64,000 nucleotides of DNA from Vitrella brassicaformis CCMP3155 (Eukaryota > Protista > Chromerida), in NCBI GenBank assembly GCA_001179505.1, contig CDMY01000428.1, forward strand, positions 1 to 64,000, read 5' to 3'. This document shows positions 1-64,000 of this stretch, piece by piece. The notes under the pieces are model-generated. The model was not told the origin of the DNA, searched no databases, and saw nothing but the letters and a program-made list of their open reading frames with translations. Both the position numbers and the translations under genes were made by a program. Within the stretch, counting starts at the first letter, position 1. Each line of letters begins with the position of its first letter.

Positions 1-806
1 AGGTGGAGGGGGTTGGGTGTAGTCCGATACACGCTCGTTCATCCGAAAAGGAGGAGAAACAGCCGAGAAATCACCAACTCAATCATGGGGGGTAAGTATG
101 ACATGAGGAGAGGGGGTGTACACACAAATTTAATGCAGCACATGGTGGATGCGGTCCATCGGCATTTCTGATGTAGCTGACGGTGTCGGCGGCCGCTGAG
201 GTGCCGTCAGCTCCAGGCTCCCCTGCGTCCATCTTCGCATCCGGCGAAGCACACGCACAGAAAAGGGCATGATTGTCACGTCACGCTTTCATTTCCTTCC
301 CACTTCTTTGCCTGTGTTTGGCTCACCTTGTCGTTGTCGTTTTCTGGTTGCATGTGCCCGAGCTCTGGATCAAAACACGTCGGCGATCGTTTAACGCACT
401 GCCCTATCATACTGCGACACACGTCTCAAGCGAAATTGTCGTGTCTGCACGAAGAATCCAGGAGTGGGACAGGGCGGCTGCGGTGGAATAGGAATTCCTA
501 CCATCAATTTGAGCTCGCACCCCTGCCGCCTGCTGTCAGCCTCATCCTCAGCAACGATGTTTGTTCGCGGCTCAGGCTTGTCGGTCACTAGAGGACGGCT
601 CCCGTTTTCCGCAGCTTTGGTCCCACGGCAGGGTAAGAGCCACTGCGATGGATCCGACGAGATGAGATGAATCCATCTGATCTTCTGGTCCTGCTCTCAG
701 GCCCTGCTGCTTGTGCTTGAGGCACGTGAGTCGGTTCATCTCTCGCCTAAGGAGGGAACGCCGATTGTCAAGAGTCGGCCGCAAGATCTCGCCTCGCAAG
801 GAGCAG

Positions 807-1987
807 ATGTCGTTGAAGGGACGCTCGGCCATCGTCACTGGAGCCTCAGAAGGCATCGGCTATGCTTGTGCCGAGAGTTTCGTCGGCGAGGGAGTCACGT
901 GGCTGCTTCTGATTGCACGCGATGAGTGAGTACGCCAGGCACCGGAACGAAGCAGGCAGCGCATGGCATGTCGACAAACTGTGTTCTGCCTTGTCGATCT
1001 TTTTGCAGGGGGAAGCTTGAGAGGGCGCGTGACGCGCTGAGGAGCCTGCCGGGTGGTGCTGAATGTGAGATGAAGATGCTCTCATGTGACCTTGCAGATC
1101 CATCCGGACCAGGTGTGGTGTGCTGCAAACGGACTCCTGCACACATGGACCTGCGCTGGTTGGTCAGACCGAATCATCGAGGCGCTGGAAAGCGATGGTG
1201 TGGACTCTGTTGACATCCTGGTCAACAACGCGGGCACGGCCGTCTTCCAGCCCATCGACGCCGTCACGGCGGACAGCTACAACACCCAGATGCAGCTCAA
1301 CGTGACGTCGCCCTACTTCCTCACTCAGAAGCTGTTGCCACGGCTGCAGCGGTCCGCCCATGCCTCTGTGGTCAACATCTCCTCGTATCACGCCAGAAAG
1401 GGGGCTGGGGTGTGTGCGACGGTGTACCAGATGTGCAAGCCGCAGTGGAGCGAATGACGACATCATGGGCACTTGAACTCGGGAAGAGAGGCATCCGCAT
1501 CAAGTGAGCGACGGAGAGGACAGCAGGAGAGCTCCTGATTGCCTCCAATCACTCGTTGTGTGTGATTGTTGGTTGTCTGGGTATTGGTGTGGGTGGCCTC
1601 CCTCGTTGCTTTCATTCAGCTGTGTTGCGCCGGGTACGGTGGATACGCCGCTTGTGCAGCGGAACCTGGGGGCCTTGCCGGCCGAGAGACGAGAGGCCTT
1701 TGAGCAAAACATCAAGAACGTCTACCCGCTCGCACGAATGGGGGTGGGTCACTGAGGAGAGACGGAGAGAGCAGATGAGATAGATGAGACGCCACACAGA
1801 CAGGTGCATGGAATGCGGTCATTTGCGGGGCGCTTGTGTGTGATGTGACGTGGCTATGTTATGTGTGGGTGTCAACCAACAGGTGCCGTCAGAAGTGGCG
1901 AGTGTGGTTACGTTTCTGTGCGGCCCGGGCGCCTCGTGGACGACTGGCGCTATCATCGCCTGTGATGGGGGATACACGGCCGTGTGA
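807..1987 (+). CDS. Classical short-chain dehydrogenase/reductase (FabG-like SDR), multi-exon, with an apparent 1-nt frameshift near 1439
   Basis: [18 protein letters not shown] (TGxxxGIG), [19 protein letters not shown] (YxxxK), then in a shifted frame [22 protein letters not shown] / CVAPGTVDT / [17 protein letters not shown] introns link the other segments in frame. Confidence 0.9.
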
Positions 1988-3353
1988 GGCGAGTGGATAG
2001 ATAGGTGGTGTGCGCGGCATGAAGGCAATTGCGGTCTTTTTGCCACAGAAGGGCATGGTTCAGTTTAGTGGGGCCTGGTCTAGGTCGTTGGCAGGGAGGA
2101 TCGGTCTGTTACAGGTCGATTGCCTCTTGTGACAGACAGACAAGAGATCTCTCTTCTCCTCCTTGACCTTCTTCTTAGCTCGACGACCTTTTCATATTTT
2201 GGACTAAGGTAGATAGACACGTTGAACCAACCGCATCAAGCAAGCAACGCTCAATGTCGCACACTGCACAGACAGGAACTTACGTGAGGTGGTATAGATC
2301 CAGCCGGCCACCTCACAGCCCCTCAGCGAAGCTGCTGTGTGGCCCATATGGCCCGCGGCTGACGACACAAGTATGCATGTATTTGTTAAACATGGTGAGG
2401 GGCTGCGCTGAGCTTTTCAGAGAGAGCTCTTGGCATGTGCTGTGCTGCTCAGCCCCGTCTCTCTGCGGCGAAGGTCAAGAAAGCACCAAGTTAAGGATAT
2501 AGTGAGTGGGTGGGTTGATAGTGTCTCACACGCACACACACGCATCAAAACGTCCGTCCACGTCATGGCCAGGCACTCACTGCAAGGGATGGCATGGCAC
2601 GGCGAGGCGCGCAGCCGCTCGAAGCCCGCACGCAATACGCCGCACCTGCACTGCACGGACACACATGGACACAGTGAGTGGCTCATGGATCCCACCCACA
2701 GTCACGCACACAGAGTTTAGAAAGGGCCAGAGACAGCCGGACAGACAGACCAGAGAGGACCGGAGGACCGGTGTGGTGTGGTGTGGTGTGTGTGGCCGCC
2801 TCCTTTCCCCCGTTGGTTATCAAGGAGGAGCCACACACACACACACTCACACTCTCACTCACACACACGCAGCGATAGGATAGATGGACCACATTTATGC
2901 ATTCCCACAGACAGACAGACCCACACAAACAACACGGGCACGCAATGCATTCGTACCTAAGTGAGTCAGTAGGTAGGTGTCTTGAGATAAACTCATCTAT
3001 GTCGGTGTTGGCTGGCTGGTTGATGGCTACCTTACCTTAGCTTAGCTGTCATGTCCCCCACGGCAGGCAGGCAGGCAGCTGACTGGTGGCTGCTGGCTGC
3101 ATCCTGTGGATGGGATTGTTTCTAAACATCAATCACACGAACGGAGAGCCCCCCCCCTCCCGTCGAGTGTCGTCCTCGAGGGCAAAACCCCACACACACA
3201 CCAATACACACACACACATGCGCCCCGCCCAGGTCCCCCAGCCATGCCATGCAGCACCAAGACTCGAACACTCAGGCACGGAGCACATGTCTGTCTGTCT
3301 GTCTATCCACTGCTGGTTCACCTGACTGACCCGTTCACCACTCCCTCACTGGC

Positions 3354-6300
3354 TCACGCCTGAGCGCCCCCGCCCTCCATGTTGGCGTCATTGTCTTGGG
3401 CTGGGGCGGCAGCCTCACCCGTCGCAGCGCTGTCGTCTGCCGCCCCTTCACCCGTGCCGCCCATCTCAGCGTCATTCTCTGAATGACAAAACAACAAGGA
3501 AGGCGTCGCAGCCTGCCATGGTTGGCAAATGTCTTTGGTCTGTCTGGCTCACTCACCTGGGTTGTCTGGCTTTGGTGGCGGTGGGGGTGCTGGCTTGGGC
3601 TCGCTCAGGATCTTGGTGGCCATCTCGTTGAGCGCCTGACATGACAGACACACACGGGAACACAGCACCAGTACAGTACTTTCCGCTGGTTTGTGATGGT
3701 GTGTGTGTGTGTGTAGGGTCTGTGTGCTCACCTGCTGTTTAGCAGTGATGTCCGCGACCTTGAGCAATGGCTCCTGGAACAGCGGACACGCCTCCTGCTT
3801 GGCCAACTGAACACACACACACACACACAGAGGTGTGCGAATCTCGCCACAACGGCCCCCCACCACCCTCTCTCTCAGTGTGTGTCTGCATGGCTGCCTT
3901 CCCTCCATACCATATCGTTGAGCCACTTTTCGATAGCGTCGCATTCGTTGACGATTGACTGCTTCTTGGCGGGGTCGATGTGGGCGTAGCGGTCGTCGGG
4001 CGACATGGCGGCGGTGCGGAAGTCCTGCAGGTTGGCGTAGCAGATCTGCACCTGCTCGGTGCGCCCCGAATGCTCCTCAAACCGCTTCTCAATCGGGGAG
4101 AACAGTCCCTGATCATCAACCAACGAATGGAGGGCAGCACACACACACAGGCTGGGCTGGGCTGGGGTGGGCTGGTGTAGTGTTAGTGTGGTGGGTGGGA
4201 CATAACATACGGTCATTTCGTCGAGTTTGCCGACGATGACGGACTTTGCGGCGTCCCAGTTGTCGTACAGCCAGTCCTCCGTCTTGGTCAGGTACTCCTG
4301 CAGTGACGCCTGAATCGAACCACACACAACACCGCAGCCACACCATCCACAAAAACAAACAGGTGGGTGCACGGAGCTCCGCGCGGGTGACCGTCACACA
4401 TGCGCCTGGCCTGCACTGCATGTGTCTCCTCTCCCTCCCTCCCTCCCTCCCTCTCTTCGTCCCTACCGCTTTAGCGGGTTCGACGAATTCCTTGAGAGAG
4501 TCGGTGATCTTTTCGCGCATTCTGTAGACGTAGGACTCGAGCTCGTTCATCTTTTCCCGGGTCTCGGCCACAATGCGGTCGTCGTTGCGCATGTTGAGCT
4601 CCTCCTCGTGGTAATCCTGAAACACAACCGCCCTCCACACAACACACGTCGTGGGTGGATGGTGCGGTGTGGTGTGTTGTGATGTGGATGTGCCGGCTTA
4701 CTTACCTTGACCTTCCTGGCAGGGACGATGCCTTTCCTGTCGGCGGTGATGACCTGCAGGTCGGTGCGGCGGGTGCGCTTCTTCTTCTGCTTGACCTCCA
4801 CCCACTCCCTGCGCAGTACACAGTGAGTGAACGGCACACGTGTGTGGTGGCTGAGGTGTGGTCTGGCGTGTGCCTTTTCGCACTCACTCTGCTGGTTCCT
4901 TCTTACTGTCCTCTGTGTCCATGGCTGCGGGTCCGCCCTCCGACGACCCCTGAGCCGCCGTGCCATTGGGCACATCCTGACAACACACGCGAGCGAAGGA
5001 GCAATGAGCACATCCATTTCTCTGTCTGACGTGTGTGCAGTGCATATGTCCTCACTCACCCCGTCCTGCTTCATTGCTGCGTCACCAGTATCGGCGTCCT
5101 TCATTGCTGGTCGGTCGACACAGACACATACACACACATACACACACACAGCCCGCACAGACAGACAGACAGACAGACAGACAGAGAGGAGATGCATCCA
5201 CGACACACACCCAGACGAAGCTCTCGCTCGGCTGACTGACCTTCGTGAGTGGTGGATGTGGCGGTCGCCCCGTCTCCCCCCTCGGCCGCCTGGCGTGGCA
5301 CCTCCTGGGGCGGTGGTGGCGGTGTGGGCTGCGGCTTCTTCTGCTTGACGGTCTCCTCGTACTCCTCCTCGACGTACTGCTGTGCCGACTCGACGGTGAA
5401 GATGCCGTCGTTGTCGAGCTTGGCGCGGATCTTGACCTTCTGCTTCTCGCCGCCGCTCTCGGGCAGCTTGATGTGATACTTCCCTGCACGTGGGTGGGCA
5501 CACACAGACGCACAGACACAGATGGACACACAGGGCGGGGGACGGTTGTGTGTGTGTGTAGTTACCGAGGTCGACAGGGACGCCGGGCGGGAGGGATTTC
5601 TCCTCGGAGTAGAAGACCTCAATCTCGAAGGGGCTGGAGCGCATGAAGGTGAGGCTCTTGGTGCTGCCCATTGTCGACTTGCAGGGGAACAACTCTGACG
5701 ACTTGGTGCTGACACACACAACACACCCACCCCACACACGCAGATAGACCCTGTAACGTGGTCTGTGTATCGGTCACACGCACCCGGTGCCGGTGACCCC
5801 GTTCTGCTGCTGGGTCTGCTGTCCTGCTGCCTCGTCGTCCATGGGCGCCTCGGTCTCCTTGCCCGACTGCTGCCACCGGATGCTGATCGGGTGGAACGTG
5901 ACGTCATGCACACTGAAGGGACGAACCTTGTACGCAGGAGATATCATCGCACCCTGACACACACAGACAGAGAGATCGGCGTGGTGCCCCCGGGGGAGAT
6001 GCCTGTCTGTCTGTCTGTCTGACCATGAGTGCGCATCCTCTGGCGACGGTTTCGTCTGCGTTGAGTGTCTTGCTGAGCTCCTCCTTCTGGAAGAACCGCT
6101 TGATGCACTCCTGCACCCACGGCACTCGAGTGCCGCCGCCGGCGATCTCCACATACGCTATCTGAGACAGCGACAGATCTGAATCAACACACAAAGGAAG
6201 AAAGGCACACGCAGACAGACACAAAGAGTGCAGAGGCGCGTCGGTCGGTATGCGTGTGTGTGAGACAGGCCGTTTGCTCCGCTCACTGCTGGCGGCGAGT

Positions 6301-8061
6301 GCCCTTTCCATGACTTGCTGCAGCCGGGGGATGAGAGGCTCACACAACTTCTCCAAGTCACCCCTGCACACACACACACACACACTTACACACATGAGTG
6401 TGGTTGTCTGTGTGCTCGCGTCGTTGGTCTGTCTGTGTGGTGGGCATCTGTGACCTCTTGAGCAGTCCGTGAATGTCTTCCTCCTCCATGACGCACTCGA
6501 CGTTGAAGGGCGCCTCCTGGTTGGCCGACAGGATCTTCTTGGTCTTTGTCGCGGCATCCTCCATCCTTCACACACACACACACACACACACACACATCCA
6601 CCACGCCATAGATGTGACACCTCGTCGACCGTTTCCACGCGTGTGTGTGGCATTGGCATGTGGCTGGCTCACTTGAGGCGTGCCTTCTTGCTGCCCATTA
6701 TGTCCATGCCCGTCTTCTTCTGCACACACCATTCGCAGACACACAAGGGATGGGTGGAGGGAGGGATGGGTGCGTGTCCGTCTGTCCACACGTGACGACT
6801 GCTAGCACACCTTGAACTCGGCCGCGAAGTGCTCGACGATGATGTGGTCGAGGTCCCTGCCGCCCAGCTGCCGGTCGGAGGCCTCAGACAGGATCTTCAC
6901 CTGACCCTTGACGTACTCAGCTACTGTCACATAGGTGATGCCGTGACCTATCATGCAGACACACACACACCCCACAAGCAGGCAATACAATTGTCTGTAT
7001 GTCTGTCTGTCTGTCTGTATGTCTGTGTGGTGTGTGGCGAGGCGATCGGGTCGCTTCGCTTACCCATGCAGACGAAGGCGACGTTGGACGGTTCGCTCTC
7101 GGAGAAGGTGTTAGACCGATAAATGCCGTAGTCGAGGGCAGCTGACCAATCAGTCAACACGCACACACAGACGCGTGCCCTCCTCCTGTCGGCATGTCTG
7201 TCAGTGTAGCTCAGCTCACTGGCAGTGTGTTCGTTGAAGACTCTGAGCACGTGGAGTCCGGCGATCTCGGCGGCATCCATGACGGCGCGGCGCTGCATGT
7301 CGGTGTACCACCCCGGGATGCCAATCACCACGTCGCGTACCGCCGTCCCAGCGTCCCTCTCGGCGATCTCGCGCAGCCTGTTGAGCAATGCCGCCAACAC
7401 ACGGCTGGCAGTGAACACACGCTCCTCCCCCTTGTAGTTCACCTGTCATGACACGGACAACGCAAGGGACGTTTGTGTGCAGTGCAGAGTGGCCAGCCGG
7501 CGCGGTCAGCGAGCGTGGCGTGCTTACTTTGAAGCCGACGAGTCCGTCGTCGGTGGGTACGATCTCTGCCAGCTCGAACTGCTTCTCGCGGGCGATGTCG
7601 GGGTCGTCATTGCAGCGGCCCAGCACCAGCTTGATGTTGCGACACGTGTTCTTAAAATTGGACTTGATCTGACACACAACCACATCACACACAGAGACAC
7701 ACAGCACGTCAATTCAACGCTGCTGCGTCTTCCTGTGTCTGCCTCAGGTAGCTCGGTTTACCTGCGCGACGGCCACATCGCCGACGAGCCGCTCCTGGTC
7801 CGTGTACCCCACCACAGACCTGACAGCACAGCACACACAGGGCACACCACCGGAGCCGAGAGTGCGTAGAGTACTGATGTGGTACGAGACACGCAGATCT
7901 GTGGCTGCACGGCACGCTGCCCTGCGCAACTGTCCGTCTGTGTGTCAAACTTACGGCGTGAGTCGCTCGCTGATCTCATTCCTGACGATGTGCACGGCGC
8001 CCGACTTGAGGGCGGCGATGCAGCACGCCGATGTGCCGATATCTATGCCGACGACACTCAT
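3354..8061 (-). CDS. HSP110: Hsp110/SSE-type Hsp70-family chaperone / nucleotide exchange factor, many exons
   Basis: MSVVGIDIG...[23 protein letters not shown]; [25 protein letters not shown]; GGRDLD; [13 protein letters not shown]; [13 protein letters not shown]; [12 protein letters not shown] with acidic/proline insert; [13 protein letters not shown]; EDWLYD. Acidic C-terminus without EEVD. Confidence 0.95.
6569..6596. repeat. (CA)n microsatellite, one example of dozens of intronic (CA)/(TG), (GACA)/(TGTC), (GGAT) and (GGCA) repeats
   Basis: Perfect CA run next to an Hsp110 splice acceptor (reads TG on the sense strand). Confidence 0.95.
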
Positions 8062-8413
8062 GGTGTGATCCTCGCGCCCTCAGCCACAGATCCTGATGCC
8101 TTTGCTTCACTCTGGCTCTGGCGCGGCAGGATGGCACTGGATCGCCTGCCACTGCGAGCTAATCAGGGAGGAGGCAGAGGAAGGCTCCGTCCCACTCTGC
8201 AGAGACGCCTTTTCCCTCTGCACGCACCTAGATCTTTGGATGGGTCAGGCTCGCGGCATGCAGTGCATTGCAGAGTGACACACACCACACCCTGTCCACT
8301 CACTGTTCGTCACTCTCAAGCGGAGCGATGCACAGTTACATAAAGAAACACAACAGGCTGCCCTGCCCGTTCCCCTCTCTCTTCCCCCCGACGACTGATG
8401 GCCGATCAATCAC

Positions 8414-9624
8414 TCAGTTCTTGCCAATGTTGATGGCGGCATCGCCCCCCTTGGCCTTGGACGCGTCCAGAGGGTTCATCAGACTCTCGAACCATTGCAC
8501 AAACTCGTTCTTCTCCCCGCCCTGGGGCTTCTTCGCCACCTGCCTCATCCACACACACACAACCAAAGGGATGATTTAGTTGAGTGGGGCTAGGGAGAGG
8601 CGTTGCGCTCCTGTGTGAGTGGGTGAGACCTGACCTTGACAGGTTCGTCAGGGTATGCCCTCAGGTTGTAGCCGTACTCGAACTCGGCCTCCCCGCCCTC
8701 GGGCGACTCTTTGAGCTTCGGATACAGCTTGAACAGACCCTGATACATGTATCAGTACATCAGGCGAGGGACGCACAAGAAGACACACGAGCATATGGGC
8801 ACAAAGAAAGACGGGCTTATCGGGCGAGGCGAGCGCCGTGACTGACTGACCTTCTTCATCTGTTCTTCCTCCTTGTATATGACGTCATCGATCTTCATCT
8901 TTCTGGGGACGGCCATAGACCCCACCGGCACCCACGCCTCGTCAGGCAGACCTTTCGGACGAGCCCACACCTGACGGATGGACACACAGACGTCAAGCGA
9001 ATGAATGGTGCAGAGGACACCACACCCAGGGGCATGCCTGCCTGCCTGCCTGCCTGCCTGGAATCCATCCATCCATCATGTGCGGCCGGCCGGCCATTCA
9101 TGCTGCGTCACGTACGGCGTATTCAGGGATGCCCTTGGCGGCCAGCTCGTCATACGCCTTGGCATACTTCTGAGCCTGCACACAGCACAGCCAAACACCA
9201 CCACACAGACAGACAGACAGAGAGTGAATCAATGCCCATCGTTTTCTGACTGGTTGCTCGATCATACTTCAGGGTCGAGATCGTTGTCCTTCTTGCCCTT
9301 CTTGACGGGCTTGGGCGGCTTGTCACCAAAGCCTTTGAAGTCCTTTGCCGCATCCAACACACCCAGCCGCCTCCCGTCAGCAGCCAATCTTCGTCTCGGC
9401 GCTGACGGCGGGTCGAAAGATGCTGGCGATGAAGCATGCCGTGAGTGTGGCGCCGGCCACCTGAGGAGAGGAGGCTGAAAGCAGTGTGCCGCTGGCGGCA
9501 AGAGGAGAAGATGAGCCAAGATGGCGAAGATCGTGGCTGTTAGCCGTCGCCATTGACTGCATTTGCAGACGGCTGTTATCTGCCGACGAGCTGCCTCGGG
9601 AGGTGCCTCAGCCACAGGCGCCAT
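8414..9624 (-). CDS. HHL1-like plastid protein with bipartite targeting leader
   Basis: Spliced core: KGFG...AQKYAKAYDELAAKGIPEYAVWARPKG...WVPVGSMAVPRKMKIDDVIYKEEEQMKKGLFKLYPKLK...FEYGYNLRAYPDEPVKVA, which matches the HHL1-like family pattern as I recall it. Leader TIFAILAHLLLLPPAAHC|FQPP followed by a Ser/Pro/Arg-rich transit peptide. Start codon uncertain (9624 or 9690). Confidence 0.75.
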
Positions 9625-9853
9625 CTGGCTCACTTCGTGAGGGGTTTGCGTTGAGCTTAGGAAACAGGGTTTTTGTGAAACGTCATTCATTCATCTCGAG
9701 ATCAGACGATCTGGTCGCTTTCCGTTACCTTAACGCCAAAAACGTCATTCAACGCACTCTCTTCTCACAGCGATAGGTAAACGACCCGGACCCGTCTTCT
9801 TACGCTTCTCCGGCAGTGTTCGTCCCCTTCTGGTCCACTTGAGCAGACTCGCC

Positions 9854-11359
9854 ATGAGTACCAAGGACTCGGAGCTGCCCTCTCGCTTCGACGACGCGCT
9901 GGCGCCTCTCCCATGGATAACACTCGGTAGGTAATCGACGACACGGATGCAGGCACTGCGAGAGCCAGCGATGTAGGTATCTCGATGCTGCTGCTTGTGT
10001 GCGCATGTGATACTCGAATGGGTCAATCATCACCTCACCTCCCCGACAGACGGCAAGGTGAGGTGGGCCAGATCCATCTCTCGGCAGACGGCAAGGCGAC
10101 GCTGCATGGGGTTGTGTACTGGTTGGTGTGTTCTCTGCAGGTGCCTTTGTACCTGAAGTTCTACGTAGATGCCGACTCGTGCACATACGCCCTGCTGGTA
10201 GGTAGGTAGGCCTGGTGGGCCTGCCAGGCCGACTGACTGACTCATGGGCCCATGGGCTTATTCTTCATTGGTCGGTCTGTCCATGCATCGCATCTGCAGG
10301 TGACGCAGGGCACGTATCTGTTCGGCTGCAAGGCCGACAAGGCCACCATACAAAGCAAAACGGTAGGAGGTGCACTGCACGACAAGAGGTGTGAGGGGCG
10401 GGGCGCACCCCACATGTGTGTTTGGATGGTGTTGGTTGTGTGTTTGTGTGACTGTGCAGGGCATGAGTGGCTACCCCGGTTTGGGGGCTGACGTGATGCT
10501 GCAGCAGCTGTCCCTGCTGATGGCCGACAAGCAGCCGCGCACCCAGTGCAGCTGCAAGTCCTTCCCCCCCATGGTCCACACACACACGTCCCCATCGCTG
10601 CTGGATCTCGAGTTCAAGTGCTTCCCCGGAGGCGGCGACACTTCGCTCGTCTGGACCTTCACCCTCACCCCACTCGATGCCAAGCGCTCCATGAAGATCC
10701 TGACGGCCACACTCATCAAGCCCTTCTGGTCGGCCTACCTCTACCCACACCTACCACCCAGCACCAGCGCCCACCCTGCTGGCGAGGATGCCCCCTTCTC
10801 CACCGACCCAGCCAAGGTGGCCCGTTCCAAGTTCACTGCCCATGTGAATGAGGTCCGCGCCGCCTCCCACACACACACACGAGGAGACGACGCCGACGTC
10901 TTCAGGGAGCACGTGGTGGACGCCGCCCAGCGACCCCTCAAGCCAGGCATTCTCAGCGAGACCTATCGCATCGAGTCGCCCTTCCCCAAGGCGTGTGTGC
11001 CCACGGCCGCCGCGAGCAACCGCTACACGGCCTTCGTGCAGCAGGTGTGGCAGCCGGCGGATGCCATGGTGGACAGCGACGTTGGTGAGCACCAGGCGTC
11101 GGTGGGCATCAAGATCGAGGAGGGTGAGGAGGGGGTGGGTGTGGGTGGTGAAGGTGTGGCAGCGGCAGCGGCAGCGGCGAGCAGCTCGACGGAGCCTGTG
11201 CATCAGGCGCCCGAGGATCCCGAGGTGCCGCGTGAGCCGGATGAGCCGGACGAGGAGTACACCCGCCGCGTGCAGCAGCACAGGAAGCGCAAGCTCGACC
11301 AAGCCGCGGCCGTAGCAGAGAACAAGAAACCGAAGAAGAAGAACATTCCTTTGCACTAA
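9854..11359 (+). CDS. Nuclear protein, candidate XLF/XRCC4-superfamily head domain plus acidic linker and basic C-terminal tail
   Basis: Spliced: LAPLPWITLDGKVPLYLKFYVDADSCTYALLVTQGTYLFGCKADKATIQSKT...VWTFTLTPLDAKRSMKILTATLIKPF; ends HRKRKLDQAAAVAENKKPKKKNIPLH* (NLS-like). The gene is clear; the family call is from motif recall. Confidence 0.6.
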
Positions 11360-11676
11360 GCTTTGCATGTTGTGACGGCTTGTATGCAGCCGAGCCGACG
11401 CATGTGTTTGCTTGTACAGCGCTGTGTGTGTGCGTGTGGATCCAGTGTACTCCACCGCACCCATCCCATGACAGACTCCTTCATGAAATGTCCATCGCTG
11501 CGTGCGTCGAATGACTCACTTGTGCGCTGCTACCAACCAGTTTGTCCCATCGTCTTGCATTCAAGACACAAAAATCGACATACACACACACATTGCCCTC
11601 CTACCGAAATGCCCCTCTTATATTCAGCACACTCACTACCCGATTGATCACCCAACCCACTCGACGGCAAATCACA

Positions 11677-12757
11677 TCACCCTCCCGCCACAATTTCCCT
11701 CATCAGCTGCTTCGCCCTCTCATAATAGCCTTGTGGGTCCCTGGCCGTCCCGCTAGAGCCAAATCCCTTGCCATATAGATTGAGGTGGTTCAAGAGGTGG
11801 TACAGGCGGTAGAGCTGCTGCCGCTGGTGGAAGCCCGGCTGCTGGGGCAGGTGGTGGTGGTAAGCGTGATAAAATGCCGGTCCGAAGCCTCCAAACAGAG
11901 TGGAGATGGCAAGATCAAACTCGGCTGCGCCCGACCAGCAAGCCGGGTCGTAGACCACGGGGTTCCTGTCGCTGTCAGCCCCACAATTGCCCAGCCACAG
12001 ATCTCCATGCAGCAGAGAGGGTGTGGTCTGATCCACTTCGCTGAGGATCGCATCAGCTCTCTCGAACAAGCGTGGCCCGAACCGCTCGATGCCGTCGTCG
12101 GCGGCCGGACACGCGAACCTTCTGCTGGCCTCATTGTAGAGGGGCAGCAGCCTGTTCATGATACAGAAATCCCTGAAGCTGGTCCGCCACGTGTTGTCCT
12201 GCAAAGCAAAGAAGACAGCGCAGCCACAGACACAGACACACAGTCACACTCAGTCGCGTGTGATATCTCTTGAACCGCATCCATCACCTGGATGGTGCCG
12301 CCCAGGAAGTTATGTGACGTCCAGCCGTATTTGCCCACCCCCCTGTCGTTGCCACACGGCATCATGTGCAGCTGGGCGAGCTGCTCGCCAAGCTTGGCGA
12401 GTGTGGAAGGGATCGACGCGCCGAAGGGGACGAACTGGATGTGCTCCATGAGAAGGAACGCACCGCCGAGGGGCAGATGGCCGACGGCAAAAGACTCGGG
12501 CACACGAAGGGTGCGGGTGTCTGCGTCAAGTGACAGAGAGGGAGGGGGAGGGCGGATGGCTCACATGACAAACCATGATGGGGCATCTGCTGCTTGTTGT
12601 GTGTGTGTGTGTTTCATCGTTTCATCACTCACTTCGCAGAGCGTTGAGTGATTCCATCTCGCACCGGAAGTTGGCGGTGGTGTTGCGCTCGTTCTGCTTA
12701 CAAAGGAAGGTGCCCCCAGTGGCGGTGTACAGGAAATGACGGTTGAATAAACCTGCG

Positions 12758-12788
<31 letters not shown>

Positions 12789-13150
12789 TTCACCATCATA
12801 ACATATGTCACATCACAGTGCAAATCCCCCGCTCATGGTTCACCTGGTCCAGGCGTCACCTCCTTGACCTCTGTCACCTTGCCGCCGCCAATCTCCTCTA
12901 TCTTCTCAATGACCGGGTCCCTCAGCAGCGCCGGAATCCTCACGTCATCGAAGAGCTGTCTGGGCCGATCCGCTGACGAGTCATCTGCCGGCGGTGCCGT
13001 CATGTGCAGTAAGTGCCGTAGACCTCTCCGCCGCCTCCATGAGTGTCTGTCCGCCCTCCAGAAAGCACGTCGTTGGATGTGAAGCCTGAAAGCGCTTGTA
13101 GAGATGAGCAGACTGGGGAAGAGAGCAAGGGCAGCAACCACACACAGCAT
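11677..13150 (-). CDS. Fructosamine-3-kinase family (ketosamine / ribulosamine kinase), plastid-targeted
   Basis: CEMESLNALR, LRVPE, FLLMEHI, LGEQLAQLH, KYGW..NFLGGTIQDNTW, PSLLHGDLWLGN, YDPA, EFDLA..LFGGFGPAFYHAYH, RQQLYRLYHLLNHLNLYG. Leader MLCVVAALALFPSLLISTSA|FRL followed by an Arg-rich transit peptide. Confidence 0.92.
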
Positions 13151-13249
13151 CGAGCTGCCACCTTCTTCCCGACTGCGCGCCTGTCGACTGCGAGCTCGGC
13201 TTGCAGATCTCCCTGCCCTGCTGATCTTTGTCTGTGCTTCCTGTCTGCA
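13151..13249. promoter_or_regulatory. Putative bidirectional promoter / overlapping 5' region between the fructosamine kinase and PPDK genes
   Basis: Divergent ATGs at 13150 (-) and 13250 (+), each opening a signal peptide. Promoter function is inferred from geometry only. Confidence 0.45.
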
Positions 13250-15124
13250 ATGATGAGGATTGGCTGCCTCTTGCCTTTCGCCTTCATCAGCGGCGCCGTC
13301 GCCTTCGTCGCGCCAGCCGCCCGTTTGCGCGTCCGTGGCGCTCTCCTGCCGACTCATCCCCGCCCATCCACAACAGCAGCGCAGTCGGCCGTGGCGGAGC
13401 CACCCGATACGAATACGAAGGAAACAGGGATCAGCGTGGGCAATGTGGTGAACGGCTTTGAGCGGTATGTGTTTTCTTTCGGTGATGGGTGCGACACCCC
13501 GCCGCTGGACAAGAACCTGCTGGGCGGCAAGGGCAAGGGCGTCAGCGAGATGGCCGACATGGGCCTTCCCGTGCCACCGGGTTTCGTCATCACCACTGGT
13601 CAGTCAGGGAGAGAAATGACACAAGAAGCGAAGCACTCATTGCAAGCGGTGTTTGATGTCTGTGTGTGTGTGCTGATTGATTTGATTGCATTGTCTGCAG
13701 AGGCGTGCAAGTACTACCGCAACAACAAGAGGGCGATGCCCGAGGGGCTGGACATGCAGGTGGAGGCCGCCATGAAGGTGCTCGAGCGACAGATGAACGC
13801 CCAGTTCGGCTCCATCGACAACCCACTCCTCGTGGCAGTCCGATCGGGCGCACGGTGAGGCAGGCAATGAGCGAGGGAGGGAGGCACCACACACTGACTG
13901 ACACCAATGCGACTGTCTGTCTGTGTGTGTTCGTCTGTTTGGCTGTTTGGCTGGGTCAGAGTGTCGATGCCTGGTATGATGGAGACGGTGCTGAATCTCG
14001 GCTTGAACGACGAGGCGGTGGAGGGCTTTGCCAGACAGACCAACAACCGCCGGCTGGCCTACGACTCTTACAGACGGTGCGCGAGGGCGTCAGAGAGGGC
14101 GAGAGGGAGGGAGGAACCAGGCATCGTGGAAGAGAGAAGCCATGTGTGTTTGTGTCTTGATGTGTGCAGCTTCATCACCATGTATTCCAACGTGGTCGAG
14201 CACGTCAACCCCCGCATCTTCGAGGCAACCACACACACACATACAGCCCACCAGCCACCACCACACACCCCTCCCTCTCTCCCTCCCTCCCTCCCTCCCT
14301 CCTTTTCTATGAATGTCTCTCTTTGTGTGTCAGAAGGAGCTCGAGAAAATGAAGGAGGAGCAAGGCGTCACACAAGACGTCGACCTCTCAGCCGACGCGC
14401 TCAAGGAGCTCTGCCAGCGGTTCAAGGCTCTCAAGCTCAAAGCGACCGGGACCCCCTTCCCCGACGACCCTCGTGAGCAGCTCGTCCGCGCCATCCGGGC
14501 TGTGTTTGACTCTTGGGACAGCGAGCGGGCGGGTGCGTATCGTCGGTTCCACGGCTATCCTGATGACTGGGGGACCGCGGTGGTTATCATGACCATGGTC
14601 TTTGGCAACAAGGTCGGTCGGTCGGTGGGCCACAGATGCCTTACGGATACGCATCGATTGCAAACACGTGTGTGTGTGTGTGTGTGTGTGTGTGGTTGGC
14701 GTGGCCAGGGTGATGACTCGGCGACGGGTGTGGGCTTCACACGCGATCCCTCCACAGGCGAGAAGCGATTCTACGGGGAGTTTCTCCCCAATGCGCAGGG
14801 CGAGGACGTCGTTGCGGGCATTCGCACACCCCAGCCCGTGAATGAGCTGCAGGCGGTGCGGTCAGGCTCCGACCTTCCCACTTTGGAGAAGACGATGCCC
14901 GAGGCCTACAAGCAGCTGATGGAGACGGCGCAGAAGCTCGAGACCCACTTCAGGGACATGCAGGACCTGGAGTTCACGATTGACAAGGGGCGGCTGTTCA
15001 TGCTGCAGACCAGGACGGGCAAGAGGACCGGGCTGGCGGCCATCAACATCGCATTCGACATGCTCAACGAAGGGCTCATTGACGAGAAGGAACTCATTAT
15101 GGTCAGAGAGAGGAGAGAGACCGA

Positions 15125-15155
<31 letters not shown>

Positions 15156-17641
15156 AACACCCATCCTCATTGTGTGTTTTCGATTTTCTTCTTGTCAGCG
15201 CATCGAGCCAGAGCAGTTGGTGCAGCTTCTGGCCCCAGTCTTCGACCCACAAGAGAAAAAGCGCGCCTCCCCCCATCTCGCCGCCCGAGGCCTCAACGCC
15301 GGCCCCGGCGCCGCATCCGGCGTGGCCGTCTTCTCCACGGAGAAAGCCGTCGAGATGAAAGCCAAAGGCGTCAAGTGCGTCCTTGTCCGAGAGGAGACTT
15401 CTCCAGAAGACTTTTCTGGCATGGTTGCGGCCGAGGGGGTGCTGACGATGCGCGGCGGGTCGACGAGCCATGCTGCCGTGGTGGCTCGGGGCATCGGCAA
15501 GCCGTGTGTGTGCGGATGTGGGTCGCTTCGCTACAACCGTGAGGAGAACTTTGTGCGTGTGGAGGGGACGGGTATGGTGCTGAGGGAGGGGGATCCGATC
15601 AGCATCGACGGCACCACGGGCGAGGTCTACTTCGCCGAACTCCACACCACACCCTCTGAAGTGCTGCAGGTCAGTGAGCGAGACCCAATCACCCACGCAT
15701 AGGGAGGGAGCCGGCCCCACACGCACACACATTGATGGCATGACGCAGGTGTTGATCGACAAGACGAAGCTTCCCGAGGAGAGCAAGACCTTCCAGCAGT
15801 TCAACACCATCATGACCCTCGCAGACAAGTACAGACGCCTCCGGGTGCACGCCAACGCAGACACGGGCAGGGACGCAGAGGTGGCCCGGGCCCTGGGGGC
15901 GCAGGGCATCGGCCTCACACGGACGGAGCACATGTTCATGGACAAGGAGAGGCTGACCGACGTGCGGAAGATGCTCTTCTCGGAGACTGAGCAGCACAGA
16001 AAAGAGGCTGTCGCGATGCTGCTCAAGTATCAGAAGAGGTAGGAGGGCGGGTGGGCAAAGGCAGGCAGAGGCAGCCGAGGGAGGCGATTGATGTGATAGA
16101 ATGATACGACGGCTCGCTGCTCTCCTTGTGTGGTGTGTGGATGTGTTGCACTGCAGTGACTTCGTTGAGATCTTTCGCGCGATGGATGGACACCCCACGA
16201 CAGTAACCACACACACACACACACACACATACACACACACAGGATGTCTCAACTGCCGAAGGACACCTTGTTCTTTCTGTGTGTGTGTGTGTGTGTGGCT
16301 ATGTATGTTTGATGTAGATTCGTTTGCTGGATCCGCCCCGCCACGAGTTCATGCCTCACGACGAGGAGGAGCTGCAGCAGCTGGCGGACGCCATGGACAC
16401 ACCCCTCGAGGAACTCCTTCGCATCAGCGAGGCCATACGAGAGGCTAACCCCATGGTCGGACACACAGACAGACACATAGACAGACAGACAGACAGACGC
16501 AGACAGAGAGAGGCGGGATCAATGAGCATCCGTGAGCTAAGCTGCCTGCTGTGTGTGTTGTCTGTCGGTACTCAGCTGGGTCACCGTGGCTGCAGACTGG
16601 GTATCCTCTTCCCGTACCTCACAGAGATGCAGGTAGCTATGGGTCACGGCGGCCTGACAGAAAGACAGACACGGAAGGAAGAAGGACACACACTCCACTC
16701 CCACACATGCTATGCTGTCGTGTGTTTGGCTGGGCTGCTTGGCTTGCATGTCAGGCCCAGGCCATATTTGAGGCGGCGGTGGAGGTGGCCAAGGAGGGCA
16801 AGACGGTCATGCCCGAGGTCATGGTGCCGCTCGTCACCAGCAAGAACGAACTCCGCCACCAAAAGGCCATCATCGACAACGTACGTACGCCAGACACACT
16901 AGACCCACACACACGTAAAGTATACAGCTGCATTGCATTCGCTGGCTGCCCACATCTCGTCTGCCTGCATCTGTGTGCTGTATCACTCATCTGTCAGACG
17001 GCCAAGGCTGCGTTTGAGAGGAGCGGCATGACGCTGCCCTACAAAGTGGGCACCATGATAGAGCTGCCGCGGGCCGCTCTGCGGGCGAAAGAGATCGCCG
17101 AGCTGGCCGAGTTCTTCTCCTTCGGCACCAACGACCTCACGCAGTCGACGTTTGGCATCAGCCGCGACGACAGCGGCCACTTCGTGCCGGCCTACATCAG
17201 TGGGGTGGAGTACCCCGGGGAGGGCCAGGAGAAGATACAGATCCTCGACAACAACCCTTTTGACGTACTCGACCAGGTCGGTTGGTCAATCTTTCTTGTT
17301 GGTGTGTGTGGTGACACCATCCATCCATCTGTGTGTGCGTGTGTGTGTGTGTGTGTGGTCAGGACGGTGTGGGCGAGTTGATGGAGATAGCGCGCGACCG
17401 CGGCAAGCAGAGCAACCCCAATCTTAAGACGGGCATCTGTGGCGAGCATGGCGGGGAGGGACGCTCTGTCAACTTCTGCCATAGAATCGGGCTCGACTAC
17501 GTCTCATGCAGCCCATACAGAGTGCCAGTGGCCCGCCTCGCAGCTGCCCAGGCGGCCATAGAGGAGCTGGGGGGCGGGGCTGAGGTGGCTTATCAGGGGC
17601 CGAGTGTGGGCTACATCCCTGGCAAGACCGTCGTGTCGTAA
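13250..17641 (+). CDS. ppdK: Pyruvate phosphate dikinase, plastid-targeted, multi-exon
   Basis: [25 protein letters not shown]; [27 protein letters not shown]; [19 protein letters not shown]; QDLEFTI; [10 protein letters not shown]; [13 protein letters not shown] (phospho-His); [11 protein letters not shown]; [10 protein letters not shown]; [11 protein letters not shown]; GICGEHGG; [18 protein letters not shown]. Leader [18 protein letters not shown]|FVAP. Confidence 0.98.
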
Positions 17642-18270
17642 CGCTTTGCCTGACTGTCTGTCGGACTGTTTAGCGCTGAGGGAGGAGACGGGAGGGGAGG
17701 TAATTTAAGCCCGAAGGGCGTGTGTGTGTGGTGTGCCCGCTTTGTGGGCGCTGCGTGTGGTGTGGTGTGGTATCGCTATGGTGATGGGTGCGTGTCCGTA
17801 TGAGGGGACGTCTGGATGTCCGGTTCGCCCGATCGACGGTGACTTCACACACACACACACACACACACACGGCAGGCAGGCAGGCAGGCAGGCAGGAAAT
17901 ATATTCTCATTTGCGTGCGTGAGGACGTCTATGTGTCGTGTGTGTTTGTATGTTTGTCTGTATGTGCATGGCATGCGCCTCTCTGTGTTGGTGTGCCGTG
18001 TGGCCTTTTCCTGGACCGACCGATCGCTGATCACTTATTTTTGTGTCGGTCGTCTCTCTCGCTCATCGATTAATTGATCAATGTGCAGGCAGGTCCTCTC
18101 TCTTTTTGGGCCATCCATCCACCCACCCATCGCCGTGGCAGGCAGCTGGCATGGCGGTTTTATCTCGTGTGTGCGTAGGGGGTGCGTGTGAGGGGATGTG
18201 TGTGTGGATGTGTCCATGGCTGTGTGTGTGGCTGTGGTTTTTCCTGCACGGGGCGCGGTTGCATGAGACT

Positions 18271-18320
18271 GCGACAGACAGAGAGACAGACAGAGAGACA
18301 GACAGAGAGAGAGAGAGACA
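18271..18320. repeat. (GA)/(GACA) compound microsatellite in the intergenic region after PPDK
   Basis: gacagacagagagacagacagagagacagacagagagagagagagac. Confidence 0.9.
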
Positions 18321-19282
18321 CGGACACTTTCTCAGTGAACACTTCGTACCAAAGGGGCTGGCAGTGCGTGAGGTGGATAGGTAAGAAGAACGGCCGTCGA
18401 GTGACTGAGCGGCGCGCACAGGGGCGGCCGAGCTGTGTAGGCTGGTGCTCAGAGAGAGGAGGGTAAGGGGCTTAAGTGGGTTAGTTAAGTCGGCTGCTAC
18501 ACAACACAACACCGATGCATTGCATGAAGCTCGCGAGGCGAGCAGTCCACCACTGGTCGCATTTTTTTCGTGCAGCGTAAGCTAGTGCGTGTATATATCC
18601 CGGGGGGTCTCCACTGACTGGTCGTCCACGACTTTCTGCCTGCCTGCCTGCCTTGCTGTCTTGTCTGGCTGATATGTGTCGATAATTCCGCCGTATGTGT
18701 GTGTATGGGCTGCGTGGGCGGGGAGGGGAGGGCAAGGAGGATGCTTCGGGCGGGTGCATCGGGCGGGGATCGGCCGCGTGTGTCATGTCAGTCACGGCCG
18801 TGCGATGGTCCTGTCCTCTCTCTGCGTCGTGCAGGCAGAGAGGACGCGGGGGGTCACCATACATACCATCCACAGTCGCATCTAATGCAGTACATGTGTG
18901 CCACACGCGCATGGCATGGACCCGCCACTGAGGGCATCACATTCCATGCCTATCTGCCAGACAGACAGTCAGTCAGCGAGCCAAACACGAAGACGTCCCC
19001 TCTGCGTGTATATCTCGTGAGTGTTGTGGATTGTGTGAGAGTGATGCGATCGATGCCAATTACGAGTGCAAGAAGGTGCAGTGCGGCATGATGCGTGTGT
19101 GGAATTCACGCTCTCGTTCCGTGTGTGCGTGTGTGTGCGATGTGGGGCGAGCGAAGGTTTTTCTCAGGTTCGGGCCTCCCTTCCCTCGTGGATGTTTGTG
19201 GCGAGTCGGTGCGAGCATGCAATGCCATCCAATCCGTATGCTACGCTTTGCATTGCAATGCATGAGACTGTGAGACCGTGTT

Positions 19283-22200
19283 GTGTTGTGTTGTGTGTCG
19301 GCGCTCTGCCGTGGATGTGGACCAAGGGCTACCTCTTTGTGTGAAGCTCTTTGCGGATCTCTTTGCAGATCTGAAAGGGCACCCGAATCCACGCAGCGGG
19401 CAGTCCTCCTTGCTGTTTTGCACCTTCGCAGTTCGCCTTGGGGCCTCGATCCGGGGGCAATCGCTCGACGCATGATGTCCCGGCGCGCCCCGTTGGCTGC
19501 CAGTGATCTGACGTTTGGGCTGTACGGCGAGAAGATCGCCCTCCCTCCCGGCTGGTTCCTCGTCCGCTTGCTCCACACGCCACGCGCCCGCCACGGCTAC
19601 GGCTACATGCTCTGTACGTGTGATGGGACAGCCATGCGACACGCAAACACACACATGGTTGGTTGTCTGCGTGTGTCAGACAACAACTTCGAGGAAGCGA
19701 TGGAACAGCTCGAAAAGGAAATGTATGTGGCAGGCGTCGATCTTTCGTCGCCATGCCCAAACGTGTCCTCCTCTTTGTGTGTTGCTGTACGTTTGTGTGT
19801 CAGGGGTGAGCTGTCAGAGCAGCTCGAGCAGGTGCAAGAGAATATTCAGAGGTACGAGGAAGCCAAGCGGGCAGAGAAAGAGATTGCCGAAGAGGGGGAA
19901 GAAGGAGAGCTCGAGGAGGGCGGTGAGGGAGGTGAAGGTGGGGAAGGCGGCGAGGAGGGCGCTAAGAAGCCGCCGCCGGCAGCCAAGAAGGAGACCGACG
20001 AGGGGCCGGAACCCCTCCTCTGGGAGGACACCGTAAGCAACACACAGTCCCTTCACCCCTCATCTCACACACAATCTACAGCTGCATGCATCCTATACAG
20101 GATGAAAATCTGATGGATGAGGGGGAGTATGACATGGACGACCTCCTCGACGACCTGACTGACGAGGAGGGCCTGAGACACCGGCTGCGGCTGGTGCGGC
20201 GAGACAGACTGACTGAGGAGCTGGAAAAAATGGCCGCACAGCTCGACAACCTGGAGCAATACAAACCTAGGGGCAGGGAGAGGGAGGTACCAGAAGAAGA
20301 GGAGGAAGGTGAGGCAAGACATTTGCTGCACACACTCCCCAGTGAGAGGAGACGTGTTGTGTGTGCACCATGTGCAGCGTTTTCCGAGCCACCTGCCCCA
20401 ACATCTGCGCGTGACAAGACGAAAAAAGACAAGAAGACCAAAGGCGAAAGAAAGCCGGAGACACAGGGCAAGGAGAGTGAAGAGAAGAAGACGGGAAGCA
20501 AGAAACAAAAAGACAAAGATGCGACTGAAGAGGAGGCCAAGAAGAAGGAGATAAGAGAGGCCGAGAGGGAGAAGGCCAGCAGGATCTTCTTCCGCTTCGA
20601 CGGCAAGAAGGTCGCTTATCTGCTGCCAGGGAACCCCAGGCGAGACCCGCTGTTTCGCAAGCCAACAAAGAAGCCCAATGAAAAGAGCAAAGAGGCGAAA
20701 GAGAAGGCCGAAGAAGGGCAAGGAACCGAGAAAGGTCCAGATCAACATGCGCAGAAGGAGGGCAAAGGCACCGAGGAACAGACAAAGGAGCAGGAGCAGC
20801 CCGCTGCTGCTGAGGCTCAAGATGCACACGAGAAGAAGCCGCCTCCGAATCCATACTACATCGGCAAGCTCGTAAGCATCCCATTACCTCCAGCCATTCA
20901 TCCACAGTCATGGCATGCATGAGCCTTCCTCCCTCTGTGTGTGTGTGTCAGGTGGAGCATTGTCGTGATGATTGGGCGTCCGATCGGCGGCGTGTGCGCT
21001 ATGCCTTCTCTGAGGCGGACGCCTCGGCCTACATGCGGCCTATCATTAACGAGGCGAATGAGCTGCTGGAGAAGGAGCAGCAGTGGATGGAACGGTACGA
21101 GCACGACAAATGCCAGGCCGCACTCAACCCGCTGGTGGGTGCAGTGGGTGGGTGAGACACACACACAGGCAGACACAAAGATGAGACAGACAGAGGCACG
21201 TGTGCGAGTCGAGTCAGGTGGGTGTGTATGAGGTGAAGCGGGCACACCCATCGTGGGCCGACAGGGGCCACACCGATGTGGAGGGCGTCATGCTCATCCG
21301 GTATGCGTGTGTGTATGTCTTTACATACATACACACACACACACACACGCACGCACGCGCGCGCGCGCTCTAGCAGAGCTGTGTGTTTGTGTCAGTGAGT
21401 GGCTGGCTAACGGCACGTTGGGCCACGTGGTATCCTCCCTCTGCGGCGAGCGGTGCGCCGCCGCATTCAACGACACGCTGCTGCTCCACAACCTAAAGCA
21501 ACTCATAGAAACGTACACACAACAGACAGACAGACAGACAGACGGCCGACACAAATGCAGCTTGGCGTGGTTCGAGCGAGAGGGGTTCATCCACGGCAAC
21601 ATCCGGCCGTCGAGCATCGGCCTGGCGGACGATGGCCACTTCATGCTCCTGCAGGACCTCATACCCACACGTATGCTGACCTCTACACGCAACAACAGAG
21701 AGGGACACAAAGCGAACAAGCTCCTCCCATATGTGTGAGTGTGCAGGGGTGTTGAAGTGCTGGTTCTCTGATGTGACGATGCAGCTCACACGCCGGCCTG
21801 TATGTGTCGCCCCGGAGGTCTATCAGGTCATACATACATCTTCCAACAGACAAACAAGCACGAGACACACACATCTCGGCGGGTGTCCCTCTCTCATTGT
21901 CGGCAGACCGTTGTGGTGGATGGCATCACCGAGCCGAGTGAGATGCTGGCGAGGTTCAACCTACACAAGAATGACGTCTTCTGCCTCGGACTGGTCTTCC
22001 TCCAACTGGCCGACATGCGGGCGCCACTGTTCCGCGACGAGGCAAGCCAAGCCAACTCCAGACATGATAGACAGACGGGGGCTAAGGGTGAGAGACAGGG
22101 CAGTGCTGGATGGACCATGTGCGTGTGTGTGTGCGGATGTGCAGACGTTGGGTGTGGGTCAGACTCTGCCTCTCGTCCAGTGGGAGAGGCGCGTGGCCAA

Positions 22201-22714
22201 GACGCTCGACATGGTCGAGGAACGCCATGACCAACGTGAGCAGAGATGGCGGTGTGTGTGCATATAATGTGTGTATTTGTTGACGCATCAGGTTTTGTAG
22301 GTCTTTTGCGTCGTTTGCTGGTATGGGATGGCGAAGAGAGGATGACATTCGCACAGATTCACGACCAAATGACGGTACACACACACATACACACACACAT
22401 GCAATTGTATGTCCTTACTTATTAAGTACATACAAACCACTACTCAAAAACTACACGCACAAAAAGGCCAGCCACTTCTGTATGTATTCTTTCAGGGCCG
22501 CCCACCGCCCCTGCCACCCACAAAGGGCAAAAGGGCCGGCAAGAAGACCAAACATACCACTAAGCCGACACCGCCCACACCAGAACACCACCACCACCAG
22601 CACCAGCACCAGCAGCAGCAGGGCGCCCCGACAAAGGACCAACAGCAGCTACGCATCCGCCCAAAACGACCCAGAAAAGACGCCACACCCGAGGACGACT
22701 GCCGCATCGAATGA
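19283..22714 (+). CDS. Large Glu/Lys-rich coiled-coil protein with C-terminal pseudokinase domain (5' end uncertain, may start further upstream)
   Basis: In-frame exons: acidic coiled coil (ELSEQLEQVQENIQRYEE; DMDDLLDDLTDEE), a Lys/Glu-rich segment, then kinase-fold segments GVMLIREWLANGTLG, LLHNLKQLIETLAWFEREGFIHGNIRPSSIGL, FMLLQDL, VAPEVY, KNDVFCLGLVFLQLA. Confidence 0.65.
21326..21368. repeat. Compound alternating purine-pyrimidine tract (CA)n-(CGCA)n-(CG)n in an intron; potential Z-DNA
   Basis: ...catacatacacacacacacacacacgcacgcacgcgcgcgcgcgc read directly from the sequence. Confidence 0.8.
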
Positions 22715-22741
22715 ATGAACGAACCCCCGACACACTATCCA

Positions 22742-25700
22742 TTATCCATCCATCCATCGGGCCCCATCAGCCATCATCCCATTGGTCTGCGGGGCCCTGG
22801 CGGCCTCGTCGCCCATTTGTGGGAGAGGAGGGTGGTGGGGTGGGGGTGCGGCTGCTGCTGCGGCCGCCATGGGCGGTGACGGCAATGTGGCTGTGTGCTG
22901 TGGATCCGTGGGGGATGCCAGGGAGGGGGGAGGGTGAGGCGGCGGGGGGAAGGGCAAGTGCTGAATGAATGACACACACACAATCACGATCACATCACGG
23001 ACACCGAGAGGGAGGTGCGTCGGTTTGCCGTGTGTCTTGGCTGTCTGTCTGTCTGTCTGTCTGCCGTGCGTACCTACCTCGAAAGTGCATGCAGGTCCGC
23101 CACATGCGTCGCATCGTTTGATGGAGATGCAGAGGTTGGCGCACCGCGAGCAGAACAGGTGGTGACACGGGGTGATGAACACCGTGTACTGCATGCACCA
23201 ATGACCAGACAGACAGACGGATAGATAAGGAGAGAGTGTGGCGTGGTCTATCTGTGGAAGGAAGCATGTTCTGCAGTCAGTGTGTTGTGTCATATCTTGT
23301 GTCGGCGTCTGTTCTGGGTGTTTGCCCACTCACACACCTCGTTTCTGCATCGGACCTTGCCGTCGGCTGTGCTGATCATGCCGCTGCATTGCAGTCTGAC
23401 CAATGAGGTGCACAGGACAGAGAGAGAGAGAGATGGGACACCTCTTGAGTGTGTGTGTGTGTGTTGGTCGCTCATTCACTCACTTAGCCCTTAGGCGTTC
23501 TAGCTCCGCCCTCAGTCCTCTGTGCTGCTTGAGTTCTCTGACGATCTTGAGACTCGACTGTGTACAGTCGTCCATACGCTCCTCAAGGAAAGCGCGAAAC
23601 TCCTGTCCGATGCATTATTTCAAACATGTACAGCCGCACATACCCAAATCCATATGCATGCAATGCAATGAGTGGAGTGGCTTCATGTCCTATCTATCCG
23701 GCTCACATTGAGAGATCTCTCAACCACCCCTTCGTCAGTCCTCGCCCGTTTGGCCGCCCTCCCCGTGTTGGCACCGTCCGCACCGGCTTCCCTCGCCGCC
23801 GGTCCATCCGCGTCTTGCTGGTGCGGCTCTCGCTCTCGCTTTATAGCCACTAATGCAGCCACGTGGGCAGCACCCACACCACCACAAGCAGCACCACAAG
23901 CAGCAGCAGCAGCAGCAGCAGCACCAGCACCAGCAGCAGGAGGACGAGCAGGCGCCTTGGCAGCAGCTGCAACGCAACAAGTGTCCACGTACGCACAAAT
24001 GAGCAGGGACGAAAGGCACACGTATGGATGAGATGAACGTGTGTGTGTATCGTGCCTGGTGGTGCTGCTTTGGGTTTGGCCGTTGCCTTTGGGGGTGGGA
24101 GCGGCGCTTTGGCCTTGGGGCTGGTCGGTCTGGGCGCCGCGGCAGCACGAGCGGCTGAACGAACGAGTCGTCACACCAACAGGCAGCGATGAAAGAGAAC
24201 AATCGCACACAACATCCATCCATCCATCTATCAGCCTTCTCTTTTTCTCACGTGTGGCAGTGGTGAGTGGCTGCAGGCCTGGTGCACGGCCCAGTGGCTG
24301 TGCCCTGAGCTCCAAGAGTGCGTTGAGGACCAAGGCCGGCATTGGCGACAAGCCGTGATGCGGATGACTCAGAAAGGGACGCTGGAAGGTCACAAACAGA
24401 CCGGTGCTCGTCGACTGACACGGACAAGCAACCACAACGATGGATGGACGGCCAACGTGGGGGTGTTTGACCACCGGGGTACCTTCTTGCTGAAGAGTGC
24501 CTTTGCCGGCAGGACGTCAAAGACAAAGGGGAAGAGGTGGAGGAAGTGCAGCAGTGACGCCAGCATGTCCCTCCCGCCTTCCCTGTCCGAGCCAGCCTCA
24601 CCCTCATCCCACCCCGCCCCCAGCGCCTCCACGCCGACACACGGCACCAGCACCGGCTGCAGCTGCTCGTCATACAGCACACACCGCTCCACAGCACCGC
24701 TACCCTCCCTCAGACACGCGCACAGCCCCTCCACCACCTTGATGCGCCGCTGGTTGCACAGCTGCACATACGCCGAAGTGTCCCCATCGCTGGTCGACAA
24801 ACGCACGCCGCCCCCCCCAGCCATGCGAGCTGCATTCGCCGCATCCACGACATTCGGCAGCTGACGCACACGCGCGGCGAAGTCGGCCGGGGCCATGTCG
24901 GAGCAGCCGCACAGCTGCTTGAGCGTGCTGAAGGATATGTCGCCTTTCGGCCATGCGCGCAGCACGTGGATGATCTTGGCGTTCAGAAGCTCTTTCAGCT
25001 GCACTCGGTCCAGGTGGGGGAAGAGCGCCTTGAGAGGGACGGAGGAAGGGCTGAGAGAGGGGTCTGCGGGCGGCTGGTCGCTCACGCGCAGGGATATGGG
25101 GGAGTAGGGGTGGGGGAAGGGCATCGACGGCCTGCCTGCCGTGCCGTCAAACATGTCGTGGCAGTATCGCGTGACGAAAACCGAAGCAATCGGCAGCCGG
25201 TGTTCCTCCCTCTTGACAACGCTCAGCCGCTTCCACACGGACACCACATCGACGGCTGTCCGCCGCTCGTACTCCTGCCTCCGGGCCAGCGCACTCTTGA
25301 GTTCTTTCCTGACGGCCTCTATCACCAGGTAGTCATCCAGGTGGTGCTCCCGCGCCGTCTTGTGCTCCGATTGGGGCGAGGGCGGGAGCGGCGGGTAGTA
25401 TGATTTGTTTGGGCGCAGGCCACCGAACAGCCCGAGGGCGACTCCCCTGTTGCTGTCGGTGTTGGGTGGCGGTGAAGGTGTCCCGCCGTTGATGGTGGGG
25501 GATGGCGTACGGGGCGGACCGAGGGGGGACTTGCGCCTGCAAAAGGCAAACAGGGATCAGATCACCCACACACCCAGCTCACGAGTGTTGTCCGCCGCTT
25601 TCTGCTCACAATTCGTCGAGTGTGGGCGGCTGCCACTCGTCCACGTGTTGGCAGGCGGCCGTCCACAAGGAAAATGCCAACACGTGGTGCCGGCTGTCCT

Positions 25701-26668
25701 TCCCAAGAAGCGTCACAGACACGCCCCCCTGCTGGGCACTGGCAACCTCCTGCAGCGGCTGCGTCATGGCGCCGTCGAGACTGTCGAGATGGTACACGGC
25801 CCGCTGCCTCACAAGGCGCTCCGGGATGGTCGGGTCTTCACAGCCGATGGCGGCTACGGTGCTGTCTGCGGGGGCGTGGATGTACAGAGTGGGCGAATTG
25901 GGGGGCAGCGGCAGCGACTCCATCATCGCCCGACGGATGAGATCCGCTGTCCTGAGAGAAGAGCAGGCCGTGAGGACAACACACAAGAGAGAAGGCCGCT
26001 CGCGTGCCTGGTTCGTTGGTCAGGTAGTGGCAGGCACCAGCTACCATTTTCTTGGTTTGGTGACAATGACGAATGTCGGCTGGCTGGAGTCGCGCTGCCC
26101 CTGCTGACGGGTGATTAGCTCCTCTGCCTCAAAGTCTCTCCAAGACCCCGGCAGCCTGCAGGGCAGCATCGATCACAAGACAACATCACCATGGCCTTCG
26201 TTCGTTCGTTCGTTCGTTCGTTTGTTCGTGCCCTCATTGCATATCATTACTGTTGCGGCAGATTATCGCCCCGGTCAGCGGCTGGCTGAGCGTCGACGTC
26301 CTCCACATCGACAAACGTGATGCCGCCGTCATCCTCAGTCACCGTAAGATTGGCCTCTGCGCACCATACGAAGAGGAGAGCAACGCTCATAAGCGCCATG
26401 AGTCTGTCGTACCGAGCAGCATCCTGTGCTTTGAGAAGGCGTCGTAGCAGCCCATGAAAACGTCCACCTCGTCGCAACCGGCCACGGCCTTTGCGTGGAT
26501 GGAAGCGAAGACGGGCGGCCGCTTGCTGGGGCGTGCCTTGGTAATGTCCAGAAAGGACTGCTGCAGACGCTGCAGCAGAACACTCATGGACCTGATACGT
26601 CCCAGAGAGGGGGTGTCCAACAGTTGTGTGGATGCATCTTTCTCTCTGGTGGCGGCTTGGCTTACCAT
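22742..26668 (-). CDS. Hypothetical multi-exon protein with short coiled coil and a C-terminal RING-like zinc finger (5' end uncertain)
   Basis: Long coding exons (24390-25325, 25606-25986), Ala-rich linker, EFRAFLEERMDD...LERLRAK, then C..(11)..C...VFITPCHHLFCSRC...RCDAC and a Pro-rich tail. It could be two genes. Confidence 0.55.
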
Positions 26669-27066
26669 CCCGGTGGAACGTCTTTGAGCCTCACAACGAG
26701 AAAATGCCGCGTGGTTGGGTCAGTCACGCTCTCAACTGACTGGTTCTCCGGCCACCTGAGGTCAACGAGAGCTTTCTTGGCTGAAGGAAGGAAGCAGACA
26801 AACACATACACATACACATACGTAGACCGTGTAGGTGCTGCTATGACTCGCTGGTCTGCATTTCTTCACTCACCCGCGTCAGCCAGCCCGGCGGATCTGG
26901 CTGGATAAGGTGCCAGATCCATGACGCTATCACGGCTTTAAGGGAATGCGCTCCTCCCTCCTCTCTTCGCGGGCCTCTTTCGACTCTCTTTCTCCTAGGA
27001 CATTTTGTGAAACTGCTCGCTCTGAGCTCGCAAGTGTTGGGCCCGGACTGCAAAGCGAACAGAGGC

Positions 27067-28975
27067 ATGCTGAAGCACCCGATCGTGACACGCGCCGTAC
27101 AGCCGGTAAGTGAGCACTCACTGCGGACCAACGGACGCATCAATGCGTTTGTGTTGTGTGAGAGCACAGTTGATGGACGTATTGATGGACGCTCGAGATG
27201 CCAAGGGAGCAGAGCCCACCATCGAATGCTTCGGCTACGCCTCCAAGATCTTCCGTGACGACGATGCTGCACTCGACATCGAGGGACGCCTCATCTCGAT
27301 AGACCAGGCCGATGACCCTGTCACTGTTGACAGGTACGCAGAAGCACCCGGTCCACATGACAAATATTGTTTGTGTGCAGGTATGACGTCCGTCTGTTGG
27401 TTGATGACCGGTCGGTGTTTGAGCGTCCTGCAATGACGGAGGCTGAGGAGCGTACTGCGCTGATGCGGCAGCTTAACCCCGACGAAACACTCCACGACAT
27501 CGACCACGAACGATACAAGGCAAGCAAGGACGGAACAGACCAGGCCAGGCACGGAAAGGCATCCACTCACCTTGATTTATGAATGGTCCGGTCCATCTTT
27601 ATCTGCTCATCCTTTCTGCAGGATCTTCCTGACAGTGACGCCCTCATACCGAGCCCACCATTGGGGGCGTCGTCGTCGGCACAGGACTTCAGCGCAGTGC
27701 CTTTGGACTACGGTCAGACAACGACAGACAAGGACACCAGTGGTGATGCTGCCATGATGGACCACACGGAAGGCGAGGCACAGGCGTCGGGCGGAGGATT
27801 CTGTCCTCCATTTGCTGTCGATGGGGGTGTGCGTGTGATGCCTGCGACCAAGAAGGAGCACCTGATCATTGAGCACACTGCACACTTCGTCAGGAAGGTG
27901 GGCGCCCACAGGCCGATGAGCGATTGTGTTTTGATTGGCCTGATTGGTGTTGTGGGCCCGCATGGTGTCTGTCAGGAGGGCGATCGGATGGAGTTCCAGC
28001 TCAAGCTGAGGCCAGACATCGCCGCGAAGCTGCCATTCCTCGACGTGGTAAGAACGCGTTGTGTGTTTGTTTTGCCCGTCCCACGTCATCTCATTCGTGT
28101 GTGCGTGTGTTTCCACTCCAATAATATCAGGAGCACCCTCTGCACCCCTACTACGTCTGTCTGAAGCAATCGGGCCAGTCGATGGCCGTGAGCCACACCC
28201 ACATGCTCCCACCCAAGTGGCGCGACCACATCAAGGGCCACCCTTACTACACACTGCCAGCCACTGTCAAGAAAGACCAGCCGGCATCGATACAGCCTTC
28301 TGCTGCTGCTGGTGCTGCGAAGGGTGGCAAGAGCGCTGCTGCCATCAGCCTGGGTGGGCTGTTGTCAGAGTACGGTGACTCGGACAGCGATGAGGCAGAC
28401 AAGAGAGAACGAGGAGGGGGAGACGTTACGGGGGCTGCAGGGCTCGCGGCACTGCAGGACGAGAGAAGGTGACTTAGTCTGACTGCACCTGTCTGGCTAT
28501 CCACGTGCATATACCCCTGTGTGTGTGCAGGCGCCGTGCCCGAGAGCTCCTGGCAACAAAGGGTCAACAACCTGCCCCCCAGGCCCCGCCGACCTCTTCC
28601 CGCCGCAGGCGCTTCGATGTCCCCCCCTCCTTGTCACCGCCCCCTGCCCAGCATAACGCATTATCATCGGGCAGCAGTGGCGGCGGTGACGACCTCTATA
28701 TGGCGGGGAGTGGTGACAGAGACAGACATGAGTCGAAGCGGAAGCGACGCAAAAGGGAGAGGAAGGAGCGCGAGATGGCCATGAGGGCCCCCCACCCGAT
28801 GCCAGTCGAGGGCGACAGGTATGGCGATGGGGAAGAGGACCGTCAGCCGAGGCAGAAGAGGTCTTTGTCGAGGTCTGTGTCACCCGAGAGGGACAGATCG
28901 TCGCATGTGGGAGGGGTGAAGAAGCCGAAGAGACACAAGCGGGCAGGCAGGCGGAGGAGGTCGCACAATGACTGA
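27067..28975 (+). CDS. SFSWAP: Suppressor-of-white-apricot-like splicing factor (DRY_EERY N-terminal domain, SURP domain, Arg/Ser-rich basic tail)
   Basis: ECFGYASKIFRDDDAA...VTVDRYDVRLL (SWAP N-terminal motif); HLIIEHTAHFVRKEGDRMEFQLK...LPFLDVSHPLHPYY (SURP); C-terminal RSLSRSVSPERDRSS and KRKRRK tracts. Confidence 0.85.
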
Positions 28976-29378
28976 TATATATGAGGCAGAGATGGGGAAG
29001 TGGGAGTGTGGGTCATCGTGCACTTGTGGGTTCACTAATTTCTGGGGCCACGTGTCATGTATTTCATTGAGGTCTGACGATCTGCCCCATGCACACACTG
29101 CTGTCGACCGACCCCGACAGACAGACAGACTTGAAACAAAAAGAGCCAGACGAAAATTCACTTGTGAGTGACACGTCAGTTAAACTACTTGCCTCGATTC
29201 CACGAGACAGACAGACATACAGAGCACAGCTGGCCTTGAACAAACAAAAAACTGCGCACTTTCACTCACATGACTGACACGACTGACACATCAACGCGTT
29301 GCATCCTCCATGGCCCATGGGGGGGCCGACCCAAAAATAAGGTGGGGCCAGTGCTGTGCCATCTATCTCTTGGCTGGG

Positions 29379-31910
29379 CTAGATGTCCTTCTTGCCCTCT
29401 GCACGCGGCGTGAGCCAAACACGAAGACCCTTCGGCCGCAGGATGCCTCCGGTGCCTGCACACCACACAGCATCCCCACCAACGAATGCGTCCTGTTTAA
29501 ATGTCATTTCGCTGCGTGTTGGCAGGTGCGTACCCATCCGCACTTTCGACGGGTCGTTGGTCGAGATGTCAAACCGGCGCAGCAGCATGGCCAGCGCCAC
29601 CACGGCCTCCTGCTGTGCAAACCTCTGCACCACACCCACGACACACACAGGCAGACACACACGCAGTGGCCAGTGCGGGCCCCATCCCTCTGTGCTGTGT
29701 GTGTGTGTCTCCTGACTGACCTGCCCAATACAGTTGCGAGGCCCATGAGAGAAAGGAACGTAGGCAAAAGGATGTCGCTTGCCCTCGCCACCGCTGCTAT
29801 CCACAGTGAATCGCTGGGGGTCGAACTTGGCGGGCTCGGGCCAGATGGCCGGATTGTTGTGTGTGGCCAGCATGAGAGGCGTCACCACAGTGCCCTTCGG
29901 AATGAGCACTCCATCAATCTCGACATCTCTGTAGGTGGACGATAAGCAAAATGGAAAGTGAGTGGTGTGTTGCTCGTCCGTCCATGTCTTTGTGTGTGAG
30001 TGTTTTCTGCGATCGGTGTGTACTTGAGGGTTATACGGTTGATTTGCGACGCAGCAGGCCGGATGCGGAGGGTCTCCTTGATGACCTGATGCGTGTACGC
30101 CAGGTGCTTGTACGTCTCGGGCGTCGGGTCGGCCTCCTGAATTACAAACACACAACACACCAACACACACAACCCAGCAGATGACGTCAATGGATGGATG
30201 GATGGATGATGGTCACATCGTCTTTGTTGCTGTGCTGTGTGTTGCTTACGCCGAGCACTTGCTGGACTTCCTTGCGGACCTCATGCTGTATCCAGTGGTA
30301 CTGCGGCTGCCCGATGAAGAAGATGGACCAGGAGAGGAGGTTGGACGTGGTCTCGTGGCCCGCTATCAAAAAGGTGAGAGCCTCGTCCACGATCTGCTCG
30401 TCCTCGATGCCCTCGCCGGTCGTCTCATCCACGGCCTGACATTCCACATCGCCATATCCAAAAGGTTCATCATCTGTTCATTCCCTGACCTTGACCATAG
30501 CGGTGATGACGTCACATCTGTCCGTCGTGATCAGCTCGCCGTGCGCCAGCTGGGCCCTTCTGAGGCGGATGAGCGCACGGATCTCCTTGCGCAACGCTTC
30601 CATGGTGCCAAGCAGACGGCGAGTGGGCGGCAGAGGCAGATAGTCCATGGCCTGCAGGCAGCCAGAAACACCTGGCGACCTTCCTTCCCTCCGTTCCCAT
30701 TCAATCCATGCAGGCCTTACCGATCCGATGAGCAGTTTGCCGATGTTGTACGAGGCGTTCTTTCCAATGACTGACGACCATTTCTCGTGGAACCAGTCGC
30801 CATCAATGCCCTTGGAGAAGAGGGCCTCTATCACCACCATGAGCGCCATCCTGCCGAACAGGTTGGCGGGGTTGTATGAGCCGTCACGGGGATCAAAAGT
30901 CACATCTGGATCCATCCATCCATCCATCCACCCGTCACACGTAGGTCCATCTGTGCGTGCAGCTGACCGTCCGGCAGTTTATCGGCTTTCTTCGTCGTCG
31001 CGGCGTTGGCAGCACGGTTCTGGTCAATGAGTGAGATGGTCTCGTGCACCTGGTGGACTGTGGCGGGCAGTGCCACGTCCTTCAGGTTCTGGAAGTGGAA
31101 CATTGGATTGAGCAGCTTCCTCTCCCGCCGCCACAAATCACCTGCCGTGCAATCAATCGGTCACGTGGATGTGTGTGATTCTGTGTGGGTGTCGTGTCGA
31201 TCGCTTACTCACCCTCAGACGTGACGAGCCCCTTGCCGATGATTTTATCCACCATTCGCGAGAAGGAGGGCGGCTTGCCGAACTCGATGCCGTCCCGAGT
31301 CATGACGACCTTGATCGCCTCAGGTGACAGCAAGAGGACCTGGTGGCTGACAGACAGACACGAAGCGACAGACAGACAACACGGCCGATGAAAGAGTTGG
31401 CATACGTGTACGTGTGTGTATGGATCTCTCTCTCTCTCTCTCCCCCTGTCTGTGTGTGTGTGTGGCTCACTCTCCAGTGAGGGATATGCCATTGTAGAGC
31501 ATCTTGGGGTGCCCATCTTTGCACGCCTCCTGCACGTTCCGCCACATCCTAGCGAAACAACCGCACACGCAGCACCCGTCATCCGCATGCTCCCGTGTGA
31601 TGCCAGTGCTCGCGACTTACACTTCCATCCCGCGTCCCGGCCACAGCATGTCCATCCTGTTGATCCCATAGAACGTCCTCATTCTCGCCTCGATGTGGTC
31701 GTATCTCCATCTCTTGCGCATCGCGCGGGCGAAGCGGATGGCGATGGAGGCCGTGAAGAAGATGACATAGCATAGAACGGTCCACAGCAGCAGCTTGATG
31801 GATGTCGTGATGAGCCATGAGAGCAGGGAGGTGGAGTAGCCGTGTTGGGACGGCTCGTCCAGGACGCGGAAGGGCACGAAGGGCCACACGTCGCTGAGAA
31901 GGACTGCCAT
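29379..31910 (-). CDS. Cytochrome P450, multi-exon
   Basis: N-terminal TM helix LLLWTVLCYVIFFTASIAI; GKGLVTSEG..WRRERKLLNPMFHF; DEALTFLIAGHETT (I helix); IKETLR (ExxR); AIWPEPAKFDPQRF (PERF); AYVPFSHGPRNCIGQRFAQQEA (heme Cys). Confidence 0.97.
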
Positions 31911-32232
31911 CTTGATGTGATTGGTGGGATGCAAGCCCTCTAGGACCACACCTGGGAGAGATAGGGGGAGAGATCACAGACACCAGGGAGAGAAGGGCGC
32001 CCCGACGACCTCACTTCGGCACTAGGAAGCTGAAAGACTTGGCCAAGTCGCGCGATCAGTTGCCGTTGAATCGACCGTTGATGTGTGTTTCTCTTGTCAG
32101 TCCATCCATCCCCGCGTACGCAATGGTCTATCTACGAAGGTATGTAGGTCGTGCGCTACGCTATGGATCATGACATCGTATGTATCGTATCGTATCGTGT
32201 CGTGTTGGTTGGTTGGTGTATTCATTTGATCA

Positions 32233-33528
32233 TCATTTGGGTTTGCGGAGCGGCGCGTGTCGTTTGTCGCGTATGGCGTTGACCTTCTGCTTCATCTGCT
32301 CGCGCTGCTTGATGAGCTCGAGGTACTTGTGCTCCATCTCCAACTCCATACGCCACTGCGCCTCCTCTTCGCGCATCATCTACACACACACACACACAAT
32401 TGCTACCGACGGTCTCTCCCCTTCTGTGTGTGCGCCATCACATCTACCTTTTCGCGCATGGCCTCGAACCTCTTGTTCTCGCGCTGCTCGTCCCAGTGCT
32501 GCTTGTGGCGCTGCATCCATCCATCCAGCACATATATATGTCAGTCACGTGAGAGACGAAGGGAGGATATGTGATATGTGTGATGGAGTGAGTGGCTGGC
32601 TGGCTGGCTGGCATACCTACCTCTATGATGTCCTTGCGAGTCTGGATGTACTGTTTGCCCAGTTCGTCTTGCCAGAGGGCGAACTGCTTGTCGAAGGCGT
32701 ACATCTCGCTCCACACCTTCTTCAGGTTCTCCGAGTGCAGCTGCTTGGCCCAACGCAAAAACTCCTACACACACACACACACACAGCAATACAGAAACAC
32801 AGGCGTCCATCTGGCCATTGGTGTCCGTCCGCGTGTGGGCCACATCATTGGTGTGCGTATGTGTGTGCTAACTGACCACATATTCCTTCCGTTCGTCCAG
32901 TTCGCGTTTCTGGCGCTCCCTGAAGGACTCCTTCACAAACTTAGTCATCTCCGTCCGCTCCTTCACACGCCACTGACGATGGAGGGAACAGACAGACACG
33001 CACACACACACACACACACACAGAGGCAGAGAGAGAGAGAGAGAGAGAGTGGATGGGGTCGCGGCACGTTATGGCATGGATGTGTGCATGTTGGTGGCCG
33101 TCTCTGCCTTACGTTCATGATTTCGCGGTCTCGTTCGACCTCCTCCTCCTGCTTCGCCCTCTTCTCCTCACGATCCATCTCCCACCTACAGAGGGGAGGG
33201 AGGGAAGGGGAGGGAGGGAGGGAGGGAGGGAGAGACGTCAGTGCATCTATCATAGGGTGCTGTGTGTGAGTGGTTGCGCTGACTTCATGGCGGACTCCTG
33301 CGCACGCAACTCACGGATCTCCTTCTTGGTCTCATCCAACTTCTGACGCCACTCCTGCAATACACAGCCAACGCACCCGGCCAACACATTCTTGCTGCCC
33401 CTTCTGCTGCCGTCATCACGCACACTGGCGGACCTCCAGTGTCTGTGCGTTGGCCTGTCCCTCCCGGCCGCTCTGCTTGTGCTCCCCCCAGCGCCAGGGC
33501 TGCGTGCTGACGCCACGGGTGCCGATCA
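32233..33528 (-). CDS. Hypothetical charged coiled-coil protein (start uncertain)
   Basis: In-frame exons: EWRQKLDETKKEIRELRAQESAMK / WEMDREEKRAKQEEEVERDREIMN / EMTKFVKESFRERQKRELDERKE / WAKQLHSENLKKVWSEMYAFDKQFALWQDELGKQY / HKYLELIKQREQMKQKVNAIRDKRHAPLRKPK*. Confidence 0.7.
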
Positions 33529-33789
33529 TGGCACGCAGGCGGGCCGACGTAATGGGCTGGGAAGGCCGGGCGTGCAGCGACGACAGCCGACCCTCGTCCA
33601 CACGAAACCGGCCCGTGCCACCCGCCGGCGGGTTGTTCTCCGACTCAGCAGCACGGACACGGGCAGCACCCACGGAAGCACGGCCACGATGGCCGCTGAA
33701 GGAGGCAAAAGAGAAGACGTGTGTCGACGTGTTGTGATAGGGTTTAGGGCTTGGCGTCTCTCTGTGTGTACCGCTCAGTGGTGCGGGCG

Positions 33790-34855
33790 CCAGTGCCCGT
33801 GGAGGGCCGCTTCGTCACTTCGTCAGTTGGGGGCAGCTGGGTGATCGCCTGGCGACTCTGAATGCAGAGAGGGATGATGGGGAGGACACCAACCACAGCA
33901 TCACACACACACATGTACTTTAGTCAGTCAGGTATTCACTCACCCCGAAGTATGCGTGTCCGGCAGCGAGGAACGTGTGCAGACTGTGTGCGGCGGTGTC
34001 CTCGGGGAAGACATCGCGGCTATGGCCCCCCAGGTAGGTATCTACGGCCGACCATGCACTCTCGGGGATGCTGCGGCCATGACACCAGGCAAGGAAAGAG
34101 TGGCTTTCGTGTGCGTCTGGGAAGCTGTGCAGGATGTCCCCTCTTCCCTCCCACTGACCGTCGCGAGTCGATGTTGTCGGCTAGTGTGCGCATGGTCACT
34201 ACGAGGCGGGTAGCGATATCCCCCCCGCCCTCCTGCAGAGCGGCACCCAACTCACCATATGACGACGCCTGACACACCACACACGCGTTCGTGAGGTGCA
34301 GCTGGATGTGTGTGTGTCGGTCTGTGCGTACGTCGAGCCGTTCGATGAGGGAGTCTGTGGAGTAGGCCTGCAGCAGCCGCACCGTCGCCAACACGCACGC
34401 CTGCTCGTGCTCGTCCGATGCGTCGCCAAACAAATTCTGAGGCATACATTACACACATCCACAAGATATCAAAAGAGAACGGATGGCTGGCTGGCTGATG
34501 CACTTCACCCACTCTTCCAGATGTGTGTCGTGTGCGCCCCCACCCACCTGCAGCCGCAGCACGGTACAGTTCTCCACTGCCTGGCTCAGCGCCTCCGCAT
34601 TCGACGCATGAGCAGCACGGAGCGAACCTGAATGAATGGATGGATGGCAAAAATGGGCGATGGAATCGCATGGGTCGTCTCCTTCTCTCTCTCAGGCCTT
34701 GCCTGTATCCTGCTGTCCATTCTGTGCACGCCTATCGCGATGGTCCGAGGGAGCCGCGGACTGAGGACGAACCGCCGCAGCTGAAGGATGGGGGAAGAAA
34801 ACAGTGGATGGAGGCAGAGGATGCTCCCTTTTCCGTGTTGCTCACTTGTGGCCAT
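33790..34855 (-). CDS. Hypothetical helical protein (3' end uncertain; could be continuous with the downstream gene)
   Basis: Phase-consistent exons from ATG 34855: MATTAAVRPQSAAPS... / SLRAAHASNAEALSQAVENCTVLRLQ / NLFGDASDEHEQACVLATVRLLQAYSTDSLIERLD / ASSYGELGAALQEGGGDIATRLVVTMRTLADNIDSR. Confidence 0.5.
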
Positions 34856-35355
34856 TATGTGGACTGCTCAGTGGATGGATGGGGTCAGAGGGCTTTTTCC
34901 TTCCCAACTGCGACAACGCGACGCCGCCAAGTTCATATGCGTCTGCAGCCCTGCCGAGATCAAGATGTATTTCCTTACTCGAAGTGGAGAAGGACCAACA
35001 AAACCTCTCAATCCCAGCGGACCTCCGACAAAATCCGCCAAAGGGCCGCCTGCGACGCCCCTGCCAGCTACTTCGCCAGCTACAGGACCAACTCCCAGTT
35101 GGAGTCCCTCCTGCAGTACACGTGAAGTTCAATAAACCATGGCAAATGAATCGATGGCCGAATGTGCCATATGTATCGGGGAGCCTACCTTCCTTGGCTC
35201 TCCGCGAGACGATCACGTGGGGGCGCCGTTTCCAATTTTGGCCGTTTCCTTGGGGGCGAGTCTCGGCAGTCTCCCCTTTCCCCTCCCCTCCCCTCTTCTC
35301 CTCCCTCTTCTTTTCCCGTCTGCGTGTGTGCCCTCCCCCCGTGTGTGAAGGAGCC

Positions 35356-38300
35356 ATGGCGTCGAAGGAAAGACACTCTGTCCGCATGAGCGTCGACATG
35401 GACTCGAGTAGCATGGACTCACCGGCCTCAGATGATTCACCCTTCTTCCCTAAGCCTTTTCGACAGCGCGAAGAGGCAGCTGCAGCTGAGGGAGGGCCCG
35501 TTTACACTCCCACAGACAGCGAGGAGGACATGGACCCTGTGGATCAGATTGCGTACCTCCAGTCGGTGCTGGCCAAGCAGAAGAAGCAGACGGACCATGC
35601 TGTGGCGCTGCTCCGTGCCTTCGAGCTGCCGCGGGATTTCACCGGCAAGGCAGGGCGAGACGCCACCATGAGGATGCTGCTGGCGAAGATTGCCGACTCA
35701 ATCGAGGCAAGTTTGTTGGCGGACAGGCAAGGAAAAGGCACTGTTGATCTCTCTGCATGTTGATCTGTTGATCGATTATGTGCGTCCAGGAGTCGGCCGC
35801 CGAGGCCGTCGAGCTGTTTCGGTGCAAGCTGATCATCGCCAAACAGAGGCAGGAGATGAGCGACCATCTGCTGGTCCGACGCTTCGGCTGCCCATGAGTG
35901 AGACACACACGCGTCTCTCTATGTCGGCTTGGCTGCAGCAACTTGAGGACCTGATGCGTGAGCTCACCCGCGAGAAATCTGAGAACACGGCGAAAACAGT
36001 ACGTAAGCCTGCCTAGGCCTGCACTGTCTATGGTAGAGTCATTCTGTCTGCATACCTTGTGTCTGACCTGACGCAGACCGCGCTTCGCAGCTACGCGAGT
36101 AGTAGTGTGGTCGAGCTGTCCAAGCGGTGAGCGTCGATTCGATACATCTACCCATTGCAGATGGATGGATGGATGGATGGATTGACGGACCATATACCAT
36201 TTAACATGGTGTGGTTTGATGGCCATGTCAGGAACGCGGAGCGTTTCAAGAACGACCGGATGAAGAAGCAGGTAGGTATCCACGCCCTGTGTCCACGCTC
36301 AGCTGAATATGCGGCTCTTTTTGTCTGTCTGCTCATCAATACGACAGCTGGATTTACTCCACCAATGCATTGACCACGTGACCAAGCTTGACACGCCACT
36401 CACCCTTCCATCCACGTCTGTGCAGCCGAGGCCACCACTGCACAGTTGGGAACGAAAAGCCGTTGAGAGACACAAAGGAAAAACTGTCGATTCTCTTTGC
36501 TTTGTGTGTGTGTGTGTCTGTGTGTCTGTGTGTGTGTCTGTGTGTATGTTATCTTGCAGGCACTTCATCGGTTCTGGGTGTGAGCAATGTGTGCCTGCCT
36601 GGTGAAAGGCTGCCGCAGAACAACCTCGATGTGTTCAGGTAAACAGGGAGGGAGGGAGGTGTGTGAGCGCATCCACACTCATCTGCCTGCGCAGGAAGAT
36701 GCGCGTGGCGCTCCTGTACATCTTGAGACAAAACTCGGTCAGTCAGTCGAGTAACAGAAAGAGAAGTCGATCACAGCGATGCCTACCTGCATTTCGTTGG
36801 TGCATGTCGCCGTATTCCAGGTTCTCTCATCGAATGTCCGTCTCATGGTCGGTTTCAATCAATCAACCGTCGATCGACGCACACTCACGCTCTTAAGACA
36901 AAGGGTGCCTCGTCTTTGTCTCGTGCAGGCCAAGAGCCGCGCCATGCTGGAGGCCAAAATCCAATCCATGCAGTTCGAGATGAAAAAGATGGCTAATACA
37001 ATCAAGGTGACAAAAAGGTCCATCCGTCCCCTAGGGAGTGTCACCATGAAGGGTGTTGTCAGTCGGTTGGTCCTTTATCATGCAGGAGGGTGCGACGTCC
37101 GGGGGGGGCGTGTCAAGCCCCACCGCCCGGCGGGCTCTGACCTCCGCCCTGCGCCACTCGTCATCCAAGCACTCCGAGTTCCGGGGATATGAGCCCATTG
37201 CTCCAGGAATACACGGCATCCAGAGAGGTAAGGCCGTGGATACTGTCCGTACCGTACACACAGCGAGCACCCCGACGGCGGCCTGCATCTACGTACTTCT
37301 CTCTTGATTCTCACCCATGTAGACTTTTTGAATTTTCTCTATGCTGGCGGCGGTTATCTGCGGACAAGGTTTCTGGACGAGCTGTCCATCAAGCAGCAGA
37401 GAGCTGCCATAGCGGTCGGCCCACTGATCGCACAAAGACGCTCTGGCTAGTCAGTCTGTGATGAGTTGGCTGGCACTCCTTGACTGCAAGCTTTGTGTGT
37501 GTCTCACTCAGGGTTTGTGTATCGACTGGTACGCATATGTGACGCGGGACGGTCTCCTCCGGTCGATGGTCGATGGGCTGGACAGAGTCCTGCAGATCAC
37601 AGACATCAACCTAGCCTTCGCGGCAATCATCAAGGTCCGTCCTTGCGCACAATCATGTCCTACACAATGTCTCCCTAATCCACTCACTGTCTCCAGGAGA
37701 TCCGTAAGGCACTGCAATGCGACCGAGTGACAGTCTGGATGGTCGACGAGGAGAACGGCGACATGTGGACCCTCAAGTTCTCGACGGGCCTCGTTGGCTC
37801 TGAGCTGCGCATCCCTCTGGGCGTCGGCCTCGCCGGCGTGGCCTACGAAAGCGGCGAGGCCGTCAACGTCCCAGATGCCTACGAGGACGAGCGGTTCAAC
37901 CGCACTGTCGATCTGCAGACTGGCTATCGGACTCGCAGCGTGCTGTGTCTGCCCATCGTGCGTATCAAAGACGCGCCATCCGTGCCACCTGCGCACATAC
38001 AGCGCGCAGGCAGCGGGGCCTTCGACAGGAGCATGACACAGCAGTCGATGACGAGCACTCAGGTGGTGGCCATCATTCAGTGCATCAACAAATTCGCCGG
38101 TGGGTCCGTGTGTGGTGGCGAAGAGCAAAGCAAGTGGGAGACTTCCGCGTCTGTTGTGTCTCGTTGGCTTCGCAGGTCCATTCACGGAGGAGGACATATT
38201 TCTTCTTTCGTTCTTCGCCCCTGTGGCTACGAACGCTGTCTTCAACTGCCAGGTAGGTCGGCATGTCGACAATAACACAGGACGGAATGAAGGACTGTGT

Positions 38301-39283
38301 TTTCTTTTCGTGTGTCTAGCGGTCTGCGGCGGCTGAGTGGCTTATCATGAGGAAGGAGATGCTGTTCAACATGGCTGATGAGATGAGGTACGTCGTGCGA
38401 ATGGCCGCACTTCGGCACTCACGCGGCCCGGCCTCTTTGTTCTCTTTCTTTCGTGCCTGGACTGGCCTACAGCCGCAATTGTTACGCTTTGCCGGATATT
38501 CTTAACGCGATCCATTACTGGATGGACACTATCTTCAAAGTGGCTGACTGTCAGCTCTGCCTCATCGGCAAGAAAAGCCTGCAGAGGTGCCACCGAGCGC
38601 AAAAGGAGGAAGAGGAGCCGTTCTGCCCATCTGCCGCCGAGCCCGACCGGCGCCGCGGCTCTGGGCTGCTGGTCGAGCCAAAACCTCTTTGTGGTGGGTG
38701 ACACATACATGAGCAGATGGCCTTGTCCTTCTGAACTGGTATGTCTTTTTGTCTCTATCTGTGCTTGTTTGTGTGCCTGTAGGTTTGGTTGCTCAGTGTG
38801 CGGCAACCCGGCTGCCCAGCACGGCTGTCAACGCGAAAGAGGACCCCGCATTCAGCCGTACGCGAGAGACGCGTCACACATATGGTGTGTATGTATGTGT
38901 GTCGGATGCATGGGCTCGTCGATCAGGGTTGGTTGACTTGCATCTGGACGGTGCGGTGACGCACAGCTATCCCGTCTTTCTCTCGCCTGAAACACAGCAC
39001 AAAGTCATCGCCGTGCTGCAATTCACCATCAAGGTAAATAAACCCCCTCCCACCCCGACGGTTGATCGCTGTGTCTCTGTCTGTCTGTCCGTCTGTCCGT
39101 CTGTCTGTCTGGCTGTATTGACGAGTGCAGCAGCGTCAGTCTCAGTTTGTGCAGATGCAGCTGGGTGGCTTCGACCCCAGCATCCCGCGGCATCAGGAGA
39201 TCCTCAAGCGAATGCTGCGGCTGCTCTCCAACTACATGCAGCGCCTCGTACTGAATGACCCACAGTTTGCTGGCTTCTTCTGA
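35356..39283 (+). CDS. Coiled-coil protein with a cyclic-nucleotide-type GAF domain and a degenerate second GAF; no catalytic domain seen
   Basis: IRKALQCDRVTVWMVDEENGDMW...RIPLGVGLAGVAYESGEAVNVPDAYEDERFNRTVDLQTGYRTRSVLCLPI...VVAIIQCINK..GPFTEEDIFLL (NKFDE-type motif); second segment ...HSYPVFLSPETQHKVIAVLQF; N-terminal coiled coils. Confidence 0.85.
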
Positions 39284-39877
39284 CTCTTCCAACTCGCTGT
39301 GTGATTCTGGGGCCGTTGGGCTTTTAGGGATTTTGAGACATAGGCATGTTAGGTGTGATTCAAAGCGCTGTATGTAATTCCTTTCTTTACATCACGGCCA
39401 AAATGCATCCGATCGAAGAATGGTGGAGAGAAGACAGGCACAGGTTAGTTGGTGATTTGAATGAAGCACTCGTTCAACAACAAGGGCTAAAACCAGGGCA
39501 AGAACTGTTGACTCGTCTCTCCAATTAACCCACGCCAGCTTCATGAAAAATGATATCTACATATTCCAGCCCATCCATCAGCACTAACCGAGTGGGTCTG
39601 CTGCGGGGAAGGCGAAAAGGAAGACAGGGGAGCAGGAAGGAATAGGAAGGAAGGAAAGAGGAACGAATTAAGGGAGTGACGGTTGGCAGAGGTGGTCTGC
39701 ATGAGATATTTCAGTCCTCGGGCTGCCGATGGTGCTGTAGGAGGGGTCTGTATGCTGTCTTTTTATGCGGTATCTCTGCGTTCGATCTTCCTCCCTTTTT
39801 TTGCGAGCTTTGTAAGCGATTTTCTTCCTAGCTATAGCTACTGATATGAAAAGCCCCTGGCTTTTCATAGATCTGCA

Positions 39878-42504
39878 ATGTTCCAAAAGAAGAAGAGACG
39901 GTCGGCGAAGACCGCAGAAGCTGCAAAGAGAGAGGAGGGAGGAGAAGCTGTCGGCTCTCCGCCTGCTGAGAGGCCCAGCAGCGCTGACAAGGCCCTAGAC
40001 AAGGCCCCGCCGGCTGCCCCGCCCAAGGAGGGGCATGATATCGCCCATGTGTCGATAGCAGCTGCGGCCGAGAAAACCGGCGTCTCGAGGAGGAGCCAGC
40101 AGTGCTTGGCCTGCACCCAACGGGAGAAGGAAAATGGTGAGCTCAAGAAGAAACTCGGGGCGCTGAGAGCATCGCTGGCTGACATGAGTGGCACTTTGGA
40201 GCGCTCCAAAGACTACATCGGGAGGCTCGAGAAGCAGGCAGCGACGCTTAAGCGCCAAAGGGATGTGCTGCAAGCCGAGAATGAGCTGCTGTCCGACGAG
40301 ACTGCGGAGTGAGCTCACACATGCACCAAGGATGCACAAATGCATGACCTGGTGCATGGCCTGCATTTGTGCATTTCCTTTGCAGCTTCTTGCCCCTGCC
40401 AGAGGCGCGAAAGGTTTGTTGGAAGACCCTGCAGAAAGGCCGCGCTTTGCAGCTCTTCGTCACGTTGCCCTGGAGGACGTCGGCTGGGAGGAGGCTATTG
40501 AGACAAGCCCTTGAGAAACTGAGGGCAAATCGTGACAGCAAGAGGACCGTCGTCGACAACCTCCTTGCCGCCACGACAGACCGGGAAAGGCCTGAACCGG
40601 GGCGGCTGGCCGAACTAAGACAGGAGCAATTGCATATTGTGGGCGAGAACGCCCGACTCCTGGAGGAAGTCCAGTCACTTAAGGCAATGTTTGGCAGCAG
40701 ACGGGCGGAAAGGTCTCTGCAGCTCCCGGGCCATCCTCTGCCAAGTGCTGGTGTGGTCGACCACCCCTTGCATGTGGAGTACGACTCGCGCATTGTTGAC
40801 AGCGTGCTGGCGAGATTTGTCACCGTCTTTGCCTTCCAACAGAGAAGGCTCCTCTGGACTACATTCGCCAGGTGGGACACAGGACCAACCGATCCGATTT
40901 TCACACACGTCTCCTCTCCTCTTGATGTCGTTTGTCCAGGCTGCGGTTTCATGCGAGCCATTTGGTTGTGGATGCGGAAGAGGCTAGTGCTCAACGTGAG
41001 CTTTCACAGCTGTGCAGAGAGGCCGGGGAAGCCTATCGCATCCAAACGCTATTCCTCGTCCTCAAGTGGGCTGACAGGGACACGAGCCGGTCCAGTACAG
41101 TACGTGTCGCGGCACTCGGATGGTGTAATGTGCGTCTCTCACCTTATCAGGTGTTTCTTGTCTCGGCGTGTGTGTCGCTCTTTCATGAAGCTCTATGCTG
41201 TGCATTCGGATTTCTGGGTGGAGACATTCCCATTCTGCCATGCCTGTCAAGCGGCACATCCCCCTGGTACGTTCAGAGACATCAATCGCTTTGCTGCCGA
41301 GGTGATCAGACGTGGCCAATGCATGTCTGTCAATGTATGTATCCATGCAGGAGCCCACAGCAAGTACCGCCGTCAGCAGTATATGGTGTCGAGAAGAACT
41401 GAGAGAGCAGTTGATGGGGACGACTCCGCTCCGCCCCTCATGTCTTCATCCGATGCTCTCGCTGCAGCAGCAGCCGTACACGTTCCCCCTTATTTCGACT
41501 TCTTGCCCTCCAACAAGTGGCGGCGCAAAACTTCATATAACCGTTTCGTGGTTTCAGGAAGCAACCTGTCGTTGCGAGTCCCCCCCGAGCCGCATGCCGA
41601 GAGAGAAGAGCAGACTGACGAGCTGGAGTCTACCTCTCAGTTCCTGCCTGCCCCTGCTCACGAGGACGATCACACGGCTGCGACACCTCAGTTCCCCTCG
41701 CCAGTGAGCTTGGTATCTCGCCGTAAAGGGAGGAGGAGGTCAACTAGGTCACCATCGGGGCCCCGCCCTGCGTCAATCGAGGCCATGAGGCAAAGTTCAG
41801 CCCGCTCGTTTTGGCGCCCCCCCGAACCAGCCCCTCAGCAGCCACCATCGAAGAGCCACCCTGCAACTGGTCAGAAGTTGTCTTCAGTAACTTTCCTGCG
41901 TCTGCCAAGTACTGGCCAGCCAGAAGAGAGAAAAGCCCGCCCCTCTTGGCCAGAAGTCACTTATCCCACGCCCGTGTCCCAATTGCGAGAAGAGGCCAGA
42001 AGCGGAAGGGCAGGAGGGGACAGCGCCGGAGCCGGCAGCAGCAAGAGCAGCAGCGAGACTGGATCGGAGAGCGGGTCGCCGGCCGCCGGTACATCAGGGA
42101 GCGCTTCGTCAGCTCAGCCGCCCCCCACGTCCTGGTTCAACTGCTGCTCGTGGGGGGCGCCGCAGAGGGCCAGCTATGGGGGAGACACCGATGAAGAGCA
42201 GCCGGTTGCCGATGGTGGTGATGGTGATGACTGCCCTCGTGGTGACTTGTGGCACGAGGAGGGCTCGGAGTCGGACGCAGACTGCTCTGCGAGTCAGCTT
42301 GATGATGAATTTGATGTGGAGGATGGGGAGAAAGAGCCGGACAGCGCCTTCTCCAATGAATCTGTTTTGCTGGACGAAGGAAACGACGGAAGGTCAGGCA
42401 GGCAGGCAGACGCACGCGAGCCAGGCACCGCTTTGAATGCCCGTTTCTGGATGCTGTCTGTGTGTTATACAGTATGGCTGCGCGAAAATCCGATGTTGAT
42501 CTGA
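39878..42504 (+). CDS. Hypothetical protein: N-terminal NLS-like segment, coiled coils, long Ser/Pro-rich and acidic disordered C-terminus
   Basis: ORF 39878-40312 (MFQKKKRR...ELKKKLGALRASLADMSGTLERSKDYIGRLEKQAATLKRQRD) splices in phase to the 40369-42504 frame (LAELRQEQLHIVGENARLLEEVQSLK...). Confidence 0.6.
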
Positions 42505-42824
42505 TGTTGAGTTGTGTAGACAAGGCATTATCAGACAGACAGCGGCAGGAGAGGAGGCTGTCAGTAAAGAGAGACAGGTGACGGCCGGCATCGTATGCAA
42601 TGCGACATACATGTGCGAGTGGCTCTGATTCTGGCCGCGATCTTTGAGAAATGCATGAGTCCATTGATCACTGCAAATCGCCACGCTGGACGGTGGGATG
42701 GATCTGTAGGCTCATGGTGATTCAGGAGCATCCAACTTGGCGAATCCTCTTGCGGGAGAAGGGGACTCTCTTTTGCGAGCTTGGCAACATTTGATTTTCG
42801 AGGAGCGGACATCTGAGAGGAAAG

Positions 42825-45800
42825 ATGTCGAGTGAGCCGTGGCAGGAGTATGAGCTTCGCCATAACAAGTACAAGAAGCGGCAAAGGGCCAAGAAGGCCG
42901 CCGAGGGCTTGGGCAGCGACTCCACCTCCACATCCCCGTCCAACCACGCACACCCACCACCTCCCGCAGCCGCCATCGGCCCTTCAGTCACTGTGAACCT
43001 CCCCACTAGGCCACCGCCTGCCGACCAAAACGTCAACAACGATGCCAGCAGCAAAGGAGACCCTCACATAACAGCTCAGGTGCGTATGCAGCACACTGGA
43101 AGCGGTTGTGCCACAAACAGAACAGACGCGACGCGACACCCCATTGTATTTGTGCATCCTATATATCCCCCCTTCAGGCGCAGTCGGTGCGTGCCGACCC
43201 GGAGAGAGAGGAGGCGAGCCCTGCCGCGCCGCGGGAGGTCAACCCCCAGGCGCCGGCCAGTGCGAGCCATGACGTGACCAACGGGACGGACGAGAGGCAG
43301 CCTGAGTCGGAAAGAGATATCGGCAACGGTGACCGCCGACCAATCTGGGAACGGATGCGGCTGCCCGTGCGGGCAGGGTGGGGAGCAGGGGGGAAGGCGC
43401 AGGTGCGGTGCACACACATGTAGGGTGTGGTGGCGTCATCGTTTGGGTATCATCCACTCGCTCTGTGTGTCTGGTGTTTGCTTCGTTTTGTGTCTGTCTG
43501 TTATCAGGGGCCGGCGCCTGCAGATCCGCTCGACGGTGATGAGGTCTGGAGCAAAGACGGGGCCCTCAAGAAGTAAGGCGGCGAGACCGACTTAGAGACG
43601 CACGTGACATCCGATGTGATGTGCACTCTTGCCGCATCGGTTTCAGGGAGATCTACCTCCCCGCCGCGACTGTCGGCATGGCTGTCGGCAAACAAGGCAA
43701 CAACCTACATCGGTACCCAACACACACAGCATACACACCATCCACAAACGCATCATCAGAGAATGGGCTGATTCGCTTGCAGCATCCAGGCCGAGAAGAT
43801 CGTAACAGTGCTGGTGGGGCAGGATGCCTCGCACAAGTCGCGGACGGTGCTATCGCAGGGCCGCAGGGAGGTGTTGCGGGCGGCTTCCGACGCCGATCGG
43901 CAGGATCTGGTGCGCAAGCAGAGGGAGGAGTCGTCACGGCCCGTACGGGTCGTCATCAGGGGATTCACCGAAGAAACGGTGAGTGAGTGAGCGAACGAAC
44001 GTAAACCTCTGTTGCACTCTCTCTGTGTGTCCTTCCTTGTGTGTGTGTGTGTGTGTGTGAGTGGCAGGTGGAGGATGCTGCAGACGCATTGGACATGGTC
44101 GTGACGCACCGAGAGATACCCAAGAAGATGGTATGTGCACGCGTGTGCACACACGCGTACACACACATTCCCGCGCCCATCTGTCTGTCTGTCTGTTCTC
44201 AGGTTGGTTGGACGTTGGGCAAGAAGCACGAGAACATCCGCGAGATCGCGACCCTCTCCTCGGCCATTCTTGATGTGTATGACTACCCCCTCGTCGACAC
44301 ATCACTCGCCAACACCAACACACACACCAACAACTCGCACACCGACAAGACAGCTGACGACCCACATGTGGCCAAGGAGGTCCCGAAGGTGACCAGCAAG
44401 GAGAGCGATGGGCAGGGGGAGAGGGAGAGGCATGTAGAGAGCGACGCGCCCAACTGCCCGGACGGTGAGGTGTCTGGCGGCGAGCATGACAACGAGGGAG
44501 GCCACGAAGAGCACGGCGAAGAGCCGGGGTTGCTCATTGAAATAAAGGGTACCACGCGGGCGGGCATACAAGGAAGGAGGTAGTGAGCCGCGGCATTCTC
44601 TCTCTGTGCATCCTTCCTTCCTTGTGTGTGTGTCTGAAGGTCCTCGCCACGCGGTTGAGAGCGCCGAGATGCTCATCGACGTGCATCAGATGTACTTTGA
44701 CGTGTTTGAGGAGATGCGCAAGATCGACCAGGACCTGAAGGACCAGATAGAAGAATCAAACAAAGTGAGTGAGTGAGTCCAACAACGCACCGCACCAATC
44801 CCGCGGGCGCATTGTGGGTTGATTGGATTGCTGTCTGTCCTTTGTCTTTTCCTCAGTATATTGGCATAGGCAACGCCAACAACACCAGCAGTGGCACCAC
44901 CAACGGCCAGCCCCGCCACCCCAATCACCACCCCTCTCCCCGGCCCCCTCCCCCGCCNNNNNNNNNNNNNNNNNNNNNNNNNNNNNNNNNNNNNNNNNNN
45001 NNNNNNNNNNNNNNNNNNNNNNNNNNNNNNNNNNNNNNNNNNNNNNNNNNNNNNNNNNNNNNNNNNNNNNNNNNNNNNNNNNNNNNNNNNNNNNNNNNNN
45101 NNNNNNNNNNNNNNNNNNNNNNNNNNNNNNNNNNNNNNNNNNNNNNNNNNNNNNNNNNNNNNNNNNNNNNNNNNNNNNNNNNNNNNNNNNNNNNNNNNNN
45201 NNNNNNNNNNNNNNNNNNNNNNNNNNNNNNNNNNNNNNNNNNNNNNNNNNNNNNNNNCCCACCCCTCTTACCCCCACCCCCGCCCACACGCACACGCACC
45301 ACCAGCGGTGCCGCAGTCATTCTCCCAAACAAGGCCCCTGCCCCCCTCAATGCCACTCGCAAACCGACCGCAAAACGCACACACGACTGCCCGGCCGCCA
45401 AACCCACAAGGGGGGCAGCCCAGCTATGTCCCGTCAAGCCACCGGACCAATAAGGGGACTGCCTTCGTGCCGACTGCCGGGCGAAGGGGGAATGACCAGA
45501 AGACCAAGGCGAAAGAAGGCGCCGAAAACGACCATGGTGGTGCGGCAGCTGGCAGCACGCTGCACGGGGAGCAGCAGGAGAAGCACCATTCGGCCCCGGG
45601 CAGTCGAGGCAACTCACGGCCGCCATCGGCCGGCGGGGGCAGTGGCAGTGGTAGCGGCGGGCGGCCTCAGGCCAAGTCCTACTACCCCAAAGCCACCGTG
45701 TATCAGCCGAAACAACAACAGCAGCAGCAGCAGCACACCAACGGCAATGGTAACAGCAGCAAGCCAGATCCGCCTGCGAGCCACCACAGCGGCCAGCAAC

Positions 45801-45973
45801 AGCACCAACAGCAGCAGCAGCAGAAGCAGCACAAGCAGACACAAGTCTATGTGCCTGTCAAGAGAGCCACCGGTGGCACGGAGGGCGGGGTGGGCGAGAA
45901 AAGGAAGATGGAGCACGATGGCGAGGGACCCAGGGACGGGGAGGGGGCGGAGAAGGGGGCTGGTGGGGAGTGA
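42825..45973 (+). CDS. Tandem KH-domain RNA-binding protein, FMR1/FXR-like KH1-KH2 arrangement, with Pro/Gln-rich low-complexity tail (spans an assembly gap)
   Basis: REIYLPAATVGMAVGKQGNNLHRIQ (KH GxxG)...VRVVIRGFTEETVEDAADALDMVVTHREIPKKMVGWTLGKKHENIREIA...LIEIKGPRHAVESAEMLIDVHQMYFDVFEEMRKIDQDLKDQI. Confidence 0.8.
44958..45257. other. Assembly gap (300 N)
   Basis: Run of N flanked by C-rich sequence, inside the last exon of the KH gene. Confidence 1.
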
Positions 45974-47169
45974 TGCATGGTTGTATTGCTGCCGGCCGTG
46001 ACAGACAGCTGCTGTTGTTGGGCTCGGTCTTTAAGGGCAGGAGTCTTACTCCTGCCTGAATTCTCGCTGCCTTACCTTGCTTGCCGGATCCGCCTGTCCG
46101 TTTTGTTGGCTGTTTGTTGCGCGATGCATATGCATGCATACGTGTGTGTGTGGTGTGGTAAACGCAATTCATGCATATCTGCAGATGGGTGGGTGGGTGG
46201 GTGGACTGATTGCTGATGGATTTTCGTCTATCTGCCTCCCTCGCTCGCCTCATGGGCGGTGGGTGATGTGCGGTGATGTGACAGCAAATTGCTGTTGGCA
46301 ATGAATCAAGGAAGCTTGGACGGACGGCTCTTGTTGTGTTGACCGGGAAAGACATGTATGCGACGTCTGTCTCTTTTCTCCCCCCTCCCTCCCCACAGCA
46401 CACAGCACACACGCTTAAAACCCCCCAAGCTCACACACCACCCTCATCCACAGGCAGTGAAGACAGACAGACAGACAGAGAGGCCACATATCCTTCGGAT
46501 CTCTCCCACTCCCTCACAGGCAGGCAGCTGGCTACGAGTCAGTAGAGACGAGACGTGCGTGTCGCACCCACCCACAAACCGATATCACAGAGATGGATGG
46601 ATGGATGCAGTGCACGAGGGGCCCCCGCCCGCTCGCCTCGTCTGACACATCCATCCATCAACAGAACATTATGTATGCAGCACTTGACTTATACCACACC
46701 ACAGCACAAAAAGGGATCGAGCTAGCAGCCAGCAACACGACACAAGTGTTGCTTGCTTGAGTGCTGCAGCCATCCATCCATCCATCAGGCACACGCATTT
46801 ATCGCTAGATAGATACACGCATCCACAATGCAGGCAGACACGCACGCTCACAAAGGTGCTCACGAGAGTCATCACATACGTTGGTACGCAGAGGTCGGCG
46901 ACGACAGCCTGTATGCAATCCAATCCATACACATGCTCCGTCCGTCCGGTGGTCACGACGGGCAAAAAGAACCGCCGCTGACCAGCCGGACGGACAGGGG
47001 CACACAACACACAACACACAACACACAAGGCCAACGAACGAGCGGACGGACGGACGGACGAATGCCTGCAGTGCAATTGATGCCTCCCTCACGCGATGGA
47101 TAAAGCCATACAGCCCACCCCTTTGCCGGCCCGCAAAAGGAATCTCTCTCTTTCCGCCATTCATGCCAG

Positions 47170-47283
47170 TCAGACGTCGATCTTCTGGTTGCCTGCAGTG
47201 GGAGTGTAGTCGACCGTGGGCGACGTGCCGCCAGATATCCAGTTGCCCGACTCGTGCTGCGTCGTGAGTGGGTGGACCACACA

Positions 47284-47321
<38 letters not shown>

Positions 47322-50300
47322 ATGCGTACACAACACAAACACACTTCAACCGCGGCTGGCTTGGCTTACTTCGACGATCTTGCGGACTGGCGACGCGACC
47401 TCCATCATGTGTTTCTCGTGCTCAATCCGCGCTGACCTGCACCCAAAAACGTACAAACAAAGGCCATCAATGAATGCAGCACAGCACCGATGGACGCCTG
47501 TCTGCCCTGTCTGCTCGACTGACTGACCTTCCGGCCTGCAGGCCGCGGTAGAGCTCCCAGAGGGGCATGAACACGATGACCACGGCGGCGATGGTCGACC
47601 ACGCCATCGCCACACCCACCCACGCGCTGAACTGGCCGAACGAGAACACACCGCCGATGAAATGCATCGGAAGCGGCCACAGAATCACTGACACACACAC
47701 ACCAAGTGAGGTCGGCACCATGAACAGAGAAGGGTGGCGCCATGTGTGATGTGTTTGTTTGGTGTTGTGTGTCACCCACCGAGAACGATCGTCATGCCCA
47801 CAGCGGCGATGAGGGACCAGATATACCACCTGTAAAGGTTCTCGGGCGTCTCTGAGGGATCCTTGGGCGGCTCGACGTCGTCCACAAGGGGAATCTTCTC
47901 GTTCAGCATCTCCCACTGGAAGTGTCGGTCAGGAAAGAAGAAGCTCCCGACCACACAGATGACCAGCGACACGCAAATGGAAGCCAGATTGCCCGCGATG
48001 AAGGGAAAATCTGCATATATCAAGTCCAATCAATGCGCCACGCAGTACAGATACCCATCCGTGGTGGTGCTTACCCTGGTTAGTGGTTGCCAGCGAGACC
48101 TCGCCGTACTGAAGACCCGTCTGGCCGAACCATGCCGCGAGGCCGCAGACGAGGCCAGCGAGGGCGGCGAAGGTGCAGACCTTCCCGTTGGCCCTGCGGC
48201 TGAGGATGCACATGGCCGATGGCGCCACTGCTGACCCGATGAAGACGCCCATCGCCATGTACACATACCCTACACGACACGAGCGCACGAAGGAAGGAAC
48301 AAGAGGGAGGCAGCGGGAGGGAGGCAGCATGAGGCGGACAGCGTGTGGTGTGGTGTGGGTGGTGTCTCATCATATCAATGAATGCTAGTGTGTGCCTACC
48401 GAGGCTGAGATTCATTACTTGCAGCATGACGGCAAGGAAGCCCATGAAGATGGCGAACATGACGGTGAAAAACTTGGACACGCGCAGGAGAATGTGGCCC
48501 TCCTTGTCCTCAGTCGCCACTGAATGAACCAGTCACCAAACACACACACACACACACACATCCACCCACAAGCGCCCTTCCCCAGCCAGCCACCACCCTC
48601 CCTACCTCTCCTGTTGATCTGGTGGTAGACGTCCTTGACCAGAGCGCCGTCCATGCTCTCGTCGTACTCGAGGACATAGGCCACGAGGTCCTCGAGATCC
48701 TGCTCGGTCAGCTGGTCGTCCAGCACTTTGATGTCCTGCATCCGCGCTATCAGGTTCGTCACCTGCGTCCTGTTGAGCCGCTGCTCGTTGAGCGACACGA
48801 TTCGCTGACGCACTGACTGCTCGTCCATCTCGTCTAGCTTCTCGGCCGTCTTCTCGTCCTCATCCGCCAGCACCCTCGCCACCTCCTTGTAGCTGCACAC
48901 ACGTAGAAAAGACAGGCAGGGGCAGACAGATAGCCATAAGAGGGTCTCTCTCTCCCTCCCCCTCCCCGTGTTGGTGGCTTACAACTTCATGCGCCTCTGG
49001 GTGCGGCGGTACTTGAGCTCGGGGTTGATGTACTGCCAGTAGAGGTCATAGGTCAGGATGGACGAAACTGCGATCAGCTCGGCCGACCCCGTCGACGTGA
49101 TGGCCATGAACAGCATAAGCAGCAACACAAACGCCCCGCCAGAGCCGAGCGAGGCTGTCAGCACGCGGGCGGGGACCAAGCCTGCCCCTGCGGCCTCCGC
49201 ACTTATGAAGTCCCAGCCCCATTCGGTGGCTATGGCGCGGCCGGCGAGACCCATGGTGGTGGCCATGCCGAACGGAACGGCGAACCACACGAGTCCCCCA
49301 ATGAGGAATCCCGGAACGGTGGCCTTTGGCTTGGCGGCGATGGCTGACTGCCAGTAGGACTGGTCCACGAAGACAGTGCCGAAATTACCGACGATGTTCA
49401 CAACACCGAAGATGATCCCAGTCGTCGACGACATGGTCAGGAACGAACTCACGCACTGCACACACACACACACACACACATGCACGTGGGTGTTCCTCGC
49501 CTTCTAAGGCTTGCTTCAGTCACTCACCGTCTCCCCGTCGCTGCAGTCCCCGGCAAACTGCTGTGTTTGCCCGCCGACGGGGAACTTGACACAGCCGGGC
49601 CCGGTGGTGCATTCATCTACCTCGCGGTAGCTGCATGTGGTGCCCTCGATCAGTGTCTGGTCGCTCGTGTAGCACTGGCCGTCGTTGCCGACCATCCCGT
49701 TGATGAAGGGGTGCTCATTGAGGCCGGTGGTCGGGTCGTTGCTGTTGAAGAAGGCGTGCTCGGCGTTTTGCTGCAATTGTGCAGAGGGGGGAAGGCACAC
49801 ACACAGGCAGAGATGGAGCGAGTGTTTCTGCCGCTGCTGCTCCTCCTCCTCCTGCGGATCTCACCGTAAGGCTGTTGAAGACGTTCTCGATCGATCCATA
49901 CGCCCCGTCGCCGCCCGACGTGTAGATGGTGTAGGTGAAGATCAGCAGCACCACGAAGATGATGGTCGTGTGGATGTAAGACGCGAAGAAGGTCGCGCGA
50001 AGACCACCCCTGCACCACACCCACAAGCAAACCAACGATCCATCGTCACTCAGTCAGGCGAACACAGGCTCTTTTCTGATGGATGAAATGAATGTGCCCC
50101 CACTTGAGCGTGTAGATGAGGCACGACAGTAGAGGCACCAAGAAGGCCGCGAACTCCTTCCGCATGCCCGTGAGGTCCTCAATGACTGCGGACCCTCCCA
50201 GCAGGAGCATCGCCGTCACGATGCAGTTGGCCAGCAGCGCGAAGACGAGAAAGACGATATGTGCGGTCGTCCCCCACCGCGCCCTGATGACCTCCAGGAA

Positions 50301-51087
50301 GGTGTGCATGTGGGAGCACCGCCGCTTGACTTGGATGGCAAGGATGGCGAACAAGAGGATCTGGATGGTGGCGCCCGACGCGTACCAGAAGGGGCCACTG
50401 ACGCCAACCCGCCATCCCATGTTGGACGACTGCAGTCACCGCACCCAGCCCAACGCACAGACAGACAGACAGACAGACAGACAGAAGATTCTTCGTCATC
50501 GGTTTGAAGCTCATGCGGGCGGGAATCATCATTCAGGACTGACTCCCTCTCTGGCTGGCCGACCTGCAGGAGTGTGGCTGCCCAGGTCCACTGCGAGACG
50601 ATGACGGCCGCCGTCAGCCCCGCACCCACATTGCGGCCGGCGGTGTTGAAGTGCTCCGACGTCATCTTGGTGCCAACCACCTTCTCCTCATAGTTCTGTG
50701 TGTGACACACACACAGAGAGTGTCACAAAATTCACACGCACACATCACATAACTGAGGTGAGTGCACTCAATGGCAGATGTGCGCGTGGATCTCACCTGC
50801 AGCCACATGGTGATCAGCGTGAAGACGAGACCGAACCCAATGACGACCAGCCATCCGACATACTGCAGGCAGGCATCGACAACACACATTTGATTGGCAC
50901 ACAAGGTGCGGTAATCCCATACAAAGTGGTGCATGCACTCATAGATCTGCCCGTGTTGGTCGCCATGTGGAGGTACCTCGTCCAACGGCGGCCCGTCTTG
51001 TGTCGCCTGTGCATTGCCAATCACAAGGCAACTCAAGAAGCATGTGAAGAGCAGCGAGAGGCCTCGCCAGTCAGGGGAATACGCCAT
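47170..51087 (-). CDS. DUR3: Urea active transporter (DUR3, sodium:solute symporter family) with extra inserted segments
   Basis: [34 protein letters not shown]; [29 protein letters not shown]; [12 protein letters not shown]; TFFASYIHT; [29 protein letters not shown]; [10 protein letters not shown]; [25 protein letters not shown]; MGVFIGSAV; ends ...GNQKIDV*. Confidence 0.96.
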
Positions 51088-51325
51088 GATGATATCGCCG
51101 GCCTGGCCTCTGGTTGGCTGGTCGGTTGGTTACGGAAACGGGCCCTGGGAATGCCCACGCCCTCTCTGGCTCCGGGAATGAAAATAAATCCTTGCGATTG
51201 CCGTCTCTTGAACTGAACCAATCAGCGAGCGCGAGCTTTCTCCGATCGCGCTGGCAGTATTCGCGTCTTTCAGCACCAGCGGCACCTCCCCTGATTTCAT
51301 TCTCCTCCTCGTTCACTCACTGACA

Positions 51326-52107
51326 ATGAAGGCCGTCATTGCCCTCGCCCTCAGCTTCGCTCTGTGCGCAGAGGCGTACGTCCTCCCTGCTCAGAGGCCC
51401 ACCAGCCTCAGGCGTCAGGGCGCCACCAGCCTCAGGATGATGGCCGAGGATGGAGAGGTCAGAAACCAGAAGTGTCGACTTGCTGCGCCGAAGGTAGATC
51501 TGCGGATCTGTCTTGCACATTGTCACCAGGTGTCCCGCCGCAACGCGCTGATGTCGATAGCGTCCCTTCCCCTGGCTGCCGCCCTCTTCGCCACACCTTT
51601 CGCGGCAGAGGCCGTCCGGGACTACGATGGCGTCGGCTACCTAGGTGGGCACACATCAACGAACGACTGACACTTACAGAGGCCCTGTGATGACGACCTA
51701 TGCTTGCGCGTCTGTGCATGTTTGCCATATGCAGGCGGCGCTGAGAAGATTGATCTGAACAACGCCAATGTGCGTGTGTACCAGAGGTTGCCGGGCATGT
51801 ACCCCACCCTGGGCGCCAAGCTGGCCAAGAACGGCCCCTACCAGAACGTCAAGGACGTCTACAGCATCAAGGGACTCTCAGGTCAGTCAGCAGCTGGGTT
51901 GGTCAAGCACCAGGTCTCATCTCACAAAGGAGGAGGCTGTCACCTCACCGGCTGTTTGTGTGCTGTCTGTCTGCGTGTGGTGTGTGCGCATGGCATGATG
52001 CAGAGCGGGAGAAGGAGCTTTTGAAGAAGTACGAGAGCGACTTCGTGGTGCTCCAGCCCCGCGAGGAGTACACTGTGGACAAATTCAACAACGGTCTCTA
52101 CCGATAG
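51326..52107 (+). CDS. psbU: Photosystem II 12-kDa extrinsic protein PsbU, nucleus-encoded with tripartite targeting
   Basis: MKAVIALALSFALCAEA|YVLP (signal), transit peptide, SRRNALM...AAEA (lumen signal), then VRDYDGVGYLGGAEKIDLNNANVRVYQRLPGMYPTLGAKL..NGPY..VKDVYSIKGLS...KKYESDFVVL.P..EY..DKFNNGLYR*. Confidence 0.97.
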
Positions 52108-52871
52108 ACAGACAGACAAGAGGGGCAGCACAGCACGTGGTGCATGTCTGCGTGTGCCGTGCCATGCCATGCCGCGACGCCACACCACCCTCCCTCCCCG
52201 CCCACCCGTTTCCCACACCACCACCATGCTGCTATGCTGCTGCGTTTGATTTTTCTTCCTTTGACTGCGGGCCGGTTGGGTGAGTGAGAGAGGGATCGAA
52301 GGACAGACAGAGGGGGGGGGACGCATAGGCCTGCAAATGAAGGAAGAGTTGCTCACTGACCGACCGACCGACCGACATACACACAGTCCCGGACTGATTT
52401 GATCGATTGCTTCTGGCATGAGTGCAATAATATCGCTGGCTGGCTTGTGTTTCTCCGTGTTTCATGTACCATGTGGAGTGAGTGGAGTGGAGGAGTGGCA
52501 TGGCTGCATTGAATGCATTCCTCTGCGGACGGACCAGGGGGAGGGAGGGAGGGAGAGAGCGAGAGTGCGTGTGTGGGTTCGAGAGTGCGTGTGTGGGTTT
52601 GCCACGTTTTTGCCGTGTGCGTGTGTGTGGACTGAGAGATAGATAACGCTGCCTGCTGGTCGATCGATTGATCAATGCATTCATTGAGCTTTACACAGGT
52701 TGGGGTTTTGATTCGCATATATAGCCTAGTGTCTGTCTGTACACATGGAAGACAAACAAGCAGCGTCGGTCCCACCCCACACGCATTGATTGCATTTGTA
52801 CAAACAAACAACACGCACGAGATAGATATCAAGACACCACTCGCACCTCATTCCATCACCACCCAGGCACC

Positions 52872-55800
52872 TCATCCCACCACGTTCTCGACCCATCGTG
52901 ACACCAGCAGATGGAAAAACAGAATGGCTAGTGGCACCCATCCGGTGGTCCCCCGCTCCACCGCCCCCCAGAAGGGTGTGTGTCTCGGCCTGGCGCGTCC
53001 CTTGGCCGTATCGACGATGAGGGGGTCGTCGAAGCGGACGCTGAATGAGGCGTCCATCAACATGCCACCCGCACCAGTCGACCAACGCACCTGCACACAT
53101 CAAGCCAATCCAACACCAACGCACAAATATCACATGCATCCACCAGACAGACAGACAGACAGACGGACAGGGAGACACGAATGGGCTAACAGTACCTGTA
53201 GGATGACCTGTCCGGAGAGATCAGGTGCCTGTTGCTGTGTGGGGTTCACGATCATGGTGCTCAAGGTGACAGTGAGAGTGTCGTTACGGATGCGGTTGTC
53301 GCCGATGAGAAACGTGACCCGCAGGTCGCCGTTCTGCAGCACACTACACTCGTAATCGTCGGCGGCGTCCTCCAGCAGCACCGACGGCCGCAGCTCAGCC
53401 GCACACCCCCCCGCTGTCTCCTCGTCGGGGAAGGACAGTGGGAAGGGGCTCTGGATGTCCAGAGAGAGACGGTCGCCTGAGTGAGAGAGAAACAGAGACA
53501 GCCGATGAATGGATGGATGGATGGATGTTGCTTGTGTGTAGGGTGGGTGTGGGTGGGAGGCATAGATACATACTTACGTAGTGTTTTTGGTAGCTCTGTA
53601 ATGACGATGGCAAGATAGAGGCGATGAGTGGCGCCCAGCTGGTTCGACCTGCACCCACCCACATATGGCAGATCGATGGGCCAAGTAATTACGCGTGCAA
53701 CAATGTCGGTTTGGTTCCCTCGCCCCACGCCCCGCCCCGCCCCGCCCATTTACCCACCCACCCACCCGATCCTGATGGAGTCGAGGCTTTTGAAGATGCT
53801 GTCCGGGACCACTGCCGAGCCGGGAATCGCATAGTTGGCCGATACCACCAAACCGTCAGCATTCTTGCATTGCATTCAACAGAAACACACACAGACCAGA
53901 CGAAGTGGGGAGGGAGGGAGGGAAGTTGCGTGCGTCGACCCACTCACTGTCACTTGACTCACCATGACGGCCATGCCAAACAGAGGCCGCCCGGGTGGCG
54001 AGGCGGGGGTCTTGAGGGTCAGTGCGATGGTCTTCTCGGCAGTATTGTTGATGTAGATCGGCTTCAGCTCACCGTTGGCCAGCTGTGCGTTGGCCCCCAC
54101 CCGCGAGAAGTCGTTGCTGGCCAGGTTGTCGCCCCTGAACTCGAAGCCGGCGGGCGCGAAGAGCTGGATGGAGCCGGCACTGACCACCACCTCTGGGACG
54201 AAGATGAGCGTCACACGCACTTCGGCGTTGCTCTCGGGCGGATAGACTATCTGCATGGCAAGGAAGGACACACAGAGACAAATAAACAAACGTACACGTG
54301 CAAGCCTGTCGCTCGGGCGGGCGGGCATTTTCTCAGTCAGGTGTGCATGCATCACCTGACCTGAGCCGTCATGACTTTAAGGGTGGGGGGTCGGAGGTTG
54401 GTGATGATCATCCTGGGCGTCTTCTGGAGGCTGGTCCTGTCGACGGTGCCGATCGACACGGACCACCAGGCGGCGGGATCGGACTCGTTGACGGGCTGCT
54501 TGGGGTGGTTGACCAGAAAGGTGATGTACTGCGCCACACCACCCTACACGACAGACAGACAGACAGACAGACAGACCAGCCATTGCAGAGAATAGTGAGC
54601 CAGTGCCATTCTCCTGCCGCGTACGTACCTCATAAGAGGCCCCCAGCACGAGACTCCTGAGCCTGGCGGTATTGCCGCCAAAGCACTGCCAGTCGGCCTG
54701 CGATGCGTCGCTGCAAGTGCCTGGGAAGCTGAAGTTGGCCGGTGGCTGTGTGGGCGGGGTCAGGACCACCTCCAGGTACTCTTGTGGCGCGCCTGCGTCG
54801 ATGTTGGGGACCAAAGCCAGCCGCCAGAGGGCACCCTCCGCACCCACGGCCTGCGACGAGATGCTGCTCCACACGAGATCGCTGATCTCGCCCTTTAGGC
54901 CCCCGGTCGCCAACAGATACTGAGCTCGCCAACAGGAGACAGAGAGGGAGAAAACTGGCTGGTGTGTGGTTCAGTGTGTGCACTCACTTGGCTGATTGGC
55001 CAGTCGCCCAGCGCATGGACCACATACCCCGTGATGCCCACGACAGTGTCAGGGGCGGTCAGGTTCTCCATCGCCAGAAAAAAACTCCTGTGGGCGCACA
55101 CAAGGAGATGTGAGTCTCACATTCGTCGAGGTTGAGTGCGGACACACCACAGACAGACACGCACCATTTGGCGGTGCCGTCGATGTCGGCTTCGGCAGGG
55201 TTGACCACGGTGACGGTGAACTGCAGAAGTTCCCTGGCAGGGATGGGCCCCTGCAGCGCCCACACTCGGCCGCCCTCAGACCCGATCGGCACACCGGAGG
55301 AAAGGGCCACTTCGGGGAACAGGTTCGTCACCACAGAGGTGCGCTCTAGCGTCTGCAGCTCAAACGCTGAACGAACAAAAGACAGACAGAAACCCGCATG
55401 GTCGATGGCTGCCCTGCCGTGTTTCCTTTCGACTTGACCTGTCGGGGGTATCACGATGATTGAAGGGTGGGTGGTGATAGCGGCGGCAGAGGGCCCGTTC
55501 TCGGCCACGACAGCGACACGTGTGTCGCTCTCGATCTTGATGGAAGAAGAGACCTTGAAGCTGACGGTGTGCAGGGTCTCGAACAGGTTCGTCGATTCCT
55601 GCAGCCAACCATCATGAGACAATTTAAGCGCCTTGCGATGTGCCAGTAAGTCTTGTCTGTCTTGTGCTTACAGTGGAGGTGGTTCCATCGGCTGCAAGGT
55701 TCGCCGCCTCGAATCCTGTCATCCGGTCGAAAATGCCACTCCTGGGCCCCTGGTTGATATTGGCGCTGTGGTCAGCCTCCTCCAGCCCCAGCCGCGTCGT

Positions 55801-58800
55801 GATGGCCCACGTCGTCCCGTCAGGCCTGGCAAAAGTGGGGTTGCTGACCTTGATGAAGCGAACGAGGAAGGGCTGGCCCGCCGTGCCTGAGAGGGCCTGC
55901 AGGGTGAGCCCCGCTGCGGTGGGGACGAGGCCGCCGAAAGAGGGGACGGCGCTGCCGAATGAGAAACCGTCTCTGCTGGCGATGTCCAGGCGGTCGAACG
56001 ACTGGATGGGGGTGAAGGACACGGTGACGGTGGAGGTGGCCGCCACCAGGCGGGATGACGTGGCGCTGGCGAACTCCTTCTCCAAGTATACCTGGAGATC
56101 CAGAATCTGAACAACAATGAATGTGTATGTATGTGACACACACACGCACACAGATAAATAAGAGGTCGGTGCGAGCGGGCTGTCTTGCCTTGTCGTGGCT
56201 GACGGTACGGTACTTACCATCGGCCTGACGCCCCACCCCGGGGTTTTCTGCTGGCTCACATCGCCTCCCAGCTCACGATGGTACCGAACCTGACAACAAG
56301 AGTGAGCTGATTTGATCCGCGGACTGACTGATCAACAATCGGCGCTTCTCAGCCTCACCTGCCAGTAGTTGTCAGTGAGGCCGATTGGTGCATTCGGGTT
56401 GTGGCCCATGATGGTCAGATTGAGGGTGCGGTTGCCAGACAGAGTGCGCTCAGCCGATCCCGACCCATCAGAAGGGGGCGCGCCGACCACTTCAAAAGTC
56501 ACCTCTGTGGGCTTGTCGCCGCGGGTACACACGCCAAGACTCAGCTCCTCATGCCTGAGTGCAGGCACATACATACCCATTTAGTCAAGGCCAGGGCCCG
56601 GCCCACTCTCTGTGTGTCTCTGCCCACTAACTACTCGTCTGTCTGTCTCCCTGCGTACGGTGTGATGGCCATGCCGGCATCGATGAGGGTGGCGTTGTTG
56701 AGGGCCTCCTCGACCGTCGGCAGCGTGTCTCCCTTGGTGGAGCAGAGGGGCGTAAACCCCAGCGGCGGCACGATGCTGAGCTGATCGCCCATCTGCGGCG
56801 GGACGTCGCTGTCGGGCAGAGTGATCAGCAGCTCCGCCACAAACACCATCGTGCCCTCCGTCTCGACAGATCCCCGCCTGCACACACACACACACACATG
56901 GAGGTCTTCTCCTTGTTTGTGTCTCGTTTCTCGGCTGGCTGCATATATACATTGGGAAATCTGCGTCGAATGATGCGCGTATGGGTATGCCGAAGATGCT
57001 GACGAAGTCGAGCGAGCTGCCGCTGGCGGCGTAGTCGGCGAGGTCGGTGAGGACACAAATGCCTGGAGGGTCCGTGACGATGCCCGAGATGACGACCGGC
57101 TTGCATGACCACACCTCGAAGGGCTTGGGGGACGTCACGATGGCAGAGGGATTCGTCACCACAAACTCGACCCTGACATGCACACAGGAAGGAGACAGAC
57201 CGATTGATTAAGCAGGCAGGCACGACAGGACAGGGGAGCCATGCCATGCCATCCCATGCGTGTGGGTCTTTAGTTTACATGATTGGTGTGTTGGCAGCGA
57301 TGTCTGAGCCTGGCGTGTTCAGCACAAAGGTGACGTACCCATCCTCAGCTCTGCAGCTAGCCCAGGCAGATGACACACTCATGCAGAGTCTCGCTGTCGT
57401 GTCTTATGGGCTGACAAGCATATCGCGTCAGCATTGGGCGGGAATTGGAATTCGCGTCTCAGGCCCGCATCGGTGAAGGTGAGCGTCGTCAGCTTCTCGC
57501 CTGGGACGTCCGTCCCGTTCATGACCACCCACTTCTCCATGATGGCTGGAGGGTCGCCGGCCAGAGAGGCGTTGATGGTGATGCCCGGCCCTGTGCACCC
57601 GCTGTTGATGCCGGCCGGGCCGCCAGCATGGGACAGGTATCCTGCACGCAATCACACAGCGGACGGACGGCATCACGATCACATGTCAGTCTGTTGGCCT
57701 GCCTGTCTGTCTGTCTGTCTCCTGAGCGGACCGTACCTGTGGGCAGTCTGAATGTGATGGAGCCGCCATCGCCTGGAATGTCATGAACTGGGGTCAGGTA
57801 GAAGCTCAGCCGGTTGGGCGTCGATTGGGCCTGACAAGAGAGAGGCAAGAGGGCTCAAGGGTGCCGTCAGTGCCCTTCTTTCCTCTCTCTCTCTCTCTCT
57901 CTCTGGGTTTCCTCACCCCATTGTCGGGCACCATGGCAGAGTCGAGGAAGGTCGCGAGTTCTCCCCTGGTGACTATGCCGGCGAGGTCCTCGAGCATGAA
58001 GACAAAGTGGTGCGGGTCGGGCTGGCGCACGGGGTTGGTCGCTTGGATGGAGAAGCCGTAGCTGCTCTGCCCGTTGAAGGGCTCCTTGCTCTCGAAGGCA
58101 ATCGTCACCTGGTGCCTGGCCGTCGGGTCGGCCGTGCAGCTCGCCACCCTGAACAACCCAGAGAAGTCCACAAATTCTCCGAAACTCCCGCCGAAGGGCT
58201 GCAGATTCAATGCTGATGTGCACCCCAGCGGGAACATGTACCTGGGGGCAGGACAGTTTGTGCGAAGACCGACCGTGGCGCGGCGTGGAGTCGATGAGTG
58301 CACTTACTGACTGACCCTTGCGGTGCGTGGATGGACATCGTAGGACTGAAGCCGAACGAGGATGTGCCTCTGTTGTTTTGGAAGCCGATGGTGAGAGTGC
58401 TGGTGGCGCCCGGCTTCATGACGGCCGTGTCCTCGCGCAGCAGTCGGACGGTCTCGAGGGGGGCGAGGATGTCGAAGGACTTGATGCTGATGGGGTGATC
58501 CAAGACATCCTCTTTGGTCTCATCCAAGTAGGGAGACGCCAACATATCAGACAGCTGCCCAAAGACGCAGAAAGACAATGAGCGTCAGTCAGCAAAGAGT
58601 CCTTCACGTGCTGACCGAACCGACCAGTGATGTGTTGCATGTCTTGGACGAGTGGAATGTGAAGATATCAGAGACCGCAGCGCCGCCCTGGTCTGTGGGG
58701 TTGGTGACGAAGAACCCGAAGCGGTACCTGCCCCTTGGCAGCTCAGTCACATCCTCGCCGACGGCAAACGTGACGTTGGTGATGTGGTTGTTGTTATCAC

Positions 58801-61800
58801 GGCCAAATACACACGAGACATATGACTCAAGAGGCCCCTCGGGCGGCGTGTAGCTACCGACAGGGTGGCAACCGGCAAGTCAACCAACAACACACGTCAA
58901 GGCATTGAATGTCCACCCACCCGGCCCCTCTGTGTGTGTGTGTGCTCTTACAATGGTGTGGCTTCCCGTGGGTAGAGCTGACACTCATCTGAGGGAGTGC
59001 CCACCGATGCGCCCAGAAAGCCCTGGCCGGCGGGGAAGGAGAGGAAGAGGCAGCCGCCCGATGGGACGGGCGCGGAGGTCTGGATGGCGAAGGTCAGCAG
59101 GTTCTGCGTGGCGGCTATAGAGGAGCTGTACTCGAGCACCAGGTTGCGCAGCACATTGACCTGCTGAGCCGGCCAGCGGACCATCCCAAACACACGGTGC
59201 TCGGGCAATGCGAAATCTGACACACCAGCGCAGCGGGGCAACCAACGGTTTCTCGTGTTGAGTTGTCTGTCTTGTGTTGTGTGCAGGTCCTTCCTGTCCT
59301 GCCTGCCGGGTTTGCGATGAACAGCCAGCTGTTGGCTGTGGGCTCGTCCGTAGGAGGCACCGACGTGATGGCCTGCAGTGCACCCACACAAACACATACA
59401 CGAGCCATTCGCGGGTGAGGTGAGACGGAGCCACGGTGCGTCAAATGCATGGTTCTCTGACCTTGAACTTGATGTAGTAGACGGCCTCTCTGTCTTCGAA
59501 TGGGTGGTCTGCCGTCAGCGTCACGCGTCTCACCACCCCCTGGTCAATGGAACTGCCCACTATCGTCCAGCTGATCCATGACGAAACGCACAAACACAGA
59601 GGTCAGGCAGTCAAGCAGGCTGTTCACCGCTCCGTGTGTGTGGCGTGATTTGATTTGCCCCTTACGTACGTATACGTACCTGCCCTCTGAGAAGGCGTAT
59701 TCGTAGAAGCGGGCTCGCTTGACGGCGGGCTGCTCGGCCCACCACGACATGTCCGGGACCTCGATGGTGTTGCCGATCTCACGGTAGTACTGATATATAT
59801 ATATATATGGGCACATCACATTCGCACATACATGAGCCAGTCGCCAACACAGACAGACAGATTGTAGGCAGGGCCTTGCACGCACGCACACAGACCCCTA
59901 CCTACCTGTGGGAACATGATCTCAAATGTGGTGAAGTTGGCGACACTCGCCGGCACCCGCCACTTCACCAGCACATGGGTGCTGCCGCCAGACACCCACT
60001 CCTCGGGCCGGCTGTCGATGGCCACGGCGTCGAGAATGGCCTCTCGCGAGCTGATCTGGGCCGCTGAGGGCCCTTCCATGACACCAAACTCCCTGTGGAT
60101 GGCCGGGCGGATGGTGGCAGCATATGTGTCGTTTTGCAGCGTGACGTTGGCTTCGGCCAGGATGCCGTCGATGGGGCTGCAGTCATACGCCCTATCGGCC
60201 TCGTAGCTACACGCCTGCAAGTGAATCGAGGGATGGATGGATCGATGTATCGATGTGCCATTCAACTCATTGTGTGTGGGGGGGGGGGGGGGCANNNNNN
60301 NNNNNNNNNNNNNNNNNNNNNNNNNNNNNNNNNNNNNNNNNNNNNNNNNNNNNNNNNNNNNNNNNNNNNNNNNNNNNNNNNNNNNNNNNNNNNNNNNNNN
60401 NNNNNNNNNNNNNNNNNNNNNNNNNNNNNNNNNNNNNNNNNNNNNNNNNNNNNNNNNNNNNNNNNNNNNNNNNNNNNNNNNNNNNNNNNNNNNNNNNNNN
60501 NNNNNNNNNNNNNNNNNNNNNNNNNNNNNNNNNNNNNNNNNNNNNNNNNNNNNNNNNNNNNNNNNNNNNNNNNNNNNNNNNNNNNNNNNNNNNNGGGGGG
60601 GGGGGGGGGGGGCATCACCGACCATGTCGAATGTGGTGATGTCCCAGTAGCCCCGTCTGGAGTAGTCTTGTGGGCTGTTGATGATCGGGACTGTGAAGCC
60701 GTAGAACTGGTCTCCCTTGAGCTCCTCGCCGTCCCCAAATGCCACATTGACACTGGCCGCACCACACACACAACACACATACAGACAAGCCAGTGTGTTG
60801 TGCGTGACCTTCGTTTGTTCGTTCCCCGTGTGCCTACGTACACGTGTGTGTATCCGGTGGGTGACTCCGCGCATGGGACCTTGACGGCGGCGATCGCGGG
60901 AAGTGAGAACTGCGGGTCGTCAGGGAAGGCGTCACCCACGTCGCCCAGCGTCATGTCGCACGGGAACTCGAAGCCAACATCGGTTGGCGCCCGCACCTCA
61001 ACAGATCCTGACTGCCAATCACCCATACCACACCACACCACACACATGACATTGCCAGGCAGTGCATCCTTGTGTGCTCCTTTGTTCCCACACACCTTTG
61101 CCGTGGTGCCACCGGTGGACTGTTCTGTCTTGAATGCGACGGCGATGCGGTTCATGTCTCCCTTGGCGAAGGACTCGACGGGGACGATGGTGGCCTTGGT
61201 CTGCGGGATGCGGCCCACCACAGCCACGTTCTTGGTGAACCTGTTGTCGGCGGGGTCGTTGTCGAACGCCTTGGACTGGCTGGTCTTGCTCACCAAGGCC
61301 GTGGAGCTCGGCACTCCCTGGAAACCATACAGCTGCATGCGCCGGCCACACACACACAAAAGTGATGGCTGCCGCGCTGTTGGGTGGCGCTGAGTACGTA
61401 CGTACGTACCTGTTCAGTGTTGACGGTCCAGACGTTGCTGGGGTGCGAGGCCTTCAGCGGCCGGTAAGGGTTCTCGACCAGCAAACGAAACAACAGAACC
61501 GTACCTGCATACAACCAGCCAGCCAGCCACGCACAGCGAGGAATGTTCGTTCGCAGCACCCACATGAATGGGATGGATCACCACTCACTCATTACCAGCT
61601 GGCACGAGCACGCCAGAGTCGAGTTGCAGGAGGCACACATTGGCGGCCTCGCCGCTGTTGGCGACCCATGTGGCGTTGATGGACCCGAAGCCAGGGGGGC
61701 CGTCCAAAGCCTGACCTGTCGACTGGCGGGCCAGCAGAAACAGGGGGGACGCGGCGCTGCTGCTCGCCTGCATGACATGGAGGACACAAACATGGATGGC

Positions 61801-64000
61801 AGAGATCCGCCAGTGTATCCATCGTGGGCTGGCTGACACGAACGTACGAATGCGTCGATGTTTGTGGTTTGGCATGTGTATTGGTATGTCACGCCCCCCT
61901 CCGTCCACTTGGGCAGCTCGAAACGGAAGTAGGTCGGCTTTCCACCAGCTGCCGCACCAGACATTATCGGACCTACATCGCATCAATCACACACCGCCAA
62001 CAAAACACCTCTGACGCACGCCATCCACTCTCCTCCCCTCCCTCCTTTTGTCTCTACCCGTTCTGACTTTGACGTGCAGCAGGTTGACCGATGTCGCCCC
62101 CAGCACCGAGTAGAACTGCTGGTCATTGTTGCTGTCCTCATCCCAGTGGTACGTGGCCAGCGATGCGAACGGCACGCTCACCGGGTAGTAGAGCCGCGCC
62201 GAGCTGAGCAGATTGACCCCGCCGTGACCGCCCCAAGCCAGATACGAGGCCCCGCCCTTCACAGCCTGAAGGGACACACGAGACACATTGCTGCTCGATC
62301 ATTCATCCTTGTCTCTGTCTGTGTGCGCATTGGCACCATTGCAAAGTAGAAAGGCACTAGAGGGAAGAAGCCGGGGAAGGACCCGATTGAGCTCCGGAAA
62401 GGCTGCACTTCATGTAAAGTGTACTTGTACGGCTCCTACAACATACACACACAAGCAAGAGCCGAGAAATCACGACCATCATCCATGTCGCCTTTTCTCT
62501 TTCTCTCTCCACTTACCGTAATGGCTCCGTCGACGACGTGCATCTTGATGACATTGAGCCTGGAGGGGTTCATGTTGAAGTAGTTCTCAAAGGTGATGTC
62601 GGCGTGTGTGCAGGTGCCCACGCCCGAGACGGGTGTGCACGTGGCGTAGTAGCCCTCGGACACGTCCCACATGGTCAACGGGTACATGAAGATGTACACG
62701 TGGTCGTCAGCCGCCAAACCCGAATCGGACGGCGTCAGGATGAAGGAGAAGGTACACTTGCCCGTCGAAGAGCTGCACTCAACTGTTTTCTGTGCCAGAC
62801 AGAAAGAGGGGAAGCTTGGGTCGTGTGGCCCACTGCGTGTGTGCGCTGGTTACTTACCTGTGCCGCGATGTCTGGGGCGAGTTCCAGTGCGCCCGAGTCG
62901 TTGAGCTCTGGCACGATGCCGTCGCTGTTGATTTGGAAGCTGGATGTGTCGAAGGCCGCCGTCCCCTGCTCGATGATCTCACACTGGTCGTCGGCAGGGT
63001 CGCTGAGCACAGCTATCTCTACCGTGGCATTCCTGACACACACGTGAGGGAGGGAGGGAGGAAGGGAGCGAGGGAGGGAGACACGTGTGTGGCTGTGGTG
63101 TAAGGACTGTGTTGCCTATAGAGATACGTTTGGTTGAAGGGGTCAGCCAGAAAGGCTCCCTTTACCACAAACTCGTATGAAGCACCCGCCTTCAGGCCGT
63201 TGTACTGCAGGCAGGCAAGCAGACAGGCAGGGATGATGATGGTTCGCGGGCAGCTATCTATCAATCTGCCTCATATAAGCTATATACCTCTACCTTAGAG
63301 AACTGCAGGTAGAGCTCGACGTAGTCATATGTGGCCACATGCCTGGAATCGTCATTGAGAAAGACACAGGGAGGGAAAGGCAACGAACGTCGGTTTTGTG
63401 CACCACCTCTCCTCCCTCCCCTCTCTCACCAGCACTTGGCGGGCATCGGGAACCCATCGGCGTCGTTGCTGTTGAGCTCAAAGAAGATGCTGCCGCACTC
63501 CCCCTGCGAACCCCGGTCAGGCAGCGCCTCGAATGCCGGCGTGTCGTCGGTGATGGTGAACTCCCTCGAGTCCGCCCCGTCGGTCCCGCTGTACACGGTG
63601 TAGTCTTCCCACTGTGTGGGGATGATCGGCACCGCCTTGAAGGCGCTCTTGTCGGGGAACCTCAGCCGCACGCTGTAGGCCTTGTCGATCTGGTAGCCGC
63701 CGTACAGGTTGGCGAAGCTGCCGGGGACGTTGCAGAGGTTGTGGGTCGTGTTGACGGTGCCGACGCTCGACGTCTGGAATGACACGTAGATGGGGCCGGC
63801 CTGAAAATACAGACGAGACCGATCAAAGACGCACATCTGTCACGATGGTGGGAGTGCTTGTGTGGCTGGTCTGGTGCTGACTTACCACATTCATGAATAC
63901 CATGTCCTTGTAATCGGTCGTCGGCACGATCGAATCTCGCTGCATGGAAAAGAAGGTAGCATTTTTCCCCCCTCTACAAACACATCTGCATGATGCGAAT
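52872..64000 (-). CDS. Giant multi-exon protein (5'-truncated by the window end) made of degenerate beta-rich repeats, with a hydrophobic C-terminal tail; probable surface protein
   Basis: Many minus-strand exons from about 63800 down to 52872 with alternating hydrophobic beta-strand patterns and recurring P-x-G-F-x-F and (V/T)-N-P...W-x-(I/V) motifs; last exon ends GWVPLAILFFHLLVSRWVENVVG*. Not every junction was phase-checked. Confidence 0.75.
60295..60594. other. Assembly gap (300 N)
   Basis: Run of N flanked on both sides by poly-G, in an intron of the giant repeat gene. Confidence 1.

What the first reader, a model, noticed from the sequence alone, without database searches (positions are those of the whole stretch)
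52872..64000. Giant uncharacterised repeat protein: at least 10 divergent beta-sandwich-like modules with a GPI-like tail
Seen: more than 11 kb of minus-strand exons, still open at the window end. A module signature recurs: LLVENPYRP..SNVWTVNT (~61480), VPIINSPQ..GYWDITT (~60680), FGFFVTNPTD (~58710), FSIQATNPVR (~58040), EFVVTNPSA..FEVWS (~57160), IMGHNPNA..NYWQVRL (~56400), IKVSNPTF..TTWAITT (~55840), TVTVVNPAE..AKW (~55200), FLVNHPKQ..AWWSVSI (~54510), MIVNPTQ (~53245). Each is typically preceded by an 'S-x-V-T-V-x-F...P-x-G-F-x-F' segment. The repeats are invisible at DNA level, so they are ancient duplications. The C-terminus has a basic spacer and then WVPLAILFFHLLV, which is GPI-signal-like. 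Inference: a very long rod-like surface or wall protein of more than 2000 aa that I cannot assign to a named family; a possible free-living counterpart of apicomplexan surface or adhesion proteins, or a cyst-wall component. This is the strongest candidate for an undescribed system here.
Basis: partly seen in the sequence, partly recalled or inferred. Interest (0 to 1): 0.75.

Follow-up and report, generated by a model that had tools for sequence, protein, structure and literature searches.

The report
Giant repeat surface protein of Vitrella
This alga, a free-living relative of malaria parasites, has a very long gene for a secreted protein built from about twelve copies of an unnamed module predicted to fold like the building blocks of bacterial adhesion fibres. 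It belongs to a family of at least seven such genes, which points to a cell-surface rod or coat, but nothing here is radically new.

Summary
The minus-strand exons at 52872-64000 are the 3' two thirds of one gene. It runs from an ATG at contig position 69091, beyond the window, to TGA at 52872: 16.2 kb, about 55 exons, about 3,600 aa. The genome is Vitrella brassicaformis CCMP3155.

The gene is collinear over its whole length with two paralogues. One is the annotated 3,518-aa CEM10746.1, an "unnamed protein product". It has an N-terminal signal peptide and a C-terminal hydrophobic tail.

A profile built only from modules of other genes finds ten of them; no decoy scored above 0.2 bits per domain.

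The same architecture recurs in at least seven Vitrella loci. The assembly gap lies inside an intron and removes no coding sequence.

No link to apicomplexan antigens was found. Other readers of this scan noted the same stretch and what is probably a paralogue.

Verdict: an unnamed Ig-like module family forming giant surface proteins. Function is inferred, and interest is moderate.

The parts
52872..64000 (-). 3' two thirds (about 35 of about 55 exons) of one giant gene. The gene continues upstream to an ATG at contig position 69091 (L004:5091).
   Evidence: Gene model by dynamic programming guided by P0001; collinear tblastn chain from P0001 residues 29-3360 to 68862-53768. Exon borders are approximate, least certain at 59.2-59.9 kb and 63.8-64.2 kb.
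62074..64000 (-). Middle region, not NP modules. It includes the conserved 'R-x-R-F-P ... C-G-x-x-F-x-E ... G-F-P-M-P-x-K-C' exon at 63430-63836.
   Evidence: 37% identity to P0001 1177-1300; three-paralogue alignment A7; no Pfam hit.
61330..62073 (-).
   Evidence: Other-gene profile 8.6 bits; leave-one-out best 14.3 bits for the M1 copy in paralogue P0001
60209..61233 (-).
   Evidence: Other-gene profile 18.8 bits, iE 2.5e-6; leave-one-out up to 28.9 bits
60295..60594 (.). Assembly gap (N) inside the intron 60215-60622, flanked by poly-C on both sides
   Evidence: flanking exons abut in the paralogue alignment
59268..60076 (-).
   Evidence: Placed by position and by alignment with P0001 1960-2115; not recognised by either profile test; exon structure uncertain
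58637..59193 (-).
   Evidence: Other-gene profile 26.0 bits, iE 1.6e-8; leave-one-out 27.1 bits
57965..58485 (-).
   Evidence: Other-gene profile 32.1 bits, iE 2e-10; leave-one-out 29.0 bits; A5 alignment 41-43% identity to paralogues
57097..57955 (-).
   Evidence: Other-gene profile 23.2 bits, iE 1.1e-7
56254..57000 (-).
   Evidence: Other-gene profile 6.8 bits; leave-one-out 13.4 bits for the window copy, 19.6 for the P0001 copy
55768..56241 (-). Its main exon, 55672-56106, holds a whole module; a 24-aa mini-exon lies at 56218-56289.
   Evidence: other-gene profile 15.6 bits; 35% identity to P0001 2822-2941, E 3.1e-12
55128..55740 (-).
   Evidence: Leave-one-out 12.7 bits for the window copy, 30.7 for the P0001 copy; in register in A6
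54421..55118 (-).
   Evidence: Motifs and paralogue alignment; leave-one-out 8.5 bits for the window copy, 14.8 for the C271 copy
53843..54393 (-).
   Evidence: Three-paralogue module profile (mods.hmm) hits the stop-free segment 53879-54376, iE 4.5e-9; the later A6 profile gives E 1.8e-6 at 53972-54253
53058..53830 (-).
   Evidence: Three-paralogue module profile hits segment 53133-53573, iE 4.2e-13; other-gene profile 5.5 bits
52902..52940 (-). C-terminal hydrophobic stretch WVPLAILFFHLLV, followed by 9 residues and the stop
   Evidence: Translation; Kyte-Doolittle 11-residue maximum 2.48
52872..52874 (-). Stop codon TGA

Best explanation
This is one intact, intron-rich Vitrella brassicaformis gene (contig C428, 69091 to 52872, minus strand). 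It encodes a secreted protein of about 3,600 aa.

Shown. The protein has a signal-peptide-like leader. An N-terminal half follows, built from a different Cys-containing module ('Y-x-L-C-[WY]-C-P') and a conserved middle region. Then come about twelve tandem copies of an unnamed module of 120-170 aa, and a C-terminal hydrophobic stretch. The conserved motifs of the module (x-V-x-V-x-F; G-x-I-x-I-x-x-P-x-G-F-x-F; Y-x-F-x-I-x-V-x-N-P; W-x-I-x-T) are its beta-strands. A family member folds confidently as a nine-strand Ig-like sandwich, of the type seen in bacterial pilins and MSCRAMM adhesins, cohesins, YcnI and integrin legs. The gene belongs to a Vitrella family found at seven or more loci; the six examined closely share the same architecture.

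Inferred. The protein is held at the outer face of the plasma membrane by its C-terminus, through a GPI anchor or a short TM tail. The twelve sandwich modules would form a semi-rigid stalk, roughly 50 nm long if each module spans 4-5 nm. The stalk would project the N-terminal Cys-module region away from the cell. That would make it a fibrillar surface or coat protein for adhesion or cell-envelope architecture, analogous to fibrillar adhesins.
For: Single gene and paralogues. The genome matches the published assembly exactly (72,700,666 bp, 1064 scaffolds): against PMC4501334; P0001 is CEM10746.1.

Leader and tail hydropathy. P0001 has a canonical signal peptide and a hydrophobic extreme C-terminus preceded by small residues.

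Family: the module occurs at seven loci, C428, C405, C271, C234, C255, C553 and C770. C234, C255 and C553 were read and share the Cys modules, the NP modules and a hydrophobic C-terminus; C770 was detected only as module hits.
Against: Function is not tested at all, and no expression data were available. The folded module comes from a paralogous gene (C255), not from the window. The window's only single-exon module (M8) failed to fold with 3 sequences (pLDDT 35). The link between the two is therefore homology: A6 register and profile E-values.

M3 is not statistically recognised, and M10 only marginally. The structural matches form a flat list with no stand-out, so no specific functional analogy follows from the fold. 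Conservation is about even along the protein at 25-42%, which does not single out an N-terminal 'head'.

The window protein has 9 residues, including R and E, after the hydrophobic stretch, which is atypical for a GPI signal. Exon borders come from my own crude model, and several very short 'introns' with weak signals may be artefacts.
Confidence: 0.6

Rival explanations
1. It is a wall or sporangium-wall matrix protein. On this reading the modules are carbohydrate-binding or cohesin-like units that bind or cross-link the thick laminated wall polysaccharide, rather than forming a passive stalk. The protein would be released from its anchor or embedded in the wall.
For: Structural neighbours include CBM3, a chitin-binding domain, chitinase accessory domains and cohesins. 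There is a weak sub-threshold Pfam hit to a galactose-binding-like domain on paralogue module M2 (E 2.9e-4, 21.5 bits against a cut-off of 27) and a weak one to NPCBM_assoc. Vitrella also encodes arrays of oocyst-wall-protein domains, so wall building by giant secreted proteins has a precedent in this organism (PMC4501334).
Against: Those matches are no better than the pilin or integrin ones. The conserved residues look like core and strand residues, not a binding face (A6). No carbohydrate-binding family passes a threshold.
Confidence: 0.2
2. It is a type I transmembrane receptor or sensor. The C-terminal hydrophobic stretch would be a true TM helix with a very short cytoplasmic tail, and the ectodomain would sense ligands or contacts.
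For: The window tail has 9 residues after the hydrophobic stretch. The C553 family member ends with a hydrophobic stretch followed by a V-K-K-R-R-T-S-G type basic tail.
Against: A 9-residue tail has no recognisable signalling module. P0001 and the C255 member end directly in the hydrophobic stretch, which is GPI-like.
Confidence: 0.12
3. It is a decaying or mis-assembled locus. Several unrelated genes or a pseudogene would have been joined by my gene model across the gap and through artefactual introns.
For: There is a 300-N gap. Seven modelled introns of 46-61 nt mostly have weak splice signals, and two of them contain stops if read through. The window's own protein did not appear in the protein libraries.
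Against: The locus is collinear end to end, in order, with two independent paralogues from residue 29 to 3360. The gap lies in an intron between abutting exons. Codon bias is consistent throughout, with GC3 at 72%. The upstream neighbour is a separate PARP-like gene.
Confidence: 0.04
4. It is a free-living homologue of apicomplexan surface antigens or adhesins (6-Cys/s48-45, SRS, TRAP-like).
For: Only the phylogenetic position of Vitrella and the general architecture of surface anchor plus beta-rich repeats.
Against: No Pfam hit to any such family. None appears among the top 50 structural matches. A search of 1.84 billion representatives with module M8 found only the Vitrella paralogue. Word searches with the full paralogue found nothing else.
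Confidence: 0.02

Closest known systems
CEM10746.1 / UniProt A0A0G4FC22 (P0001), Vitrella brassicaformis CCMP3155, 3,518 aa, 'unnamed protein product', encoded on contig C405
   Same: Full-length collinear paralogue, 32% identity over 3,187 aligned positions. It has the same order of parts: signal peptide, Cys modules, middle region, 12 NP modules and a hydrophobic C-terminus.
   Different: It is a different locus and a diverged sequence. Its C-terminus ends directly in the hydrophobic stretch. It is uncharacterised, and its UniRef label 'Protein arginine methyltransferase 10' has no support in its Pfam scan.
Ig-like domains of Gram-positive pilins and MSCRAMM adhesins (EbpB 9lr7/9lj6, LrpA 8wb8, SpaD 4hss, RrgB, ACE, CNM)
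   Different: Sequence identity is only 8-13%. There is no LPxTG sortase motif. The organism is a eukaryote, the protein uses a signal peptide plus a C-terminal hydrophobic anchor, and isopeptide-bond residues were not tested.
YcnI / DUF1775 copper-binding Ig-like domain (7me6, 3esm)
   Different: It is tied with many other sandwiches. The sequence hit is not significant. YcnI is a single-domain bacterial protein, and its metal-binding residues were not examined.
Cohesin, CBM3 and alpha-2-macroglobulin/complement MG or receptor-binding domains; integrin alpha leg (thigh/calf) domains
   Different: No sequence relationship, and different partner domains.
Ciliate immobilisation antigens (GPI-linked, Cys-periodic surface coats)
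   Same: Alveolate surface-coat proteins encoded by multigene families. The chromerid genome paper used them as its comparison when it reported no amplified GPI-linked families (PMC4501334).
   Different: They are much smaller and built from Cys-periodic repeats. No sequence or fold comparison was made here.

Membership tests
Ig-like / E-set type beta-sandwich fold (pilin-cohesin-like) | All-beta two-sheet sandwich of 7-9 strands, with structural similarity to solved members | tested here: met
Any Pfam-A family (including GBD_T9SS_assoc, CARDB/NPCBM_assoc, SpaA_4, Transglut_C) | Score at or above the curated gathering threshold | tested here: not met
   Best is GBD_T9SS_assoc at 21.5 bits against a cut-off of 27, on the paralogue only. 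All other hits are singletons at E >= 0.017.
GPI-anchored surface protein | N-terminal signal peptide | tested here: met
   The leader after the ATG at 69091 has a hydrophobic core (KD 2.48) and a small-residue C-G-A site. An in-frame TAG lies immediately upstream. P0001 has a canonical leader. This rests on inspection and hydropathy only; no dedicated predictor was available.
GPI-anchored surface protein | C-terminal hydrophobic signal at the extreme C-terminus, preceded by a spacer and a small-residue omega site | tested here: inconclusive
   The window protein has a 13-residue hydrophobic stretch followed by 9 residues that include R and E, with G/A/T candidates upstream. P0001 and the C255 member end in the hydrophobic stretch; the C553 member has a basic tail after it.
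GPI-anchored surface protein | Lipid anchor demonstrated (PI-PLC release, mass spectrometry) | not testable with these tools
   Experimental.
Apicomplexan 6-Cys (s48/45) or SRS surface antigens | Pfam s48_45 or SAG domain match, or the characteristic fold | tested here: not met
   No hit; absent from the top 50 fold matches.
Sortase-assembled pilins / MSCRAMMs | LPxTG sorting signal; bacterial origin | tested here: not met
   No LPxTG in any of the three paralogues; the gene is a eukaryotic nuclear gene with GT-AG introns.
Vitrella giant two-module surface-protein family (unnamed; defined here) | Collinear order of signal peptide, 'Y-x-L-C-x-C-P' modules, G-F-P-M-P middle region, NP modules and hydrophobic C-terminus | tested here: met
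   the three close paralogues; C234, C553, C255.

The most novel reading that the evidence does not exclude
The NP module would be the founding, still unnamed member of an alveolate-wide Ig-like domain family, present in chromerids, Perkinsozoa and ciliates. It would build giant surface fibrils. The Vitrella family at seven or more loci would then be a surface coat that the genome paper missed when it reported no amplified GPI-linked families, and so a pre-parasitic form of alveolate surface architecture.
Probability: 0.3. Interest if true: 0.55.

Novelty: new variant of a known kind. Interest (0 to 1): 0.4.

Why it matters
Chromerids are the closest free-living relatives of apicomplexan parasites, so their cell-surface repertoire sets the baseline from which parasite adhesins and coats evolved.

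This report defines a multigene family, present at seven or more loci, of proteins of about 3,500 aa. They are made of two module types that no database names, and one of the two types now has a confident Ig-like model. That gives annotators a new domain definition: alignment A6 could seed a Pfam-type family. It also gives experimentalists a concrete candidate for the Vitrella surface or wall.

It does not overturn anything. Tandem Ig-like surface fibres are a common solution across life.

Tried and rejected
- Direct phmmer of module M8 against all frames of the locus found no internal repeat. A self-comparison of the three-paralogue profile with hhalign gave only weak support for the C-terminal modules (P 0.004-0.2). 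It gave clear support for the N-terminal Cys modules (P 2e-6). The repeats became clear only with motif-stacked profiles.
- Three word searches found nothing beyond P0001 itself: one on exon M8, one on full P0001 and one on its N-terminal half. The tool's length window means short exon queries cannot see giant proteins.
- The one large search, with M8 as query, found only P0001 plus an unrelated low-complexity protein. In hindsight M8 is the least canonical module, so a canonical one might have reached further.
- AlphaFold2 on exon M8 with 3 sequences failed (pLDDT 35).
- Alignments that included full-length P0001, or half-modules, were misaligned and were discarded (A1, A2, A4).
- Literature searches found no description of the family.
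- A joined, spliced protein model was built and used only inside the sandbox. It was never sent to a search or folding tool; all external searches were run exon by exon by reference. Searching or folding the joined model was therefore left out.
Full report
**What the window is.** The window is G000:C428:1-64000, part of a 78,113-bp contig. The genome has 72,700,666 bases in 1,064 contigs. That is exactly the published Vitrella brassicaformis CCMP3155 assembly (PMC4501334, read). The closest database protein is also from that organism. GC content is about 59%. No part was taken for human.

**The observation.** Translating the minus strand shows a chain of stop-free, protein-like segments separated by short GT-AG introns, running from 64000 down to a TGA at 52872. 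The C-terminal text is as quoted. DNA-level repeats are limited to intronic (CAGA)n runs.

**The assembly gap (tested first, as asked).** The N run at 60295-60594 is bordered on both sides by a poly-C tract. It lies between a GT donor at 60622 and an AG acceptor at 60215.
- The exon before the gap ends with '...YWDITTFDM' and the exon after it begins 'ACSYEADRAYDC...'.
- In the three-paralogue alignment these align to adjacent residues of the paralogues, with nothing missing.
- Without the 300 N the intron would be about 108 nt, typical of this gene, where most introns are 46-116 nt.

The gap therefore removes no coding sequence that I can detect, and the frame is continuous (phase 0 on both sides).

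**Extent of the gene.** I fetched the rest of the contig. The coding chain continues to an ATG at 69091. This ATG is immediately preceded by an in-frame TAG and is followed by a hydrophobic leader. A crude gene model gives about 55 exons and about 3,667 aa over 16,220 bp. The model used codon log-odds, GT-AG rules and a bonus for collinear tblastn hits to the paralogue. Another first-stage note on the same stretch gives the same length of 16,220 letters. Further upstream, at 71.7-72.7 kb, lies a separate PARP-like gene. Exon borders are approximate. Seven very short modelled introns, mostly with weak signals, may be artefacts.

The joined model was used only inside the sandbox. Every external search or fold used single exons by reference, or database proteins. 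The step of searching or folding the joined protein was left out.

**Relatives.**
- Pfam gives nothing on 20 exon pieces.
- A word search with the one module that lies in a single exon (M8, 55672-56106) found nothing.
- The full HMMER scan of 1.84 billion representatives with M8 found one true hit: P0001, 3,518 aa, E 3.1e-12, 35% identity at residues 2822-2941.
- P0001 is CEM10746.1 / A0A0G4FC22, an 'unnamed protein product' of Vitrella. It is encoded on contig C405 of the same genome.
- The window gene is collinear with P0001 from residue 29 to 3360. A third copy on C271 is collinear too.
- Pairwise identity is 27-37% and about even along the length.

This settles the 'several unrelated genes' alternative.

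P0001 has a canonical signal peptide. Its hydrophobic extreme C-terminus is preceded by small residues, which is a classical GPI-signal layout. The window protein has a 13-residue hydrophobic stretch followed by 9 more residues, so a GPI anchor and a short-tailed TM anchor both remain possible.

**Are the modules real repeats?** Simple comparisons fail, and a profile self-comparison is only marginal for the C-terminal half. I therefore cut twelve modules (M1-M12, P0001 1600-3470) out of the three-way alignment and stacked them. Three tests followed.
- Leave-one-module-out profiles recognise M2, M4, M5, M6, M7 and M9 at 17-31 bits, against a best of 10-16 bits among about 1,150 decoys. M1, M10 and M11 are marginal. 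M3, M8 and M12 are not recognised.
- The three-paralogue profile finds complete modules in further Vitrella loci at E down to 6e-13: C234, C255 and C553. The later A6 profile also finds C770.
- Conversely, a profile made only from 16 modules of those other genes hits the window's spliced model at E 2.4e-46 with ten domains (M1, M2, M4-M9, M11, M12). The 33 reversed or shuffled decoys reach at most 0.2 bits per domain.

The repeat architecture is therefore real: twelve modules by position, ten with independent statistical support in the window gene.

**Fold.** The first AlphaFold2 job, exon M8 with three sequences, failed (pLDDT 35). The other family genes carry whole modules in single exons. 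That allowed a 25-row alignment (A6) in good register, which includes five window pieces; the N of the NP motif is nearly invariant. The second job, whose target was a C255 module, gave pLDDT 88.5, pTM 0.83 and nine strands. The conserved motifs map onto strands.

Foldseek and VIA-align return a long, flat list of Ig-like sandwiches:
- CBM3 (Foldseek list only)

No match stands out, and none is an apicomplexan antigen. Profile searches against PDB sequences are not significant. The module is thus an unnamed sequence family with a common adhesin or stalk-type fold. The window's modules are assigned to that fold by homology, not by a model of their own.

**The family.** Reading the other loci shows the same order of parts in C234, C553 and C255:
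- 'Y-x-L-C-x-C-P' modules
- a 'G-F-P-M-P-x-x-C' middle region
- NP modules
- a hydrophobic C-terminus, which in C553 is followed by a basic tail

Counting C770, where only module hits were seen, the module occurs at seven or more loci. The genome paper's survey of extracellular proteins does not mention this family, and it states that no amplified GPI-linked families were seen. The ESM Atlas places both a window module and the canonical module next to unnamed clusters from Perkinsozoa and Ciliophora (cosine 0.94-0.97). This is a lead, not evidence. Two metagenome scans found nothing.

**Mechanism.** The following is shown: a secretory leader, about 12 tandem Ig-like modules, a C-terminal hydrophobic anchor element, and membership of a multigene family. 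The rest is inferred. The protein would be held at the cell surface by its C-terminus, with the modules forming a stalk of roughly 50 nm that displays the N-terminal Cys-module region. It would thus be a fibrillar coat or adhesion protein.

The rivals are a wall-matrix or glycan-binding role, a short-tailed receptor, and a broken or mis-joined locus. They are weighed in their own sections of this report. Kinship with apicomplexan surface antigens found no support.

**Verdict.** This is a new domain family and architecture of a familiar kind, of moderate interest.

Noticed in passing
L004:2500-5100 (contig 66.5-69.1 kb), same gene upstream of the window: The N-terminal half of the protein is built from a second unnamed module with a 'G-x-Y-x-L-C-[WY]-C-P-G' motif. 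A profile self-comparison supports it as a repeat (P 2e-6 and 7e-5). It has no Pfam hit, and it recurs in the C234 and C553 family genes.
   Followed up: partly
G000 contigs C405 (~137-153 kb), C271 (~17-32 kb), C234 (~27-37 kb), C255 (~490-499 kb), C553 (~200-211 kb), C770 (~184-190 kb): At least six further loci carry the same NP module. The five examined closely (all but C770) share the whole architecture. C553 ends in a TM-like stretch plus a basic tail; C255 and P0001 end in the hydrophobic stretch.
   Followed up: partly
L004:7676-8754 (contig 71.7-72.8 kb, minus strand): The upstream neighbour is a separate gene. Two consecutive exons each match the PARP catalytic domain weakly but collinearly (E 0.0016 and 0.0093, both below threshold).
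   Followed up: partly
P0001 (CEM10746.1 / A0A0G4FC22): Its UniRef cluster is named 'Protein arginine methyltransferase 10'. The protein's Pfam scan shows no methyltransferase domain, so this is probably an annotation error carried over from elsewhere.
   Followed up: partly
window:44958-45257: A second 300-N assembly gap in the window, outside the finding.
   Followed up: no
window:53136-53176, 54544-54584, 59838-59870 and others: Introns of the gene carry (CAGA)n / (GTCT)n and (GT)n microsatellites. Translated, these give the recurring 'SVCLSVC' and 'CVCVCV' strings.
   Followed up: no
window:56107-56217: A 111-nt intron that is stop-free and a multiple of three, so it reads through in frame. 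It is flanked by a 24-aa mini-exon (56218-56289). Such introns are invisible to ORF-based reading and inflated my first model.
   Followed up: yes
window 52872-64000, protein libraries: The window gene's own product did not appear in either protein library, although its paralogue did. Either the public gene model here differs or is fragmented, or the product is withheld.
   Followed up: no
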